Of a stretch of DNA of 64,000 nucleotides, positions 1 through 64,000 are shown in pieces (the first letter of the stretch is position 1; every line of letters starts with the position of its first letter). The stretch spans positions 192,001 through 256,000 of the forward strand of contig CAWGYD010000010.1 of NCBI GenBank assembly GCA_963826785.1, read 5' to 3'. The notes beneath the pieces are model-generated. The model saw nothing but the letters and a program-made list of their open reading frames with translations, ran no database searches and had not been told where the DNA came from. Source of the stretch: an uncultured delta proteobacterium (GTDB lineage: Bacteria; Desulfobacterota; Desulfobacteria; Desulfobacterales; Desulfosalsimonadaceae). Both the position numbers and the translations under genes were made by a program.

Positions 1-229
1 ATACAAATTCGTTTCCATCTCTCAGAAAGCCGATATCGGAAATATAGCGGAAAAGATTTTCCATATCGGACAGGTTCAGCGGGTTTTTTGGGATGAATTC
101 ATATTCGAATCCAAAACTCCGGGGGCCTTTCCCCGACAAGGCAGAGAGCACCTGGAGGTACTGATCGGTGAATTGTTGTTCAATTTCAGAATATGTGCGG
201 TCTGCGGTCAACTTCACTTCACTTTCCAT
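1..229 (-). CDS. Partial (N-terminal) protein, probable glutamate--cysteine ligase/GCS2-like family
   Basis: My translation from ATG at 229: MESEVKLTADRTYSEIEQQF...GPRSFGFEYEFIPKNPL..., open to the window edge. GxExE resembles the N-terminal motif of gamma-glutamyl ligases. Starts 10 nt after the asnB stop. Confidence 0.5.
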   Translation of the reverse strand, partial: MESEVKLTADRTYSEIEQQFTDQYLQVLSALSGKGPRSFGFEYEFIPKNPLNLSDMENLFRYISDIGFLRDGNEFV

Positions 230-239
230 CAGTTACTAA

Positions 240-2123
240 TCATCCGAAAAATTCATGATACCACAATGTGAAAATGATGACCGAAAAAGCGCGGTCTGCT
301 GCGGAGACTAAGGTTTCCGGTCCGATCCGGTCTGATTTGACGTCGTCAAAAAGCTTCCGGGCAAATGCCGGATCGATGACCCCCTGCTCTTTTATCAGGC
401 CGCCATAGATGATTTCCTGTAAAAAATCAGGCAAATCTGCGGGGTTTGACAGCCAGTCGGCCATGGGAATGGTAAAGGGCTGCTTCCGCCGATGGACGGT
501 CGCCGAGTCCAGAAGCCCTGAATTAAGATATGCGTATCGACAGATGTATTTTTCCTGGTCTGTTTCGATATTGGCCTTCAGAATATCCGGAAGGACCGCT
601 GCAAATTCGGCCAGACGGTAATCCAGAAGCGGCGTGCGTGCTTCCAGAGAGTGCCTCATGGAGAGCCGGTCCAGCCGCAAAATGACATAATCGGGCAGCC
701 TGAACCGGCTTTCAAAAGCAATGGCGGTATTCAGATCGCTTTCCCTCCCCGACAAAAAGGGGCGTGCATCCGGCGGGAACAGATCCCCGTTGACATCGAT
801 TCCGGTCATCTGCTTTATCTGGGCTTCCGAAAACAACCGCTCTGTCTGGATGTAGCGTTTATCCGGATCGGGCTCCCGGGCTGCCAGATACGCAGACAGT
901 TCGGGATATGAATCCCCAAGTTTCTTTTTCAAATCGTCCGCCAGATTAGTATACTTTGCGGCAGCGGCTTCAATCATGAACTTACGGTATCCGGCAAAAA
1001 CTTCATCTGCGCCTTCGCCGGTCAGTACGACTTTCACCTGCTGCGCGGCCAGTGCGCAAACCTGGTCGGTGGGAATGAGTGTACCTAAAGAGATGGGCTC
1101 CTCCAGAGACCGGATAATTCCGGGAAGGGTGTCGAGCTGCGCCTTTCGGCAATACCGGACATGAAGATCGGCTTGATCAAATGTCTGTGATTTACGGGCA
1201 AGCAGGGATTTGACATGCGGCAGCTCATTGTATTTTTCTTCTTCGAAGGCAATCGTATAAAGCTTGATTTTGCCCTTGAGCAGCGCAGCCTGGGCGGAAA
1301 CCGCCGAAGAATCGATCCCTCCGGAAATCAGGGTGCCCACCTCCACATCGGAGCGCAATCGGATGCGGACCGCGTCTGTAAACAATTCCGTAAACCTGGC
1401 GGAAGCATCCTCAATCTTCATTTCGGGAATGATCCGATCCAGCCGGTAATCCCAGTACCGGTGGATCTCGTGGGTGCCGCTTTCGAGATCGTATTCCAGA
1501 TAGGACCCGGGGGGGAGACGGCGTACCTGGGCAAACAGCGTCTCGCCGCCGGGAACATATCGGTAGGTAAAGTAGGCGGCCATGCGGCTGCGGTTGATCC
1601 CCGGGGGATTGCCTGATGCATCGAGCATCGGTTTAATTTCCGATGAGAAAATAAAATCTCCGCCGCACTCCATATAGTATAGCGGTTTGATGCCGAACCG
1701 GTCACGAAAGAGGATCATCCGCCGCCGGGCGGGATCGAAGATCGCTCCGGCATACATTCCGTTCAGATACTGCAGAAATTCAAGGCCGAAGACGCGGTAT
1801 AAGTGAAGCGCCACCTCGATGTCGCCTCGGGAGACAAAGGGTTCGGATTTTACTTTTTCCCGCAATTCAATATAGTTATAGATCTGTCCATTGCAGATGA
1901 TCGTCGTGCCGTCGTGCGCCCGTATGGGTTGCATGCCCGTTTCCAGATCCAGAATGGAAAGCCGGACCAATCCCATCCCCACCTGCTTTCCCCCGTGGTC
2001 ATAAACGGCTTCCCTGCGGTCATCCGGCCCGCGATGGCGTTGAATCCGGCCCATGTGCAGGAGCGTTTGTCTTACCTCACCCTGAGTCCGTTTCGATGAT
2101 ATAATTCCGTGAATGCCGCACAT
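240..2123 (-). CDS. asnB: Asparagine synthase (glutamine-hydrolysing) family amidotransferase
   Basis: Ntn start MCGI, HRGPD, RLSILDL, RDRFGIKPLY, SGGIDSS, LTGEGADE, SLEARTP motifs; start moved to MCGI. Confidence 0.93.
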   Translation of the reverse strand: MCGIHGIISSKRTQGEVRQTLLHMGRIQRHRGPDDRREAVYDHGGKQVGMGLVRLSILDLETGMQPIRAHDGTTIICNGQIYNYIELREKVKSEPFVSRGDIEVALHLYRVFGLEFLQYLNGMYAGAIFDPARRRMILFRDRFGIKPLYYMECGGDFIFSSEIKPMLDASGNPPGINRSRMAAYFTYRYVPGGETLFAQVRRLPPGSYLEYDLESGTHEIHRYWDYRLDRIIPEMKIEDASARFTELFTDAVRIRLRSDVEVGTLISGGIDSSAVSAQAALLKGKIKLYTIAFEEEKYNELPHVKSLLARKSQTFDQADLHVRYCRKAQLDTLPGIIRSLEEPISLGTLIPTDQVCALAAQQVKVVLTGEGADEVFAGYRKFMIEAAAAKYTNLADDLKKKLGDSYPELSAYLAAREPDPDKRYIQTERLFSEAQIKQMTGIDVNGDLFPPDARPFLSGRESDLNTAIAFESRFRLPDYVILRLDRLSMRHSLEARTPLLDYRLAEFAAVLPDILKANIETDQEKYICRYAYLNSGLLDSATVHRRKQPFTIPMADWLSNPADLPDFLQEIIYGGLIKEQGVIDPAFARKLFDDVKSDRIGPETLVSAADRAFSVIIFTLWYHEFFG

Positions 2124-2386
2124 GGACGCCTGACTCCTGACCAAGTGATTTGCCGGATGGACAGATGGACCCTGCCATCCCGGTGTTTGAAATTGTTTAA
2201 ATCCTGTAGCATCAGGGATTTTATTGTCAAGCGATTATCCGGATGTTCATCTATGACTGCGTGCAGGCGCATTGGGGTCTGCCGCGTTGACAATAGCAAA
2301 AGTGAACATTACTGTTTTTGCGGGTGGGGAACAATTGAGGCTTTTGATCTCTCTTCATCGTATTTTATGCACCAGGCAACGGGGAA

Positions 2387-2821
2387 ATGGAATTTATCCG
2401 TCAATCAGACTGGCAGCTTTTTTTCAAAGACCGTGATGAATACCAGGGAAGAGACGGCTCACGATCCTTGATCGAAACCGAGGAGCAGTCCACTTCCATA
2501 GAAGACGAGGAAAGTTTTCTGCTTTGCAGCCATTGCCGGTCCATCATTACCCATCCGTCCCAGAAATGGGCGGTAAACGGGTCGCATCAATATACCTTTG
2601 CCAATCCCCATGGCCTGATATTCGACATCGGCTGCTTTAAATCAGCCGTCGGTGTTGTCTCAGTGGGCCCATCCACCGATGAGTTCACCTGGTTCCGGGG
2701 GTTTAGGTGGCAAATCGCCCTGTGTCGATCCTGCCAGTCTCATATGGGTTGGTCTTTTTCAGGAAGCGACAGCCGGTTTTATGGTCTGATTCTGGATCGA
2801 CTGGTGGAATCGGATGATTAA
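2387..2821 (+). CDS. Cereblon-like CULT (thalidomide-binding) domain protein
   Basis: Two CxxC zinc pairs (CSHC, CRSC), NPHG motif, aromatic cage TWFRGFRW...GWSF, C-terminal FYGLI. Confidence 0.9.
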   Translation: MEFIRQSDWQLFFKDRDEYQGRDGSRSLIETEEQSTSIEDEESFLLCSHCRSIITHPSQKWAVNGSHQYTFANPHGLIFDIGCFKSAVGVVSVGPSTDEFTWFRGFRWQIALCRSCQSHMGWSFSGSDSRFYGLILDRLVESDD

Positions 2822-3078
2822 ACATCATCCGGATATATCGAAAATTAAGGAAAATTATTTGACATGGCCCTGTAAACCCTCTTGAATGGAAGTCCAAAGA
2901 GGTCGTCTACAGAAAAATAGGCTTGACGATTGGCCTTTCGGACAATGTTTGTTATTGACATATCAGTTAAATTTTTTTAGATTAAACACAAAAAATTACA
3001 TGTCAAATAAAGTTCAGCTGTATTTACGAGCAAAGTTACATCGAAGCGTCAAATACGTACCATCGCGGATAATTTATC

Positions 3079-4017
3079 ATGTCGAAACGGGGAAAACTCT
3101 TCATTCTTCTGACCGCATGCATGCTGATGCTCACCCCCCCTGCCTTTGCTCAGTTGATCGAATTATCTGAGATTCAGGACGGCATATTCCATATCTCCCC
3201 TCGGAATATGTTTTTTTCCTCTTCCCTGTATTACAACGACCAGTACATTGATGATGACCAGGCACGAGAGTTTAGCAATGCGGCCAGGGTCGATCTCACC
3301 CGGGAAGTCGATGGGAATTACCCCTTTTCAGTTATCGACGGCTATACATTAAGCTCTGACCTGGTGCTGATCGATAAAGATTATTGTACCGAAGATGTCG
3401 TTTTTCCTTTCCCGGTTAAATCTTACCTGAGCCGTCACAATATTTCCGTTACCCAGTACACAAATGAAAAATATCCACCGGAAGTATTTTTTAATGTGAT
3501 TAAAATACCCGAGCCTCTTAAAACTCAAGATGCTAAAATAGTCGAATTTGCGTATTTTCGAATTCACAATTATGAAAATGAGCAAAATGAGTATGTGCGC
3601 AGAACTTATTTCCCAGATGCGAATGACAATGCCTATCTGATTGATGCCCAAGTTCGAGTGATGAGCGGAAACGTGGCACACTGGATCCACGAAACGGCTG
3701 CCCCCAGGTGTCCGCCCCAACCGAATCGCTGCCTTGATTGCCTGCCCAAATCCGCCTGCAAAAAACCTGAAACCATTCGCCTGATCCGCGTAGGTTCCCT
3801 TAACCCCTGCATCGGCGAACCATTTTTCCCTGAACGCCCTTCTCCCAGATGTTTCATTTATCCCGATACACCTGAAAACACCACCCCGGCGGCAACTAAC
3901 GCCAGTTATAATTATCACACCTTCCCCAGGCACCCCAATACCCGCCAGAGCGACCCAAGCCTGTCACGACAAACCCCGCCATCTACTGCAGGTTGTGTAC
4001 AGTGCCAAAATAAATAA
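3079..4017 (+). CDS. Hypothetical exported protein with Cys/Pro-rich C-terminus
   Basis: 312-aa ORF, Sec signal peptide ending PAFA, visibly AT-richer DNA, CLDC and terminal CVQC. Confidence 0.7.
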   Translation: MSKRGKLFILLTACMLMLTPPAFAQLIELSEIQDGIFHISPRNMFFSSSLYYNDQYIDDDQAREFSNAARVDLTREVDGNYPFSVIDGYTLSSDLVLIDKDYCTEDVVFPFPVKSYLSRHNISVTQYTNEKYPPEVFFNVIKIPEPLKTQDAKIVEFAYFRIHNYENEQNEYVRRTYFPDANDNAYLIDAQVRVMSGNVAHWIHETAAPRCPPQPNRCLDCLPKSACKKPETIRLIRVGSLNPCIGEPFFPERPSPRCFIYPDTPENTTPAATNASYNYHTFPRHPNTRQSDPSLSRQTPPSTAGCVQCQNK

Positions 4018-4202
4018 AGACAACCTACTCGATCTGAGACGCAATCCATCTAACCGATTTTCTGTTTTGCAAATTTATCCGACATAGATTAGCCCATCAG
4101 CCAAATTCATATCGGAAAGTGCATGCATCTGTGCCAACGTTATTGTATTCCTTCCAACATGAATTAACTTTGAAATGAGATAAAAAAAACGGGATAAAAA
4201 AC

Positions 4203-4231
4203 TTGACATTGAAATATAAATGAAATATTTT
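4203..4231 (+). promoter_or_regulatory. Putative sigma70 promoter of fusA
   Basis: TTGACA (4203-4208), 17 nt spacer, TATTTT (4226-4231). Confidence 0.55.
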
Positions 4232-4297
4232 TATAAAATTTTACTCGCCCCTGAATAAGGTGCGCGAAATTTCATCTCAGGAAAGTAGAAAGCCATC

Positions 4298-6388
4298 ATG
4301 AGTACCGACATTCAAAAATTCAGAAATATCGGCATCAGCGCCCACATCGATTCGGGCAAGACCACCCTGACGGAACGGATCCTGTATTTCACCAAGCGGA
4401 TCCACCGGATTCACGAAGTGCGCGGCAAGGACGGCGTCGGCGCCACCATGGACTCCATGGAACTGGAAAAGGAACGCGGAATCACCATCGCTTCCGCTGC
4501 GACCCGCTGTACCTGGAATCACCATGAAGTCAATATCATCGATACCCCCGGACACGTGGATTTTACCATAGAAGTCGAGCGGGCCCTTCGCGTTCTTGAC
4601 GGTGCCATTCTGGTACTCTGCGCAGTGGGCGGGGTCCAGTCCCAGTCGATCACGGTGGATCAGCAGATGAAGCGCTACCATGTGCCCTGCATCGCTTTTA
4701 TCAATAAATGCGACAGAAGCGGTGCGGACCCGTTCCGCGTCATCGGGCAGCTCCGGGAAAAATTGAACCATAATGCGGTTGCGATGCAGATTCCCATCGG
4801 TCTCGAAGCCGATCTCGAAGGCGTCATTGACCTGATTTCCATGAAGGCGCTCTATTTTGAGGGCGACTTTGGCGAAATCATCCGGACCGATGAAATTCCG
4901 GCCTCTATGATGGAAATGGCCCGATCCAGAAGAGAAGAACTGATTGACGCGGCCTCCATCTTTTCTGACGAACTCACAGAGGCGGTCCTTGAAGAACAGC
5001 CGATTCCGGAAAAAATGATCATCGAAGCTGTCCGCAAGGGGACCTTAAAGCGCGAAATCACTCCTGTTTTTATGGGTTCAGCCTATAAAAACAAAGGCGT
5101 ACAACCCGTTCTCGACGCCGTTACGCTGTTCCTGCCAGCCCCCAGTGAAGTGACCAGCGAGGCACTGGACCTCAACGATAAGGAAAAGCCGGTGATTCTC
5201 ACCGCAGATGCAGAGGCTCCGCTGGTTGCGCTGGCGTTTAAGCTGGAAGACGGGCAGTTCGGACAGCTGACGTATCTGCGTGTTTACCAGGGAAGTTTAA
5301 AAAAAGGGGATGCGGTCATCAATGCCCGCACCGGCAGGAAAATCAAGATTGGCCGGATTGTGCGGATGCATGCGGATCAGATGGAAGATCTGGATAATAT
5401 TTCCGCCGGAGATATCGGGGCTTTCTTTGGCATCGACTGCGCTTCCGGTGACACCTTTACGGCGCCCGGCATAAACCTGTCGCTGACTTCAATGTATATT
5501 CCCGAACCGGTTATCTCGCTTGCCATAAAGCCCGTGGACATCAAGGCGGAGACCAACATGTCCAAGGCCTTAAACCGGTTTTCCAAAGAGGATCCGACAT
5601 TTAAAACGTTTGTTAACAAGGAAACCGGCGAAACCCTGATTTCGGGCATGGGGGAACTCCATCTTGAAATCTACCTGGAAAGGATGCGCCGGGAATACAA
5701 GGCCGAGGTCATCGCCGGCGAACCAAGCGTGGCCTATCGGGAGACCATTACCCGGCGCAGCGATTTTGATTATACCCACAAGAAACAGACGGGTGGATCG
5801 GGCCAGTTCGGTCGGATTGCCGGATATATGGAGCCGCACGAGGATTCCGAATTTATTTTCGAAAACAAGGTTACCGGTGGCTCGATTCCCACTCAGTATA
5901 TCCCGGCTTGTGAAAAAGGGTTTGTTTCCTGCCTGGAAAAAGGCCCCTGGATGAAATATCCCGTCACCGGCCTTAAGATCACCATCAACGACGGCGCTTC
6001 CCATTCCGTTGACTCCTCGGATATGGCTTTTCAGGCGACTGCCCGTGGGGCTTTCCAGCAGGCCTATGCCAAGGCCGGCCCTGTGCTGCAGGAACCCATC
6101 ATGAAAGTGGTGGTGGAAACACCGGGGGAATTCCAGGGTGCCGTCATGGGATCCTTGAACCAGCGGCGGGGCATGATCATTGGTTCCAGCGACATGGGCA
6201 GCATGACTGCGATTGAAGCCCAGGTCCCATTGGCTGAAATGTTCGGCTATTCCACGATTCTGCGCTCCATGACCCAGGGCAAGGCCCAGTTTACCATGGA
6301 GTTTGACACCTACAAACAGGTGCCGCAGTCCGTGGTCGAGGACATATTGAAGAAAAGAGATGACAAGAAAACCAAGACTGGCACCTGA
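4298..6388 (+). CDS. fusA: Elongation factor G
   Basis: [43 protein letters not shown]. Confidence 0.97.
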
Positions 6389-6450
6389 TCTGTCTAAACG
6401 ATGACAGCCGAATTTATTTCAGACCTGAAGTTTTTGAAAGATTGATAAAT

Positions 6451-7173
6451 ATGCTGAAAAAAAAACTGATTATTCGTGATCCGCTTCGCCTGCTGAATCA
6501 TAAGATGAATGACAATATCGACACCGGCGGCATCGGCGCCATTATCGCACGGGCGGGGGTGGGAAAAACCGCATTTCTCGTCCAGATCGCCCTCAGCACG
6601 CTGATCAAGGAAAAAAATGTGCTCCATATCAGTGTCCAGGATCCCGTCGATAAAGTGAACCTTTGGTATCAGGAGATTTTCCAAAACCTGACCTTTGACT
6701 ACGAAACCGGCCAGAAAAAGCAGCTATGGGACGAATTGCTGGGTCATCGATTTATCATGGCCTTTGAAACCGAAAGTTTTAATTTTCAAAAAATCAAAAA
6801 GCGGATTGAAGAGCTCAAAAACCAAAATATTTTCTCTCCGGACCTGACAATCATTGACGGACTGCTGCTTGAAAAAATCGACCGCACTGAAATCATGCAG
6901 TTTAAAGATTTCCTTCAGGAGCAGGGTATTTCCTTATGGCTTTCCATTGGCATGCACCGTCATGACGAATACGATTCCGATAAAATGCTCAGCCAGCTCG
7001 ACGAACCCTTGAAAAACATGTTTGACATGATCTTCCAACTGATCCCTGAAAAGCAGAGAATCCGCGTAAAAAGGATAAACCGGGACACGGAAAATAATAC
7101 ACAGACAGCTTTTTGCCTGGATCCGTCGACCCTGCTGCTCAAGGAAGCAGACGCTTCAACCGAACCTGCATAA
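6451..7173 (+). CDS. RecA/KaiC-superfamily P-loop ATPase of unknown function
   Basis: Walker A-like ARAGVGKT, VLHIS strand, Walker B-like TIIDG. Confidence 0.7.
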   Translation: MLKKKLIIRDPLRLLNHKMNDNIDTGGIGAIIARAGVGKTAFLVQIALSTLIKEKNVLHISVQDPVDKVNLWYQEIFQNLTFDYETGQKKQLWDELLGHRFIMAFETESFNFQKIKKRIEELKNQNIFSPDLTIIDGLLLEKIDRTEIMQFKDFLQEQGISLWLSIGMHRHDEYDSDKMLSQLDEPLKNMFDMIFQLIPEKQRIRVKRINRDTENNTQTAFCLDPSTLLLKEADASTEPA

Positions 7174-7469
7174 TTTTCATTTGTGTATTCTTTTCTTGCG
7201 CCTTTTTTCCCTGATGCGTTATCAGGGCATCAGATTGATGATTGTTTGCAGGTGAGACCCTTTTCTTCTGCCGCAATCCGTAAACAATTGAAAAATCATA
7301 TCAAGCTCGATCCCCAGATCTCCAGCCTTTGCGCCAGGATGGATTTATTTTATTGAATTGTAATTAAATTGCTGGTATAAGTTAACTTCAATAAAGATCC
7401 ATCTGCTGATTTGAAGACATCTATTCTAATTCAACGGCTACATCCGAAAAGGCGGCATAAGGAGCGGTT

Positions 7470-8474
7470 TTGATGAAATGGAAGATCCTTGTTGGTTTAT
7501 GCATCGTGATCGGCTGCTTGTCGATGGTGAATGGAACCGCTTTTGGTGAAGCGACGAAGCCTTCCTGCACGGTGTTGTTATTTCATCCAGACGCGGCCTC
7601 CACCAATGAGGCCGAAAGCCAGCAGATCACCGATCAATTTGTTCAATTGCTCAATCAAACCGATCTTTACTTCGTTATTGACTACAAAGACATCAAGAAG
7701 AATATCTCCTCCCAGAAGATCTGGCGCCTGACTGAAAGCTGTGCTGAAAAAGAGTGTGCCGTGGAAGTGGGGAAAATACTGAATTCGGATTACGTCATCT
7801 ATGGTGTACTGGGAAACGTCGGCAACCTTCGTTCTCTGGAAACCGCCCTGATCGATGTCAAGGATGGCGAGGTGGTCAACCAGGTCGAGACAACCTATGA
7901 GGGGACATGGGATGTATTTGCCCAGAAAGCACCGGAAGTGAATCTTCGATCGCTTCTGGGGGTCACCATTTCACCTCAGCCCGAATCCCAGCCCGAACCC
8001 CAAGCTACAGAATCGGAATCGACACATGTAAAACAGGTCATCGGCGATACGGAAGATGTTTCGTCTGAACCTGAAAAACAATTCACCATCGGACCCCGCC
8101 TCGGCGTGGCCGCAAGTGATGACGGGGTCGAATTCGGCGCCGGAATCGAAGCCCGCTTTGTGAATCTGTCTTTTAAGCTCTTTGGCAACCTGGATGGTCT
8201 GGGTACAGGGTTGGGTTATTACCTCCACCCCGTCGGCAACAGCCCTTTTCTGTCTGCCGTATTCACCTATTACGATAAAGAAAATCATGGTGTAGACGAA
8301 ATCGGCCGGATTTACGGCCTTGTGGCGGGGTACCGAATCAACTTCACCCCTCAGATGGATGCCTGCATCGGCATTGGGGCCGGATATGTCAACTGGGACC
8401 AAACCGAACCGCCCCATGACAGCGATGAGGAAATCGTCCCCCTTGGCGAAATTACCATCGGGTATATGTTTTAA
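7470..8474 (+). CDS. Exported protein: TolB-N/CsgG-like alpha/beta domain, acidic Pro linker, C-terminal outer-membrane beta-barrel-like domain
   Basis: RBS AAGGAG, signal peptide, C-x4-C then VEVGKILNSDYVIYG pattern, amphipathic strands ending IGYMF. Confidence 0.65.
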   Translation: MMKWKILVGLCIVIGCLSMVNGTAFGEATKPSCTVLLFHPDAASTNEAESQQITDQFVQLLNQTDLYFVIDYKDIKKNISSQKIWRLTESCAEKECAVEVGKILNSDYVIYGVLGNVGNLRSLETALIDVKDGEVVNQVETTYEGTWDVFAQKAPEVNLRSLLGVTISPQPESQPEPQATESESTHVKQVIGDTEDVSSEPEKQFTIGPRLGVAASDDGVEFGAGIEARFVNLSFKLFGNLDGLGTGLGYYLHPVGNSPFLSAVFTYYDKENHGVDEIGRIYGLVAGYRINFTPQMDACIGIGAGYVNWDQTEPPHDSDEEIVPLGEITIGYMF

Positions 8475-8509
8475 GCAAAACACACCTGTTTTTTGGATTG
8501 ATTCTACTC

Positions 8510-8544
8510 AAACTCCCTGGCTTAAAAACCAGGGAGTTTTTTTT
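8510..8544 (+). terminator. Rho-independent terminator
   Basis: AAACTCCCTGG-8 nt-CCAGGGAGTTT followed by a T run. Confidence 0.85.
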
Positions 8545-8753
8545 CGCCTCTCCGCTCACTATCTTCATCATACCTGATTTCATTTTCGATTTTATCTCTA
8601 TGCCTGTCCGCAAATCGGCTCTTGAATCAATCCGCATCCGCTTTTTTGTCATGACCGGTAAAAGGAACTAAATATTGACTTATCCTGCAGATTTTAATAA
8701 AAAAAATTTCTTGGCATCTGTAATAAATTTTATTTTCTATGCGGAGGCATTCC

Positions 8754-9182
8754 TTGTATTCTAAACTGCTTGTTCTCCATTTCCCCGGCAGGGAACTCGA
8801 AAAGCCGGTGGTCTGCCATTTGACCAAATATTTCGATCTGACCTTCAACATTTTGAAAGCGACCATCCTTCCCCGCAAGGAAGGGATCATGGTGCTCGAG
8901 CTTTCCGGTCCCCGAAAGAATTTCAAGAGCGGAATTCAGTATCTGGAAAGCCAGGGGGTCATCGTCAAAAATGCCTCTTCGGAAGTCACCCGGGATAAAT
9001 CAAAATGCATCCATTGCGGCGCCTGCACCGCCGTATGCCCCACCGGCGCTCTTTTTATCAAGCGGCCCGAGATGCAGGTCATGTTTGAAAAGAATAAATG
9101 CAGTGTTTGTGAACTCTGCCTTCGGGCGTGCCTCACCCGGGCCATGAAAATCCAACCCACCTCCGAAACCTTTTTCGAATGA
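8754..9182 (+). CDS. NIL-domain 2x[4Fe-4S] ferredoxin
   Basis: FNILKA NIL motif; CIHCGACTAVCP and CSVCELCLRAC; TTG start after GGAGG. Confidence 0.88.
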   Translation: MYSKLLVLHFPGRELEKPVVCHLTKYFDLTFNILKATILPRKEGIMVLELSGPRKNFKSGIQYLESQGVIVKNASSEVTRDKSKCIHCGACTAVCPTGALFIKRPEMQVMFEKNKCSVCELCLRACLTRAMKIQPTSETFFE

Positions 9183-10285
9183 ACGATAAAATCGCCGTTG
9201 CCGTAAGCGGCGGCATTGATTCCCTGGTTGCAGCATACCTGTTAAAACAGCAGTCAGCAGAAATCATCGGTCTGCATTTCATCACGGGATATGAAAAATC
9301 GCCCGTAACAACGCTGCCGGATGACGCCGATGGGGAAAAACAACCCGACGGGCCGGTCCGCCTCTTTCCACCGCCGGATCATCATCCCATGGCCAATCTG
9401 TCAGAACAGATCGGCATCCCCGTTTTCATCGCCGACTGCCGCAGGTTGTTTCAGGAAAAAGTGATTCATTATTTCAAACAAACTTACTTTTCCGGGAAAA
9501 CCCCCAATCCCTGCGTGGTCTGCAATGCCGACATCAAATTTGGGGTCATCCTGGAAACCGCCCGGCAAATGGGGGCATCTTTTCTGGCGACCGGCCATTA
9601 CGCCAGGCGCTCACAAGAAGACAATCACCGGTTCGGGCTTAAAGCCGGTGTGGATGCGGCCAAAGACCAGTCTTATTTTCTCTGTCGCCTCACCCAGGAC
9701 CAGTTGGCCCATGCCTGCTTTCCCCTGGGTGATATGACCAAGAATCAGGTTCGGCAGTTTGCCGGTGCCAAACACCTGCTTCCAAGTGCCCGTCAGGAAA
9801 GCCAGGATATCTGCTTTATCGGTGAAAAGGGCTACGCAGGGTACCTGAATGCAAAAGCCACGGACGCTTGCCAGCCCGGCCCCATCGTCAATACGACCGG
9901 TGAAGTGATCGGCACCCATCGGGGATTGCATCAATACACCATCGGGCAGCGACGGAAAATCAACTGCCCGGCGGAAAGGCCTTACTACGTCCTTGCCCTG
10001 GATGTGGGCAGCAACCGCCTGGTGGTCGGATTCGAAGAGGACCTGTACCGAACCGAATGCGCCTTGGATGATATCAATTGGGTAGCGGAAAAGCCCGATT
10101 CGCCCATCGAGGTATTCACCCGGATCCGTTACCGGCACCGGGCCGCAGTTTCCACGCTTATCCCGATGGATGGCCGCCGGGCGCTGATCCGCTTCAAGAC
10201 GCCCCAGCCGGCCATCACCCCGGGCCAGGCCGCAGTCTGCTACATTGGGGAGCAGGTGGTTGCCGGAGGATGGATCGATGCCTGA
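9179..10285 (+). CDS. mnmA: tRNA 2-thiouridine(34) synthase
   Basis: SGGIDS, PNPCVVCN, ATGHY, KDQSYFL, ESQDICF, YTIGQR, ITPGQ. Confidence 0.95.
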   Translation: MNDKIAVAVSGGIDSLVAAYLLKQQSAEIIGLHFITGYEKSPVTTLPDDADGEKQPDGPVRLFPPPDHHPMANLSEQIGIPVFIADCRRLFQEKVIHYFKQTYFSGKTPNPCVVCNADIKFGVILETARQMGASFLATGHYARRSQEDNHRFGLKAGVDAAKDQSYFLCRLTQDQLAHACFPLGDMTKNQVRQFAGAKHLLPSARQESQDICFIGEKGYAGYLNAKATDACQPGPIVNTTGEVIGTHRGLHQYTIGQRRKINCPAERPYYVLALDVGSNRLVVGFEEDLYRTECALDDINWVAEKPDSPIEVFTRIRYRHRAAVSTLIPMDGRRALIRFKTPQPAITPGQAAVCYIGEQVVAGGWIDA

Positions 10286-11591
10286 AAAAACGATCGTCTC
10301 CCCTGCCCTGTCCGTGATCACCCTGGGATGCAAGGTCAACCAGTATGAATCCGAGTCGCTGCAGGCCGAAATGAAGGCGTCCGGCTGGAAATCGGATCAT
10401 CGTCCCGATGTCTGCATCGTCAATACGTGCAGCGTCACCCACAAGGCGGCTTTTCAGTCCCGCCAGGCCATCCGGCGGGCCATCCGCGATTATCCCGGCG
10501 CGGTAATCATTGCCACGGGCTGCTATGCGCAATCCGAACCCCAGGTTCTCCAAAAGATCGAAGGACTGGATTATATCATCGGCAATGCTCAAAAAGAAAA
10601 TCTTCCGGAAATTCTTTCCGGAACGCTTTTAAAACAGGGCCGCTTCCCCCAAAAGATCATGGGCGAATTCAGCAAAATTGAAACCATCGGGCGAGCAGCT
10701 GCCGGCAGCCGCGCCAGGCCATTTATCAAAATCCAGGACGGATGCGAAGCTTTCTGCACCTACTGCATTGTTCCCTACACCCGGGGTCCCAGCCGGAGCC
10801 TTGCGCCCCATAAAGTCTTGGAACAGATTGAATCTTTATCGGACCAGGGGGCCATGGAAGTGGTCTTGAGCGGCATCCACCTGGGAAAATACGGTCTTGA
10901 TCTGAATCCGCCCTTTCCCCTGATCAATCTCCTGCGCCAGATTCATCGACAGAACCGGATCCATCGTATTCGCCTGAGTTCCATCGAACCCGGGGAATTA
11001 ACGCAGGAACTGCTCACGTTTATCGCCGATTCAGGACGGATCTGTGATCATTTGCACATTCCATTGCAAAGCGGTGACGCACAGGTGCTTAAAAAGATGG
11101 GGCGCCCCTACACGCCGGATGAATTTTCAAGCCTGGTCAGGCGGATTCGCGCCTTGCTGCCGGACGCGGCGATCGGCGCGGATGTGATGGTCGGCTTTCC
11201 CGGCGAAACAAAGGAGGCATTTGCCAATACCTATTCTTTGCTTGAGACGCTGCCCGTGACATACCTTCATGTGTTCCCCTTTTCTCCGCGCCCGAATACG
11301 CCCGCCAGCCGATATCCCGATCCGGTGCCGGCAGATGAGATCCGGAAGCGCAGACAGGCCCTGACCCGAATGGGCGCGGAAAAGAAAAAAACTTTCCATG
11401 AAAGCATGATGGGAAAAGCGCTTGAAGTGATCATCGAAGATAAGCGGGATTCAAAAACCGGATGGCTCAAGGGCATGAGTAAAAATTATGTGCGGGTGCT
11501 GATAGACGGTGATAACCGACTGAAAAACCGGATGATCATCTGCCGGCCGGATAAAATATCGGATTCGGGCGATCTGATGGCCGCCATTTAA
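10278..11591 (+). CDS. mtaB: tRNA t6A37 methylthiotransferase (radical SAM)
   Basis: TLGCKVNQYES, NTCSVT, TGCYAQ, KIQDGCEAFCTYC, HVFPFSPR. Confidence 0.92.
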   Translation: MPEKTIVSPALSVITLGCKVNQYESESLQAEMKASGWKSDHRPDVCIVNTCSVTHKAAFQSRQAIRRAIRDYPGAVIIATGCYAQSEPQVLQKIEGLDYIIGNAQKENLPEILSGTLLKQGRFPQKIMGEFSKIETIGRAAAGSRARPFIKIQDGCEAFCTYCIVPYTRGPSRSLAPHKVLEQIESLSDQGAMEVVLSGIHLGKYGLDLNPPFPLINLLRQIHRQNRIHRIRLSSIEPGELTQELLTFIADSGRICDHLHIPLQSGDAQVLKKMGRPYTPDEFSSLVRRIRALLPDAAIGADVMVGFPGETKEAFANTYSLLETLPVTYLHVFPFSPRPNTPASRYPDPVPADEIRKRRQALTRMGAEKKKTFHESMMGKALEVIIEDKRDSKTGWLKGMSKNYVRVLIDGDNRLKNRMIICRPDKISDSGDLMAAI

Positions 11592-11676
11592 GACGGATAT
11601 GATTTTTCACCAAGCGGTACGATTAAACATGCGCCTTGAACATTGTCGCCGCTTTTTTTTACAGAAAGGGACCGTG

Positions 11677-12078
11677 ATGAGCGATATCCAGGAAGAAGCA
11701 CGCACCACTTTTACCATCTCCGAGCTTTCCGACCAGCTTGATATCAGTGCCCGGGCCATCCGTTTTTACGAGGAGAAAGGCCTGATCCTTCCCCAGCGGA
11801 CCAAAGGCAACCACCGATTTTACAGCAAGAGGGACCGGGCCCGGCTGAAGTTGATTTTGCGGGGCAAGCGGCTGGGCTACTCCCTGGATGAAATCGCGGA
11901 AATGATCGGCATGGCGGATTTCAGCATGGATGAGAAGCAGCAACTCGTCAAAAGTCTCGAGTACGGCCGGAAAAAACTCAAGGAAATCAATGAGCGGATG
12001 GAAGAACTGGAAATTCTCAAGCAGGACCTGCTGGCCATTCAGCAAAAAATCACCTCCCGCTTGAGCGAACTGTCCTGA
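11677..12078 (+). CDS. MerR-family regulator (LiuR-like)
   Basis: TISELS...IRFYEEKGL...RDRARLKLILRGKRLGYSLDEI. Confidence 0.88.
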   Translation: MSDIQEEARTTFTISELSDQLDISARAIRFYEEKGLILPQRTKGNHRFYSKRDRARLKLILRGKRLGYSLDEIAEMIGMADFSMDEKQQLVKSLEYGRKKLKEINERMEELEILKQDLLAIQQKITSRLSELS

Positions 12079-12153
12079 TCCGTCCTCATAGAATACGATT
12101 GTCCCCTTTTTAAACATCAAGTCCTGCCAGATTTTGCCAAAGGAGGAAAACAC

Positions 12154-12876
12154 ATGGCCATCATCGAATGGAAAAAGGACCAAAACGTCGGCATCATTTA
12201 TTTAAACAACGGGGAAAATCGGCAGAATCTGGATTTTGCCCATGCGCTGGACCACACGCTTGACGAGATGATCACAGATCCGACCATCACTGCGGTGGTC
12301 ATTTCATCCACGGACCCTAAATTCTGGTCTCTGGGCGTGGATATCGAATGGCTGGGAAAACAGATGCAAGATCAGAACGTTGACAACATCAAGGCGTTCA
12401 TGTACGGCATGAACGCGGTGTTTAAAAAACTTCTGCTGCTGCCGGTGCCCGTCATCGCGGCCATCAACGGGCATGCTTTCGGAAACGGCGCCATTCTCGC
12501 CTGCGCCTGCGATTTCAGGTTCATGAAGTCGGACAGGGGGTATTTCTGCTTTCCGGAAGTGGATTTGGGCATCCCCTTTCTTCCGGGCATGATCGCCTTT
12601 ATCCGCAAGGCATTGCCATCATACAAGATCAATGAAATGATGCTCACCGGAAAACGGGCGGGGGCAGTTGAACTGGAAGCCGATCACGTAATCGAAAAAG
12701 CCTGCGCAAATGACCAGGCGCTGCATACCGAAGCCATGTCTTTTGCCGCAGGGTTTCACAAAAAGAGGGGGATCTTCGCCGAGCATAAAAAGCGGCTGCA
12801 CAAACGGATCATCGAGATCATCGATACGCAGGACCCCGAATATATCGACAGCCTGTTTCTGATGGTCCAGGATTGA
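12154..12876 (+). CDS. Enoyl-CoA hydratase/isomerase (crotonase) family
   Basis: WSLGVD, PVIAAINGHAFGNG, CDFR, FPEVDLG. Confidence 0.9.
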   Translation: MAIIEWKKDQNVGIIYLNNGENRQNLDFAHALDHTLDEMITDPTITAVVISSTDPKFWSLGVDIEWLGKQMQDQNVDNIKAFMYGMNAVFKKLLLLPVPVIAAINGHAFGNGAILACACDFRFMKSDRGYFCFPEVDLGIPFLPGMIAFIRKALPSYKINEMMLTGKRAGAVELEADHVIEKACANDQALHTEAMSFAAGFHKKRGIFAEHKKRLHKRIIEIIDTQDPEYIDSLFLMVQD

Positions 12877-12886
12877 AGAGCGGGCA

Positions 12887-13504
12887 TCAGGTAAACGCGG
12901 AGATATTGAAAAACTTGAGTGTTTCTTTGGCTTCCCGGATATATTCCTGCCGGTCCAGTCCCAGCATGGGGCGAAAGAAGTTCTCGCCGGAAATAAAGTT
13001 GTGAATGGCATTCATGATGGACAGGACCTTCATCCTGGCGGCAACCGGGACATTTTTCCGATCCTGGGCCAGCCCCATGGAATAGGCGATGTCTGAAATG
13101 TATTCCGGCACCGTAAAATCGATCAGGCTTCCGTGGCGGGTCTTGGTGAAATACCGGAACAGGGTCAGGTTGGAAATTTCCGGATTTTCAAACAGGTAAT
13201 CCGCAATCTCGTCGATGGCGATTTCAATGCGCTCGGCAAGGGGCCGCCCCTTGATGATCTTTTCAATTTCGATCAGTTTCTGTCGCAGTCCGTTATTGAT
13301 ATCCAAGACCACCGCCTCATAGAGATCCCCTTTTTCCCCCCAGTGGTAATACAGGGTCGATATGTCGATGTTCACGGCTTTTGCGATCATGCGGGTGGTG
13401 GTGCCGTGAAACCCGTATTCGCCGAATATTCTGCGGGCCGCCGCCAGAATCTTTGCCTTCATGGAATCGGGATTCTGCTTGGCCTTTTCAAGTGATGATG
13501 CCAT
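12887..13504 (-). CDS. TetR/AcrR regulator
   Basis: ILAAARRIF..YGFHGTTTRMIAK...LYYHW..K..LY HTH. Confidence 0.9.
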   Translation of the reverse strand: MASSLEKAKQNPDSMKAKILAAARRIFGEYGFHGTTTRMIAKAVNIDISTLYYHWGEKGDLYEAVVLDINNGLRQKLIEIEKIIKGRPLAERIEIAIDEIADYLFENPEISNLTLFRYFTKTRHGSLIDFTVPEYISDIAYSMGLAQDRKNVPVAARMKVLSIMNAIHNFISGENFFRPMLGLDRQEYIREAKETLKFFNISAFT

Positions 13505-13531
13505 TTTATTTCCTGCCTCTTCTGCCGGGTT

Positions 13532-14674
13532 TTAAATGATCCCGTTTGCTTCAAAATCCTTTATCTGTTCATCTGAAAATCCCATTTCATTCAGGATTTC
13601 CGCGGTGTGCTCCCCGAATTCCGGCGGGCGCGTCCGGATGGAGCCCGGCGTCCGGCTCAATTTCACCGGCGTACCCAACACGGTTAACGGTTTCCCGGCT
13701 TTGTCCACAACACTGGCCACCATTTCCCTTTCCGCAAACAGGGGGTCTTTGAGGGCTTCATCCAGGGTTTTGACCGGACCCCAGCAGACATCGAGGCCGT
13801 CAAGCGCCGCCTCCCACTGGGCCAGGGTTTTCTGTTTGAACTTGGAACGCATGAACGAGATGATCTCATCCTTCATGGCGTCATCGTACTGGTGGGGAAT
13901 ATAGCCCGGAACCTCGAAAAATTCGCAGATGATTTTCCAGAACCGGTTTTCCACCGCGCCAATGGAAAGATAGCGGCCGTCTGCGGTTTCATAGGTATTG
14001 TAGCAGGCATAACGGTGGGACAGGATCGAATCGGATCGGCCGATGGGGGCACCCATCAACTGCCGGAAACCCAGCACCAGAGACAGCAGGCTCATGGCCC
14101 CGTCGGTCATCGAAATATCCACATACTGGCCTTTGCCGCTCATTTCCCGCGAATACAGCGCCATGACGACGCCGATCACTGCATACAGGGCCCCGCCGGC
14201 AATGTCGGCGATTTGAAATCCCGGTATCAGCGGCCGGCCGTCCTTTTCTCCGATCAGGTCGAGCACGCCCGCGGTGCTCAGGTAATTGACGTCATGGCCG
14301 GCCTTTTCCCGCAGGGGGCCGGTCTGACCGTAACCGGAAATCGAGCAGTATACGATTTTTGGATTGATCCCTGAAAGGGTTTCATAATCGACTCCCAGCC
14401 GGGCGGTGACGCCGGGCCTGAACCCTTCCAGAACCACGTCGGCCGTTTTGACCATGGCATAAAAAATCTCCCGGCCGGCTTCGGACTTCAGATTCAATGT
14501 CATGTGCTGCTTATTGCGGCATATGGTTTTGGTGCCGCCGAATTCCGAAGCGTACCGCTTGTCTTCGATGGCGATGACCTGTGCCCCGTGATCGGCCAGT
14601 ACCATGGAGCAGAATGGTCCCGGCAGCAGCCGGGAAAGATCCAGAACCGTAATGTTATTCAATGCGCCTGCCAA
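13532..14674 (-). CDS. CaiB/BaiF family III CoA-transferase / alpha-methylacyl-CoA racemase-like
   Basis: VLDLSRLLPGPF, EGFRPGV, SISGYGQTGP, AGHDVNY, QIADIAGG. Confidence 0.92.
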   Translation of the reverse strand: MAGALNNITVLDLSRLLPGPFCSMVLADHGAQVIAIEDKRYASEFGGTKTICRNKQHMTLNLKSEAGREIFYAMVKTADVVLEGFRPGVTARLGVDYETLSGINPKIVYCSISGYGQTGPLREKAGHDVNYLSTAGVLDLIGEKDGRPLIPGFQIADIAGGALYAVIGVVMALYSREMSGKGQYVDISMTDGAMSLLSLVLGFRQLMGAPIGRSDSILSHRYACYNTYETADGRYLSIGAVENRFWKIICEFFEVPGYIPHQYDDAMKDEIISFMRSKFKQKTLAQWEAALDGLDVCWGPVKTLDEALKDPLFAEREMVASVVDKAGKPLTVLGTPVKLSRTPGSIRTRPPEFGEHTAEILNEMGFSDEQIKDFEANGII

Positions 14675-14841
14675 CTTTTTGCCTCCGTATTTCCGTTTGC
14701 CTCAGTCATTCGTATCCGTCTGCGATTCCATCGATGGTTTCCATCATTTGTTTGAAACAAATACCGATTTCGGTCTTCCAAGTCAACATAAAGAATTCGA
14801 TTATATTTTTGAATGATGTTTTAGGAAGTGAAAAAATTCTT

Positions 14842-14870
14842 TTGACAGGGGCTGAAAAAGGGCCTATTAT
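14842..14870 (+). promoter_or_regulatory. Putative sigma70 promoter of the acyl-CoA fusion operon
   Basis: TTGACA (14842-14847), 17 nt spacer, TATTAT (14865-14870). Confidence 0.65.
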
Positions 14871-15081
14871 CTCCCCATCATTTGCTGGAATAAATTGATG
14901 TGGCCCTATACATGATTCTTTTTATCGTCATTTCAAGATGATATCCGGCCATGCCGCTATTGTCATTTTTCGTATCAAAACAACGAATCAACGTGATCAT
15001 ATCGTATATTCAACATGTCCCGACATCGACTACATATTTTATCTTCATTTCTGATTACAAACATCAAAAGGAGGTAGTGAA

Positions 15082-17214
15082 ATGGCCTTAGATCTGGATG
15101 CCGTCGGAAAGAAAATCGGCCCCATTTCCAAAGATTACAACTGGAAAGATGTAATCCTGTATGCATTGGGCGTGGGTTCCGGATTTTCCGAACCCGAGTT
15201 CACCTATGAAAAAGACCTGAAAGTGATTCCCTCTTTTTCCATAGCGACGATATTTGATTTCCTGACCCATTTCGCCATCAAGGCCAATGTGAATCTGGCC
15301 GGCATTCTGCATGGCGAGCAGGACCTGATCTTTCATCAACCCATCCCCATTGAAGGGACCCTGACCACGGACGGCCAGATCACCCATTTTTATGACAAGG
15401 GGAAAGGCAAAGGGGCCCTGATGGTCGGCGAAAGCGACACTTACCATTCGAACGGCAAAAAGCTGTTCACCAGCAAGCTGACCCTGTTTGCGCGTCTGGA
15501 TGGCGGCTTTAACGGTGAGGAAGCGCCAAAGGAAACCTTTGCTTTTCCGGAAAAAGCCCCCGATTTTGAAATAGAAGCCCGCCCCGACCCGGATCAGCCG
15601 CTCCTCTACCGGCTTTCCGGCGACGTATTTGCACTCCATGCCGATCCCGAGTTCGCCAAGATGGCCGGGTTTGAAAAGCCGATCATGCATGGGCTCTGCA
15701 CCTACGGGTATGCCTGCCGGGCTCTCATGCAGAGCCTGACCCCGGGTGAACCGGAAAAGGTCCGCCGGCTCAAATGCCGTTTTTCCCGCCCCCTGTACCC
15801 GGGCGACCCGATCCGGACCCAGATCTGGAAAACCGGGGATGGCCGTGCGGTGTGGAAGGTCATCAATACCAAATCCGGCGAAGAGGTCATCACCAACGGT
15901 GTTTTCGAATACGGCGACGTTCCCAGAAATGAACTGCGCTTTGATGATCAGGTGGCCATCGTGACCGGCGCCGGCGGCGGCCTGGGAAAAGTGTACGCCC
16001 TGGAACTGGCCAAGCGCGGCGCTAAAGTGGTCGTCAATGACCTGGGTGGAAGCCGTGACGGACAGGGCGGCGCCAGGGGACCGGCAGACCAGGTGGTGGA
16101 TGAGATCACGGCCATGGGCGGCCAGGCCGTGGCCAACTATGATAACGTGGCCACCCCGGAAGGCGGCGAAAACATCGTCAAATCCGCCCTGGAAACATTT
16201 GGCACCGTGGACATCCTGATCAACAACGCGGGAATTCTTCGGGACAAGAGCTTCATCAAAATGGAGCCCGAAAACTGGAAAGCGGTGCTGGATGTTCACC
16301 TGGTGGGCGCCTATAACGTCACCCGGCCGGCATTTGCGGTCATGCGGGAAAAAGGCTACGGCCGAATCATCATGACCACCTCCGCAGCCGGCCTGTACGG
16401 CAATTTCGGTCAAACCAACTACAGCGCCGCCAAGATGGGGCTGGTGGGCTTCATGAATACCCTGAAGCTGGAAGGCCGTAAATACGACATCAAGGTCAAC
16501 ACGGTGGCCCCTATTGCTGCCTCACGCTTGACCGAGGACATCATGCCCCCGGATCTCTTTGAAAAACTCAAACCCGAGTATGTCTCGCCCCTGGTGCTTT
16601 ACCTGTCGTCGGATCGCTGCAAGGAAACCGGTTATATGTACAACGCCGGAATGGGATTTTTCAACCGGGCCGCCGTGGTCACCGGCTCCGGAACCACCAT
16701 CGGCGACGGGATCAACCCGCCGGCCGCGGAAGATGTGGCTGCCAGTTTCGACAAGATCAGCTCGCTTTCCGGAGGGAAGGAATACGGGGAACTGAACGAA
16801 CAGGTGGGCGACCTGATGAATGCATTTTCCGCTCCCGCTTCGGGCAGCGGACAGCGTGCCGGAAAAAAGCAGGCCGGCTCGGTGAAGGATGTTTTTTCCG
16901 CCATGGCCGATGCCTTCGACCCTGAAGCCGCCAAAGGCGTGGATGTGATATTTCAGTACCACATTTCCGGGGATAAGGGAGGCGACTGGCAGGTGGTGAT
17001 TCAAAATCAGACCTGCACGGTTTCACCGGGGGTTCACGAAAAGCCCACCTGCACGCTGAAGATGCAGGATATCGATTTTCTGGACATGATCGGCGGCACC
17101 CTGCCCGCCATGCAGGCGTACACGTCCGGAAAGCTGAAAATCGAGGGGGACATCATGAAATCCCAGCTGATCGAAAAACTGTTCAAATCATATAATAAGG
17201 AGATCAAATCATGA
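15082..17214 (+). CDS. Fusion: MaoC-type (R)-enoyl-CoA hydratase 2 + SDR (R)-3-hydroxyacyl-CoA dehydrogenase + SCP2 (MFE-2-like, permuted order)
   Basis: YRLSGDxxxLHxDP...HGLCT hydratase-2 motif; TGAGGGLG, NNAG, YSAAK; C-terminal AYTSGKLKIEGD SCP2. Confidence 0.9.
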   Translation: MALDLDAVGKKIGPISKDYNWKDVILYALGVGSGFSEPEFTYEKDLKVIPSFSIATIFDFLTHFAIKANVNLAGILHGEQDLIFHQPIPIEGTLTTDGQITHFYDKGKGKGALMVGESDTYHSNGKKLFTSKLTLFARLDGGFNGEEAPKETFAFPEKAPDFEIEARPDPDQPLLYRLSGDVFALHADPEFAKMAGFEKPIMHGLCTYGYACRALMQSLTPGEPEKVRRLKCRFSRPLYPGDPIRTQIWKTGDGRAVWKVINTKSGEEVITNGVFEYGDVPRNELRFDDQVAIVTGAGGGLGKVYALELAKRGAKVVVNDLGGSRDGQGGARGPADQVVDEITAMGGQAVANYDNVATPEGGENIVKSALETFGTVDILINNAGILRDKSFIKMEPENWKAVLDVHLVGAYNVTRPAFAVMREKGYGRIIMTTSAAGLYGNFGQTNYSAAKMGLVGFMNTLKLEGRKYDIKVNTVAPIAASRLTEDIMPPDLFEKLKPEYVSPLVLYLSSDRCKETGYMYNAGMGFFNRAAVVTGSGTTIGDGINPPAAEDVAASFDKISSLSGGKEYGELNEQVGDLMNAFSAPASGSGQRAGKKQAGSVKDVFSAMADAFDPEAAKGVDVIFQYHISGDKGGDWQVVIQNQTCTVSPGVHEKPTCTLKMQDIDFLDMIGGTLPAMQAYTSGKLKIEGDIMKSQLIEKLFKSYNKEIKS

Positions 17215-19955
17215 TTGGAATCACATCTTACGGCGCCTATATTCCCCGTTTGAGATTAAACCGGATGGCGATTTTTCAAAGCATGGGATGGTTCGCCCCG
17301 GCGGTCATCATGGTGGCCCAGGGGGAACGCTCCATGTGCAACTGGGATGAAGACCCCATCACCATGGCGGTTGCCGCTTCCAGGGACTGCCTGGCCGGCA
17401 TGGACAAATCCGGAATCGACGGGATGTTTCTGGCCTCAACCACCCTGCCCTTTGCCGACCGCCAGAACGCCGGCATCGTGTCAACGGCCTTGAATTTACC
17501 GGACCAGATCGCCACGGCAGATTACACCTCCTCCCAGAAAGCGGGCACCAATGCCCTGCTCGGAGCCCTGGAATCCGTCAAAAGCGGCGAGCGCAAATCC
17601 GTTCTGGTGACGGGCACGGACCAGCGGGAAACCCGGCCGGCCTATTTTTATGAAATGTGGTTCGGCGACGGGGCGGCATCCCTTCTGGTGGGCGACACCG
17701 ATGTGATCGCCGAGTTCAAGGGCTCCTATTCGGTCTCCTATGACTTCGTGGACCATTATCGCGGCGCCCGGAAGCGTTTCGACTACACATGGGAGGAACG
17801 GTGGGTCCGGGATGAAGGATATTCCAAGATCATTCCGGAAGCAGTTAACGGACTGCTGAAAAAATGCAATCTGAACATCCAAGATGTCAGCAGACTGGTT
17901 TATCCCTGCTATTTCAAAGCCGAACACCGGGGCATCGCCAAAAAACTGGGGGCCTCCGCCGGGCAGCTGGTGGACAACCTGCACGAGGTGTGCGGCGAAA
18001 CCGGCACGGCCCATCCCCTGCTCATGCTGACCCAGGCCCTGGATGAAGCCAAACCCGGCGACAAAATCGTGGTGGCCGGGTTCGGCCAGGGATCGAATGC
18101 CTTTTTGTTTCAGGTGACTGAAAATATCGAAAAACTGCCCAGGCGGGATAAATTCAAGACCACGCTGGAGTACAAGGAAACGATCGACAATTACCCCAAG
18201 TTCCTGGAATTCAGAAATTTGATCGAGCCGGAGCGCGGCATCCGTGCCGAATCGCCCACCCAGACGGCCGTGACCGTCCTGTGGCGCCGGCGCAAAATGC
18301 TGCTGGGTCTGGTGGGCGGAAAATGCAGTGCCTGCGGCACCGCCCAGTTTCCCAAAACCCAGGTGTGCGTCAACCCCGCCTGCGTCGCCCATCATACCCA
18401 GCAAGACTATGAATTTGCAGATATTCCCGCCAAGGTAAAGACATATACCGGCGATCTGCTCGCCGTATCGGTGGACCCGCCCCACATTTACGGCATGGTC
18501 CAGTTCGAGGGGGGCGGCCGGTTCATGGCCGATTTTACCGACTGCAAGCTAAACGAGGTCAAGGTCGGGCTTCCCGTGCAGATGGTATTTAGAAAACGCG
18601 GTGATGACCCCCAGCGCGGCTTTGTCAATTACTTCTGGAAAGCCACCCCCATTCCCGGCGCCGCCGACGAGCTGAACAAGATCCGTTTCGACGGCCGGGT
18701 GGCCATTGTCACCGGTGCCGGCGGCGGACTGGGCCGCACTTATGCGCTGGAAATGGCCAAACGCGGCGCGGCCGTGGTCATCAACGATCTGGGCGGCGCC
18801 CGTGACGGTTCCGGCGGCGGCTCGACCTCGGCTGCGGACAAAGTGGTCGAGGAAATCAAAGCCATGGGCGGAAAGGCCGTTGCCAACTACGACAATGTCG
18901 CCACCCCCGAAGGGGGCGAAAACATCGTCAAGGCCGCCATGGACGCCTTCGGCCGGGTGGACATCCTGATCAACAATGCGGGCATTCTGCGGGACAAGAG
19001 CTTTACCAAAATGGAGCCGGACAACTGGGCCGCGGTCAAGGCGGTTCATTTGAACGGGGCATACAACGTAACCCGCCCCGCCTATAAAATCATGCGGGAA
19101 AACGGCTTCGGCCGCATCATCATGACCACATCGGCCGCCGGTCTGTACGGCAATTTCGGCCAGACCAACTACAGCGCCGCCAAGATGGCCCTGGTGGGTT
19201 TGATGAACACCCTCAAGCTGGAAGGCCAGAAATATGACGTGAAGGTCAATACGGTGGCCCCCATCGCCGCTTCCCGGCTCACCGAGGATATCATGCCGCC
19301 GGAAGTGTTTGAAAAACTCAAACCCGAATTCGTGGCCCCGCTGGTGCTCTATCTGTGCAGCGAAAAATGCGGGGAAACCGGAAAGATATTCAATGCCGGG
19401 ATGGGCTACTTCAACCGGGCGGCCGTTCTGACCAGCCCGGGCATCAAGCTCGGCGAAGGCGATCAGCTTCCCACGCCCGAAGAGATCAGCGAAAAAATCG
19501 AGCACATCAACGACATGGAAGGGGCCAAGGAATTTGCGGATTTGAATTCCGCCCTGATGGACCTGATGACCCCAAAAGCCGCCGTCGCCAAAAAAGGCCC
19601 TGAAAAGGAAGCCGGGGGGGCCGACGGGGGGGCCAAGGTGAGCGTTGCGGAAATTTTCGACAAGATGCCCGGCGCCTTCAACAAAGAGGCCGCCAAGGGA
19701 GTGGATGTGGTCTTTCAGTATGACATCTCCGGACCGTCCGGCGGGCAGTGGACCGTCGCCATCAAGGATCAGACCTGCACGGTCTCCCAGGGCACTGCCG
19801 ATAAGCCGACCTGCACGCTGAAAATCGCCGATGCCGACTTTGTCGACATGATTTCCGGGGTGCTCGATCCCATGAAGGCGTTTACCACCGGGAAACTCAA
19901 GATCGATGGAGACGTGATGAAATCCCAGCTGATCGGGAAACTGTTTAAACTCTAA
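15937..19955 (+). repeat. Duplicated SDR-SCP2 coding module (about 15937-17190 and 18684-19955)
   Basis: Identical DNA runs such as ACATCCTGATCAACAA, ACCAACTACAGCGCCGCCAAGATGG and TTTGAAAAACTCAAACCCGA in both copies. Confidence 0.9.
17211..19955 (+). CDS. Fusion: HMG-CoA-synthase-like + DUF35 (Zn-ribbon/OB fold) + SDR + SCP2
   Basis: GITSYGAYIPR, DEDPITMAV, GDGAA; CSAC...CVNPAC and YFWKA; second SDR (YSAAK); SCP2 AFTTGKLKIDGD; ATGA overlap with the upstream gene. Confidence 0.88.
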   Translation: MIGITSYGAYIPRLRLNRMAIFQSMGWFAPAVIMVAQGERSMCNWDEDPITMAVAASRDCLAGMDKSGIDGMFLASTTLPFADRQNAGIVSTALNLPDQIATADYTSSQKAGTNALLGALESVKSGERKSVLVTGTDQRETRPAYFYEMWFGDGAASLLVGDTDVIAEFKGSYSVSYDFVDHYRGARKRFDYTWEERWVRDEGYSKIIPEAVNGLLKKCNLNIQDVSRLVYPCYFKAEHRGIAKKLGASAGQLVDNLHEVCGETGTAHPLLMLTQALDEAKPGDKIVVAGFGQGSNAFLFQVTENIEKLPRRDKFKTTLEYKETIDNYPKFLEFRNLIEPERGIRAESPTQTAVTVLWRRRKMLLGLVGGKCSACGTAQFPKTQVCVNPACVAHHTQQDYEFADIPAKVKTYTGDLLAVSVDPPHIYGMVQFEGGGRFMADFTDCKLNEVKVGLPVQMVFRKRGDDPQRGFVNYFWKATPIPGAADELNKIRFDGRVAIVTGAGGGLGRTYALEMAKRGAAVVINDLGGARDGSGGGSTSAADKVVEEIKAMGGKAVANYDNVATPEGGENIVKAAMDAFGRVDILINNAGILRDKSFTKMEPDNWAAVKAVHLNGAYNVTRPAYKIMRENGFGRIIMTTSAAGLYGNFGQTNYSAAKMALVGLMNTLKLEGQKYDVKVNTVAPIAASRLTEDIMPPEVFEKLKPEFVAPLVLYLCSEKCGETGKIFNAGMGYFNRAAVLTSPGIKLGEGDQLPTPEEISEKIEHINDMEGAKEFADLNSALMDLMTPKAAVAKKGPEKEAGGADGGAKVSVAEIFDKMPGAFNKEAAKGVDVVFQYDISGPSGGQWTVAIKDQTCTVSQGTADKPTCTLKIADADFVDMISGVLDPMKAFTTGKLKIDGDVMKSQLIGKLFKL

Positions 19956-19982
19956 TCATTTGCCATAACAGGAGGAAATACC

Positions 19983-21185
19983 ATGGCTACAGGAATAAGA
20001 GACAAGGTCGCCATCATCGGCATGGGCTGCACCAAATTCGGGGAACGCTGGGACGTGGGCGCCGAGGAACTCATGGTGGAGGCATATGAGGAATGCCTGG
20101 CCGATGCCGGAATCGAGCAGAACGACATCGGGGCCGCCTGGCTGGGCACCTGCATGGACGAAGTCAATGTGGGTAAAACCGCCATGCCTTTGGCCACCAC
20201 GTTGCGGCTCCCCATGATCCCGGTAACCCGAGTGGAAAATTACTGCGCCACGGGAACCGAAGCCTTCCGGGGGGCCTGCTATGCCGTGGCTTCCGGGGCT
20301 TATGACATCTGCCTGGCCCTGGGCGTGGAGAAGCTGAAAGACACCGGGTACGGCGGCCTTCCCGGGGGCGGCTCCAGTGCCGGAAGCCTGCTGTGGCAGT
20401 GGTGGCCGAACCTCACCGCCCCCGGGTCATTCGCCCAGCTGGCGTCCGCCTATGCGGCCAAGTACAAGGTCAAGGACGCGGACCTCAAGCGGGCCATTGC
20501 CCATATTTCGGTGAAGAGCCACGAAAACGGGTCGCTCAATCCCAAGGCCCACCTGCGCAAGAAGGTCACCGAGGACCAGGTCATGGCCGCCCCCATCATC
20601 GCCCATCCACTGGGTCTGTTCGACTGCTGCGGGGTGAGCGACGGGTCGGCATGCGCCATCGTCACCACCCCGGAAATCGCCCAGAAACTGGGGAAAAAGG
20701 ATTTTGTGACCGTCAAGGCCCTCCAGCTGGCGCTGAGCAGCGGCGAGGAAGTCGGTTTCAACGAGTGGGATGGGGACCATTTCATGACCACCACCAAATG
20801 CAGCCTCAAGGCGTATGAGGAAGCCGGTGTAACCGATCCCAGAAAAGAGATTTCCATGATGGAAGTTCACGACTGTTTTTCCATCACCGAGTTCGTCACT
20901 TACGAGGATCTGCACATTTCTCCCCGGGGGGGCGCCATCAAGGATATCATGAACGGCTTCTATGACCGGGACGGGGGCGTTCCCTGCCAGGTGGACGGCG
21001 GGCTAAAGTGCTTCGGCCATCCCATCGGCGCCTCCGGCCTGCGGATGCTCTATGAGATGTATTTGCAGCTCCACGGCCGGGCGGCCGACCGCCAGATTGA
21101 AAACCCGAAGCTGGGTTTGACCCATAACCTGGGAGGATTTCCGTTCCAGAACATCTGCAGCATCGCCATCATCGGAAAATATTAA
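19983..21185 (+). CDS. SCP2-type thiolase / acetyl-CoA acetyltransferase
   Basis: ENYCATG (nucleophile Cys), EVHDCF, GHPIGASG, HNLGG; RBS GGAGG. Confidence 0.92.
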   Translation: MATGIRDKVAIIGMGCTKFGERWDVGAEELMVEAYEECLADAGIEQNDIGAAWLGTCMDEVNVGKTAMPLATTLRLPMIPVTRVENYCATGTEAFRGACYAVASGAYDICLALGVEKLKDTGYGGLPGGGSSAGSLLWQWWPNLTAPGSFAQLASAYAAKYKVKDADLKRAIAHISVKSHENGSLNPKAHLRKKVTEDQVMAAPIIAHPLGLFDCCGVSDGSACAIVTTPEIAQKLGKKDFVTVKALQLALSSGEEVGFNEWDGDHFMTTTKCSLKAYEEAGVTDPRKEISMMEVHDCFSITEFVTYEDLHISPRGGAIKDIMNGFYDRDGGVPCQVDGGLKCFGHPIGASGLRMLYEMYLQLHGRAADRQIENPKLGLTHNLGGFPFQNICSIAIIGKY

Positions 21186-21188
21186 TCA

Positions 21189-21221
21189 TTGCGATGGGGC
21201 AAAAATTTTGCCCCATCGCAA
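21189..21221. repeat. Perfect 16-bp inverted repeat (REP-like palindrome)
   Basis: TTGCGATGGGGCAAAA-A-TTTTGCCCCATCGCAA. Confidence 0.8.
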
Positions 21222-21232
21222 ACCGCAACAAG

Positions 21233-21276
21233 AAAGGGCGCCACGGGTTTTTAGACCCGGCGGCGCCCTTTTTTTT
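21233..21276. terminator. Probable bidirectional rho-independent terminator
   Basis: AAAGGGCGCC...GGCGCCCTTT plus T run between convergent genes. Confidence 0.8.
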
Positions 21277-21299
21277 GTCATTTGCATTTACGGAGCGTA

Positions 21300-22214
21300 T
21301 CAGAACCTAAGGGCAAGCCCCCCTTCTATTATATTGCGGTCGTAATCATAGGTGTCCACGTTGGAATGGGTGTGGAAATAGGAATAGCTGGTGTAGACCC
21401 CCACATGGGAGGTGAACTGATACTGCATGTCCACATTAAATGCCAGGAGATCGTCCTCCCGGTCATCGGTGGAGGAAGAAGCGGTTTCATAAAAGTTCAC
21501 CTTCGCATCATAGGCGGTGTGCTGGTAATCAACCGAAAACCGGATTTTGCTCAAGTTGTGAAAAAAGATGATGTAGCCGAATCCGCCGCCAAAGGCGGTC
21601 CCGTCTTCATCCGCCGGGTAGTCATCCCGGTCGTCGATACTGGATGCCAGCCCGTAGAGTGCCACGGCATGGGTGATGTTGGGAAGAAGGTACGTCACGG
21701 TGGGAGTGGCATTATAGCGCACATAATCCGTTTTTTCGTCCTCCAGTACGTAATTATATCCCAGAGGGAGGCTGTAGATGAAGTTGCCCGAGAAATACTG
21801 CGGTTCCACCGACACGGTCTGATCGATGACATTATACTGATCATAATCCTGGTGGAAATCGGCATAAGCGCTGTAATCGACGCGCATGCTGAACTGGTTT
21901 TTCACCGGAAACTGCCAGCCGATATTGCCGCTGGCTTCAAATGCGGAATCTTCTTCCTTGTCATTTACATCACCGGAAGATCCCGCGCCCACCCGGGTAT
22001 CGTAAAGACCGCCAAGCCGCAGGGATGCGGAAAGTGGGCTGGCGTCTGTCCGGGCTTGTTTGACACGGTTTTCCATGCCGGTCTTCCCCACCGGGGAAGT
22101 GCTCCGTGACGGAGCGGAGCAGCCTCAGCCGGCTGCCCATGCGGATGTGTATATGCCCGGCAGTAATGCAAGGCAGATGATGGCGATGAATAATGCGGTA
22201 AACGATGATTTCAC
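21300..22214 (-). CDS. Outer-membrane beta-barrel protein with in-frame TGA (candidate selenocysteine, U-G-C motif)
   Basis: AAGGAG RBS then GTG at 22214: MKSSFTALFIAIICLALLPGIYTSAWAAG-TGA(22127-22125)-GCSAPSRSTSP, continuing in frame into ORF 21300..22091, which has amphipathic strands and ends GLALRF. Confidence 0.75.
22083..22124 (-). promoter_or_regulatory. SECIS-like stem-loop 3' of the in-frame UGA
   Basis: mRNA UGA-GGCUGCUCC-GCUCCG[UCA]CGGAGC-A-CUUCCCC[GGU]GGGGAAG; the G-starting loop lies 32 nt after the UGA. Confidence 0.55.
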
Positions 22215-22527
22215 GCTGTTCTCCTTTTTCGATGGTTGGCGCATCAAGGGCTGACAAGCAGCGGATTTGCCAAATTTATGCATTGAGGATAATCTTTACC
22301 GGATGCCAATTATCTTTGCAAGAATTTTCCCCGCATCCGGGGATGGTCATTTTAGTAAAACACGGCGCACCGCTACTTCACGACCATATATCAGTATAAT
22401 ACTATAAATTTCAGTTATATAATTGTAAATAAATTTTTTGTTGACGTTTTGTTTTGCGACATGCTAAAAAAACTAAACTGGTTGGCCGACTTATTTTTTT
22501 TTAACCCACCGATGAAGGAGTTTTTCC

Positions 22528-23706
22528 ATGCTTCCTGAATTTTTCGAGTTCTACAATCCCACCAAAGTGGTATACGAGGCCGGTGTATCAACGGATCTGA
22601 AACCGGAACTGGACCTGATCGGCATCCGGAAATATTTCATCATTTCCGATCAGATCATCAACGGCCTGGGACATGTCCAGAAAATCGCGGACGGCCTTAA
22701 AGAAGCGGGATTTGAGGTCACCGGCTATTTTCTGGATGTAAAGCAGGATGCGCGCTTAAATGACGTTCAAGCCTGCGCCGATTTGGTGAAGGCCTCGGGC
22801 GCGGAGGGGATCCTTTCCATCGGCGGCGGCAGTGTCATCGATACGGCCAAGGCGGTCAACATCCTGTTTTCGGTAGGCGGAGACCTTGTGGAAGATTTTT
22901 CCGGCGCCCACACCCTGACCCGGCCCTTGAACCCGCATGTGGTGATCCCCACCACCGCAGGTACGGGCAGTGAAGTCACCATGGCGGCGGTGATCTATGA
23001 CGAGGAGAACAAGGAAAAGCTGGCCTTTCCGGATAAATTCCTCCTGCCGAACCTGGCGGTCCTCGATCCCGAGCTAACCCTCTCTCTTCCTCCGAAGATG
23101 ACGGCGGCCACCGGCATGGACGCGCTCACCCATGCCATCGAGGCATTCGTGGGCAATGACGCCTCCCCCATTTCAGATGCATTTGCCGTCGGGGCGATTG
23201 AACTCATCATGAACAATCTGGTAAAAGCCACCGAACACGGTGATGACATTGAGGCCCGGGGCGCCATGCTCATCGCCTCCACCATGGCCGGGATCGCTTT
23301 TACCCATTCCATGTGCGGCTGCGTCCATGGCATGGCGCATGCGACGGGCGCCCACTACCGTGTTCCCCACGGCGTGGCCAACGGCATCCTGCTTCCCTTC
23401 GGCATGGAATTCAATTTTGAAGAGATAAAACACAAACTCGTCCGGCTGCTGCCTTTCATGGGCGTACCGGCAGAGGCCGGTCTGTCCGAGGATGAAGGGG
23501 CCCGCAAAGTCATCGATGCGGTCAGAAAATTGACCGCCCGCCTGAATCAGCTGGGTGCCCTGCCCCTGCGGCTCAGCGAAGTCGGCGTGCCCGAAGACGG
23601 CCTTATTGAGATTGCCGAAGGCGCGCTAAACGACGGCACTTCTTTTTACAACCCCCGGGAGATGGACGCAGAAGAGCTGCTCCCCTTCATTCAGAAAGCA
23701 TATTAA
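22528..23706 (+). CDS. Iron-containing alcohol dehydrogenase
   Basis: GGGSVIDTAK, PTTAGTGSE, DALTHAIE, HGMAH...HG. Confidence 0.95.
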   Translation: MLPEFFEFYNPTKVVYEAGVSTDLKPELDLIGIRKYFIISDQIINGLGHVQKIADGLKEAGFEVTGYFLDVKQDARLNDVQACADLVKASGAEGILSIGGGSVIDTAKAVNILFSVGGDLVEDFSGAHTLTRPLNPHVVIPTTAGTGSEVTMAAVIYDEENKEKLAFPDKFLLPNLAVLDPELTLSLPPKMTAATGMDALTHAIEAFVGNDASPISDAFAVGAIELIMNNLVKATEHGDDIEARGAMLIASTMAGIAFTHSMCGCVHGMAHATGAHYRVPHGVANGILLPFGMEFNFEEIKHKLVRLLPFMGVPAEAGLSEDEGARKVIDAVRKLTARLNQLGALPLRLSEVGVPEDGLIEIAEGALNDGTSFYNPREMDAEELLPFIQKAY

Positions 23707-23807
23707 CGGCAATGCCGCAAAGCCTGGAAAACCTGATTACTTTCATTTAAAATCGTGTTGTCCCCATGTCATCAACGACTGACCTCAAACCAAAGGAGAC
23801 GAAGACC

Positions 23808-24245
23808 ATGGCCACGTTTGAAAGCGCTGAGAAATTGGAAGAAGTTCTGGGGGGATTTTTTCAAAAGATGGCGGAAACACCCGTCATTTCGGATAAACTG
23901 CTCAAGTCGAAATTGATTATCCGTTTTTCCTATACGGATCCGGACCTGGTCGTGGTGGTGGACTGCTCCGGGGACAAGATCGATGTCCGTCCGCGTGATG
24001 CCGAAACCAAAGCCATCGTTGAAATGTCCATGTCTGCGGATATCGCTCACAAGTTCTGGTTCGGCAAGGTCAACCTGACCAAGGCGCTGACCCGGAAAGA
24101 GATGGTCGCAAAGGGGCCGATCCCCAAGGTGTTGAAGCTGCTTCCCGCCATCAAACCTGCCTATGCCATGTACCCGCAGTACCTGGATGCAAGCGGATTT
24201 GGACACTACAATATCTTGAAACCGTTTAGTCCGGCCACGGCATAG
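23808..24245 (+). CDS. Stand-alone SCP2 sterol/lipid-binding domain protein
   Basis: VEMSMSADIAHKFWFGKVNLTKALTRKEMVAKG pattern; RBS AAGGAG. Confidence 0.78.
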   Translation: MATFESAEKLEEVLGGFFQKMAETPVISDKLLKSKLIIRFSYTDPDLVVVVDCSGDKIDVRPRDAETKAIVEMSMSADIAHKFWFGKVNLTKALTRKEMVAKGPIPKVLKLLPAIKPAYAMYPQYLDASGFGHYNILKPFSPATA

Positions 24246-24418
24246 CCCGGGCGCCTAAAAACCAAAAATCGGGTTGCCGGCCCTGACGTGCGGCGGCCCG
24301 TCCGCCTGGCATATTTCAAAGCCAAACGCCAAAAAGCACTGTGCAAAACCGGTGACGGCCTGAGCGCAACCGTTTAGCCGATGCTCTGTTATTAACCTTT
24401 GCTGTTGGAGGAATCACG

Positions 24419-26296
24419 ATGGGAGGCTACGCCGGACAACTCCTCTATATCGACTTGACTTCGAAATCGATTGAGAAAAAACCGCTGGATAAGGATTTTG
24501 CCCGGGAAAATATCGGTGGCCTTGGATTTGGCACCCGTATTTACCTGGACCTGATCAAGGGCCATCCCCATTTCGATGCCCTGTCGCCGGAAAACCCGTT
24601 CGTGCTGATGACCGGCCCCCTGACCGGCATGAAACTCGACGGGGTGGCCCGATGGACCGTCGGGACCAAATCGCCGCAGACCGGATTCTGGGGGGATGCC
24701 AACGTGGGCGGATTCTTCGGCGCCAAGCTCAAGTTTGCAGGCTACGACGGCATCGTGATCACCGGCAAAGCGGACAGTCCCGTCTATATCTATATCAACG
24801 GGGAGACGGTGGAAATTCGGAATGCGGATGCATACTGGGGCATGGACACCTATGAAACCAATGATGCCATGATCGGCCATCTGAAAGACCCGGGCAAACG
24901 CGGAGGGCATGTGCTGTGCATCGGCCCGGCCGGTGAAAAACAGATCCCGTTTGCCGCCATCATCAACAACAAGCGGCACGCGGCCGGCCGCACCGGCATG
25001 GGGGCGGTATGGGGTTCCAAAAACCTCAAGGCCATCTATGCGGACGGCACCCGAAAAATCGGCATTGCCGATCCGGAAAGATTAAAGGAGATCAGGGAAG
25101 AGCTCAAATCGGTGTACGAGGAAAGCATCTTCATCGACGCCATCCGTGCCAGCGGCACGCCGGCCCATATCGATGTGGGAATCATCAGCGGTGACGTTCC
25201 CATCAAAAACTGGCAGGAAAATCAGTGGGACCTCATCGACGAGATCGGTCCCGGGGCCATCGAGGAAAAAATCCATGCCGGCCACAAGACCTGCTACGGT
25301 TGCACGGTGGCCTGCAAAAAAGACGCCGAAGTCAAGAACGGTCCCTTCAAGATGCAAAAGGGCCCTTCCCCCGAGTATGAAACCGTGGCCACTTTCGGTT
25401 CCATGTGCCTCAACAGCGACATCGAATCCATTGCCAAGGCAAATGACATCTGCAACCGATACGGTATGGATACCATCACCTGCGGCTCCACCATCGCTTT
25501 TGCCATCGAATGCTTCGAAAATGGCCTGATCGGCATGAAAGACACGGATGGCATTTCCCTGAACTGGGGCAATGCGGAAGCGATTGTGGCCATGACCGAA
25601 AAAATCGCAAAACGGGAGGGTTTCGGGGCGCTGCTGGCAGAAGGAAGTGCCCGGGCCGCCAAAAAAATCGGTAAAAACGCCGAGGATTTCCTTTCCACGG
25701 TGAAGGGGCTCGAAGCGCCCATGCATGATCCGCGCGGATTCCACGGCTATGGCCTGGCATACGGGGTCTCCCCCCGGGGGGCCTGCCACGAGGCCAGCCT
25801 GGATTTCAACGTGGAAAGCGGCGCCATGTTCATCCCTGAAATCGAGGCGCTCTCTTTGGAATACGAGGAGCATACCAGCGAGGGCCGGGCCGAATTAAAC
25901 ATCGCCTGCCAGGATTTCGGCATGTTTTTTTCCAGCTGCGCGGTTTTCTGCACACTGGGGGGAACCCCCTTGAATGCGACCCAGTCCATCGACATCGTCA
26001 ATGCCGTAACCGGGTTCGACTACACCCTGGAAGAAGTCATCGAAATCGGCAGACGGGTCTGGCTGACCAAGCGGGGGCTGACCAACCTGTTCGGCGCCCG
26101 GGCCGCCGACGACCGCCTGCCCAAGCGGCTGATGAGTGTTCCCCTGGACGGCCCCACCGAGGGGAGCGTCCCGGATATGGAGACAATGCTTTTAGAATTC
26201 TATCAACTGCGGGGGTTCAACGAAGACGGCGTTCCGGAAAGACAAACCCTGGAAGCTGCCGGGCTGTCCGAACTGGCAGACCTGCTGCATCCCTGA
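24419..26296 (+). CDS. Aldehyde:ferredoxin oxidoreductase (tungsten AOR family)
   Basis: AGRTGMGAVWGSKNLKAI, CYGCTVAC, PEYET, YGMDTI, HDPRG, DDRLPKR. Confidence 0.95.
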   Translation: MGGYAGQLLYIDLTSKSIEKKPLDKDFARENIGGLGFGTRIYLDLIKGHPHFDALSPENPFVLMTGPLTGMKLDGVARWTVGTKSPQTGFWGDANVGGFFGAKLKFAGYDGIVITGKADSPVYIYINGETVEIRNADAYWGMDTYETNDAMIGHLKDPGKRGGHVLCIGPAGEKQIPFAAIINNKRHAAGRTGMGAVWGSKNLKAIYADGTRKIGIADPERLKEIREELKSVYEESIFIDAIRASGTPAHIDVGIISGDVPIKNWQENQWDLIDEIGPGAIEEKIHAGHKTCYGCTVACKKDAEVKNGPFKMQKGPSPEYETVATFGSMCLNSDIESIAKANDICNRYGMDTITCGSTIAFAIECFENGLIGMKDTDGISLNWGNAEAIVAMTEKIAKREGFGALLAEGSARAAKKIGKNAEDFLSTVKGLEAPMHDPRGFHGYGLAYGVSPRGACHEASLDFNVESGAMFIPEIEALSLEYEEHTSEGRAELNIACQDFGMFFSSCAVFCTLGGTPLNATQSIDIVNAVTGFDYTLEEVIEIGRRVWLTKRGLTNLFGARAADDRLPKRLMSVPLDGPTEGSVPDMETMLLEFYQLRGFNEDGVPERQTLEAAGLSELADLLHP

Positions 26297-26436
26297 GAAG
26301 ATTTCAGTTTGCATTTTATCCTCTCACAATAGGCGCAAAGCGTTCGCAAATCGATCATGCCTTTCCTTGCGCCTTTGTGAGAGCACTTTTCCTATGATAT
26401 TTTCTATCCTGGCAGTGAATATAAGAAAGCGGATCT

Positions 26437-27015
26437 TTGAACGAGTTAAAAAAGCAAGCCAAGCAGGCTGAAAAACGCCAGCAGATCATTGACGCGGCCG
26501 CCCGCCTGATGGTCCGGCAGGGAATCGAAAAAACCAGCCTTTCGGACATTGCAAAAGAAGCCGGCATCAGCAAAGGCAGCCTTTACTACTATTATGCATC
26601 CAAAAATGACCTGATTTTCGACATCACCGAATTTCATATCAACCAGATATCTGCAAACCTTTTTTCCATCATAGAAGAAAGCAAGGGGAACGCCAGCTGG
26701 GAGGATCTGTTAAAGATCCTGTTTGACCGGATACTGGCCGCCGATACCCGGGGGCGGCTGCACCTGTATCTTATTCAGCAGACCCTGAGCGGCAACGGGG
26801 AACTGGCTGGACGGTTTAAAAAGAAATATGAGGAATGGAACCAGACCATCCGGGAGGGATTTGCCAAGATCGAGCCTGAAAACAAAACCCAATCCGTTCT
26901 TTCCTCTCTGATCATCGCCACCCTGGACGGGTTTCTCATTCAATCTCTTCTCGGTATCGACATCCTGCCGTCTGACATCCTGGTCCGTCATTTGAATGTC
27001 AAGATTGACAAATAG
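26437..27015 (+). CDS. TetR/AcrR regulator
   Basis: TSLSDIAKEAGISKGSLYYYYASK HTH. Confidence 0.9.
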   Translation: MNELKKQAKQAEKRQQIIDAAARLMVRQGIEKTSLSDIAKEAGISKGSLYYYYASKNDLIFDITEFHINQISANLFSIIEESKGNASWEDLLKILFDRILAADTRGRLHLYLIQQTLSGNGELAGRFKKKYEEWNQTIREGFAKIEPENKTQSVLSSLIIATLDGFLIQSLLGIDILPSDILVRHLNVKIDK

Positions 27016-27089
27016 CGGCCTGAAATTGTGCCGCCCGCTCGATTCCATTCGTCACTTCCAAAGGCCAGCCAGACGGATTGACAAAGCGG

Positions 27090-27557
27090 CTATTTCTGGG
27101 TCTTTTCCTCCAGATTCATTGCCTTCATGACTTCCGCGGTAACGTCTTTTCCGCCAATAATCAGCGAATTGGAATCAAATATATAGTCATACCCCTTTTC
27201 ATCGGCAATTTTCTGCAAATCCTTTTTTACTTCCGCGAGGGCTTCCTTCTGCAGCTTTTCACCCTGTTGCTTGGCCTGCTGCTGCATTTGCTCCTGGGCC
27301 GCCATCTGCTTTTCCTCGCTCATGCCTTTCAGTTTTTCCTGCATGCCCTGAATTTGGGTTTCAAAATCCTTCTGAGCTTTCACGAATGCCGGGTGGGCTT
27401 CGAGAATTTTTGCGGTATCGATGGATACGATCGTCAGCTTGCAGGCGTTTTCAGCAAAAAGGGGCCCGGGATGAAATGCCAGCAGGACACCTATGAAAAG
27501 GATTAAAACGGTCCGGGAAAAGATATCGGCCATTCTTGATTTCATTCTGCCATTCAT
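27090..27557 (-). CDS. OmpH/Skp periplasmic chaperone
   Basis: Signal peptide, IVSIDT..IL, Gln-rich coiled coil, IADEKGYDYIFD...DVTAEV. Confidence 0.85.
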   Translation of the reverse strand: MNGRMKSRMADIFSRTVLILFIGVLLAFHPGPLFAENACKLTIVSIDTAKILEAHPAFVKAQKDFETQIQGMQEKLKGMSEEKQMAAQEQMQQQAKQQGEKLQKEALAEVKKDLQKIADEKGYDYIFDSNSLIIGGKDVTAEVMKAMNLEEKTQK

Positions 27558-27826
27558 ATTGTCGTCCTTCCGAATCAATTGGTTAACACACATAGAAAAC
27601 AACCGTGCAGCCGATGCGCCATGCTTCTATTATCTTAAACATTTCAAAAAGCATCGCAAAGCCGATGGCATAAGCCGGAAACGGGCGTTGCCAACAATGA
27701 TTTCAATTCATCCGGTGATCCGGGAAACCGGCACCGTTTTTTAATCAAACCCGTGCTTTGCAATTGATCTTCCGCATGGAGTCTGTTAATGAATACGGAC
27801 AAATTCGACTCGGAAAGGAACGCCCC

Positions 27827-28159
27827 ATGACCCGAACCACCCTGGAACAAATCGAAGAAAAAATCAGAAATTCGCCCAATATTCCAAATGAGAACAAGCA
27901 GGAATACCTTAATATGCTGAAGGCCTTGAACTCTGAGATCGAGGGATTGAAAATCACAGAGAAAGAAAAGGCGCAGAGCATAAAGGGATTTGCCAAGATT
28001 TCCACCCATGAGGCCACCCGGGAGAAAATCGACCCCAACCTGATGGAAATATCCATAGAAGGCCTTTCGTCCTCGGTTCGGGAACTGGAAGCATCCAATC
28101 CCCGGCTGGTCGGGCTGGTCAATTCATTGTGCGATTTTCTGTCCAAGATCGGCATCTGA
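27827..28159 (+). CDS. Small helical protein, DUF4404-like
   Basis: C-terminal LEASNPRLVGLVNSLCDFLSKIGI pattern. Confidence 0.75.
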   Translation: MTRTTLEQIEEKIRNSPNIPNENKQEYLNMLKALNSEIEGLKITEKEKAQSIKGFAKISTHEATREKIDPNLMEISIEGLSSSVRELEASNPRLVGLVNSLCDFLSKIGI

Positions 28160-28197
28160 ACTCCACTCCGGAATATAACTACAACGGGAATGGAAAA

Positions 28198-29046
28198 ATG
28201 GCCGTGGCAACCCAAAACACCGGCAGTTTTGCGACCGGGGACGGACAGACGATTTTTTTCCGGCATGCCGCCGCGCAGCCCGAGCGGGGCCGAATGGTCC
28301 TGGCCCACGGAATGGGAGAGCACTCTGGCCGCTATGCCCATGTGATCAGCCGGATAACCGGGACCGGCGTGTCCGTGTGGGCACCCGATCACCGGGGACA
28401 TGGCCGGAGTACTGGAAAGCGCGGTCACATCGATTCTTTTGATCAATATATTTCCGATCTGGATCAAATGGTGGCCATCGCCCGAAAGGATATGCCGCCG
28501 GGCCTGCCGTTTTTCATGCTGGGCCACAGCCTGGGCGGACTCATGGCCCTGTCCTGGGCCGAAACCCGCGCCGAAAAAACGGACCGGATCATCGCCTCCT
28601 CCCCCGGATTGCGCCCCGCGGTCAAAGTTCCGCTGATCAAGGGGGCTTTGGGCCGGATCATGTCCAGGATATATCCGTCTCTTACCTTTGACAATGAACT
28701 CGATTCGACTGCTTTGAGTCATGATCCCGATGTGATCTCCGGATACGATCATGACCCGCTGGTGCACCGGCGCATTTCCGCCCGGATGTTTACCGAAATG
28801 ATTTCTGAAATGGAACACACCACCCGCCGGGCCGCCATGATCACAAATCCCCTGCTCATGCAGGTGGCCGGCGCCGACCGACTCGTCGATCCGGCCCTTT
28901 CCGTCTCCTTTTTTGAAGATGTGGCCTCCACCGATAAACGGCTGCATCTCTATGATCCGCTTTTCCATGAAATCTATAATGAATCAGCTGCGGACCGGGC
29001 AGAAGTGCTAAATGATCTTCAAAACTGGATCTCCGGGCACATGTAA
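28198..29046 (+). CDS. Alpha/beta hydrolase, lysophospholipase/monoacylglycerol lipase family
   Basis: HGMGEHSGRY, DHRGHG, GHSLGG, HEIYNE. Confidence 0.92.
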   Translation: MAVATQNTGSFATGDGQTIFFRHAAAQPERGRMVLAHGMGEHSGRYAHVISRITGTGVSVWAPDHRGHGRSTGKRGHIDSFDQYISDLDQMVAIARKDMPPGLPFFMLGHSLGGLMALSWAETRAEKTDRIIASSPGLRPAVKVPLIKGALGRIMSRIYPSLTFDNELDSTALSHDPDVISGYDHDPLVHRRISARMFTEMISEMEHTTRRAAMITNPLLMQVAGADRLVDPALSVSFFEDVASTDKRLHLYDPLFHEIYNESAADRAEVLNDLQNWISGHM

Positions 29047-29090
29047 CCGGTGGCGTGAAGGATATGATGCGGCAGAGGTTGATATAAGCG

Positions 29091-30188
29091 ATGTTTAAAA
29101 TGGTTGCGAACTGGTTCAACCAGCGGTTCTCCGATCCCCAGATCGCTATTCTCTGGCTGCTGCTCATTTCGGGATTCCTGATTGTATTTCTGCTGGGCGA
29201 GATGCTGACCCCCGTATTTGCAGGGATCATCATCGCATATCTTCTGGAAGGCATGGTCTCCCGCCTGCAGAGCCTGAAGGTTCCCCGAAATATCGCCGTA
29301 TTCGTTGCGTTCACGCTTTTCATTCTCAGCCTGCTGCTGCTGGTGATCGGACTGCTGCCCCTGCTTTCCCGACAGATCGCCCAGTTGATCCAGGACATGC
29401 CCTCCATGATCGCCCGGGCGCAAACCAAGCTCATGCAGCTTCCCGATCGATATCCGGACTTTATTTCCAAGACACAGATCACCGATCTGATCGGGTTTCT
29501 AAAGATGGAAATCTCTCAGCTGGGCCAGGAGGCATTGGAGTTTTCCATGGCCTCGGTCCGCAACATCATCACCCTGCTGGTGTATCTGGTGCTGGTGCCT
29601 TTTCTGGTACTGTTCTTTTTAAAGGACAAGGACAAAATCCTGGGTTGGTTCAAGCGATTTTTACCGAAAGACAGGGACCTGGCCACGGGGGTCTGGGATG
29701 AGGTGAATCGGCAGATCATCAACTATATCCGCGGCAAAATCTGGGAAATCATCATCGTCTGGGCTGCAAGCTACGTCACCTTCAGCCTGCTCGGACTCAA
29801 TTTTGCCATGCTGATTTCATTTTTCATCGGGCTTTCGGTGTTGATACCGTATATCGGGGCGACCATCCTGACCATCCCGGTAACGCTGATGGCCTTTTTC
29901 CAGTGGGGCTTCGGCCCGCATTTCGCCTGGACCATAGTCTCCTATCTGATCATACAGCTGATCGACGGCAATATTCTGGTTCCCCTGCTGCTTTCGGGCG
30001 TGGTCAATCTTCACCCGGTGGCCATCATCGTCGCCGTTCTGGTATTCGGCGGCCTGTGGGGAATATGGGGGTTGTTTTTTGCCATTCCCCTGGCCACCCT
30101 GGTGCACGCAGTGATCAAAACCTGGTTTCATAAAAAAGAAGAACTCAAGTCCCATGATATCCGAACGGATTCCATTACAAGTGACTAA
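29091..30188 (+). CDS. AI-2E (PerM) family permease
   Basis: Multiple TM helices, LIPYIG, DGNILVP, LHPV, GLFFAIP. Confidence 0.92.
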   Translation: MFKMVANWFNQRFSDPQIAILWLLLISGFLIVFLLGEMLTPVFAGIIIAYLLEGMVSRLQSLKVPRNIAVFVAFTLFILSLLLLVIGLLPLLSRQIAQLIQDMPSMIARAQTKLMQLPDRYPDFISKTQITDLIGFLKMEISQLGQEALEFSMASVRNIITLLVYLVLVPFLVLFFLKDKDKILGWFKRFLPKDRDLATGVWDEVNRQIINYIRGKIWEIIIVWAASYVTFSLLGLNFAMLISFFIGLSVLIPYIGATILTIPVTLMAFFQWGFGPHFAWTIVSYLIIQLIDGNILVPLLLSGVVNLHPVAIIVAVLVFGGLWGIWGLFFAIPLATLVHAVIKTWFHKKEELKSHDIRTDSITSD

Positions 30189-30193
30189 AAGAA

Positions 30194-31351
30194 ATGACAC
30201 TCCCGTTTCAATTTAAATTCCTCTCTTTCAAATGGCTGCGCGCAATGGCGTGTCTTTTTGTATTTCTTTTGACCATAGCGCCGCCCGTTTTAGCCCGGGC
30301 AGAGGCAGAAAAACCAAAACAGGGGGACTTGAGCATCATCAGCCCCCCGTCCGACACCCGGATTGATTTTGCGAAGGAGGCCGTTTCAGAACAGGAAAAT
30401 TTAAGCACCTTCAGCCTTTACCTGGAAAACGATTATTTTTCCGGAGAGGACGGCGGATACACCAATGGTCTGAAACTCACCTGGAGTTCTGCTGTTCATA
30501 AAGAATTCCCGCCCCATGCCTGGCCCCACCGGTGGCTCTATCCCGTGGTTAAATGGCTTCCGCTGGAAAAGGCCGAAGATCGGAAAAACATCACTTTTTC
30601 CATCGGCCAGAATATCTATACGCCCCAGGACATCGAGGCCGAAGATATTGTCGAAGACGACCGCCCCTATGCGGGCATTACCTATCTGGAAATGGGATTT
30701 CACAATCGCCGGGAACGGGAGATGGACACCCTCGAGCTGTTTCTCGGGCTGGTGGGCCCCCACTCCTATGCCGAGCAGGCCCAGAAGGCCGTCCACCAGG
30801 TCTTTGATGATATCGACCCCAAGGGATGGGACAATCAGCTCGACGACGAACCGGTCATCGACATTATTTACGAACACAAGAAAAGAATGCTGCAGTCCGG
30901 CAGCGGTAACGGCCCCGGGTATGACCTCATTTTAAATACGGGGGGGGCACTGGGCAATGCCCTGACGTATTACAACCTGGGCGTGGGGTTTCGCGTCGGA
31001 CTGAACCTGCCCAATGACTTCGGCGATTTTCCCATTAAACCCGCCAGTTCCTACAATGCGGCTTTCGATGCCAAAGACCCCCGCTATCTCAATGCCCATA
31101 AAATCGGAATTTATGTCTTCACCTCCATTGAAGGACGCGCGGTGCTGCACAATATCTTTCTGGACGGAAATACCTTTACCGACAGCCACAGTGTCACCAA
31201 AAAACCGCTGGTGGCCGATTATGCCGCCGGAATCGGCATCATCCGGGGCCGGGCCAAAGTCAGCTTTGCCTATGTCATCCGCACCAAGGAATTTGAAACG
31301 CAGAAAGATCCCCAGCAGTTCGGCACCGCCAGTGTTTCCCTGTCCTATTAG
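30194..31351 (+). CDS. LpxR-like (DUF2219) outer-membrane lipid A deacylase family
   Basis: ENDYF, YTNG, GQNIYTP, DRPYAG, GWDNQL, FLDGNTF. Confidence 0.88.
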   Translation: MTLPFQFKFLSFKWLRAMACLFVFLLTIAPPVLARAEAEKPKQGDLSIISPPSDTRIDFAKEAVSEQENLSTFSLYLENDYFSGEDGGYTNGLKLTWSSAVHKEFPPHAWPHRWLYPVVKWLPLEKAEDRKNITFSIGQNIYTPQDIEAEDIVEDDRPYAGITYLEMGFHNRREREMDTLELFLGLVGPHSYAEQAQKAVHQVFDDIDPKGWDNQLDDEPVIDIIYEHKKRMLQSGSGNGPGYDLILNTGGALGNALTYYNLGVGFRVGLNLPNDFGDFPIKPASSYNAAFDAKDPRYLNAHKIGIYVFTSIEGRAVLHNIFLDGNTFTDSHSVTKKPLVADYAAGIGIIRGRAKVSFAYVIRTKEFETQKDPQQFGTASVSLSY

Positions 31352-31514
31352 ACCGATCCATTTTACAGTTTCGATTTACGTCGAAAAAAGGTATTATGCC
31401 ATCTGCTCTGTTCGGGCGCATGCAGATGATGGCGTGAAGATTGCCATGAGCACATGCAGCCTGATATCCACTTAAACCGCATACCCGCGTTCGTCTCGGA
31501 AAAGGGGGAAACTC

Positions 31515-32318
31515 ATGCGTATTGTCGATCAGCCAAGTGTCTACCTGGTGGCGAAAACCCAGCTGGTGCGCCAGGGCCTGGAAGCCTATTTGAAAGATAT
31601 CGGAGCACCCGACTGGGCAGCAGACCCGGATGTGTCCGATGCCGAAAACCTGGTGGAAGCGGCCGGCCGGATGTGCTACCGCAGCTGGCAGCCCTACGAC
31701 CCGGAAAAACCCGAAGCCACCAATCCCAATGTTGAAAATGTCCGGCGGGGAAACGGCCCCTACCTGGCCAACGTCCTGAAAAGCGGACACGGCTCCATTC
31801 TCGAGCATGCCAGCATGACTTTCATCTGCCGCAACGTATCGCGGGTATTCACGCATGAGCTGGTGCGCCACCGGGCGGGCATGGCCTACAGCCAGGAAAG
31901 CCTTCGGTATGTGCGCCTGGACGACCTCACCTTCTGGCTGCCCGAAGCCGCCGCCGCCAAAAAAGAGGCCCGGCAGAAATTCGAAGACGTCATCGATTTT
32001 CTGGAAAACACCCAGAAGGAGCTGGGGGACATCTTCGGCATGGCAAACATCAAGGATTTTACCACCAAGAAGCAGCTGACCTCCATGTTCCGCCGCCTGG
32101 CCCCCATCGGGCTGGGAACCACCATCATGGTGACGGGAAACCTGCGCTCCTGGCGGCACATCATCGCCATGCGCACTTCACCCCATGCCGAAGAGGAAAT
32201 CCGGATCATCACCGGAGAAATCGCCCGGGTGTGCAGGGAAGAATACCCCAATGTCTTCCAGGATATGGAGTATGACTCCGATTCCGGCTCATGGATCTTT
32301 GTCCATCCGAAAGTCTGA
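31515..32318 (+). CDS. thyX: FAD-dependent thymidylate synthase
   Basis: GHGSILEH, THELVRHR...SQESLRY, NLRSW, AEEEIR. Confidence 0.93.
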   Translation: MRIVDQPSVYLVAKTQLVRQGLEAYLKDIGAPDWAADPDVSDAENLVEAAGRMCYRSWQPYDPEKPEATNPNVENVRRGNGPYLANVLKSGHGSILEHASMTFICRNVSRVFTHELVRHRAGMAYSQESLRYVRLDDLTFWLPEAAAAKKEARQKFEDVIDFLENTQKELGDIFGMANIKDFTTKKQLTSMFRRLAPIGLGTTIMVTGNLRSWRHIIAMRTSPHAEEEIRIITGEIARVCREEYPNVFQDMEYDSDSGSWIFVHPKV

Positions 32319-32421
32319 GGCAATCATGTCCATTTGAAATGAGCTCTCGCAAAGGATACCCGGAAACATTTGTTTCCGGCGCCTTGGCGGGAGCTCATTT
32401 CTTCAATCCTCGATTCCTCAC

Positions 32422-33273
32422 ATGACCCATTCCCATCGCCTCCATATGGAAAACGAGCACTTCCTCGAAACCGCGGATTTTCGCATCCATTATGTTTGCA
32501 AGGGCAAAGGGGTTCCGCTGATACTGGTCCACGGCGGCGGAAATTATTTGTACACATTCAGGCATAATATTGATGCGCTGTCGCAATGGTTTACGGTCTA
32601 TGCTTTAGATATCCCGGGGCACGGTTATTCCAGGGTTCTGGCCGGGTCTCCCTTCGCCTATGACTTTGACCTGGTGTGCGACGCGGTGAACCAGTTCATG
32701 GACCGGCTGGGGATCGAACAGGCACATTTTGCCGGCCATTCCTGGGGCGGGGGGTGGCTGATCGTTTTTGCCCACCGGTTTGGCGGCCGGGTGAAAAAAT
32801 TGGTTCTCATCGATTCCAGCGGCATCCGGCACCGGGAGCGGCTGGCATGGGAACTGTTCAAATACCCGCTCATCGGCGAAGTGGCTGCGGCATTAATTTC
32901 CCCCGGAAGGGTCCGCAAAGGCCTTGCCGACTGCTTTTACAACAGGCGGCTGGCCACCCCCAAACTGGCGGCAGACGTGTACGCGCCGTTTACGCACAGG
33001 GAAAACCGCATGGCCCAGGTTAGGTTTTCACGGAACCTAAACTGGCACACGACAGAAAAAGCCCTGTCCCGGTTGCAGGTACCCTCACTGGTCCTCTGGG
33101 GAAAACAGGACCGGTATATCCCTGTCCAGCACGGCATCCAGATGAGCAAGATGATCGCAAAAGCCCGCCTGGAAATCATCGATCAATGCGGACATTGCCC
33201 CCACGAGGAGCACCCGTCCACGGCAAACCGGGTCATCGCCGAATTTCTGCTGGCAAGACAAGTGTATAAATAG
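32422..33273 (+). CDS. Alpha/beta hydrolase
   Basis: LVHG, DIPGHGYS, GHSWGG, WGKQD, CGHCPHEE. Confidence 0.9.
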   Translation: MTHSHRLHMENEHFLETADFRIHYVCKGKGVPLILVHGGGNYLYTFRHNIDALSQWFTVYALDIPGHGYSRVLAGSPFAYDFDLVCDAVNQFMDRLGIEQAHFAGHSWGGGWLIVFAHRFGGRVKKLVLIDSSGIRHRERLAWELFKYPLIGEVAAALISPGRVRKGLADCFYNRRLATPKLAADVYAPFTHRENRMAQVRFSRNLNWHTTEKALSRLQVPSLVLWGKQDRYIPVQHGIQMSKMIAKARLEIIDQCGHCPHEEHPSTANRVIAEFLLARQVYK

Positions 33274-34605
33274 TTACATGTCTTTTAACAACTGGTTGGC
33301 GGCGATCAGCATGGGATCCCACACCGGGCCGAAGGGCGGCGCATAGGCCAGGTCCGCCTGGGCGAAATCCGCCACCGACATACGGTTGTGCAGCGCAATG
33401 GCCGGCGCGTTGATGCGGTGAGCGGCTCCTTCCCTTCCGACCATCTGGACGCCCAGCAGCCTGCCGGACTTCCTGTCGCCGACCATGTACACCCACAGGG
33501 GGCTCGCCCCCGGATAGCTGTGGGCCCGGGAGGGATTTTCGATCACTATCGACACCGGATCAAACCCCGATGCCTTGGCCTCGGCATCATTTAACCCGGT
33601 TCCCGCCACCTGCAGATCAAAGACCTTGAAGACCTGGGTGCCCACCACTCCGGCAATGGGTGAAGGCGATCCCAGCATGCTGTCGGCCGCCATCCGCCCG
33701 CTGCGGTTGGCCCGCAATCCCAGCGGCATCCAGGTCGGCTTGCCGGTGACCGCATGCCGGGCTTCCGCGCAGTCGCCGGCCGAGTAAATGTTTTCTGCCG
33801 AGGTCTTGAGATAATCATCTACGGCAACGGCCCCGGCGGCCCCCAGAGTGATGCCGGCCTCTTTTGCAATCCGGCTGTTGGGCCGGACCCCTACCCCCAT
33901 CAGCACCAGGTCCCCTTCTATGGAATGGTCTGAACAGGTGGCCAACAGCCGGGAATTGATCTTTTCAATTTTTTCCACCTGGCGGCCGGTATAAAATCGG
34001 ACGCCGTTCGCCTCCAGGGTCTTTTGGATCGGTTTGGAAATTTCGGGGTGGATTCCGGGCAAAAATTCGAGGCCGACCATGTCCACGCCGACACCCCGGG
34101 CCCGAAAGGCCTCGCACATCTCCATGCCGATATATCCCATGCCGACGATCACCACGTCCCTGACATGGTGGATATCCATGAACGACTTCATCTTCCGGCC
34201 GTCGTTCAAGCTTTTGAGGACCATGACCCCGGGCAGGTCGCTTCCGGAAATATCGGGGATTACCGCTGATGCGCCCGTGGCAATGAGCAGGCGGTCATAG
34301 GGATACTCGAAGGATTTTTCGTCGATGGTCTTGCCGGCCACGATGCGCCCGTCCGGATCAATCGTGTGGACATCATATCCGGTCATCAGTTCGATCCCCT
34401 GCTGCCGGAATACCTCGGCCCGGCGGACCACCAGGTCGTCAATATCCCTGTTGACATCAGAAATGTTATAGGGCATCCCGCATGCGCTGTATGATACATC
34501 CATGGTCCTTTCAAGCACCGTTACCGATGTTTTCTTGTCGATCCGCTTTGCCCGGCTCGCAGCACTCATGCCCGCGGCATCTCCTCCGATAATCACCAGC
34601 CTCAT
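33274..34605 (-). CDS. CoA-disulfide reductase / NADH oxidase family flavoprotein
   Basis: GGDAAGMSAA, SYSACGMPY (redox Cys), ATG, YSAGDC, YAPPF. Confidence 0.9.
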   Translation of the reverse strand: MRLVIIGGDAAGMSAASRAKRIDKKTSVTVLERTMDVSYSACGMPYNISDVNRDIDDLVVRRAEVFRQQGIELMTGYDVHTIDPDGRIVAGKTIDEKSFEYPYDRLLIATGASAVIPDISGSDLPGVMVLKSLNDGRKMKSFMDIHHVRDVVIVGMGYIGMEMCEAFRARGVGVDMVGLEFLPGIHPEISKPIQKTLEANGVRFYTGRQVEKIEKINSRLLATCSDHSIEGDLVLMGVGVRPNSRIAKEAGITLGAAGAVAVDDYLKTSAENIYSAGDCAEARHAVTGKPTWMPLGLRANRSGRMAADSMLGSPSPIAGVVGTQVFKVFDLQVAGTGLNDAEAKASGFDPVSIVIENPSRAHSYPGASPLWVYMVGDRKSGRLLGVQMVGREGAAHRINAPAIALHNRMSVADFAQADLAYAPPFGPVWDPMLIAANQLLKDM

Positions 34606-34881
34606 CCGCCTGTTTCCTTTCGTGGTTGAATCCATGTATCGCGTTTGCCCGAATAAAGACGGGCCCATTAGAAAAGCATCATCAAAACAGTAGGATGATT
34701 ATGATGAAAAGTAAAGTGTCGGGTCTGCACCATCATTTTCCGATGGTTGCAATCAATTGAATTTTAAATTGCATCTGCTTGCGATGGGATGAAAGATTTG
34801 CAAAGCCGGCCTTTTTCAGATATTCATTGTACACCGATGCGGTTTTTTTTCCTTCTTTAAAAAGTATAGATCTGACTGATC

Positions 34882-37800
34882 ATGCATTTCACATCCTGTT
34901 CCCAGAATCCCGAACCCGGGTCTAAAATACTTGCCTTCAAAGGGGATGTTATCACCTTTACCCTGGAGCTGGAGGCGGATCTGCCAGGCCGCGCGTGGGT
35001 TCGCACCAATCTCGGCCAGGCGCATACCATGAGGGAAGAGATCATCCGGCGGATTCGGTTCGATTCGCCTCTACTGGGGCGATCCTGGTATGATATCCCC
35101 ATGATCCGGCAGGCGGAAAAACGCTATACGCTCACCCTTGGCCTCACCGAGGTGGGTCACTTCGAAGCCAAATGCTTTTTTCTGGAAACAGGCCGCCCCC
35201 AGCCCCTCTGGCCTCATGGAGACAACATCTCCATCAGCGTGGAGCCCGCCGATACCTGCTGCGCGAACATCATCTACAATGCCTTTGTGAGGCAATTCGG
35301 TTCAAACAAGAGCGGAGCCGGCCATGCCGGTGATCATGCGGGTGAAACCGTCACGTACCTCGATCAGCACGGGTATACGGTGATCCCGCCATCGGGCAAG
35401 TTCAGGGACCTGATCAAAGAACTCGATTTCATCATCGGCCATCTGGGATGCCGCATTCTCCATCTGCTTCCCATTAATCCCACACCCACCACCTACGGGC
35501 GCATGGGCCGGTTCGGCAGCCCCTATGCGGCACTCGATTTCACCGGAATAGATCCGGCCCTGGCCCAGTTTGATCCCAAGGCCACGCCGCTTGAACAGTT
35601 CATCGAATTGGTCGATGCGGTCCATGCCCGAAATGCCAAAATCATCATCGATCTTGCCCCCAATCACACGGGATGGGCGGCAGATCTGCACGAAACCCAC
35701 CCGGAATGGCTGGTGCGGGACCCGGACGGCAAAATCGAAGCGCCAGGCGCCTGGGGAGTGGTCTGGGAAGACCTCACCCGACTGGATTACAGCCATAAAA
35801 AACTGTGGCAGTATGTCGCAGAGGTATTTCTCACCTGGTGTCGCCGCGGGGTGGACGGGTTCCGATGCGATGCCGGATACATGATCCCGGTGGCGGCATG
35901 GAACTATATTGTCGCGTCGGTTAGAGAGGAATTCCCCGATACGATTTTTCTGCTGGAGGGTCTGGGCGGAAAGATATCGGTCACCGAAACCATCCTGGAA
36001 ACATCTAATTTCAACTGGGCCTACTCCGAGTTGTTTCAAAATTATGATCGGAACCAGGTCGAACAGTATCTTCCTGACATCTGGAAAACCGCCTCTCAAA
36101 TCGGCATCATGGTCAATTACGCGGAAACCCATGACAACAACCGGCTGGCGGCGGATTCACGGACATACGCGGCCATGCGCACCGCGTTTTGCGCATTGAC
36201 TTCCGTGTGCGGTGCGTTCGGTTTTGCCAACGGGGTGGAGTGGTTTGCCACCGAAAAGATCAATGTTCACCAGGCCGGCTCACTGAACTGGGGCGATGAA
36301 ACCAATCAGGTGGACTGGATTCGGCGCATGAACCGGCTCCTCACCGCGCACCCCGCATTTTTCGACAAGACCGAATTGAAAATGATTCAATCCGGTCCGG
36401 GCAACTGCATCGCCGTGCTTCGTCTTCACCGGCCCTCCGGCAAGCGGCTGCTGATTCTGGTAAACCTCGATGCCCGTAACCCACAGAATGCCGCCTGGGA
36501 TGTTGAATCTTCGGGCATGCCCCGGGATCACTTTTTCGATCTGCTCCATGCCCGGACGGTGGTTCCCGAAACGGACCGCCGCCGCCGGTCGGTTGCTCTC
36601 GCCCCCGGCGAAGTGATGTGCCTCACCGCCGATCCTGAACCGGAAAACATCCTTGCCGACAGGGAGGTCAACCTGACGGCAAGCCCCGCACATATCCGGC
36701 ACCAGTTGCTCCGGGCTCTGGCCTTGGATATCCGCCATGAACTTTTCGGCTATCGGGATATCGAAGACTTTGATCCGGACCAGGCCGCAGCGGAACTGGC
36801 GAAAGATCCGCTTCAGTTCTGCTCGATGATGAACCCCGAAGGCGAAGAGAGCCGGGTCGTCACGTGGCAATGGCCCGCAGATGCCGAAAGGCAGGTGATG
36901 GTGCCGCCCGGCCATTTCCTGATGGTTCAGGCGGATCAACCCTTCACCGCCCGGTTGATGGATCATCCGGAGCGGGGGAACTGTGTGGGGATCATGAGAA
37001 GCATCGAGCGCCAAGACGGGACGCATTTCACCCTGTTCATGCCCCGGACGGTCCATGATGATCACCAGCTCCATCAACTTCTGCTGTCGGTTTATGCCAA
37101 TAAAAATTGTGTTCACAGGACCGCGCACGTGCTATATCTCGCCCGCCCCGACCGGGTGCGGGTAAAGCAGATGTTTGGGCGAAAGATGCTGTTGAAGCAG
37201 CCGATTTCCTTTCTGGGCACCAACGGGCGGGGGGCCATGCTCAGGGCCCATGCGGACTGGGGGCGCATCAAAAGCAAATACGACGGCCTTCTGGCGGCCA
37301 ACTTTCATTCCCAGTATCCGGAGGACCGGCAGATGATGCTGATCCGGTGCAGGGGATGGCTCGTATACCAGGGGTATTCCCAGGATATCTGCATGGACTG
37401 CCTCCGGCATTTTTACTTCGATTATGCTTCTTCAGGATCATGGCATTTCACCATCCCCTGTGGACAGGGACAGCATGTCATCCTCTCGGCCGTGATCAAA
37501 ATGATACCCGATGAAAACCGGATATGCATTTTCTTCAACCGAGGCGCCTCCGGAAACCGGGGCGACCTGCTCCCCGATCAAATTCCCGTTTCACTGATCA
37601 TCCGGCCGGACATCGACGACCGCAGCTTCCATTCCACCACCAAAGCCTACACCGGACCGGAGGAGCACTGGCCTCGAAGTATTTTGCCCAATAAAAAAGG
37701 ATTTATATTCAGACCCCATCCCGACCGACAGCTGCACATGACTTCCTCAACAGCAAAATTTGTTTCCGAACCCCAGTGGCAGTACATGGTTGAACTCCCT

Positions 37801-39252
37801 TTAGAAGCCGACCGGGGCATGGATGCCCATACCGACCTGTTCAGTCCGGGATATTTCGCCATCGAATTAAAAGGGAACCAGAAGGCGTTTCTGACTGCCG
37901 AAGCCAAGAGTGCCGATCCCAAGGCTTCTTTAAAACCCGCGCCGGAAAATCCGCCCGACGATGCTATCACAAAAATCCGGGTGGCCGCACAACCACCCGG
38001 CCTGGCCATGAAATCGGCCATGGCGCACTATCTGGTTCGTCGAAATGGATATAAGACCGTGATTGCCGGTTATCCCTGGTTTCTGGACTGGGGCCGGGAC
38101 ACCCTGATCGCCTGCCGGGGATTGATTGCCGGTGGTTTTCTCGCCGAAACCGAATCCATCCTGAAGCAGTTCGCCCTCTTTGAAAAATCCGGCACCATTC
38201 CCAACATGATCCGGGGTTCTGATGCGGGCAACCGGGATACTTCGGATGCGCCCTTGTGGCTGTTTGCCGCGGCCCGGGATTTCATCGTCGCTTCGAAAAA
38301 ATCCGATATCCTCATGGCGGACTGCGGCGGGCGCACTTTCCGCGACATCCTGATCTCCATTGCAGACGCATATACCAGTGGAACCCCGAACGGCATTCGA
38401 ATGGACCCGTCATCCGGCCTGATTTTTTCGCCTTCCCATTTCACCTGGATGGACACGAACTACCCCGCATCCACTCCGAGGGAGGGCTATCCCATCGAAA
38501 TCCAGGCCCTGTGGCATCATGCCCTGTCCTTTCTGGCCGCTGTCGATGACGCCGGCAACGCAGCCAAATGGGATCAGTTGGCGGACCGGGTCCAGCATGC
38601 CATTTTTGACCTCTACTACATCAAGGACCGTGGCTACCTGGCGGATAACCTGTGCGCGTCCCTGTCCATGCCTGCCGCCGGCGCCGTAAAGGATGACGCC
38701 CTGCGCCCCAACCAGCTGTTTGCCGTCACACTGGGCGCCATTTCGGATCCGGCCACGGTCAGAAACATACTGGATCGCTGTTCGGTTCTGCTGGTGCCCG
38801 GGGCCATCCGCAGCCTGGCCGACCAGCCCGTGGAAAATCCCCTTCCCGTCTACCACAATGGCCGGCTGCTCAACGACCCGCATCACCCGTATCAGGGAAC
38901 CTATTCCGGCGACGAAGATACCCGGCGCAAGCCCGCCTACCATAACGGCACCGCCTGGACATGGGTGTTCCCCTCATTCTGCGAGGCCTGGTCCATGGCA
39001 TACGGCAAGCCGGGCAAGGCGGCTGCGGCCGCCTGGCTGGGAAGCAGTTCCATATTGATCAACCAGGGATGCGCCGGACAGATTCCCGAAATCATAGATG
39101 GAAATTATCCACACCATCAGCGCGGATGCGACGCACAGGCCTGGGGGGTTACCGAGTGGTTCAGGGTCTGGAATCAGTTGATGAATGATGATTGGAGCCT
39201 TAAGTTTAAAAAGACGAACCTTTCAGGAGTCGAACTTCAGGAGGATAGATGA
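34882..39252 (+). CDS. Glycogen debranching enzyme: GH13 domain fused to amylo-alpha-1,6-glucosidase
   Basis: GSPYA, NHTG, GFRCDAG, ETHDN; AGYPWFLDWGRD, TWMD, RPNQL, AYHNGTAW, QAW. Confidence 0.9.
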   Translation: MHFTSCSQNPEPGSKILAFKGDVITFTLELEADLPGRAWVRTNLGQAHTMREEIIRRIRFDSPLLGRSWYDIPMIRQAEKRYTLTLGLTEVGHFEAKCFFLETGRPQPLWPHGDNISISVEPADTCCANIIYNAFVRQFGSNKSGAGHAGDHAGETVTYLDQHGYTVIPPSGKFRDLIKELDFIIGHLGCRILHLLPINPTPTTYGRMGRFGSPYAALDFTGIDPALAQFDPKATPLEQFIELVDAVHARNAKIIIDLAPNHTGWAADLHETHPEWLVRDPDGKIEAPGAWGVVWEDLTRLDYSHKKLWQYVAEVFLTWCRRGVDGFRCDAGYMIPVAAWNYIVASVREEFPDTIFLLEGLGGKISVTETILETSNFNWAYSELFQNYDRNQVEQYLPDIWKTASQIGIMVNYAETHDNNRLAADSRTYAAMRTAFCALTSVCGAFGFANGVEWFATEKINVHQAGSLNWGDETNQVDWIRRMNRLLTAHPAFFDKTELKMIQSGPGNCIAVLRLHRPSGKRLLILVNLDARNPQNAAWDVESSGMPRDHFFDLLHARTVVPETDRRRRSVALAPGEVMCLTADPEPENILADREVNLTASPAHIRHQLLRALALDIRHELFGYRDIEDFDPDQAAAELAKDPLQFCSMMNPEGEESRVVTWQWPADAERQVMVPPGHFLMVQADQPFTARLMDHPERGNCVGIMRSIERQDGTHFTLFMPRTVHDDHQLHQLLLSVYANKNCVHRTAHVLYLARPDRVRVKQMFGRKMLLKQPISFLGTNGRGAMLRAHADWGRIKSKYDGLLAANFHSQYPEDRQMMLIRCRGWLVYQGYSQDICMDCLRHFYFDYASSGSWHFTIPCGQGQHVILSAVIKMIPDENRICIFFNRGASGNRGDLLPDQIPVSLIIRPDIDDRSFHSTTKAYTGPEEHWPRSILPNKKGFIFRPHPDRQLHMTSSTAKFVSEPQWQYMVELPLEADRGMDAHTDLFSPGYFAIELKGNQKAFLTAEAKSADPKASLKPAPENPPDDAITKIRVAAQPPGLAMKSAMAHYLVRRNGYKTVIAGYPWFLDWGRDTLIACRGLIAGGFLAETESILKQFALFEKSGTIPNMIRGSDAGNRDTSDAPLWLFAAARDFIVASKKSDILMADCGGRTFRDILISIADAYTSGTPNGIRMDPSSGLIFSPSHFTWMDTNYPASTPREGYPIEIQALWHHALSFLAAVDDAGNAAKWDQLADRVQHAIFDLYYIKDRGYLADNLCASLSMPAAGAVKDDALRPNQLFAVTLGAISDPATVRNILDRCSVLLVPGAIRSLADQPVENPLPVYHNGRLLNDPHHPYQGTYSGDEDTRRKPAYHNGTAWTWVFPSFCEAWSMAYGKPGKAAAAAWLGSSSILINQGCAGQIPEIIDGNYPHHQRGCDAQAWGVTEWFRVWNQLMNDDWSLKFKKTNLSGVELQEDR

Positions 39253-39557
39253 GCATTAAAAAACAGTATCTTAAATCACGCCCTGTCTGCAAGGCCACCT
39301 TTCGTCTGGACAAGGAAACCGTTCAGAACGCCCAAACCGTCCATATCGTGGGGGAATTCAACGACTGGAGCACTGATGAGACACCGATGAACAAGTTGAA
39401 AAACGGCGCATTTACGATCACCCTGGAACTCGATTTGAACCGGGAATACCAGTTCAGATACCTGGTCGACCAGCGGACCTGGATCAATGATCCGGAATCA
39501 GACAAATACGTGCCGACGGAATTTTCCGGGACCGACAATTCGGTGATTGTCCTTTAA
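39249..39557 (+). CDS. Isoamylase early-set / CBM48 domain protein
   Basis: VGEFNDW, YQFRYLVD..WIND, DNSV. Confidence 0.9.
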   Translation: MSIKKQYLKSRPVCKATFRLDKETVQNAQTVHIVGEFNDWSTDETPMNKLKNGAFTITLELDLNREYQFRYLVDQRTWINDPESDKYVPTEFSGTDNSVIVL

Positions 39558-39580
39558 GCATCAGAAAAGGGATTTCGTAA

Positions 39581-42133
39581 ATGAGCCAGATTCAAACTTT
39601 TCAAGTTTATCCGAAGGTTCCCCAAAACTTTGCTTTCGCCGAAAAAATGGTCCGAAATCTCTGGTGGACCTGGTACCTGGATGCAATCGAACTCCTGCGC
39701 CGGATCGATCCCAAGTTGTGGAACCAGTCCGGACGAAACCCGATCCTGTTTTTCACCCAGGTCCCCCAGAAAAAAATGGAAGCCATGGCCGAGGATGAGG
39801 GTTTTCTGGCCCATCTGAAGCGGGTGCAGGACGCCTATCAGAAATTCGTGGAAGCGCCTGCCCGGGCTATCGATGATCCAAAATACCAGAGCGGTACGGT
39901 GGCCTACTTCTCCATGGAGTACGGCGTGCACGAGAGCCTTCCGCTGTTTGCCGGGGGATTGGGAATACTGGCGGGTGATCATCTGAAAGCGGCCTCGGAC
40001 CGGGGAGAGCCGATCGTGGGGGTCGGTCTGCTCTACCGGCTGGGATATTTTCACCAGTACCTGGACCAGAACGGATGGCAGCAGGAGGAATACCCGGAAA
40101 CCGATCTATATCAACTGCCGATTTCCCGGGCGAGGGACACCCAGGGCAAGGAACTGCATATCACCGTCCCGGGTCCGGACGGCGATATCCACGCACAGGT
40201 CCTGCGGATCATGATCGGGCGGGTTCCACTGTTTCTGCTCGATACCAATGTCACCGAAAACAGTGTCGAAAATCGAAACATCACCTCCCGGCTCTACATC
40301 GCCGAAGCGAAAAACCGGCTGGCCCAGGAAGTGCTGCTGGGCATCGGCGGCATGAAGGCACTGGATGCCATGGGCATCCATCCCCAGGTGTGCCATCTCA
40401 ATGAAGGTCACTGCTCCTTCGTGGTGATCGAACGACTGGCCCAGATGGTGCAGCATCACCAGATCGACCTGAAAACCGCCATGGAAGTGGTCCCCCGCAC
40501 CATGGTGTTCACCACCCACACTCCGGTGGCGGCCGGTCACGATGAATTCCCGGTGGATATGGTCAAACCCTACCTGAGGGAATACGAACAGAGGCTTGAC
40601 ACCTCCATCGACAACATCATCTCCTGGGGCCAGACCGGAAACCCTGGCGACCACCCGCCTTTCTCCATGTTTGCGCTGGGGCTGCGTATGGCCCATTACT
40701 GCAACGGTGTCAGCGAACTGCATGGCCGTGTGGCCCGGCGCATGTGGACCGGCGTGTGGCCGGGACGGCCCGAAAACGAAATTCCCATCCGCCACATCAC
40801 CAATGGCGTGCATATCCCCTCCTGGATATCCGTGGACAACTGGACCCTGTTCGACCGCTACATCGGCCCTGACTGGTTTCAGACCGCCTGGAAAAACCCC
40901 CAGGTCATCGACCGGATCGACGACATTTATGACGAAGAGCTGTGGCGTTCCCATGAATTGAGCCGTGCCCGCATGATCCGCGTCTGCAGGAGCCTGATGA
41001 TGCGACAGTACGGCAGGCGAAACGCCCCCAAATCCCAGATGGAAGACGCCGCCTCTGTGCTGGATCATGACGCACTGACCATCGGATTCGCCCGCCGTTT
41101 TGCTACTTACAAACGGGCTTACCTGCTGCTGAGGGACCCGGCCCGACTGGAGTCGCTGCTTACCTCCCGGGAATTTCCGGTGCAGTTCGTATTTGCCGGA
41201 AAAGCCCATCCACGGGACAATGAAGGCAAGGAACTGATCCGCCGCATCGTCGATTTCGCCCGGAAGGCCAACGTCCGGAACCGGTTTATTTTTCTCGAAG
41301 ACTATGATCCGTATATTGCCCGGCACCTGGTTCAGGGGTGCGACATCTGGCTCAATACGCCCCGGCGCCCCTATGAAGCCTGCGGCACATCGGGCATCAA
41401 AGCCGCCGCAAACGGGGTGCTCAATGTGAGCATCCTGGACGGATGGTGGTGCGAAGGGTATTCCAGCGACACCGGGTTCAAGATCGGCAACGGGGAGGAA
41501 TACGACGACTGGGATTATCAGGACGACGTGGAATGCCAGGCGGTGTTCAACGTGCTGGAAAACGAGGTGATCCCGAAGTTTTATGACCGCAGGAACGGGG
41601 ACGCCCCTGCCGAATGGATCCGGATGATGAAAGCCTCCATGAAAATGGCGATGCATCGGTTCTGCGCACACGAAATGGTGGAAAAATATGCGACACTTTC
41701 CTACCTTCCGGCATCCCGGCAGTTTCACCGGCTCCTGGAGAAAGACGCAGCCGAAGCCCACCGCTTGCGGGATCTTCGTGCTCACCTGCTGAAACACTGG
41801 CCCGGAATCCGCATCAGCCGCCCGGAACGAAATACGGACGGTCCTTTCCGGGTGGGGGATCAATTTACGGTCACCGCCTCTGTTTTTTTAGGGGAGATTT
41901 TACCCGAAGAAGTGGATGTGGAGGTCTGCTACGGAAGGATGAAAACGCTGGACCGGCTCGATCCCCTGCACAACCAGAAGATGGAGGTCAAGGAAGACAG
42001 GGGCGGCGGCGCATACCTGTATTTCGCTCAACTGACCTGCCAGATATCCGGCCGATACGGTCTGACCGCCCGGATTTCCCCCAGCGGGGATGATTTCCTG
42101 AAATCGGCGCCGGGAATGCTGACATGGGCGTAA
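39581..42133 (+). CDS. glgP: Alpha-glucan (glycogen) phosphorylase
   Basis: YFSMEYG, GGLGILAGDH, HLNEGH, ARRFATYKR, EACGTSGIK. Confidence 0.96.
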   Translation: MSQIQTFQVYPKVPQNFAFAEKMVRNLWWTWYLDAIELLRRIDPKLWNQSGRNPILFFTQVPQKKMEAMAEDEGFLAHLKRVQDAYQKFVEAPARAIDDPKYQSGTVAYFSMEYGVHESLPLFAGGLGILAGDHLKAASDRGEPIVGVGLLYRLGYFHQYLDQNGWQQEEYPETDLYQLPISRARDTQGKELHITVPGPDGDIHAQVLRIMIGRVPLFLLDTNVTENSVENRNITSRLYIAEAKNRLAQEVLLGIGGMKALDAMGIHPQVCHLNEGHCSFVVIERLAQMVQHHQIDLKTAMEVVPRTMVFTTHTPVAAGHDEFPVDMVKPYLREYEQRLDTSIDNIISWGQTGNPGDHPPFSMFALGLRMAHYCNGVSELHGRVARRMWTGVWPGRPENEIPIRHITNGVHIPSWISVDNWTLFDRYIGPDWFQTAWKNPQVIDRIDDIYDEELWRSHELSRARMIRVCRSLMMRQYGRRNAPKSQMEDAASVLDHDALTIGFARRFATYKRAYLLLRDPARLESLLTSREFPVQFVFAGKAHPRDNEGKELIRRIVDFARKANVRNRFIFLEDYDPYIARHLVQGCDIWLNTPRRPYEACGTSGIKAAANGVLNVSILDGWWCEGYSSDTGFKIGNGEEYDDWDYQDDVECQAVFNVLENEVIPKFYDRRNGDAPAEWIRMMKASMKMAMHRFCAHEMVEKYATLSYLPASRQFHRLLEKDAAEAHRLRDLRAHLLKHWPGIRISRPERNTDGPFRVGDQFTVTASVFLGEILPEEVDVEVCYGRMKTLDRLDPLHNQKMEVKEDRGGGAYLYFAQLTCQISGRYGLTARISPSGDDFLKSAPGMLTWA

Positions 42134-42228
42134 AACGGTGCCTGGACGATTTGCGTATCTTTCTCTACCGCAAAAGGATCTAAGGCGCTTGTTTAAATAA
42201 TTGTATTCTTCTGTTTCCGCAGGTCCAA

Positions 42229-42270
42229 CACCCCCCTCAGTCCCCCCTCAAGGGGGGAATTAAAGGGGGA
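42229..42270. repeat. C-run/G-run palindromic intergenic element (REP-like)
   Basis: CACCCCCCTCAG-TCCCCCCT-CA-AGGGGGGA-ATTAAAGGGGGA. Confidence 0.6.
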
Positions 42271-42348
42271 TTATACCGGCGGCAGCCGTTATGATTCGCA
42301 AGTTCAAAGGTTAACTATTTTCAAATTTTGGATTTTGAATAAATTATT

Positions 42349-43866
42349 ATGGCAAAAATTAAACCGAAAAATCCGCGGATACTGATTGTCACGCCTGAAA
42401 CCACCTATCTTCCCGAAGGGATGGGAAACCTGGCCAACAGCATGACCGCCAAGGCCGGCGGGCTGGCGGACGTGTCCGCCTCCCTGATCAGTTCCCTGTT
42501 CACCCTGGGTGCGGACGTGCATGTGGCGCTTCCGGATTACCGGGCCATGTTCGACACCCAGATGGATCCGGTGCTTCGGCGGCAGCGGCACATCATCCGT
42601 TCCACCATGCCCCAGGACCGGGTGCACCTGGCCGAAGACCGGGCCTTTTTCTATCTTCACAACGTGTATTCGAGCTACGGGTGGGAGAATATGCGGATTT
42701 CACTGGCATTCCAGCGGGAGGTGATGAACCACATCGTTCCGAGGGTCAAACCGGACCTGATCCACTGCAATGACTGGATGACCGCCCTGGTCCCCGCCAT
42801 GGCCCGGCGGATGGAAGTGCCGTGCCTGTTCACGCTGCACAACATCCATACGGTAAAGGCCACCCTGGAGCATATCGAGGACCGGGGAATCGATGCGGCC
42901 TACTTCTGGGATCATCTGTATTATGAGTTTCCGGGCGACGAATATGAAGCCATCCGGGAGAATGACCCGGTTGATTTTCTCACCAGCGGTGTTTTCGCCT
43001 CCCATTATGTGAATACGGTCAGTCCCACGTTTTTAAGGGAGATCGTCAACGGCTGGCATGATTTCGTCCCCCCTTCCCTGCGTCAGGAATTGAGAAACAA
43101 ATGGTACGCGGATTGCGGCCTGGGGATATTGAATGCACCGGATCCCAGTTTCAATCCGGCCACGGATGCCGCCCTGGCCCGCCGGTATACGGCAGATGAT
43201 CACGTGGCGGGCAAATTGGAAAACAAGCGGCACCTTCAGCGGACGCTGGGGCTGGTGCGTGATGACAAGGCCCCTGTTTTTTTCTGGCCGTCACGCCTGG
43301 ATAACCTTCAGAAAGGCTGCCAGCTACTGGCGGAAATTCTCTACCACGTGGTCAGCACGTTCTGGTCCCGGAACCTGCAGGTGGTTTTCGTGGCCAATGG
43401 AAGTTTTAAAAAGCATTTCGTGGACATCGTCAATTATCACGGCATCGAAAACCGGGTGGCGGTCTGTGAATTCGACGAAAACCTCTCCCGGATCGCCTAT
43501 GCGGGCGCGGACTTCGTCCTGATGCCCTCGCTTTTTGAACCGTGCGGCCTGCCCCAGATGATTGCGCCGATTTACGGCACCCTGCCGGTGGCCCGGGATA
43601 CCGGCGGAATTCACGACACGGTCACCCATTTTCACCCCGAGACGGATACCGGAAATGGCTTCCTGTTCGAAACCTATGATTCCGGCGGCCTGTTCTGGGC
43701 GATCCAGCAGGCCATCCACCGATTCTACGATCTGCCGCCCGATCAGCGGGCAGCGCACATCCGGCGGATCATGGACCATGCCATCAATACCTTCAACAAC
43801 GATGTCAATGCCCGCCAGTACATGGATCTATACGAACGGATGCTGCAGCGCCCGCTGATCAATTGA
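42349..43866 (+). CDS. glgA: Glycogen synthase (GT5)
   Basis: KAGGLADV, IHCNDW, FTLHN, TVSPT, MPSLFEPCGLPQM, TGGIHDTV. Confidence 0.92.
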   Translation: MAKIKPKNPRILIVTPETTYLPEGMGNLANSMTAKAGGLADVSASLISSLFTLGADVHVALPDYRAMFDTQMDPVLRRQRHIIRSTMPQDRVHLAEDRAFFYLHNVYSSYGWENMRISLAFQREVMNHIVPRVKPDLIHCNDWMTALVPAMARRMEVPCLFTLHNIHTVKATLEHIEDRGIDAAYFWDHLYYEFPGDEYEAIRENDPVDFLTSGVFASHYVNTVSPTFLREIVNGWHDFVPPSLRQELRNKWYADCGLGILNAPDPSFNPATDAALARRYTADDHVAGKLENKRHLQRTLGLVRDDKAPVFFWPSRLDNLQKGCQLLAEILYHVVSTFWSRNLQVVFVANGSFKKHFVDIVNYHGIENRVAVCEFDENLSRIAYAGADFVLMPSLFEPCGLPQMIAPIYGTLPVARDTGGIHDTVTHFHPETDTGNGFLFETYDSGGLFWAIQQAIHRFYDLPPDQRAAHIRRIMDHAINTFNNDVNARQYMDLYERMLQRPLIN

Positions 43867-43913
43867 GGGATAAGAAAAAATCACGACTCCCCTGCCGCAG
43901 CGTTCTACAAGCG

Positions 43914-45242
43914 CTATTTCTCTCTGGCAGGGGTTTTTTCAGAAATATCCTCGCGCTCCTGGACGATGTGGGCGATGGCAGCGGCCTTTTCGGACAGCAT
44001 TTCCCATTCGATGCGGATGCGGCGCAGGAGTTTGTCCCACATGTCCTCTTCCTCCACCCGCAAATGGCAGCGGTTCTGAACCAGACATTCCATGGCAATG
44101 GCCGATTCATACAGACGCGCCAGCTTCCCGGAACATCTCTCCCGTGAAAATTCGGCCGCTGTTTTCGAAATGTGGGCTTGCCATTGATGCCTAAGATTCT
44201 GATCGCTGAAAAAATTGATGATGGCCGCCGAAAAAGAATCGGTATCCGCATCCGGGGGAAGCAGCCGGCCGTTTTCGCCTTCCGCCACCACCTCCCGCGC
44301 CCCGGAGGCATCCAGCGCGATTACGGGTTTTCCAGCGGCCATGGCTTCAGCCAGGACCATCCCCTGGGTCTCCGATTTTGAAGAAAATACGAACAGATCC
44401 ATGGCGGCATAGGCATCATAAAGATCCGGTCCGGTCAGTTTGCCGGTCAGGATGAGCCGGTCTTCTAATTTCATTTCCCTGAAGATATCCTTAACCTCGG
44501 ATTGGCTCGGTCCGGAACCGACCACCAGGAAGCGGGCGGACGGCATCGCTTTTACGGCGGTCGCCGCCGCTCGTGCCAGGTAGGCCAGATTCTTTTCCGG
44601 TGCCAGTCGGCCCACGTGCCCCATCACCTGCGCATCTTTGCCGATTCCCGTTTTTTGCCGAAACCGGCTGCCATTTCCGGTTTGAAACACACGCGTATCA
44701 ATCCCTGTGGGGATTACGGCAATTGGAGATATCACGCCCCTTTCTTCAATCAGCTTGGCGATGGATTCACTGGGCGCAATCACCTGGGAGCACATGTTTG
44801 CGTACTCGGTGGAAAGATGAATCACGAACCGCTTCATGGCCGCCGAATCGGCTGGTACGTAATGGGTGTACTCTTCATACCGGGTATGATGGGTAAACAC
44901 CAGGGGCAGCTTCAACCGAAAAGCCGTTCGCATGCCCGCATCCCCCATGATGTAGGGGTGATGGCTGTGAATCAGGTCCGGCTTGAAGTCATCGATCTTG
45001 TCGGCAATGATAAAGGGGATGGGAATTCTGACGGAAAAGTCGCCCCCTGAAAAATTCTGGATGGCGGGCACCCGGAGAATTTCTTCGGCATTTTCTTCAC
45101 TCGAATCCGAATTCTTAAAGGTCGGCGCAACGATCAGCACCTTATGCCCCATCTGCCGGAGGTCTTGTGCAAACGCCGCCACTGAATTGGCCACACCGCC
45201 AACGTGGGGCAGATAGGTATTGGTGAACATGCATATTCTCAT
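43914..45242 (-). CDS. GT4 glycosyltransferase
   Basis: FTNTYLPHVGGV, HSHHP, GRLAPEKN, ETQGMVLAEAMAAG. Confidence 0.9.
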   Translation of the reverse strand: MRICMFTNTYLPHVGGVANSVAAFAQDLRQMGHKVLIVAPTFKNSDSSEENAEEILRVPAIQNFSGGDFSVRIPIPFIIADKIDDFKPDLIHSHHPYIMGDAGMRTAFRLKLPLVFTHHTRYEEYTHYVPADSAAMKRFVIHLSTEYANMCSQVIAPSESIAKLIEERGVISPIAVIPTGIDTRVFQTGNGSRFRQKTGIGKDAQVMGHVGRLAPEKNLAYLARAAATAVKAMPSARFLVVGSGPSQSEVKDIFREMKLEDRLILTGKLTGPDLYDAYAAMDLFVFSSKSETQGMVLAEAMAAGKPVIALDASGAREVVAEGENGRLLPPDADTDSFSAAIINFFSDQNLRHQWQAHISKTAAEFSRERCSGKLARLYESAIAMECLVQNRCHLRVEEEDMWDKLLRRIRIEWEMLSEKAAAIAHIVQEREDISEKTPAREK

Positions 45243-47506
45243 GCAGCCGAAGCCTCCTGAAGGCAAATATAATGGGTTGAAAAATCGGTGATCTGCAAAG
45301 CCAGATACCCCGGGACGGAGACGGACAGATAGGAAAGCCCTTCTTCATATTTCGGAAAATCTTCGTTCCACCGCAGTTCCAGTCCGTTTTCGGACGGGGT
45401 AAACCGCACGGAAATGGGGCCGTAGGGCGTGGGCGTCGGACCGAATTCAACGGATGCCCCGGTTTCGAGCCATTCGGGAAAAATGCCGGCGCCCAGCACC
45501 AAACCGTTTTTCTCTTCGCGAACAAAGAGATGGCGGATCATCATGATCCATTCAGCAGCGGCCCACGCATGCTGGCCGTCGCCCATGCAGCCGCCCAGGG
45601 TAATGGGATGGATGGCTTCGGGCCACTGGCCGGTGGGGGAAGCCAGCCCGGCCACATCTTTTACCAGCTGCCGGTAACGCCCGTCCCCTTTCCGCAGCAG
45701 CGTCTGGGCAATGGCCAGCGTCAGATAGGCATTCAGGCCGGAATGAATCATGTCCTGAAAAAATGCGCCTTTATGAAAGCAATGGGCCATGAGGAACTCG
45801 GCGGTTTTTAAAATCCGGTCATCGCCGGATTCGATCAGCTGAAGGGGATAATCGGCCACCATGGAGCCGATGGCACCGGCATCCATGCGGCGGTAGGGGG
45901 TGGCCGGGATTGCACCGCCGCACGCTTCGGCGGAGGCGTTCACGCTGGAGAAAATGCATTTTTCGAAATGATCCGCTTCCGTTTCAAACCGCTGCTGATG
46001 ACGGTATGTTCCAAACCGGCCGGCCAGGCGCCCGGCGGCCCTCAGACCGGCCAGCCCCCAGAAATCATCCCAGTAATAAAAATCATTGGGGCCCAGGTGC
46101 TCTGCGGAGAAACCGGCCGGAAGCAGCCCATGGTGCGCAGATGAGCGGCTTTTCCGATCCCGCTTGTTCCGGATCCATTCCGCGCCTTTAATGACCGCTT
46201 CCATCCATTGACTGCTGATGTCCTGCCGGGACAGCTGATGGTAACGGTCGATGATCCATAGGACCTGACCGTTTGAATCCCATTCGCCATCCTGGGAGTG
46301 AAAATACCCGGTTCGCTTCTGGCGCTCCGGAAAGGAATTGAGCAGCCGATAGACCCGGCCGGTCAATCCCAGCGCCAGCAGGGCATTGATCATCAGGCAG
46401 GCATCCCTGAACCAGAACCGGCGGTAGGTGTACGGTCCCGGGTAGATCTCTTCGGCGCTCATCAGCACCAGGCTCCGGACGGCCGCATCATAGAGAAATT
46501 TCATCCGTTCATCCGGAATGTCAAGGGCGGCTGCCCGGCGGATATACTTGGACCATGAATCGTCCGAAGAAAATTTCAATCCGCTCTTCCGGGGCAGACC
46601 TTCGCTGAGGCCGATTTTCAAATCGATGGTTTTGGTATGCCCCGGCCGCAGGCGGAACAGGGCAGCGGATGTGGCCATGCCCACATCGCAGGAGATGGAA
46701 AATCGTGGAGGGACAATATCCAGCCGGTTTAATACATCTCCCTGATGATAATTTGAAAATGCGACCCGCTCCGGCTTTTCGCTCATCGAAATCACGGTCC
46801 GGGAGTTGACCTCCAATCCCGGCAGCTTGGAATTCAACTTGATCTTTTCGATAAACTGAACCCCTTCGGGATTATAGGGCCGAATGGCCGCCGCCAGCAT
46901 CCCGCTGCTGCCCGAACATGCGGAAGCGGAAATTTCCAATACCGGCGCACCGTTTTCGATCTCGAGGCGGACATGGGTGATCAGCTGCATGCCACCTTTT
47001 TCGCACCTTGTTTGAACTGCCAGGTTGGGATGCAGGATCCACTGCTGGTGAGCGTCCGGCTGCCGGGAAGGATAGAGTTCGCCCTCTTCGGACAGGACCC
47101 AGAAATCAATGGACCAGCCGTCAAAAAGGGGAGTGATCAGTCCCCGGGGGTCCACAATGGGATATAGCGGCAGTTCCGGGTGACCCACCGCCGTCCAGTT
47201 CCGGTGGGTCAGGTTGATGTGGCTGAATGAAAAAGCGCGGGGAATGAACGATTCATCCCGGGGGTTGAATTGTTTCTCGACCCAGTAGGGCCACAGCCAG
47301 TCCAGATTGTGCTGAATCGCCTTGGTGTTGATCAGGCCGCGCGCGTGAAAGGCAATGCCCGCACGGATCAGTTCGATGGGTTCCTGCACCTCCGAGGGCT
47401 GGGCAAACTGCCGCAGCCGGGCGAGAAACATGATCGGATCGATAAAACCGTAAGCCCTGGCGGTTCTTTGAATCAAAAACCGCCAGGGAATCCATTTTTT
47501 CAACAA
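45239..47506 (-). CDS. Six-hairpin (alpha/alpha)6 glycosidase-like protein
   Basis: YRRFWFRDA, EWDSNGQ, SAEH...YYWDDFW, WPEAIHP, GDGQHAWA; ATGA-coupled to the GT4 gene. Confidence 0.65.
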   Translation of the reverse strand: MLKKWIPWRFLIQRTARAYGFIDPIMFLARLRQFAQPSEVQEPIELIRAGIAFHARGLINTKAIQHNLDWLWPYWVEKQFNPRDESFIPRAFSFSHINLTHRNWTAVGHPELPLYPIVDPRGLITPLFDGWSIDFWVLSEEGELYPSRQPDAHQQWILHPNLAVQTRCEKGGMQLITHVRLEIENGAPVLEISASACSGSSGMLAAAIRPYNPEGVQFIEKIKLNSKLPGLEVNSRTVISMSEKPERVAFSNYHQGDVLNRLDIVPPRFSISCDVGMATSAALFRLRPGHTKTIDLKIGLSEGLPRKSGLKFSSDDSWSKYIRRAAALDIPDERMKFLYDAAVRSLVLMSAEEIYPGPYTYRRFWFRDACLMINALLALGLTGRVYRLLNSFPERQKRTGYFHSQDGEWDSNGQVLWIIDRYHQLSRQDISSQWMEAVIKGAEWIRNKRDRKSRSSAHHGLLPAGFSAEHLGPNDFYYWDDFWGLAGLRAAGRLAGRFGTYRHQQRFETEADHFEKCIFSSVNASAEACGGAIPATPYRRMDAGAIGSMVADYPLQLIESGDDRILKTAEFLMAHCFHKGAFFQDMIHSGLNAYLTLAIAQTLLRKGDGRYRQLVKDVAGLASPTGQWPEAIHPITLGGCMGDGQHAWAAAEWIMMIRHLFVREEKNGLVLGAGIFPEWLETGASVEFGPTPTPYGPISVRFTPSENGLELRWNEDFPKYEEGLSYLSVSVPGYLALQITDFSTHYICLQEASAA

Positions 47507-47525
47507 AACGCGTCACCTTCACCTG

Positions 47526-48020
47526 CTACTGATTTTTCCCTGGTGTTTTCTGCTCCGGGCTGTCGCCATTTTCCTTCTTTTCGTTTTTGAAATACAGAGA
47601 TTCAAATTCATTCACCAGTTTGCGCAGCCGCTCCACATGAGTCAAATCGGTGGTCTGCTTGCTCAGCATGGCCTGAATCAGCATTTCATGAAGCTGCTGG
47701 AGCTTTTGCACATAATTTTCATCATCGGGTTTCACCCGCTGGGTCATGAAATAATCAGACACGGTTTCCTGTATCTTGTCGGCGTGGATCTCTTTATCGT
47801 CGATCCATCGAACCAATTGATTGTAGTTGATATTTTTTTCTTTTTGCAAAGAGGTGATTGAGTTCATGGCCTTTTCGATGGTGGTGATATCTTCCCGGAT
47901 CATATCGATCCGCATATGGTCGTCATATATGCCGCAGGGAAGCTGACAATGCGCCCACGCCTGGCCGCCTGAGAATAAAAATAGTATTGCGATCAAGATC
48001 ATCTGAAACTTGGTTTTCAT
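47526..48020 (-). CDS. sodN: Nickel superoxide dismutase with Sec signal peptide
   Basis: Ni-hook HCQLPCGIYD directly after signal peptide ...QAWA; RBS GGAGG. Confidence 0.9.
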   Translation of the reverse strand: MKTKFQMILIAILFLFSGGQAWAHCQLPCGIYDDHMRIDMIREDITTIEKAMNSITSLQKEKNINYNQLVRWIDDKEIHADKIQETVSDYFMTQRVKPDDENYVQKLQQLHEMLIQAMLSKQTTDLTHVERLRKLVNEFESLYFKNEKKENGDSPEQKTPGKNQ

Positions 48021-48178
48021 GTGCTTACCTCCATTTCCATGGTCAGGTTTAAAACATAGAAACCAGCGGATACTTTTGCGGTTTCGGCCCACCGATTTTT
48101 CCTTACATTTTTTTTGTATCCATGCGATCGGTTCCACCGGCGGCCGGATTCATCAATTCTCGGGGTCAGGCCGCGGGG

Positions 48179-48532
48179 TCAGGCGCATGCCGGTATTTCC
48201 GGAATATATTCCGTCCGCACCGGTGAAAATACCTCCACTGCCACCGAATCTTCCAGAACCGTGGCGCCATGGATGCAGTCTCCGGGAACGCACCAGGCGT
48301 CGCCGGCCGAAACGACCCGGGTTTCGGCACCGACCGTCAATTCCAGCTTGCCCGTAAGCAGGTACCCCGTCTGCTCATGGGGATGCCGATGCATGGGCAG
48401 AACGCTTCCCGCTTCCAGAATGAATTCCGTCATCAGGGTATTTTTGCCGTAAACCAACGTTTTCTGGCGGATGCCGCTGATGGGGCAGTGGTATCCGGCG
48501 TCATCTTTTTGATAAAACACTTTGGTTATCAC
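48179..48532 (-). CDS. Cupin domain protein
   Basis: PMHRHPHEQTGY, GD...VP...HG, EVFSPVR. Confidence 0.9.
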   Translation of the reverse strand: MITKVFYQKDDAGYHCPISGIRQKTLVYGKNTLMTEFILEAGSVLPMHRHPHEQTGYLLTGKLELTVGAETRVVSAGDAWCVPGDCIHGATVLEDSVAVEVFSPVRTEYIPEIPACA

Positions 48533-48640
48533 TCCCGTCGTTTAAAAGGTTCCGGCGGAAGCGGGCGCATTTGATCTAAAATCATAGGGATTTCCATGTT
48601 GATGTCAAACCGGATCCCGCCCGCGAACCGCAGTTATGCG

Positions 48641-51412
48641 TCAATTATGCTGATGTAAATCGAGGTCGAAAATGGATCGAACTTTCGTGGCCAGTTCCCT
48701 GATCTGGTAGGGCTTTCCGATGAATTCAGACGCTCCGGAAGCCAATGCCTCTTCGGCATGTCCGGAAGTCGAGTACCCGCTGGCGATCAGTATCTTGGCG
48801 GAAGGATTGATATCCAGGATCTTTTCCATACATTTGAGGCCGCCCATTCCCGGCATGCTCAAATCAAGGATCACCAGATCGATTTCGGCAATGTAGCGCT
48901 GATAAATATCCAGGGCCTCTTCCCCATTTCCGGCACTGATCACCTGGTAGCCGTAATATTCCAGCATCTGCAGCGCCGTATCTCTTACCGCAGCTTCGTC
49001 ATCGACGAGCAGGATGGTTTCGGTCCCGCCCAACTGGGCCGTTTCCGCCGGTACGGCTTCATCGATGACGGCTCCTTCGGTAAGTGCCGGCAGGTAAATT
49101 TTAAAAATGGTCCCATGGCCGAGTTCGCTGTAGCACATGATATACCCGCCATGGCTTTTGACGATTCCATAAACCGAAGCCATTCCCAGTCCGGTTCCCC
49201 TGCCGATTTCCTTGGTGGTGAAAAACGGATCGAAGATATGCTCGACGGTTTTGGGATCCATGCCGCATCCGGTATCCGAAACCGCCAGCAGGACGTAGCT
49301 GCCGGGGGCCGCCCCCAGGTGATCATCGCAATAGGCTTGATCGAGGATCACGTTGCGGGTTTCAACCCGCAGCTTACCGCCTTCGGGCATGGCATCCGCG
49401 GCATTGCTCCCCAGGTTCAGCAGAATTTGCTCCATATGGACCGGATCGCCCTTGACCGGCCACAGGGACGGCTCCAGATCAAACTGCAGGTCGATCATTT
49501 TCGGCAGGGTGTGTTTCAGAAATTTTTGCGCCTGCAGAATCTCCCGGTTCAGTGAAATCGGCCGGTGCCGGCCTTCCATTTTCCGGCTGAATGCCAGCAG
49601 CTGTTCAATCAGGCGGGCCGCCCTTTCCCCTGATTTCTGGAGCTGAAACAGTTTCATATAATCCGGATCATCCTGATTCTTCTTCAACAGCAACAGTTGC
49701 GCATAGCCGTTGATCACCTGAAGGATGTTGTTGAAATCGTGAGCGATTCCCCCGGCCAGGGTGCCGACCGCTTCCATTTTCTGGGCCTGCTGAAGCTGGG
49801 CTTCCAGATTCCTTTTCTGTTCTTCGGCCTGCTTCCGCTCGGTAATATCACGGATAATGCCCCGAAACCCCGATGGAGCATCATTTCCATGGAAAATCGG
49901 AGAAATGGATATTTCCACATAGCGCAGGGATTTATCTTTGCGAATGACTTCCAGGTCAAAGGTTTTGGCGGGCCTGCCCGTTTGATATACGGCGTTGAAT
50001 GCCTGGTAGATTTTCAGGGCATTTATTTCATCCGTATATTGCCGGTAATTCACCCCCAGCATTTCCTCCCGGGCGTATCCCGAAATCCGGCAGATGAAAT
50101 CATTGAAAAAAACAAAGTTGCCATCCAGATCGACCTCGTAATAGCCGTCTTCGATATTCTCCAGAATCGTGCGGTATTTCTCTTCGCTTTCCCGCAGGAC
50201 ATTTTCAAATTTTTTACGCTCCGTGATGTCAATGACCGTTATCATTCCGGCCGGTTTGCCCTCATACATGAAGCTTCCCCCGGAGAGGGACACCCAGATG
50301 CTTTCACCGGATTTGCCGATAATTTTGAAATCATAGGCGGGAGTGGCTGTTTTGCCGGCCTGACGGCGGTTGCCCCGCTCCCGGACCAGGGGCTGGTAAT
50401 CGGGATGGACGATCTCCCAGAATCGCTGGCGATACAATTCCTCCCTTGAAAATCCCGAAATCCGCTCGCCGGCCGGGTTGGTATACACCCAGTAATCGGC
50501 CTGATAGATCATGATGGCAAATGGGCAGGCCTCCGCAAGCGCCCTGAACTTTTCTTCACTCTCTCTGAGTTGGGTGATAATCTGTTTGCGTTCACTGATA
50601 TCGCGATTGATCCCGATGATTCCGATGGCATCGCCTTTTTTATCGCGAATAAATGAAAACTTGGCCTCCGTCCAAATGGTGGAACCATTTTTACAGATCA
50701 TTTCGGCTTCGACCATCTGAAACCGGTCCGGATTTGATGGCCCGGATGACTCCAGCGCCATCTCCGTATCAAAGGTTTCAAGAATTTTTGCCCTGGATTC
50801 AGGCGTCACCATGGTAAGAAGTGAGCGGCCGATCACTTCTTTGACGTCAAATCCCCGCATCGTTCTTATCGACGGGCTGATGTACGTGTAATTCAGGTCC
50901 ATATCCAATGTAAAAATGACATCCTGAAGATTATCGGCCAGCAGGTGGTAATTCTTTTCGGCCATTTCCCGGGCCTGCTCGGCTCGGGCATGTTCTTTCT
51001 CCAACCGGTTTGCATGCAGGGCCATTTCCGTTATCATGCGGATCTGGCGATCTTCGAAGGGCCGTGTCAAATAACCAAATGGGATATAAAGAAAGTGTGC
51101 GGGAATGTGCTTTTCAACACCGGCATCACAGACAAACAGCACCGGCATGCCCCACCGGGCGCGGATCTGTCCTGCGACTTCTAAAGCCGCCTCTTTTTCA
51201 TCCGGATCAACATCGATCAGAGCCAGGGCGGGCGCTAAACTTTCAATGCTTAAAAACACGGCTGTTCCGCTCTTGATCCCCACCGATACGTGAGGAAAGA
51301 GGCATTCGAGCCGGTCTCGGAGTTCCGATGTCCCATCCGTATCCGAACCCACAATCATTATTTCATCATGGCCGCAAAGGAGCGAATTTTTACCAATTTC
51401 AATATGATTCAA
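48641..51412 (-). CDS. Hybrid histidine kinase: degenerate receiver + 3 PAS + HisKA/HATPase + receiver
   Basis: AGGIAHDFNN, NAADAM, DTGCG, FFTTK, GTGLG, LLVDDE, DLSMP. Confidence 0.95.
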   Translation of the reverse strand: MNHIEIGKNSLLCGHDEIMIVGSDTDGTSELRDRLECLFPHVSVGIKSGTAVFLSIESLAPALALIDVDPDEKEAALEVAGQIRARWGMPVLFVCDAGVEKHIPAHFLYIPFGYLTRPFEDRQIRMITEMALHANRLEKEHARAEQAREMAEKNYHLLADNLQDVIFTLDMDLNYTYISPSIRTMRGFDVKEVIGRSLLTMVTPESRAKILETFDTEMALESSGPSNPDRFQMVEAEMICKNGSTIWTEAKFSFIRDKKGDAIGIIGINRDISERKQIITQLRESEEKFRALAEACPFAIMIYQADYWVYTNPAGERISGFSREELYRQRFWEIVHPDYQPLVRERGNRRQAGKTATPAYDFKIIGKSGESIWVSLSGGSFMYEGKPAGMITVIDITERKKFENVLRESEEKYRTILENIEDGYYEVDLDGNFVFFNDFICRISGYAREEMLGVNYRQYTDEINALKIYQAFNAVYQTGRPAKTFDLEVIRKDKSLRYVEISISPIFHGNDAPSGFRGIIRDITERKQAEEQKRNLEAQLQQAQKMEAVGTLAGGIAHDFNNILQVINGYAQLLLLKKNQDDPDYMKLFQLQKSGERAARLIEQLLAFSRKMEGRHRPISLNREILQAQKFLKHTLPKMIDLQFDLEPSLWPVKGDPVHMEQILLNLGSNAADAMPEGGKLRVETRNVILDQAYCDDHLGAAPGSYVLLAVSDTGCGMDPKTVEHIFDPFFTTKEIGRGTGLGMASVYGIVKSHGGYIMCYSELGHGTIFKIYLPALTEGAVIDEAVPAETAQLGGTETILLVDDEAAVRDTALQMLEYYGYQVISAGNGEEALDIYQRYIAEIDLVILDLSMPGMGGLKCMEKILDINPSAKILIASGYSTSGHAEEALASGASEFIGKPYQIRELATKVRSIFDLDLHQHN

Positions 51413-51626
51413 GACGTGTCTACCTGAAATACAGAAGGCCCTTAACTGGATCTATCGGGTTTTATTCGGTTATATGACTTTGTCAATCGATATAAATATC
51501 TATTTTTACTACAATCGATCAAAGCAGATGTCAAATCAAACCATGCGTATGAAGCAATCGGGCAATTGAAAATAGCTGAAGGGGGGTATTCTTTTGCGCG
51601 GCGTGGAAATTTGCGGCAGGAAGGTA

Positions 51627-52502
51627 TCAGTCTTTGAACCGGTAGAGTTCCGTACTCCCGGTTTCCAGGTCTGCGGCGACCATTTGATTCCTGAAGATGC
51701 TTTTTCGCTTCAGCAGGATTTTGATCACCTCCATCGCCTGAAGGGTGCCGATAAGCGCCGGGGTGACTGCGGGAACACCGAGAAGATCCTCGGGGTAAGG
51801 CGGCTCCGGATCCCGGCTACCGTCTCCATAGATTCGGGCAATCCCGGACTCTCCCGGAAATACCGCCATCACCTGCCCCTCGAAGCCGGCGATGGCGCCG
51901 TGGACCAGGGGGATTCCCATCTGTTTAGCCGCCGCCTGAAGAATGCGCCGGCCGCCGATATTATCCATCGCATCAACTGCCACCCGGACCCCGGAAAGAA
52001 TCCCGGCTGCATTTAAATGCGTCAGGGCTTCCCGGAATGGATATACCTCCACAGCCGGATTGATGGCCTCTATCATGCGGGCGGCGGTTTCCGCCTTGTT
52101 TTTCCCCATGCTCTTGGTGGTCGCAAATGACTGGCGGTTTAAATTGGTTTCCTCAAATTCCTGGGGATCGGCGACCACCAGGCCGCCGATGCCGGTCCGG
52201 GCCAGCAGGGTCAGCACATGTCCGCCAAGGCCACCGGCGCCGATGACGGCCACCCGCGATGAAAACAGCACGAGCTGATCGTCAAGTGAGAAACTGCCGC
52301 TGTTGCGGATATACCTGAGCGGCCATATCCCGTTTTTCATGGCCAGAATATGGATCCGGCCAAGTGCGAAATTCCGCTTCCGGGCAATCTCACGGGCATG
52401 GAAGTCCGTGAGCACCCGTTTTTCCAGGCCTGCCGGATCGATCATGTTTTCCGATCGATCGAAGATGACAGAAAGGATATCTTTTTCACATGGGTGCGGC
52501 AT
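51627..52502 (-). CDS. ThiF/MoeB/HesA (E1-like) adenylyltransferase
   Basis: GAGGLGG, ETNLNRQ, DAMDN, PLVHGAI, QAMEVIK. Confidence 0.9.
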   Translation of the reverse strand: MPHPCEKDILSVIFDRSENMIDPAGLEKRVLTDFHAREIARKRNFALGRIHILAMKNGIWPLRYIRNSGSFSLDDQLVLFSSRVAVIGAGGLGGHVLTLLARTGIGGLVVADPQEFEETNLNRQSFATTKSMGKNKAETAARMIEAINPAVEVYPFREALTHLNAAGILSGVRVAVDAMDNIGGRRILQAAAKQMGIPLVHGAIAGFEGQVMAVFPGESGIARIYGDGSRDPEPPYPEDLLGVPAVTPALIGTLQAMEVIKILLKRKSIFRNQMVAADLETGSTELYRFKD

Positions 52503-52622
52503 TTTTCCTTTTAAAAACAGATGATCCGCGATTATACTTTAACGGCATTTATGCAGCCGGTGTGATGCCGTGCGAAAATTGCCGGTGAAAACGCACATCA
52601 ACTTTAAAAAAATGGGATTGGC

Positions 52623-52862
52623 ATGAAGGTTGAACTTCATCTTTTTGCGACATTGGCGAAATATCTGCCGCCCGGAGCGGAAGCCAAAACTGCCTGGATA
52701 AATATCCCGGAGTCCGCACGTATCTGCGACCTGATGGAAGAACTGGATATCCCATCTGCCCGGGTGAAGCTGATCTTCTTAAACGGTGTCCATGCGGACA
52801 GGCAACACCCCCTGAAAGACGGGGACCGGGTGGGGATGTTTCCGCCCGTGGGCGGCGGATAG
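52623..52862 (+). CDS. MoaD/ThiS-family sulfur carrier
   Basis: 79 aa beta-grasp pattern, IFLNG, LKDGDRV..FPPVGGG C-terminus. Confidence 0.93.
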   Translation: MKVELHLFATLAKYLPPGAEAKTAWINIPESARICDLMEELDIPSARVKLIFLNGVHADRQHPLKDGDRVGMFPPVGGG

Positions 52863-52865
52863 CGA

Positions 52866-53459
52866 TTAGGCCGGGGCTGCGGCAAGAAGGATTTCCTTCG
52901 GCCAATTTGCACCTGATAGATCCCCGGGCTCAACAATTCGGTCGTCCACCCGGATTTCCCTGCATATGCTTTTCAGTCGGTCTTTATGATATTGCAGGAA
53001 ATCTATGGCCGTTTCTTTGGGCAGCCGGATTCCCTGCTTTAAAAATAACGGCCCCAGGTCGGCGTTTACCCGGTTGAAAAATTTGAGCGTGACGTCGATC
53101 GCCTCCCCCGCCGGGGAAGGTGCGGTATTAGCGCAATTGCTCGTCCGCATTTTCGCCACCGGACTGTTTTTCCGGAAAACTGCCCCCACCAGACCCGGCA
53201 TGGCTGCGGACAGCGCGATATGGGAACCCTTTTCCACGGTGGCCGTCCGTTCGTCATCCACCGCCCAGCCGTTGTGGAATATGGTCTGAACCACGTTATC
53301 CAGATACGCGGAAGCGATATGGGCATCTTCGCTCAGCACCCGGCGGATGGGCGTCCCCGGCCGGGTGCGGATGGAAAATCCGGTTGCGGTGAGTTGAAGA
53401 AACGTAAAGAATTCTTCCGGTTTTACAATGAAATACAGTTTTTTCAAATCAGTGCACAA
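52866..53459 (-). CDS. Hypothetical protein with an internal MoaD/ThiS-like segment (start uncertain)
   Basis: ORF begins right after the aor stop; TIFHNGWAVDD...EKGSHIALSAAMPG aligns by eye with the neighbouring MoaD. Confidence 0.7.
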   Translation of the reverse strand: MCTDLKKLYFIVKPEEFFTFLQLTATGFSIRTRPGTPIRRVLSEDAHIASAYLDNVVQTIFHNGWAVDDERTATVEKGSHIALSAAMPGLVGAVFRKNSPVAKMRTSNCANTAPSPAGEAIDVTLKFFNRVNADLGPLFLKQGIRLPKETAIDFLQYHKDRLKSICREIRVDDRIVEPGDLSGANWPKEILLAAAPA

Positions 53460-55193
53460 TCAGAAACTGAATACCGCGTCCAGTTCCTCATCCTTGACGC
53501 CGAACCGCACATCGTGGGGCGGCAGGGGTTCATTTATAAAATATGCGGGAAGGCGGTCGTCCTTGGATGAAAAGCCGGCCCGCTCATTGAAATCCCGCTC
53601 CATGGTCAGCACCTTTTTCCCCAGTTCACTCACGCCGTCCGCGTTTAAGTCCAGGCCGTAAAAGGCATTGATCATGTCGATCAGGGCGGCAAAAGTTTCC
53701 GGCTGGTCCATGATGGCAAAAGCGATGAACAGGCACATGCCCGTGGAATCAATGGCCGCAGTGGCGATCTGAAGATTTCGGGACAATTCGATCTGTCCTT
53801 CCGGCTTTAGCGGGTCCACGCTGCCGCCCACGCCCAGCAGGTTGGTGGCCACCGCATATCCGGCGGTATGGTCGGCGCCCATGGGGCTGGTGGCATAGGT
53901 GACGCCGATCCCCTGGACCGCCCGGGGGTCATAGGCGGGCATGGACTGGTTTTTCACCACCGGGACGCGCTCCACTCCGAAGACTTTTCCGGTGACCCCG
54001 GCACCGCTCCCCAGGATCCGGCCCAGGGGGGTCCCCTTCCCCACTTCGCTGACCAGTCGGACGGCGGCCTCGGCATCCCCGAATTCCGCCAGACCGGCCT
54101 CCATGGCCACCCCGATGGTGGCGCCCATCTCGATGGTGTCCAGGCCGAAATCATCATCCATCCGGTCCAGGGCGGCGATGACATCCAGATCGTCGATGCC
54201 GCAGTTTCCGCCGTGTGCCCACACGGTTTCATATTCCGGCTGCTTGGTCATGAAATGGCCGTCCTTGTCCGTGTAAATGCCGGAGCACTGGATCACGCAC
54301 CCCCGGTGACACCCGTGGGTTGCCTTTCCGCCCCGGGCCATTTCGGTTTCGGCCTGGGTTTCGCCGGAAATCCGGGCCGCACCCTTGAAGCGTCCCCACT
54401 GGAAGTTGTGGGTGGGGTATCCGCCCGCTTCATTCACCACGTTGGTCAAGACATTGGTCCCGTATGCGGGCAAGCCCTGGCCGGTGACCGGGTGGGATTT
54501 CAATCCCTGCACAAAGATCTTGTTGGCTTGCCGGAACTTATCCGGATCCCTGGGGGGACGCATTTTCGCGCCCGTATCATCCAGCACGATGACTTTGACG
54601 CCCTTTGATCCCATGACCGCGCCCACACCCCCTCTTCCGGCATGGCGGGTGGGCCGCAGTTCCATATCGGTGCAGGCAATGGAAGCCGCGCCCAGCTTCA
54701 TCTCCCCGGCCTGTCCGATGGACATGCAGCAGATATTTTCCCCGTATTCCTGCTTCATTTTTTCCACCAGGTCGTAGTTGCCCAGGCGCTTCAAGCTGTT
54801 GTCCGGGGAGATGGTGACCCCGTCCTTGTTGATGAAAATCTTATACAGCGTATCATCTGCGGGTTTTCCTTCGATGACGATGGCCGCATAACCGAGCCGG
54901 GCCAGAACCTGCGAGGGCATGCCGCCGGCATTGGCTTCCTTGATGCCGCCGGTGAGCGGGCTCTTGCACCCCACCGACAGCCGGCCGGACATGGCGGCCG
55001 TGGTGCCGCTCAGCAGTCCGGGGGCAAAGACCAGCCGGTTGTCCTGGCTTAAGGGATGACACAAGGGAGGAACCTCTTTGGAAACAATGGCCGAGGTGAG
55101 TCCCCGGCCGCCCAGACCGGCGTACTTGTCCCGGGATTCGGTTTTGAAGGCGGGGCTGTCCGGCCCCATGTTGATTCTCAGAATCTTGTCCAT
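53460..55193 (-). CDS. Aldehyde:ferredoxin oxidoreductase (tungsten AOR family), second paralogue
   Basis: KSPLTGGIKE, AGRGGVGAVMGSKG, GCHRGCVIQC, PEYET, DDFGLDTI, GADHT; RBS GGAGG. Confidence 0.95.
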   Translation of the reverse strand: MDKILRINMGPDSPAFKTESRDKYAGLGGRGLTSAIVSKEVPPLCHPLSQDNRLVFAPGLLSGTTAAMSGRLSVGCKSPLTGGIKEANAGGMPSQVLARLGYAAIVIEGKPADDTLYKIFINKDGVTISPDNSLKRLGNYDLVEKMKQEYGENICCMSIGQAGEMKLGAASIACTDMELRPTRHAGRGGVGAVMGSKGVKVIVLDDTGAKMRPPRDPDKFRQANKIFVQGLKSHPVTGQGLPAYGTNVLTNVVNEAGGYPTHNFQWGRFKGAARISGETQAETEMARGGKATHGCHRGCVIQCSGIYTDKDGHFMTKQPEYETVWAHGGNCGIDDLDVIAALDRMDDDFGLDTIEMGATIGVAMEAGLAEFGDAEAAVRLVSEVGKGTPLGRILGSGAGVTGKVFGVERVPVVKNQSMPAYDPRAVQGIGVTYATSPMGADHTAGYAVATNLLGVGGSVDPLKPEGQIELSRNLQIATAAIDSTGMCLFIAFAIMDQPETFAALIDMINAFYGLDLNADGVSELGKKVLTMERDFNERAGFSSKDDRLPAYFINEPLPPHDVRFGVKDEELDAVFSF

Positions 55194-55411
55194 TCGGCAC
55201 CTCCTGTGAAGGGTTTTTAGGAAGCAGAAAGTTGTGTGAGAAACTCAGTATTGCAGATGAATCGGGTCCCGTCAATCATCACGGCGATTGGACCCGATGG
55301 GACCGATAATTCCGGAACTTGTCAATATAAAATATAAAAATAACGCTGTATTTCACCAGTCGCAAACCGGATCCCCCATTCGATGGAAAAGGCCTGCGGG
55401 AAACTGTTTTT

Positions 55412-55774
55412 TCAATCTTTGAAGAAAAGATACAGCGCCAGTGCCACCAGGATGAACGCAAATATCCTTTTGAACTGGGCCGTGGAGACATGCTCCACCA
55501 GCCGGGCCCCGAACTGGGCGCCGATGACCCCGCCGGCCCCCAGCATCAGCCCCACCCGGTAGTCCACGTTGGCCAGCTTGTTGTGGGCGACCAGGGCGGA
55601 TATGGAGATCACCAGGATGGCCAGAAAGGAGGTGCCCACCGTCTTCTGGGCGCTAAACCCGAGAAACAGCAGAAGGGGCACCATTAAAAACCCGCCCCCC
55701 AGACCGGTAAAGGACGCCCCGATGCCGGTCAGGATGCCCAGAGCCACAAATCCGATCCCGCTGATGAGTTCCAT
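55412..55774 (-). CDS. Half-size TauE/SafE (TSUP) membrane protein
   Basis: GLGGGFLMVPLL, VGTS, GAQFGA; about 4 TM helices, single repeat. Confidence 0.85.
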   Translation of the reverse strand: MELISGIGFVALGILTGIGASFTGLGGGFLMVPLLLFLGFSAQKTVGTSFLAILVISISALVAHNKLANVDYRVGLMLGAGGVIGAQFGARLVEHVSTAQFKRIFAFILVALALYLFFKD

Positions 55775-55951
55775 GATCCCCCTTTAGAATCTGATACATG
55801 TTAGATGTTGAAATGAATTTACCGCGCAGCTTTTGTTTTCGCAAATGTTTTTCCCATGAATTTTTTTAACGCATTGACCCGGGAATCCATTTTTCATATG
55901 GTATTTTATACTGAAGCCCTGTTTTCTCAAATATCATCCGCGTACATACAA

Positions 55952-56527
55952 ATGAAACTGGTCAATTATTTATCTGAAATCGATGCGGGCCGCTGCAGCG
56001 GCTGCCGGAAATGCGAGACCGTCTGTCCCGCTGGCGCCATATCCGTTGAAAACCGGTTTGCCCGGGTGGATGCCGGCCGCTGCCTGGCCTGCACCAAGTG
56101 CTGGCATCTGTGTCCGGAGGATGCGGTGACCATGGTTGAACGCAGCGAAGAGATGATGGTGGGGGTGGATTTCGACGAGGTGGATGAAACCGCCGTGGCC
56201 GAATTGTGCCAAAAAGCCCATGTCTACCCCGAGCAGTTCGTGTGCGCCTGCACCCTGACCCTGGCCAAGGAAGTGGCGGCCGCCATCATCAAAGGGGCTT
56301 CCACCCCCGAGGAAGTCACCGCCGCCACCGGGGTGCGCTCGGGCTGCGCCATCTACTGCATGGGGGCGATTCTGCGGATGCTCAAGGCCGCGGGCAAACA
56401 CCCGGTGCCGCCCAAAAATCACCGATGGTACGACCTGTCACTCTCCCTCTGGGATGTAAAAGATCAAATAGCGGAGAAATACCCCCGCTATTATCTGGCT
56501 GAAGACCGTGACGAAATGCACGAATAA
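55952..56527 (+). CDS. 2x[4Fe-4S] ferredoxin fused to BFD-like [2Fe-2S] domain
   Basis: CSGCRKCETVCP, CLACTKCWHLCP; CAC...GCAIYC. Confidence 0.85.
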   Translation: MKLVNYLSEIDAGRCSGCRKCETVCPAGAISVENRFARVDAGRCLACTKCWHLCPEDAVTMVERSEEMMVGVDFDEVDETAVAELCQKAHVYPEQFVCACTLTLAKEVAAAIIKGASTPEEVTAATGVRSGCAIYCMGAILRMLKAAGKHPVPPKNHRWYDLSLSLWDVKDQIAEKYPRYYLAEDRDEMHE

Positions 56528-56534
56528 TTGATTC

Positions 56535-57989
56535 ATGACCGATTTTTTCCATAGAAGCCGCCACGGAAAAGCGGCCGCGCCGCCTGAGGTGATGCCCTCT
56601 TGCATGTGCCCGGAACCGGCCATGCGGGCAGCCGGTCTTTCCGGCATGACCTCCCTTTCCATAACCGATCTGTTTCCTGAAATGCGCAAGGGGTTTGTTC
56701 AAAAGCAGGGGGTCGCCGAAATCCGAAAATCCGCCGAAGCAGCCCTGGCCGGGGTGGAAATGGGGATGATCCTGCCCGAGCACCGGGTCAATATTCTCTG
56801 CTCGGAGCATGGATTCTACCTGCTGGAGGGGGACCATTACCTTCAGATGCTGCTGGCCATCCGGGATGCGGTGGAAGAGCGGACCGGGTGCCAAAACATC
56901 CGGCTGCGGGTGGCGGCCGGCATGGGGTCTCGCGAGTCGGAAGAAATCATCGAATATTTCCGCATCCGGGAAAAATTCAACGGCAGGGTAACGGGCATGA
57001 GCGCCTTTGACCGCGGCGTTCCCATCGATACGCAGATCGGAACCCTCTACGGCCTGGCCGCGGCCTATGATGCCGACTGGATCATCCATGCCGGCCACGA
57101 GGAACCCCGGGACCTCTATTTTTACCGGATGATCGACCGGGCCCTCAAGGCATTTGCCATGTCCTATGCCCGGTTTGAAACCCGGTCGGTCTACCACGGC
57201 AACTTCGGCAACAGAAGCTGCGCCTTTATCCAGCGGGCCATCTTCGACGCTCCCTTCGTGCAGGAAAAGTTCGCCTTCGGCGTTTTTATGCGCATGTCGC
57301 CCGCCGGCATCACCGGGGTTTCAGCCGACAATGATCTCGATCGCCTGGGGGAGCACCTCACCATCGACATCCTGCGGGATTTTGGAAAAATGCTGCACCT
57401 GCTGGCGGACATCGACGAATGCATCGTGATCTTAGACGGCGGCCGCTACGGCTACTACATCCACGCCGGCGGCATCGTCTTCGGTGCCCTGGAAAACGCC
57501 CAGTATGATGCATTCGATCTTTCCCGGCCCGCGGCTTTCGGCTATTACGACATGCTCTCAAAGATGCGCAACGGAACCGATGCCCAGATGGATCATGTCA
57601 TGAACGTCAACCCGGCCATCAAGGCCGTGATCTTCAACCAGGCCTGGCCGGGCATCCCCATGGCGGGGCTCACCCTGGATGTGTCCACCATCGTGGTGGG
57701 AGACCAGCAGGCAGCCGCCATGAAGCTGGATGCCGCCAATCCCGCCCTGATCGACCTGGCCGAAACCGTCCCCACGCTAAAACAGGCCCTCGAACTGGCC
57801 ATTCAAGAGACGGGAACCGATAAGGTGCTGGTGTTTGACGGCAGCTTCGGGCACATCACCGTCAGCCCCTTACTGGCCCAGACCCTCATGGCAAAAGCAC
57901 CGGAGATCAGCCGCAGGGTGGAAACAGAGCTGCTCCCCCTCTGGCTTTCCCAGCGGGGGATCGATCTAAATACCGCTAAGCGCGTTTAA
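56535..57989 (+). CDS. Uncharacterised protein, distant LarA N-terminal/DUF362-like fold
   Basis: RVNI, AAGMGS, AYDADWII, ALKAFAMS resemble the PAMGSH / AD.II / GL.KM..IG pattern of that superfamily. Confidence 0.5.
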   Translation: MTDFFHRSRHGKAAAPPEVMPSCMCPEPAMRAAGLSGMTSLSITDLFPEMRKGFVQKQGVAEIRKSAEAALAGVEMGMILPEHRVNILCSEHGFYLLEGDHYLQMLLAIRDAVEERTGCQNIRLRVAAGMGSRESEEIIEYFRIREKFNGRVTGMSAFDRGVPIDTQIGTLYGLAAAYDADWIIHAGHEEPRDLYFYRMIDRALKAFAMSYARFETRSVYHGNFGNRSCAFIQRAIFDAPFVQEKFAFGVFMRMSPAGITGVSADNDLDRLGEHLTIDILRDFGKMLHLLADIDECIVILDGGRYGYYIHAGGIVFGALENAQYDAFDLSRPAAFGYYDMLSKMRNGTDAQMDHVMNVNPAIKAVIFNQAWPGIPMAGLTLDVSTIVVGDQQAAAMKLDAANPALIDLAETVPTLKQALELAIQETGTDKVLVFDGSFGHITVSPLLAQTLMAKAPEISRRVETELLPLWLSQRGIDLNTAKRV

Positions 57990-57999
57990 ACCCCTTGCC

Positions 58000-58803
58000 A
58001 TGAACGACATTCGCGACAATCTCTTCGGCCCCGTTTCAGACCGGATCTATGCGGCCGCCATCATTGCCGAGGAACCCGGCATTCTGGCCGGATCGGCAGC
58101 TGCGGCTGAAAAGGCCCGTGAACTGGGCCTGAAGATGATATCCTTTAAACCGGCGGGCGCCCGAATTCTTCAAGGTGAGACACTCGGCGCATTTTCCGGA
58201 TCGCCATTGCAACTTGCCCGGGCCGGGGACCTGCTGGCCGGATGCATGGCCAAGCCGTCCGGGATTGCCACCGCTGCCCGGCAATTTGTGGAAAAAGCCG
58301 GCAGCCGTCCAAAGATCGTGTGCGGGGCCTGGAAAAAGATGCCCGCCCCGATCAAGGGGATCATCCGGGAGGCCGTTGCTGCCGGCGGTGCGGGCATCCG
58401 GGTCAGCGAGGCCCCCTTTGTCTACCTGGACAAAAATATGGTGAAGATGCTGGGCGGCATCCGGGCTGCACTGGATGCTGCAAAAAGAATAGAGGGCCGG
58501 GTGCGGGTCATCCAGATCGACGGAAAAATGGAAAACATTTCCGAAGAAGCCGTCCTTGCCGCCCGTGGCGGTGCCGGCATCATCTTCATCGATTCCGGCG
58601 TTATCACGGATATAGACCGGGTTTCACGCGCACTGGCACATGCCGGCCTGCGCTCAAGTGTCTTTCTGGCCTACGGGGGCGGCATCACCCTGGCCGATAT
58701 GGACCGGATCTGTGACACCGACGCGGATATCGTGGATGTGGGCCGGGCCATCATCGATGCACCGCTTCTGGATATGCGCCTGGAGGTGGCGGCAGATCAA
58801 TGA
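58000..58803 (+). CDS. Divergent NadC/ModD-family (type II) phosphoribosyltransferase
   Basis: EPGILAG, SGIATAA, AVAAGG, DKN, IIFID, GGI, DIVDVG, APLLD; the canonical TRKT motif is replaced by AWKK. Confidence 0.8.
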   Translation: MNDIRDNLFGPVSDRIYAAAIIAEEPGILAGSAAAAEKARELGLKMISFKPAGARILQGETLGAFSGSPLQLARAGDLLAGCMAKPSGIATAARQFVEKAGSRPKIVCGAWKKMPAPIKGIIREAVAAGGAGIRVSEAPFVYLDKNMVKMLGGIRAALDAAKRIEGRVRVIQIDGKMENISEEAVLAARGGAGIIFIDSGVITDIDRVSRALAHAGLRSSVFLAYGGGITLADMDRICDTDADIVDVGRAIIDAPLLDMRLEVAADQ

Positions 58804-59678
58804 CCCATCGGCTGCTTGAAAAAACCGAACTCTGGATCCGCGGCATCGTGCTCGAGGGGGCCGATTTAAATGAGATCGCGAAAGCGGTGGCCGATATCCT
58901 GGGGATTTCACCCCGCCATGTGCTGGTCACCGATTATCAATGCCCGGATCTGGCCCTGGATGTACTTGCCCAGACCATCGATCCGGCACATTTTGCCGGC
59001 CGGAAAAATGCACTGTTTGAGCGCCTCTTAAAAATCGCCGGGGTGAAAATCTCGTCCGATGCCGATATCGGCGCAAACGGGATGCTGGGATGGCTCGCGG
59101 CGGACCCGGAGCAATCCGGTGCGTCTGTTGCCCGCTCGGCGGAAATGATCCGGGAAATCAATTCCCGCATTCAATCCCGGGCCATTGTCTTTTCCACGGG
59201 AAGCGAGGTGGCCGCCGGCCAGATCAGGGACACTAACACCCCTCTGATCTGCGCATTGCCTGGAAAAGATCGGCTATACGTCAACCCCCGGCCCCACCCT
59301 CCCCGACGACCGCAACCGCATTGCCGCAAAACTGAGACAGGCGGCCGATGAACAGGGATACGGGCTGATCATCACCACCGGCGGGGTGGGCGCTGAAGGA
59401 AAAGACCACACCATAGAAGCCGTCCTCACGGTAATCCCCGATGCAGCCGCCCCCTATGTGTGTCATTTCGAGGTGGGCACCGGCCGGCATGTCAAGGACG
59501 GGGTCCGGATCGCCGCCGGTTGCCGGGGGAAACGCTGATCATCGCGCTTCCGGGACCCAATGATGAAGTGAGACAGTGCATGACCGTCATTGCCGGGTTT
59601 CTCCCCCATGACCCCGATCCTGCCCGCCTGGCAGACGCACTGGCCGCCTGCCTGCGCCTCAGATGGCACCATCCTTAA
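58800..59678 (+). pseudogene. Molybdopterin-binding (MoCF/MogA/CinA-like) protein with N-terminal extension, broken by two compensating frameshifts (or assembly errors)
   Basis: Frame 1 to STGSEV...IRDTN; +1 frame about 59257-59530 has LPDD...IITTGGVG..KDHT; returns to the first frame at the G5 run 59525-59529 with IIALPGP. Confidence 0.8.
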
Positions 59679-61120
59679 ACGTGATAAATTTTGTCCGCGC
59701 CCGTCTTTGGATCCAAATAGGTGATCACGCTCTTATAGGATCTTAAATCCACGACAGCGGTGGCTTTCAGGGGGTCATCGGTCCAGGAGATGACGACCTG
59801 GTCCTCGGGGCAGTCTTCGATCCTGAATGTGCCGTTAAATACCGGGTACTCGGACCTGAATTTCATCAGCGCCATCAATCGCTTCACGGCCGGTTTTTCC
59901 ATGGCCGCGCCGACCTCCTCCAGGGTGTAGTTGTGGCGGTTGATGAAGCGGCCGTTTCGGGTGCGCTCCACCAGTTGGATGTCGTTCTCGCCGGCCAGCA
60001 GACCCACGTAGTAAACCTGGGGGATGCCCGGGGCGAAAAACTGGATGGTCCGGGCGGCCAGATAGGCGTCGTCGTTGTTTTCCAGGGCCGAATAATAGGT
60101 GCAGTTTACCTGGTAGATGTCCAGGTTGTGGTACTCGGCTCCCGAATACATCCGCTTCATGTTGGACCCTTTTTCATAGAGTCCGTTCAAGGTCTTATCG
60201 ATCAGGTCATCGGACATCAGCCCGCGCACATCCACCACGCCGATGCCGTCATGGGTGTCCAGCGTGGTGATCTGCTTGCGGGGGCAGATCTCCAGCCATT
60301 GCTTGAGCTCCTTGTGAGTATGGTGATACAGGGTGTGGATCAGCAGCATGGGCAGGGAAAAATCGTAGCACCAGTACCCTTTTTCCGAAAGCTTGAGCTG
60401 GTAGCGGTGATGCTCGTGCACCTCGGGGAGGATGTCCGCGCCGAAAGGACGAACATATTCTGCCAGCCACCGGATGACATCCCATATCTCCGGCTCCTCG
60501 AAAAAGCAACGGGTGCCGATCTTCTTGATCACATAGGCGATGGCATCGAGCCGGATCATCTTTGCCCGGGTCCGGGCCAGGTTGATCAGGTTGTAGCGAA
60601 GAAAACTACGGGTGACCGGGGAGCCGATATCGATATCGATCTGCTCGGTATCGAACGTGCACCACACCTTTTCCCGTGATCCGTCCTTTCGGTCCTGAAC
60701 GATATAGGGCGGACGGGGCTTGCGCGTATACACCTTCTCCAGCTCCGCATCCGTAATCGGCTCCTTGCGCAGCTTGTCAAAGGTGAGAAACATGTCCGCA
60801 TATTCGGACTTGCTGCTTTTTTCCGTAAAATCCTGGTAGTAGTGGGATTGCCGGGAGATGTGGTTCACCATGAAATCGAGAATCAGATCGAATTCCGCCC
60901 CGATCAACTCCAGGTCTTTCCAGCGCCCGAATCGCGGATCCACCTCTTCGTAGGTCTTGGGCGCAAATCCCCGGTCGCTGCTGGAGGGATACACCGGCAG
61001 GATGTGGACCCCGCCGATGACATCGGCCAGGTATCGCTTCAGCACGTAATGGAGTTCGGCCAGGTTGTCTCCCAGGCTGTCCGGGTAGGTGATCAGTTGC
61101 ACTTTGTTCTGAATGGTCAT
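59675..61120 (-). CDS. gtfA: Sucrose phosphorylase (GH13_18)
   Basis: VQLITYPDSLG, DRGFAP, MVNHIS, IRLDA, LPEVH, DTHDGIG, LDIYQ loop, PQVYYVG. Confidence 0.85.
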   Translation of the reverse strand: MTIQNKVQLITYPDSLGDNLAELHYVLKRYLADVIGGVHILPVYPSSSDRGFAPKTYEEVDPRFGRWKDLELIGAEFDLILDFMVNHISRQSHYYQDFTEKSSKSEYADMFLTFDKLRKEPITDAELEKVYTRKPRPPYIVQDRKDGSREKVWCTFDTEQIDIDIGSPVTRSFLRYNLINLARTRAKMIRLDAIAYVIKKIGTRCFFEEPEIWDVIRWLAEYVRPFGADILPEVHEHHRYQLKLSEKGYWCYDFSLPMLLIHTLYHHTHKELKQWLEICPRKQITTLDTHDGIGVVDVRGLMSDDLIDKTLNGLYEKGSNMKRMYSGAEYHNLDIYQVNCTYYSALENNDDAYLAARTIQFFAPGIPQVYYVGLLAGENDIQLVERTRNGRFINRHNYTLEEVGAAMEKPAVKRLMALMKFRSEYPVFNGTFRIEDCPEDQVVISWTDDPLKATAVVDLRSYKSVITYLDPKTGADKIYHV

Positions 61121-61206
61121 GCGTCCATTTCTTTCATCGGGCGGTTTGCATTTTTCAAATAGGCCCTTTTGTGTAGATCCGTTGCGGTGCAAATCAGGAA
61201 AAATTT

Positions 61207-63375
61207 TTATCCGAGAAAACGGTAATGGTCCATTCCTTCCAAAATTCCGGCGGCGCAGGCTTTGTCGGCGAAATAGACGTATTTGGCGCCTTTTAATTTT
61301 TTGAGTTCCGGACTGAAGTTGCCCACCACTACACCGCGCGGTTCGCCCCGGAGCATTTCCTCGTCATTTCCCGAATCCCCGCAGACCAGAAAGGCGGACA
61401 GGGGCACTTCCCACTTGTAGCTCAGGTAGCGGATGGCTTTTCCCTTGGAGGCACGGTACGGCAGGATATCCACGAACTGCTCGTGGGAATAGACCAGGGT
61501 ATATCGGCACTTGTTTCCCACCAGGCAGTTATGAACCTCGGTGATCCGGTCTTTTCCCGGGTCGATGTTGTAGCTGACCTTGAATTTGCGCTGGGCTTCT
61601 TCCGCCTGGTATTCAAGGAATTTAAACCGCTTCAGCAGATCGCGCACTTTCTTCCGGTCCCACCGGTCCGCGATGTGGGCTTCCCACCCTTTGTCGTACT
61701 CCAGATCGGGTCCATAGTAAATTTCAGTCCCCACCGACGCCACGATAACGTCCGGCGGCGCCACCCGGTATTCTTCGAGAATGTCTACCGCCGAATCGAT
61801 GGTCCTGCCGGTGGACACACCGAAACCGAGCTTCTGACGATGATCCGCCACCGCCTGGAGCAGGGGCTCGAGCCCGGCGTTTTCTTCCCCGATCAGGGTA
61901 TTGTCGATGTCGGTGATCAGAAACCGCTCCACGTTCACCAGCCGTTTTCCCACGGGTTTGCCGTTTCCGGGGGTAATGCCGGCCGCTCCTTTTTCATTGG
62001 CCAGAGGGACGGCCGCTTTCATGTAGGCATCCGCATGCTGTTCCCAGGCATAGTGCTTCCTGACGTTCATGATGCCGTTTTTGGAATATTGGTTCCAGAG
62101 CGTTTCATCGGTCAGGATTTTCCGGATCGCTCCCGTGATGGCCTGATGATCGTTCGGGTCCACCAGGATTCCGTTTTCGCAATTTTCGATGATGTCCCGG
62201 GGGCCGCCGTCGTTGGTGGCCACCAGGGGCAGTCCGGTGGCGGCGGCCTCCAGCAGGGTCAGGCCGAAGGGCTCGGTCCATGCGGCATTGACGAAAACTC
62301 CCCGTTTGCCTGCGGCGATGCGGTAGAGTTCGGGCACCTCGGATGCGACGTCGTGCTCCTTGGGAATGGCCAGTTTCCCATAGAGGTCATACCGGTCCAT
62401 GTCGAGCAGCATCTGGGTGAGGACCTGCTTTTCGTTTTCCTCCATGTCGTCGATGTCCTTGCGGATGCCGGCGAATACGGCCAGGTTGGCCATGGCCTGC
62501 AATTCATGATCCTCACCATAGGCCTTTACCAGCCCGGTGATGTTTTTGCGCTTGTCCGGCCGGCAGATCGCCAGGATCAGCGGCTTGTCCGGATACATGA
62601 GAAACCGCTCCAACTGGTTTAAAAGAGTGGCCTGGGCGTATTTTTCCAGTTCGGATTTTTCGAATTCCGGAAGCCGGTCATGGTAATACGGGTAAAACCG
62701 CTCCAGGTCGATTCCCGGCGGGATGACCCGGTATTCGGGAAATTCCGAGTTGCGGTACATGCCGTACTGGTTTGAAATTTCCTGGCGGGTGCTGGTGACG
62801 ATCAGGTCCGCATTCCGGATGATCCGCTCTTCGATGGAAATCCGGGTATCCATTCGATAACTTCTGGAGATTTCCTTTTCCGGCATGCCGTCGTTTACAA
62901 GCTTCTGTTTCTTGGGCCTTCCCAGGCTGTGGCCGGTAAAGGCAAAGGGGACGCCGAAGATGCGGGCCAGCTCCATGGCCACGTATCCGGCGTCCGGATA
63001 ATGGCCGTGGACGATATCCGGCAGCCGGTTTTTCTTGATGAATTTGATGGTTTTGTCGATGAATTCATCCAGATGCGGCCACAGCAGTTCCTTTCGCATG
63101 TATTTTTTCCCGCCGCACTGGATCCGGATGACTCGGCATTTATCATCGACTTTCGACACCGGCTGGGCATAATCCGGCGAGACCGAGGGATCGTCGATGA
63201 GCCGCGTAAACAGATCGACCTGGCAGACATCGTCCCTGCGGCACAGATTTTTCACCAGTTCGAGCACATACGTCACCTGCCCGCCCGTATCGGCATCCCG
63301 CCCCAGTTCCGGGTTCTCCGGCCGGATCAGGCCGTGAATGGAAAACATCTGAATGTATAGTTTTTCTTTGGCCAT
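61207..63375 (-). CDS. Sucrose-phosphate synthase with C-terminal HAD sucrose-phosphatase domain
   Basis: ELGRDADTGGQVTYV, HGHY, TGHSLG, RPDKRKN, EPFGLT; TDIDNTL, ASKG, GDSGND. Confidence 0.92.
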   Translation of the reverse strand: MAKEKLYIQMFSIHGLIRPENPELGRDADTGGQVTYVLELVKNLCRRDDVCQVDLFTRLIDDPSVSPDYAQPVSKVDDKCRVIRIQCGGKKYMRKELLWPHLDEFIDKTIKFIKKNRLPDIVHGHYPDAGYVAMELARIFGVPFAFTGHSLGRPKKQKLVNDGMPEKEISRSYRMDTRISIEERIIRNADLIVTSTRQEISNQYGMYRNSEFPEYRVIPPGIDLERFYPYYHDRLPEFEKSELEKYAQATLLNQLERFLMYPDKPLILAICRPDKRKNITGLVKAYGEDHELQAMANLAVFAGIRKDIDDMEENEKQVLTQMLLDMDRYDLYGKLAIPKEHDVASEVPELYRIAAGKRGVFVNAAWTEPFGLTLLEAAATGLPLVATNDGGPRDIIENCENGILVDPNDHQAITGAIRKILTDETLWNQYSKNGIMNVRKHYAWEQHADAYMKAAVPLANEKGAAGITPGNGKPVGKRLVNVERFLITDIDNTLIGEENAGLEPLLQAVADHRQKLGFGVSTGRTIDSAVDILEEYRVAPPDVIVASVGTEIYYGPDLEYDKGWEAHIADRWDRKKVRDLLKRFKFLEYQAEEAQRKFKVSYNIDPGKDRITEVHNCLVGNKCRYTLVYSHEQFVDILPYRASKGKAIRYLSYKWEVPLSAFLVCGDSGNDEEMLRGEPRGVVVGNFSPELKKLKGAKYVYFADKACAAGILEGMDHYRFLG

Positions 63376-64000
63376 TTACTTCCTGTTAACCAGTTTGAGA
63401 TAGGGTTCGTAAAAGTCGTGCGCGTCCGGCACGGCCCCGGCAATGGTGCAGATATCTCCGGCAAAGCGCGATGCAGTCTCAAGGGTCTGTTTCGATGGCC
63501 ATCCGTTTAAATAGCCGACCACCAGCATGGCCGCATACGCATCCCCTGCCCCCACCGTATCCTGCACCTGCCGGATTTCCGGGACCCCCGCCTCATATAG
63601 GTCCTCCGGCGTCACCAGCATGCTTCCCGAACTGCCCCGGGTCACGGCCATGTTCCGGATCCCGAAGCGCTCCATCAGCAAGCCGGGCAATTGCTGGCGG
63701 GTTGCCTCCGGCGCAAACATTTCCCCCAGCAGGACCAGTTCGTCCGCGTTGAGTTTCAGATAATCCGTGTGCCCCAGGGAAGCGTGGATGATCTCTTTAG
63801 AATAGGCATTTTGCCGCAGGTTGACATCATAAAAGGCAACTGTGGCCGCATCTTTGTTCTCAAGAAATGCCTGGAGCCGCTCCATCGCTTTTGCGGTGCG
63901 CTGCACCAGGGTGCCGAAATAGATCAGTTCCACCCCGTTGCCGCCGGAAAGTGAATCCGGGTGATCCGGCAGTTCGATCCGGTCATAGGCGACATTTTCT
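63376..64000 (-). CDS. PfkB-family carbohydrate kinase (fructokinase-like), 5' end outside the window
   Basis: YFGTL, DVNLR, KLN..EL, VTRG, DTVGAGDA; frame is open to the edge (ENVAYDRI...). Confidence 0.9.
   Translation of the reverse strand, partial: ENVAYDRIELPDHPDSLSGGNGVELIYFGTLVQRTAKAMERLQAFLENKDAATVAFYDVNLRQNAYSKEIIHASLGHTDYLKLNADELVLLGEMFAPEATRQQLPGLLMERFGIRNMAVTRGSSGSMLVTPEDLYEAGVPEIRQVQDTVGAGDAYAAMLVVGYLNGWPSKQTLETASRFAGDICTIAGAVPDAHDFYEPYLKLVNRK

Follow-up and report, generated by a model that had tools for sequence, protein, structure and literature searches.

The minus-strand gene at the centre of this analysis, in a window of 64,000 nucleotides (the whole stretch of DNA analysed) from an uncultured delta proteobacterium, is almost certainly an intact selenoprotein gene, coding for an exported outer-membrane barrel in which the UGA is predicted to be read as selenocysteine (Sec, U) just after the export signal. 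Judged from sequence, it represents a real selenoprotein family that is absent from the catalogues compared and has been shortened by gene callers, so that the bacterial selenoproteome would gain a family hidden by annotation. For the protein as a whole we favour, with a probability of roughly 0.45, a Sec-bearing barrel forming an acidic channel closed by a plug, with a selenol/thiol pair that would handle sulfur species or soft metal(loid)s. Soluble redox enzymes make up nearly all of the catalogued selenoproteins, and here Sec would sit on the tip of a channel in the outer membrane; the natural Cys variants, of several origins, offer a direct test of the benefit of selenium at the envelope of anaerobic relatives of sulfate reducers. 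The family is narrow, with most members in a single family of Desulfobacterales, and the role given for it here is a proposed one.

The reading frame and its homologues

The full frame runs from a GTG at 22214 to the stop codon at 21302-21300 (304 codons, with a C-terminal Phe) and comprises, in order, a signal peptide, the TGA of a U-G-C motif and a predicted 12-stranded outer-membrane barrel (Table 1). Its sole in-frame TGA is codon 30, with a Cys at codon 32. The called ORF opens at GTG 22091, 41 codons below GTG 22214-22212, without a signal peptide and within the loop of the second of the two hairpins described below. The first-pass annotation had reported the upstream GTG with its AAGGAG site, the signal peptide and the single TGA, and all of these stand in the sequence as it claimed. 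An AAGGA-type site also precedes the start in most of the aligned relatives of the barrel gene, and a hydrophobic leader lies upstream of the TGA in every U-form; the cleavage site of the barrel protein was judged by eye.

Table 1. Predicted features of the barrel gene and its flanks (window positions).
Feature	Position	Strand	Basis or remark
Sigma-70-like promoter candidate	22401..22429	-	10/12 matches; weak
AAGGAG ribosome-binding site, 6 nt upstream of the GTG	22221..22226	-	sequence
Start codon and signal peptide, 27 codons, ending A-W-A, signal peptidase I type	22134..22214	-	
U-G-C motif: TGA 22127-22125 (predicted Sec), Gly, Cys; mature residues 3-5	22119..22127	-	conservation
Hairpin 1	22101..22115	-	unconserved across the family
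SECIS hairpin: stem of 7 bp, loop GGU (22092-22090) 32 nt past the UGA	22083..22099	-	
Short helix, residues 46-53 (19-26 in mature numbering), probable lumen-plug segment	22056..22079	-	model
Acidic beta-barrel predicted for the outer membrane, 12 strands (residues 61-304), plus stop codon	21300..22034	-	
Two strong hairpins, probably terminators, between the barrel gene and the convergent thiolase gene	21190..21275	.	fold

The promoter candidate is weak, since three sigma-70-like sites were found against 1.9 expected and none is conserved upstream of the relatives. No conserved operator was found upstream of the barrel gene, the sole conserved intergenic block adjoining the start of the Fe-ADH gene, and Rfam gave nothing near a gathering score at the barrel gene or at the flanking hairpins. 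This block (window 22465-22500, just upstream of the Fe-ADH gene and strongly conserved over 15 aligned genomes) is likely to be a regulator site or promoter element; TetR-like genes were seen at window 12887-13504 and 26437-27015.

A profile search found matches in 22 of the 58 genomes of the same family, with TGA at the homologous codon in 23/23 full-length copies, a count that excludes one further match, a contig-end fragment. The motifs of these copies are U-G-C (21), U-P-C and U-P-S-C. Among 401 sampled genomes of the order, five outside the family, from three families, also match, all of them with U, as U-G-C (three times), U-N-C and U-A-C. The same TGA is thus present in 28 genes of 27 genomes, at about 27-57% identity and with the frames otherwise open. 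Cys occupies the Sec position in nine full-length database proteins (C-x-C, C-x-x-C and C-x-x-x-C) and in four of 116 Smithellaceae genomes, selB being present in both of the two tested, and five metagenome loci gave U (three), Cys (one) and an absent N-terminus (one). A second Cys follows 2-4 residues past the U/C position in all homologues. The comparison of homologues that had been proposed as a check therefore spoke for Sec: among the full-length homologues examined no residue other than Sec or Cys was seen at this codon, and Trp, Arg or Gly, which the first-pass annotation had held to count against Sec, were not encountered.

The deepest branches of a 60-row tree are occupied by U-forms (midpoint rooting, adjoining a TPR outgroup of which several branches are long) and Cys arose at least three separate times (starred branches). 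None of 400 other genomes of the phylum sample matched at E 1e-25, and the family is therefore narrow. This genome holds no second copy of the barrel gene; in one relative (G007, C69:11342-13237) two tandem barrel genes were observed, with U-P-C and U-G-C; both have a SECIS of their own, at distances of 31 and 26 nt. Gene calling has hidden the motif, in that 17 of the 23 database proteins found start past it and so are left without signal peptide and Sec. The sole names on record are 'hypothetical protein', and one shortened member is the NCBI Desulfobacterales bacterium entry.

The SECIS hairpin and the Sec machinery

Two hairpins had been described downstream of the UGA, and both are present in the minimum-energy fold, with the GGU loop of the second at the distance that the first-pass annotation gave. 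The z score of the fold was -3.4 for a 78-nt stretch and only -0.9 to -1.5 for shorter ones. The second hairpin held up as a SECIS and the first did not: the consensus fold retains the second alone, which is paired in 96% of 175 cells (25 distinct sequences), as against 74% for hairpin 1, which was thereby ruled out as SECIS. When the SECIS partners were slid by 1-3 columns as a control, 53-78% of the cells were paired. Compensatory changes on both sides were found at three of the seven SECIS pairs (15 cells), a value reached in 0/500 shuffles, the number of covarying pairs alone being insignificant (194/500 shuffles) and the related sequences behind all these statistics not being independent. 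Part of the hairpin conservation may be protein-driven, because the hairpin overlaps a conserved S-P/Q-V-G peptide. Taken with the alignment, the second hairpin is supported as a conserved SECIS.

For the bacterial SECIS prediction that had also been proposed, we re-implemented the bSECIS model of section 5 of PMC13188914, which has a loop of 3-9 nt with G as its first or second nucleotide, a stem of 4-16 bp, a distance of 16-37 nt from the UGA and an energy of -7.5 or lower. The hairpin of this gene, with a 3 nt loop, 7 bp, 32 nt and -9.9 kcal/mol (hairpin alone), lies within every one of these ranges, and its energy is similar to that at the hdrA and fdhA Sec sites of the same genome. A G-loop hairpin stands 26-35 nt after the UGA in 26/26 U loci tested; it reaches -7.5 kcal/mol or better in 18 of the 26, as against 5.7% of 3,998 TGAs picked at random from this genome, and 2.7% of the random TGAs have a model hairpin at -9 kcal/mol or better. 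At the three distinct Cys loci of Smithellaceae the SECIS is gone in two, and a similar hairpin is found in one (-7.0).

The host genome carries a tRNA-Sec (selC, C2:46605) and 11 other Sec-type genes with TGA at known Sec sites (four mvhD, five hdrA and two of formate-dehydrogenase type). The selA gene (C3:45209-46668) is frame-split at about C3:45845, where there is a short run of G/C and an assembly indel is the probable cause, and selB and selD were not found in this assembly, which is 87.8% complete. In 3/3 relatives selB adjoins tRNA-His, and tRNA-His is absent here, as are orthologues of the rpsB, tsf, pyrH, rho, dxr, ruvAB, recR and tol-pal genes of the relatives, in the whole assembly. 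Synteny with the relative G002 tracks contig C10 to its last bases; the 15 G002 ORFs just before that point all have orthologues here (15/15) and the next 47, with selD among them, have none. Going by their sequences, we take rpsB, tsf, pyrH and rho to be among these 47. Large blocks thus appear to be missing from the assembly, one starting at the end of contig C10, and frameshifts were found in 3/63 orthologue queries (two distinct genes) and in fdhA. Because of these missing blocks and frameshifts, gaps together with indel errors are the likely cause of the state of selA, selB and selD, and selB and selD most likely fall in assembly gaps. Elsewhere, selB was found in 13 of 14 relatives that carry the barrel gene, and 34 of the 37 genomes searched for selD have it, the co-occurrence of selB being weak as evidence because 53 of 61 relatives have it irrespective of the barrel gene.

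The frameshifts and the broken or missing sel genes are also what could be held to favour a reading of the TGA as a true stop or a base-call error, which would leave a nonsense pseudogene or a barrel starting at GTG 22091. Against this stand the recurrence of the same TGA in otherwise open frames at such distances, the restriction of the remaining homologues to Cys, the covariation of the SECIS, the lack of a signal peptide in the short form, and the mapping of selB and selD to regions that also lack essential genes; we regard it as very improbable for this gene and, from the homologues, as effectively refuted for the family. Contigs from the one DNA run listed for a check of the raw reads leave positions 22125-22127 uncovered. 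Incorporation of Sec at codon 30 is accordingly a prediction that we hold with high confidence.

Several other observations were made on the genome. Its fdhA (C3:220975-222977) spans three frames; mvhD/flpD-type domains (at least 11) and numerous copies of hdrA are spread over contigs C1, C4, C5, C6 and C8, part of them with Sec and part with Cys; a formate-dehydrogenase-alpha-like match at C3:410418-412364 has one internal TAG; and a second tRNA-Trp(CCA) call of 96 nt (ARAGORN, C1:229358-229453) lies beside the normal 76-nt one.

Barrel model, gene neighbourhoods and proposed function

In Pfam, PF13505 (outer-membrane barrel) scored above the cut-off, BBP2 and SlipAM were weak (SlipAM 12.6 against a cut-off of 22 bits), and NCBIfam gave nothing near a cut-off for this protein. 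The AlphaFold2 model of the mature protein (56 sequences) has a mean pLDDT of 88, 12 strands and a helix at mature residues 19-26, and the full-length model agrees with it. An exported barrel with a signal peptide, as proposed at the outset, is therefore supported by the conserved leader and the predicted fold. The best fold match was the COG4313 channel 4RL8 (Z 18.6, rmsd 3.3, 235 aligned, model 13-277 on chain 2-267), followed by autotransporter barrels (Z 18.3 and 17.9), KdgM, NanC and PcoB (Z 15.7, rmsd 3.5, 191 aligned); the best folds are all 12-stranded, the top matches being tied within 1 Z, at identities of only 7-12%, in a search whose rows included no Slam structure. A sequence search of solved structures with the family profile gave no chain at E up to 1. 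According to PMC4493636, the first 14 residues of 4RL8 fill the lumen, and since the model superposes on this chain, a lumen plug is suggested; residues ~40-60 are predicted to be, probably, a plug inside the barrel. The flexible N-terminal tail of the first-pass annotation thus applies to the first nine or so mature residues, which are unplaced in the model (1-9, with pLDDT <50 at U-G-C), and not to the rest of the segment, which bears a helix and superposes on known lumen plugs. The barrels are acidic, with on average 36 D+E against 17 K+R, and four TPR-barrel relatives are approximately balanced.

In this genome the barrel gene forms a unit of its own; it converges on a thiolase operon and points away from the genes for Fe-ADH, SCP2 and aldehyde:ferredoxin oxidoreductase. 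The operon (window 15082-21185) is one of beta-oxidation, conserved in relatives, with two fusions, MaoC dehydratase-SDR-SCP2 (710 aa) and KAS III/HMGS-like-DUF35-SDR-SCP2 (914 aa), followed by an SCP-x-type thiolase. In 19/22 family genomes, this one included, the barrel gene lies beside this lipid cluster, and the flanks examined hold no gene for metal handling. Among the eight U-genomes in which it lies outside the lipid cluster, four have arsenic or metal resistance genes within ~3 kb: G616, with a run of ArsR, ArsP-type permease, thioredoxin, Acr3, ArsF-like, DsbD-like, barrel, rhodanese and CDF genes; G516, with a CDF gene directly behind the barrel gene; G004, with ArsR, an ArsP-type permease and thioredoxin upstream; and G014, where an ars island and a TGA-bearing DUF1573 gene lie beside the barrel gene and a peroxiredoxin gene behind it. 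These four form one clade together with G020, and no metal(loid) neighbours were found in G020, G827, G661 and G693. The Cys loci of Smithellaceae have thiol-redox genes nearby in 4/4 cases, with a CoA-disulfide reductase-rhodanese directly upstream in three and a thioredoxin in one, and peroxiredoxin is also among these genes.

Two neighbouring genes were recorded in their own right. The DUF1573 gene of G014 (L122:7462-8190), ~2 kb from the barrel gene, has its in-frame TGA in G-G-U-G-L, the catalogued motif being U-G-C, and two genes downstream of the barrel in G004 (L123:6277-6804) there is a small exported Cys-rich protein with C-V-C after its signal peptide.

In the explanation that we favour, SelB-tRNA(Sec) would bind the GGU-loop hairpin and Sec would be inserted at codon 30; export, removal of the signal peptide and folding into the barrel would then leave U-G-C at the free N-terminus, on the flexible end of the plug. 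There, at the opening of a plugged and acidic pore that would be PcoB-like in having a disordered metal-binding N-terminus, the selenol/thiol pair may bind or redox-cycle soft electrophiles (Cu, Zn/Cd, Hg, As(III), sulfane sulfur), in a role of envelope metal(loid) and thiol-redox homeostasis. The frame, the conserved codon, the exchange between Sec and Cys, the covariation of the SECIS and the predicted fold come from the analysis itself; Sec incorporation, the position of the plug, the substrate and the direction of transport are the parts that we infer. Four considerations put the metal(loid)/sulfur reading first: how a selenol/thiol pair reacts, the acid shift of the barrel, the operons that it joins when co-oriented and the parallel with PcoB. 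Mobile islands gather unrelated genes, which counts against the metal context, as does the prevalence of the beta-oxidation neighbourhood in the family; the four metal-context loci are not independent, because they belong to one clade, and the state of selA, selB and selD in this assembly weighs against the explanation as well.

That neighbourhood raises the possibility, to which we give some credence and yet hold to be unlikely, that the selenoprotein is an uptake channel, COG4313/FadL-like, for a hydrophobic substrate of the adjoining fatty-acyl degradation genes, with U-x-C as a redox latch on the plug. The cluster of thiolase, MFE-2-like, SCP2, Fe-ADH and aldehyde oxidoreductase genes adjoins deep-branching copies too, the tandem duplication in G007 is at the lipid-cluster site, and the top fold is a plugged channel that PMC4493636 proposes for hydrophobic uptake. 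However, the gene is co-transcribed with neither neighbour, the synteny reaches unrelated genes (AI-2E and LpxR, for example), the barrel has a strongly acidic composition, PF13557 is matched by none of the members, and copies elsewhere are in operons without lipid genes. Kinship with Slam-type barrels suggests another role, which we consider improbable, namely an ancestral Slam-like transfer in which proteins or lipoproteins are brought to the surface as cargo and U-x-C has taken over from the TPR domain the handling of cargo or the shuffling of disulfides; the whole-barrel profile match and the SlipAM hits given below agree with it, and the loss of the TPR domain and of one hairpin to leave 12 strands, a probably plugged lumen and the lack of a conserved exported cargo gene adjoining the loci examined do not.

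A further reading, which we regard as unlikely, is that a Slam-type export barrel, minus TPR domain and one hairpin and plus the Sec tail, was rebuilt as a redox-gated pore; its tail would thread the lumen like an autotransporter helix, placing the selenol/thiol pair at the outer mouth, where capture of soft metal(loid)s or polysulfide would open or close the plug. Sec would then gate an outer-membrane channel, instead of serving catalysis in a soluble enzyme. It was also remarked in the first-pass annotation that A-A-G-U loosely resembles a lipobox, and U does stand 1-3 residues past the signal peptide, as it might if a lipoprotein began with Sec as its lipidated residue. A lipobox requires L, V or I at -3, and 0/30 U-forms have one of these there; moreover, several homologues have Pro, Asp, Glu or Ser just ahead of U/C, and the motif comes after an A-x-A site. 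The lipoprotein (signal peptidase II) reading was rejected on this test, and a seleno-lipobox is hardly credible. To roles other than all these we assign little probability.

Relation to known systems

None of the 119 selenoprotein families in the table of PMC13188914 matches by name, and none of the NCBIfam seleno models matches any of the 56 members. No such family is named in the parts of PMC9312934, PMC12013277, PMC13326102 and PMC13745706 consulted, the portion of the BSepDB supplement seen has no entry for a barrel or porin, and no description was found in the literature, the families of Haft and Tolstoy 2025 having been compared as rows of the 2026 catalogue only. The claim that a Sec barrel is unusual held in part, since outer-membrane selenoproteins have precedent: the GSU2204 family (NF041027) and an FCYXU-type TonB-dependent receptor (NF049945) are catalogued (PMC13188914 Table 1). 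These share with the present family that they are Sec-bearing envelope proteins of Desulfobacterota-type bacteria, and differ in size, motif and fold class; 0/56 members matched either model at E up to 0.01. The DUF1573 (PF07610) and TlpA-like selenoproteins of the same Table 1 share U-G-C, but are not barrels and show no sequence match, and ExtI (PMC5877670) is a porin beside a selenoprotein and not itself one.

The COG4313 channel Pput2725 (4RL8; PF13557; described in PMC4493636) resembles the model in its 12 strands and, probably, in its N-terminal lumen segment, and differs in that the tail of our barrel is longer and bears Sec and Cys, at 12% identity; PF13557 was matched by 0/56 members at E up to 0.01. 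The copper channel PcoB (PDB 7PGE) has a similar fold, an electronegative pore (PMC9210255) and a disordered N-terminal domain that is critical for function (PMC12509749). It uses His/Met where the family has Sec/Cys, at 10% identity, and unlike PcoB no multicopper oxidase partner was seen here.

By sequence the nearest kin are TPR + SlipAM/DUF2860 proteins of 430-530 residues. Along the entire barrel, the family profile matched one TPR + SlipAM protein (probability 99.1, E 5e-19) with a 30-residue deletion, and SlipAM (PF04575, DUF560) is matched by 28/56 members at E up to 0.01. The two groups share Y-D-x-x-V ending strand 1 and S-N-x-x-x-Y-x-Y in the last hairpin; the family has the N-terminal U-x-C in addition and is far more acidic. 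Compared with the Slam type (type XI secretion, PMC8406197), it is without TPR, for which no Pfam match was found in the members, and has lost ~30 residues, or one hairpin, so that 12 strands are predicted as against 14 in Slam-type barrels. The divergent copies of G661 and G693 carry U and yet keep the extra stretch of ~30 residues, which suggests that Sec was gained before the hairpin was lost.

Follow-up and report, generated by a model that had tools for sequence, protein, structure and literature searches.

Enzymes of the LarA fold, such as the lactate racemase LarA of Lactiplantibacillus plantarum (PDB 5HUQ/6C1W), the LarA of Isosphaera pallida (9EIA), malate racemase (7S91) and a LarA with a single histidine (9Q3J), are the described systems with which the locus presented here is best compared. 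According to PMC13524815, a source counting 12 known nickel enzymes, every LarA-fold enzyme characterized so far is a racemase or an epimerase, and the pincer enzymes covered either racemise, shuttle hydride or cyclodeaminate. In the same text, pincer enzymes outside the LarA group have folds other than that of the enzyme described below, but resemble it in that the pincer cofactor serves beyond racemisation, and a dinucleotide variant of the pincer provides a precedent for cofactor tailoring. Coupling to ferredoxin was not found for any pincer enzyme treated there. Likewise, the word ferredoxin is absent from the available main text of the NphT discovery paper, and the searched parts of this paper and its supplement files mention neither ferredoxin nor the partner families of our locus. 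LarA homologues with a single histidine exist (PMC12611868), and the mechanism of LarC has been compared to that of the Mo insertase Cnx1 (PMC13510736).

Our literature search gave no account of a pathway with the four-gene composition described here, in agreement with the sequence-only reading of this DNA. The four genes form a real, conserved and undescribed module, consisting of an enzyme family of predicted LarA fold beyond current models, a private Fe–S partner and a shared, probable maturation pair.

Gene content and structure of the locus

The window, i.e., the whole 64,000-nt stretch of DNA analyzed, carries on its plus strand the genes for a ferredoxin partner (55952..56527, 191 aa), a LarA-fold enzyme (56535..57989, 484 aa), a NadC-like protein with a type II phosphoribosyltransferase fold (58000..58803, 267 aa) and a protein with a MoCF domain of the MogA/MoeA/CinA type (58800..59678). 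As noted earlier, these genes are tightly coupled, the first three being spaced by 7 and 10 nt and the last two overlapping in ATGA. All four assignments of the previous reading hold. Not recorded there, the fourth gene is interrupted and does not form a single open frame. Its frame is broken twice, by a +1 shift near 59247-59251, after which the start frame runs into a stop at 59349-59351, and by a compensating –1 shift within a G run at 59525-59529. Assembly error is the likely cause, since 5 of 93 tested gene bins are split in this assembly and two of these five belong to the MoCF gene, leaving a real pseudogene conceivable. At the second shift site, the only one spanned by a close-strain contig (a single contig of 214 nt, nine differences, depth 2.6), an extra G is present.

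The enzyme encoded by the second gene does not match any Pfam or NCBIfam family at E 0.1, including Lar_N, LarA and DUF362, and pipelines tallying Pfam neighbors of larBCE would miss it because a Pfam model is lacking. The AlphaFold2 model of residues 30-484 (pLDDT 92.6), however, matches only LarA structures in Foldseek and VIA-align, at identities of 10–17%, and possesses the two-domain LarA fold, in line with the fold previously proposed for the 484-aa protein. Atlas features also indicate LarA-like clusters at 0.97. In a weak profile alignment (probability 18%, E 0.0013), Lys205 and His221 are in register with Lys184 and His200 of LarA, and both positions are kept in all 82 family sequences, suggesting from sequence that they are the pincer anchors. 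In the same weak alignment, the racemase residues His108 and His174 correspond to Gly131 and Tyr195, and Arg75 of LarA does not have a counterpart. Across the family, histidine occupies the His108 position in 2 of 82 sequences, whereas the His174 position shows histidine in 48/48 sequences of clade I and in 0/34 of clade II (see below). Compared with LarA, the module enzyme carries other residues at the positions of His108 and Arg75, and in clade II also at that of His174. In addition, it comes with an obligate Fe–S partner and the NadC/MoCF pair, which suggest a net redox reaction rather than racemisation.

Beyond the four genes, an aldehyde:ferredoxin oxidoreductase gene (AOR, Pfam AFOR_N/C) is encoded divergently at 53460..55193 on the minus strand. 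Genes for TSUP and ThiF also lie on the minus strand and MoaD on the plus strand, all in transcription units other than that of the module. The presence of these neighbors had been correctly recorded, but a role in sulfur supply is not borne out, as TSUP was found in 0/80 related loci and the window's combination of MoaD plus ThiF in 1/80. We take the latter two more simply as cofactor genes for the AOR. AOR-family genes occur in 9/80 loci, a close homolog of the window's AOR only in one of them (L017, 57.5%), and the AOR is a possible electron partner that does not belong to the constant gene set of the module.

Distribution of the module and its ferredoxin

Scanning a single genome for each species, we found 97 relatives of the enzyme. 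Of the best 80 of these 97 loci, many of which are shortened by contig ends affecting the gene counts, 76 contain the ferredoxin gene, 59 the NadC-like and 58 the MoCF gene, and 54 carry the complete set; on the genome level, 72 of the 76 carriers possess the NadC-like gene. The four genes thus co-occur widely, as the earlier reading would have it. Nevertheless, the distribution is patchy, with the module present in 4 of 151 genomes of the window's order and in 2 of the 101 genomes sampled from the family of Caproiciproducens. A quick tree, midpoint-rooted and with 100% SH-aLRT for both clades, separates clade I (48 rows, mostly Bacillota), which is uniform in its active site, from clade II (34 rows), comprising Thermodesulfobacteriota and Myxococcota and including the window's enzyme.

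In a profile search, the ferredoxin partner matches Pfam Fer4 and Fer2_BFD above cut-off, and is composed of an N-terminal 2x[4Fe-4S] part, a BFD-like [2Fe-2S] domain and a tail at the C-terminus that is specific to the family. Nine cysteine residues (Cys44, 47, 50, 54, 86, 98, 100, 132, and 136) are unchanged in all 45 aligned sequences. A flavin partner for switching between one- and two-electron transfer is not evident. In five multi-copy genomes, ferredoxin and enzyme genes are present at a ratio of 1:1. This pairing bears on whether the LarA-fold protein might be a redox-neutral isomerase or racemase, with the ferredoxin only resetting an over-reduced or oxidized cofactor. Such a function would fit the racemases and epimerases making up all characterized LarA-fold enzymes in PMC13524815, the histidine at the His174 position in 48/48 clade I sequences together with the known single-histidine LarA homologs (PMC12611868), and the presence of ordinary LarA genes in four of the loci. 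However, resetting would not call for a separate copy of the factor beside each paralog, as is seen for the ferredoxin, and we consider this isomerase function unlikely.

For the LarA-fold protein and its Fe–S partner, we see an even chance that they constitute a ferredoxin-linked oxidoreductase with a nickel-pincer-type cofactor that is tailored by the NadC-like/MoCF pair. This reading, built on sequence comparison and a structural model, follows from the predicted fold match, the Lys/His anchors and the loss of the His pair as well as from the 1:1 ferredoxin pairing and the single NadC-like gene per genome. The weakness of the alignment behind the anchors, the missing counterpart of Arg75 and the lack of an evident flavin partner speak against it. 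LarB/E/C, acting in trans in the window's genome, would make the pincer nucleotide, whose pyridinium mononucleotide may be bound or transferred by the NadC-like barrel. The MoCF domain would cleave a nucleotidyl-pyrophosphate bond to give the cofactor form used by the enzyme family. In the enzyme, Lys205 would tether the cofactor and His221 bind nickel, while the Fe–S partner would provide two single electrons, enabling the cofactor to deliver a net hydride; in racemisation, by contrast, the cofactor returns the hydride.

Proposed cofactor maturation and nickel-pincer supply

The NadC-like protein matches Pfam QRPTase_N and QRPTase_C, but its score against TIGR00078 (86.7 bits) falls well short of the cut-off (198.4). 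When aligned to solved NadC, i.e., quinolinate phosphoribosyltransferase, it shares the N-terminal domain and the barrel, whereas several motifs are altered (TRK to WKK, HR to xR, KDNH to DKNY, EVE to QIK, and an N-terminal Arg to an acidic residue), which we take to be those binding quinolinate. In contrast, Lys112, Arg134, Asp198, and Gly248 are the same in 50/50 aligned sequences; presumably, these are the Arg/Lys/Asp/Gly positions of NadC for nicotinate mononucleotide, whereas those for the second carboxylate are lost. The protein has a type II phosphoribosyltransferase fold in which the active site is rebuilt, and is likely a shared cofactor-maturation factor. In 13 of the 15 multi-copy genomes, its gene occurs only once, alongside two to four divergent enzyme paralogs.

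In the fourth protein, the MoCF fold shows an acidic nucleotide-pyrophosphate site, and the motif retained is the one found in MoeA/gephyrin-E and CinA alignments. It differs from MogA, MoeA domain III and the N-terminal part of CinA by an extra invariant Arg-His-x-Lys loop, by an unassigned N-terminal domain (120 residues, beta-alpha-beta-beta-alpha-beta) and by being fused to the NadC-like protein in four loci. Co-occurrence and copy numbers are in accordance with the previous suggestion that the pair handles the cofactor of a LarA-fold enzyme linked to redox chemistry.

The further claim that the module is self-contained is not supported. Among the 76 carrier genomes, 70 have larC and 66 have larE, lar genes lie inside 15 of the 48 clade I loci, and the window's genome possesses larB and larC away from the operon. 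While larB, larC, and larE are missing from the window, as stated before, the genome-wide search located larC on contig C2 and larB on C8, where it lies at the contig end; in this genome (87.8% complete), larE and an ordinary LarA were not found. The NicO nickel transporter is encoded within 3/48 clade I loci. Physical linkage of this kind is stronger evidence for pincer supply than genome-level co-occurrence, and it is also seen in the complete Aneurinibacillus genome, where larBCE adjoins the enzyme gene in the absence of a Lar_N match; in total, 12 carriers have larC and larE without a Lar_N match. As larC is present in 128 of the 151 genomes of the window's order, co-occurrence on the genome level says little for clade II, where lar genes were found inside 0/32 loci. 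Pincer supply by LarB/C/E is also opposed by the complete genome of Breznakiella homolactica described below and by G098 (93% complete), in which the enzyme and larE, but not larC, were found.

Both the motif pattern of the NadC-like protein and the distribution of lar genes bear on a rather unlikely alternative, in which the same redox enzyme employs the ordinary nickel-pincer mononucleotide and the pair merely salvages or repairs it, re-ribosylating the released pyridine base and trimming dinucleotide forms, without producing a new form. This would be compatible with the nicotinate mononucleotide positions presumably retained in the absence of those for the second carboxylate, with a nadD-like gene in two loci, and with Breznakiella homolactica (G062, complete), which has the whole module and three ordinary LarA genes, yet larB, larC, and larE were not found. 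Salvage would, however, also be expected in genomes having LarA only, yet the NadC-like gene was detected in 0/147 genomes of the order without the enzyme, most of them having larC; in this sample, it was found only where the enzyme gene is complete, i.e., in three genomes.

Nickel might not be involved at all if the MoeA-like protein inserted another metal into the pincer ligand or the pair built an unrelated nucleotide cofactor, the link to larBCE then being partial or incidental. The acidic MoeA/gephyrin-E and CinA motif of the MoCF domain, the comparison of LarC with Cnx1 (PMC13510736) and the lack of a larC match in 6/76 carriers would agree with this. Against it, larC and NicO are located inside the operons of Aneurinibacillus and Alicyclobacillus loci without any other LarA, and a nickel-free system is highly improbable.

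Candidate substrates of clades I and II

Loci of clade I (n = 48) frequently encode a 2-oxopent-4-enoate hydratase-like protein (33; assigned at a score below cut-off and with a modest lead over the decarboxylase model), an aldolase plus acylating acetaldehyde dehydrogenase (27), BenE (28) and an M24-fold protein (25), whereas none of these genes was found in the 32 clade II loci. Eight clade I loci also encode a UbiD. Among solved structures, its best relative is 6H6V, corresponding to PtHmfF, a furan-2,5-dicarboxylate decarboxylase according to PMC8988006 and PMC6644310. The 76 genomes contain 13 such HmfF-like UbiD genes, all of them no farther than 18 kb from an enzyme gene, which in one case is a fragment at a contig end.

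Adding 2[H] to 2-furoate gives the formula of 2-hydroxypenta-2,4-dienoate, on which the hydratase acts. Reduction of 2-furoate to 2-hydroxypenta-2,4-dienoate (2-oxopent-4-enoate) is a somewhat favored proposal for clade I. Hydride would be added at C5 with C–O cleavage, a reaction for which hydroxyl deprotonation is not required, consistent with the lost His pair, and hydratase, aldolase and acylating acetaldehyde dehydrogenase would then lead to pyruvate and acetyl-CoA. The conversion is a net two-electron reduction, and a reductase other than that of the module is not conserved in clade I loci, both speaking against the isomerase function discussed above. Where an AOR is adjacent, it could yield reduced ferredoxin from furfural.

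The proposed route would differ from the aerobic-type 2-furoate pathway encoded by hmfABCDE in being reductive, CoA-free and ending in 2-oxopent-4-enoate, while HmfF-type decarboxylase, UbiX and related MFS/BenE transporters are shared. A reverse scan covered the best 80 of 546 metagenome loci. Among these 80, genes that we label hmfABCDE-type from the gene make-up of the Cupriavidus basilensis pathway were found as follows: Mo-hydroxylase in 21, CoA ligase in 24 and crotonase-family genes in 21. Module genes were found in 3, and module and hmfABCDE-type genes together in none; transporters of both locus types are 40–59% identical. Conversely, with 40% identity as the threshold, genes resembling hmfA or hmfE were detected in 0/80 module loci and a CoA ligase in 1/80 (43%). 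As Desulfovibrio furfuralis is cited in PMC11384913 with an oxidative anaerobic furfural route, reductive furoate degradation would represent a different path.

The sequence-only reading had also considered a nucleotide-activated substrate. Here, the NadC-like protein would N-ribosylate a heteroaromatic acid such as pyrrole-2-carboxylate or picolinate, the LarA-fold enzyme would open the ring thus activated, and recycling of the sugar phosphate would fall to the MoCF protein. A C5 N-heterocycle would give 2-oxopent-4-enoate as well, after reduction and loss of ammonia, and the metal-free M24-fold hydrolase of 25/48 clade I loci could strip the nitrogen. Nevertheless, a single NadC-like gene serves paralogs differing in active sites and neighbors, which speaks against the activated-substrate claim, and the linked decarboxylase and transporters are of furan type, so that this variant appears very unlikely.

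If the ferredoxin-linked oxidoreductase is real, a pincer enzyme fed by iron–sulfur electrons and having its own maturation pair would represent new cofactor chemistry. In its widest form, the proposal is tentative: the module might be the first ferredoxin-driven nickel-pincer oxidoreductase family, using a cofactor further modified by the NadC-like/MoeA-like pair, with clade I opening the furan ring reductively in the absence of oxygen and without CoA or ATP, a step missing so far, and clade II reducing other heterocyclic or unsaturated acids. Furans are the main inhibitors in plant-biomass hydrolysates, and the four-gene kit together with cultured, named carriers (Aneurinibacillus danicus, Geosporobacter ferrireducens, Desulfosporosinus fructosivorans, and Caproiciproducens faecalis) allows tests of anaerobic furan breakdown.

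For the window's clade II copy, 2-furoate is an improbable substrate. In the genome, hydratase, HmfF-like and hmfA-like genes were not found, nor were those for the Mo-dependent furoyl-CoA dehydrogenase, CoA ligase and thioester hydrolase of hmfABCDE. Most likely, the acid reduced by this copy is another one, an unsaturated or heterocyclic carboxylic acid that feeds a CoA-dependent oxidation. Its nearest relatives adjoin genes for AORs, CoA ligases, SDRs and HpaB-family proteins in varying combinations without a fixed pattern.

Reach and Variants of the Enzyme Family

The family of the LarA-fold enzyme extends into archaea, with members in Methanomethylicia and Bathyarchaeia (loci L042 and L055), and a Pseudomonas isolate likewise holds a member (protein P0108). 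Enzyme paralogues reach a maximum of four in one genome. At loci L012 and L013, ferredoxin-enzyme pairs are arranged in tandem, with members from different subclades, accompanied by genes for a TonB-dependent receptor, a UbiD protein not of the HmfF type (furan-2,5-dicarboxylate decarboxylase) and an aldehyde:ferredoxin oxidoreductase (AOR); a linalool dehydratase-like gene is found in L012 as well as in L014. At four further loci (L040, L060, L070, and L073), the NadC-like and MoCF proteins are fused into a single chain of 570–600 aa.

Catabolic Neighborhoods and Cofactor Supply

Within clade II, the subgroup comprising loci L024–L032, L039, L041, and L056 is accompanied by genes for 2-oxoacid dehydrogenase E1/E2/E3, a branched-chain-type ABC importer, a MaoC pair, a lactonase-family protein and a PaaK-like ligase, and marks a separate catabolic route as yet without a name. 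The M24-fold protein of clade I (L069:11535–12641 and 19 homologues) no longer has the usual metal ligands, shows invariant motifs of its own, and is a candidate for a ring-opening hydrolase or isomerase.

The complete genome of Breznakiella homolactica (G062, locus L067) encodes the entire module plus three ordinary LarA proteins. As none of larB, larC, and larE has a match in this genome, uptake or salvage of the cofactor is suggested.

Other Genes of the Window and Its Genome

In the genome to which the window belongs, another AOR gene (C6:29514–31398) is broken into two frames, and is thereby among several split genes that hint that the assembly contains indel errors. A nickel superoxide dismutase family gene (47526–48137, minus strand; Pfam Sod_Ni above cut-off) is located about 8 kb away from the module operon, whose relatives are for the most part from anaerobes. 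A sucrose-type cluster (59675–63999, minus strand) encodes a glycosyltransferase carrying an S6PP domain, the neighbors of which we take, from reading the sequence, to be glycoside phosphorylase-like and PfkB-like kinase genes. At 15082–19952 (plus strand), SDR and SCP2 domains are combined in each of two large fusion proteins encoded side by side, of which the first additionally bears MaoC hydratase domains; a thiolase gene follows, and the set resembles a multifunctional beta-oxidation system.
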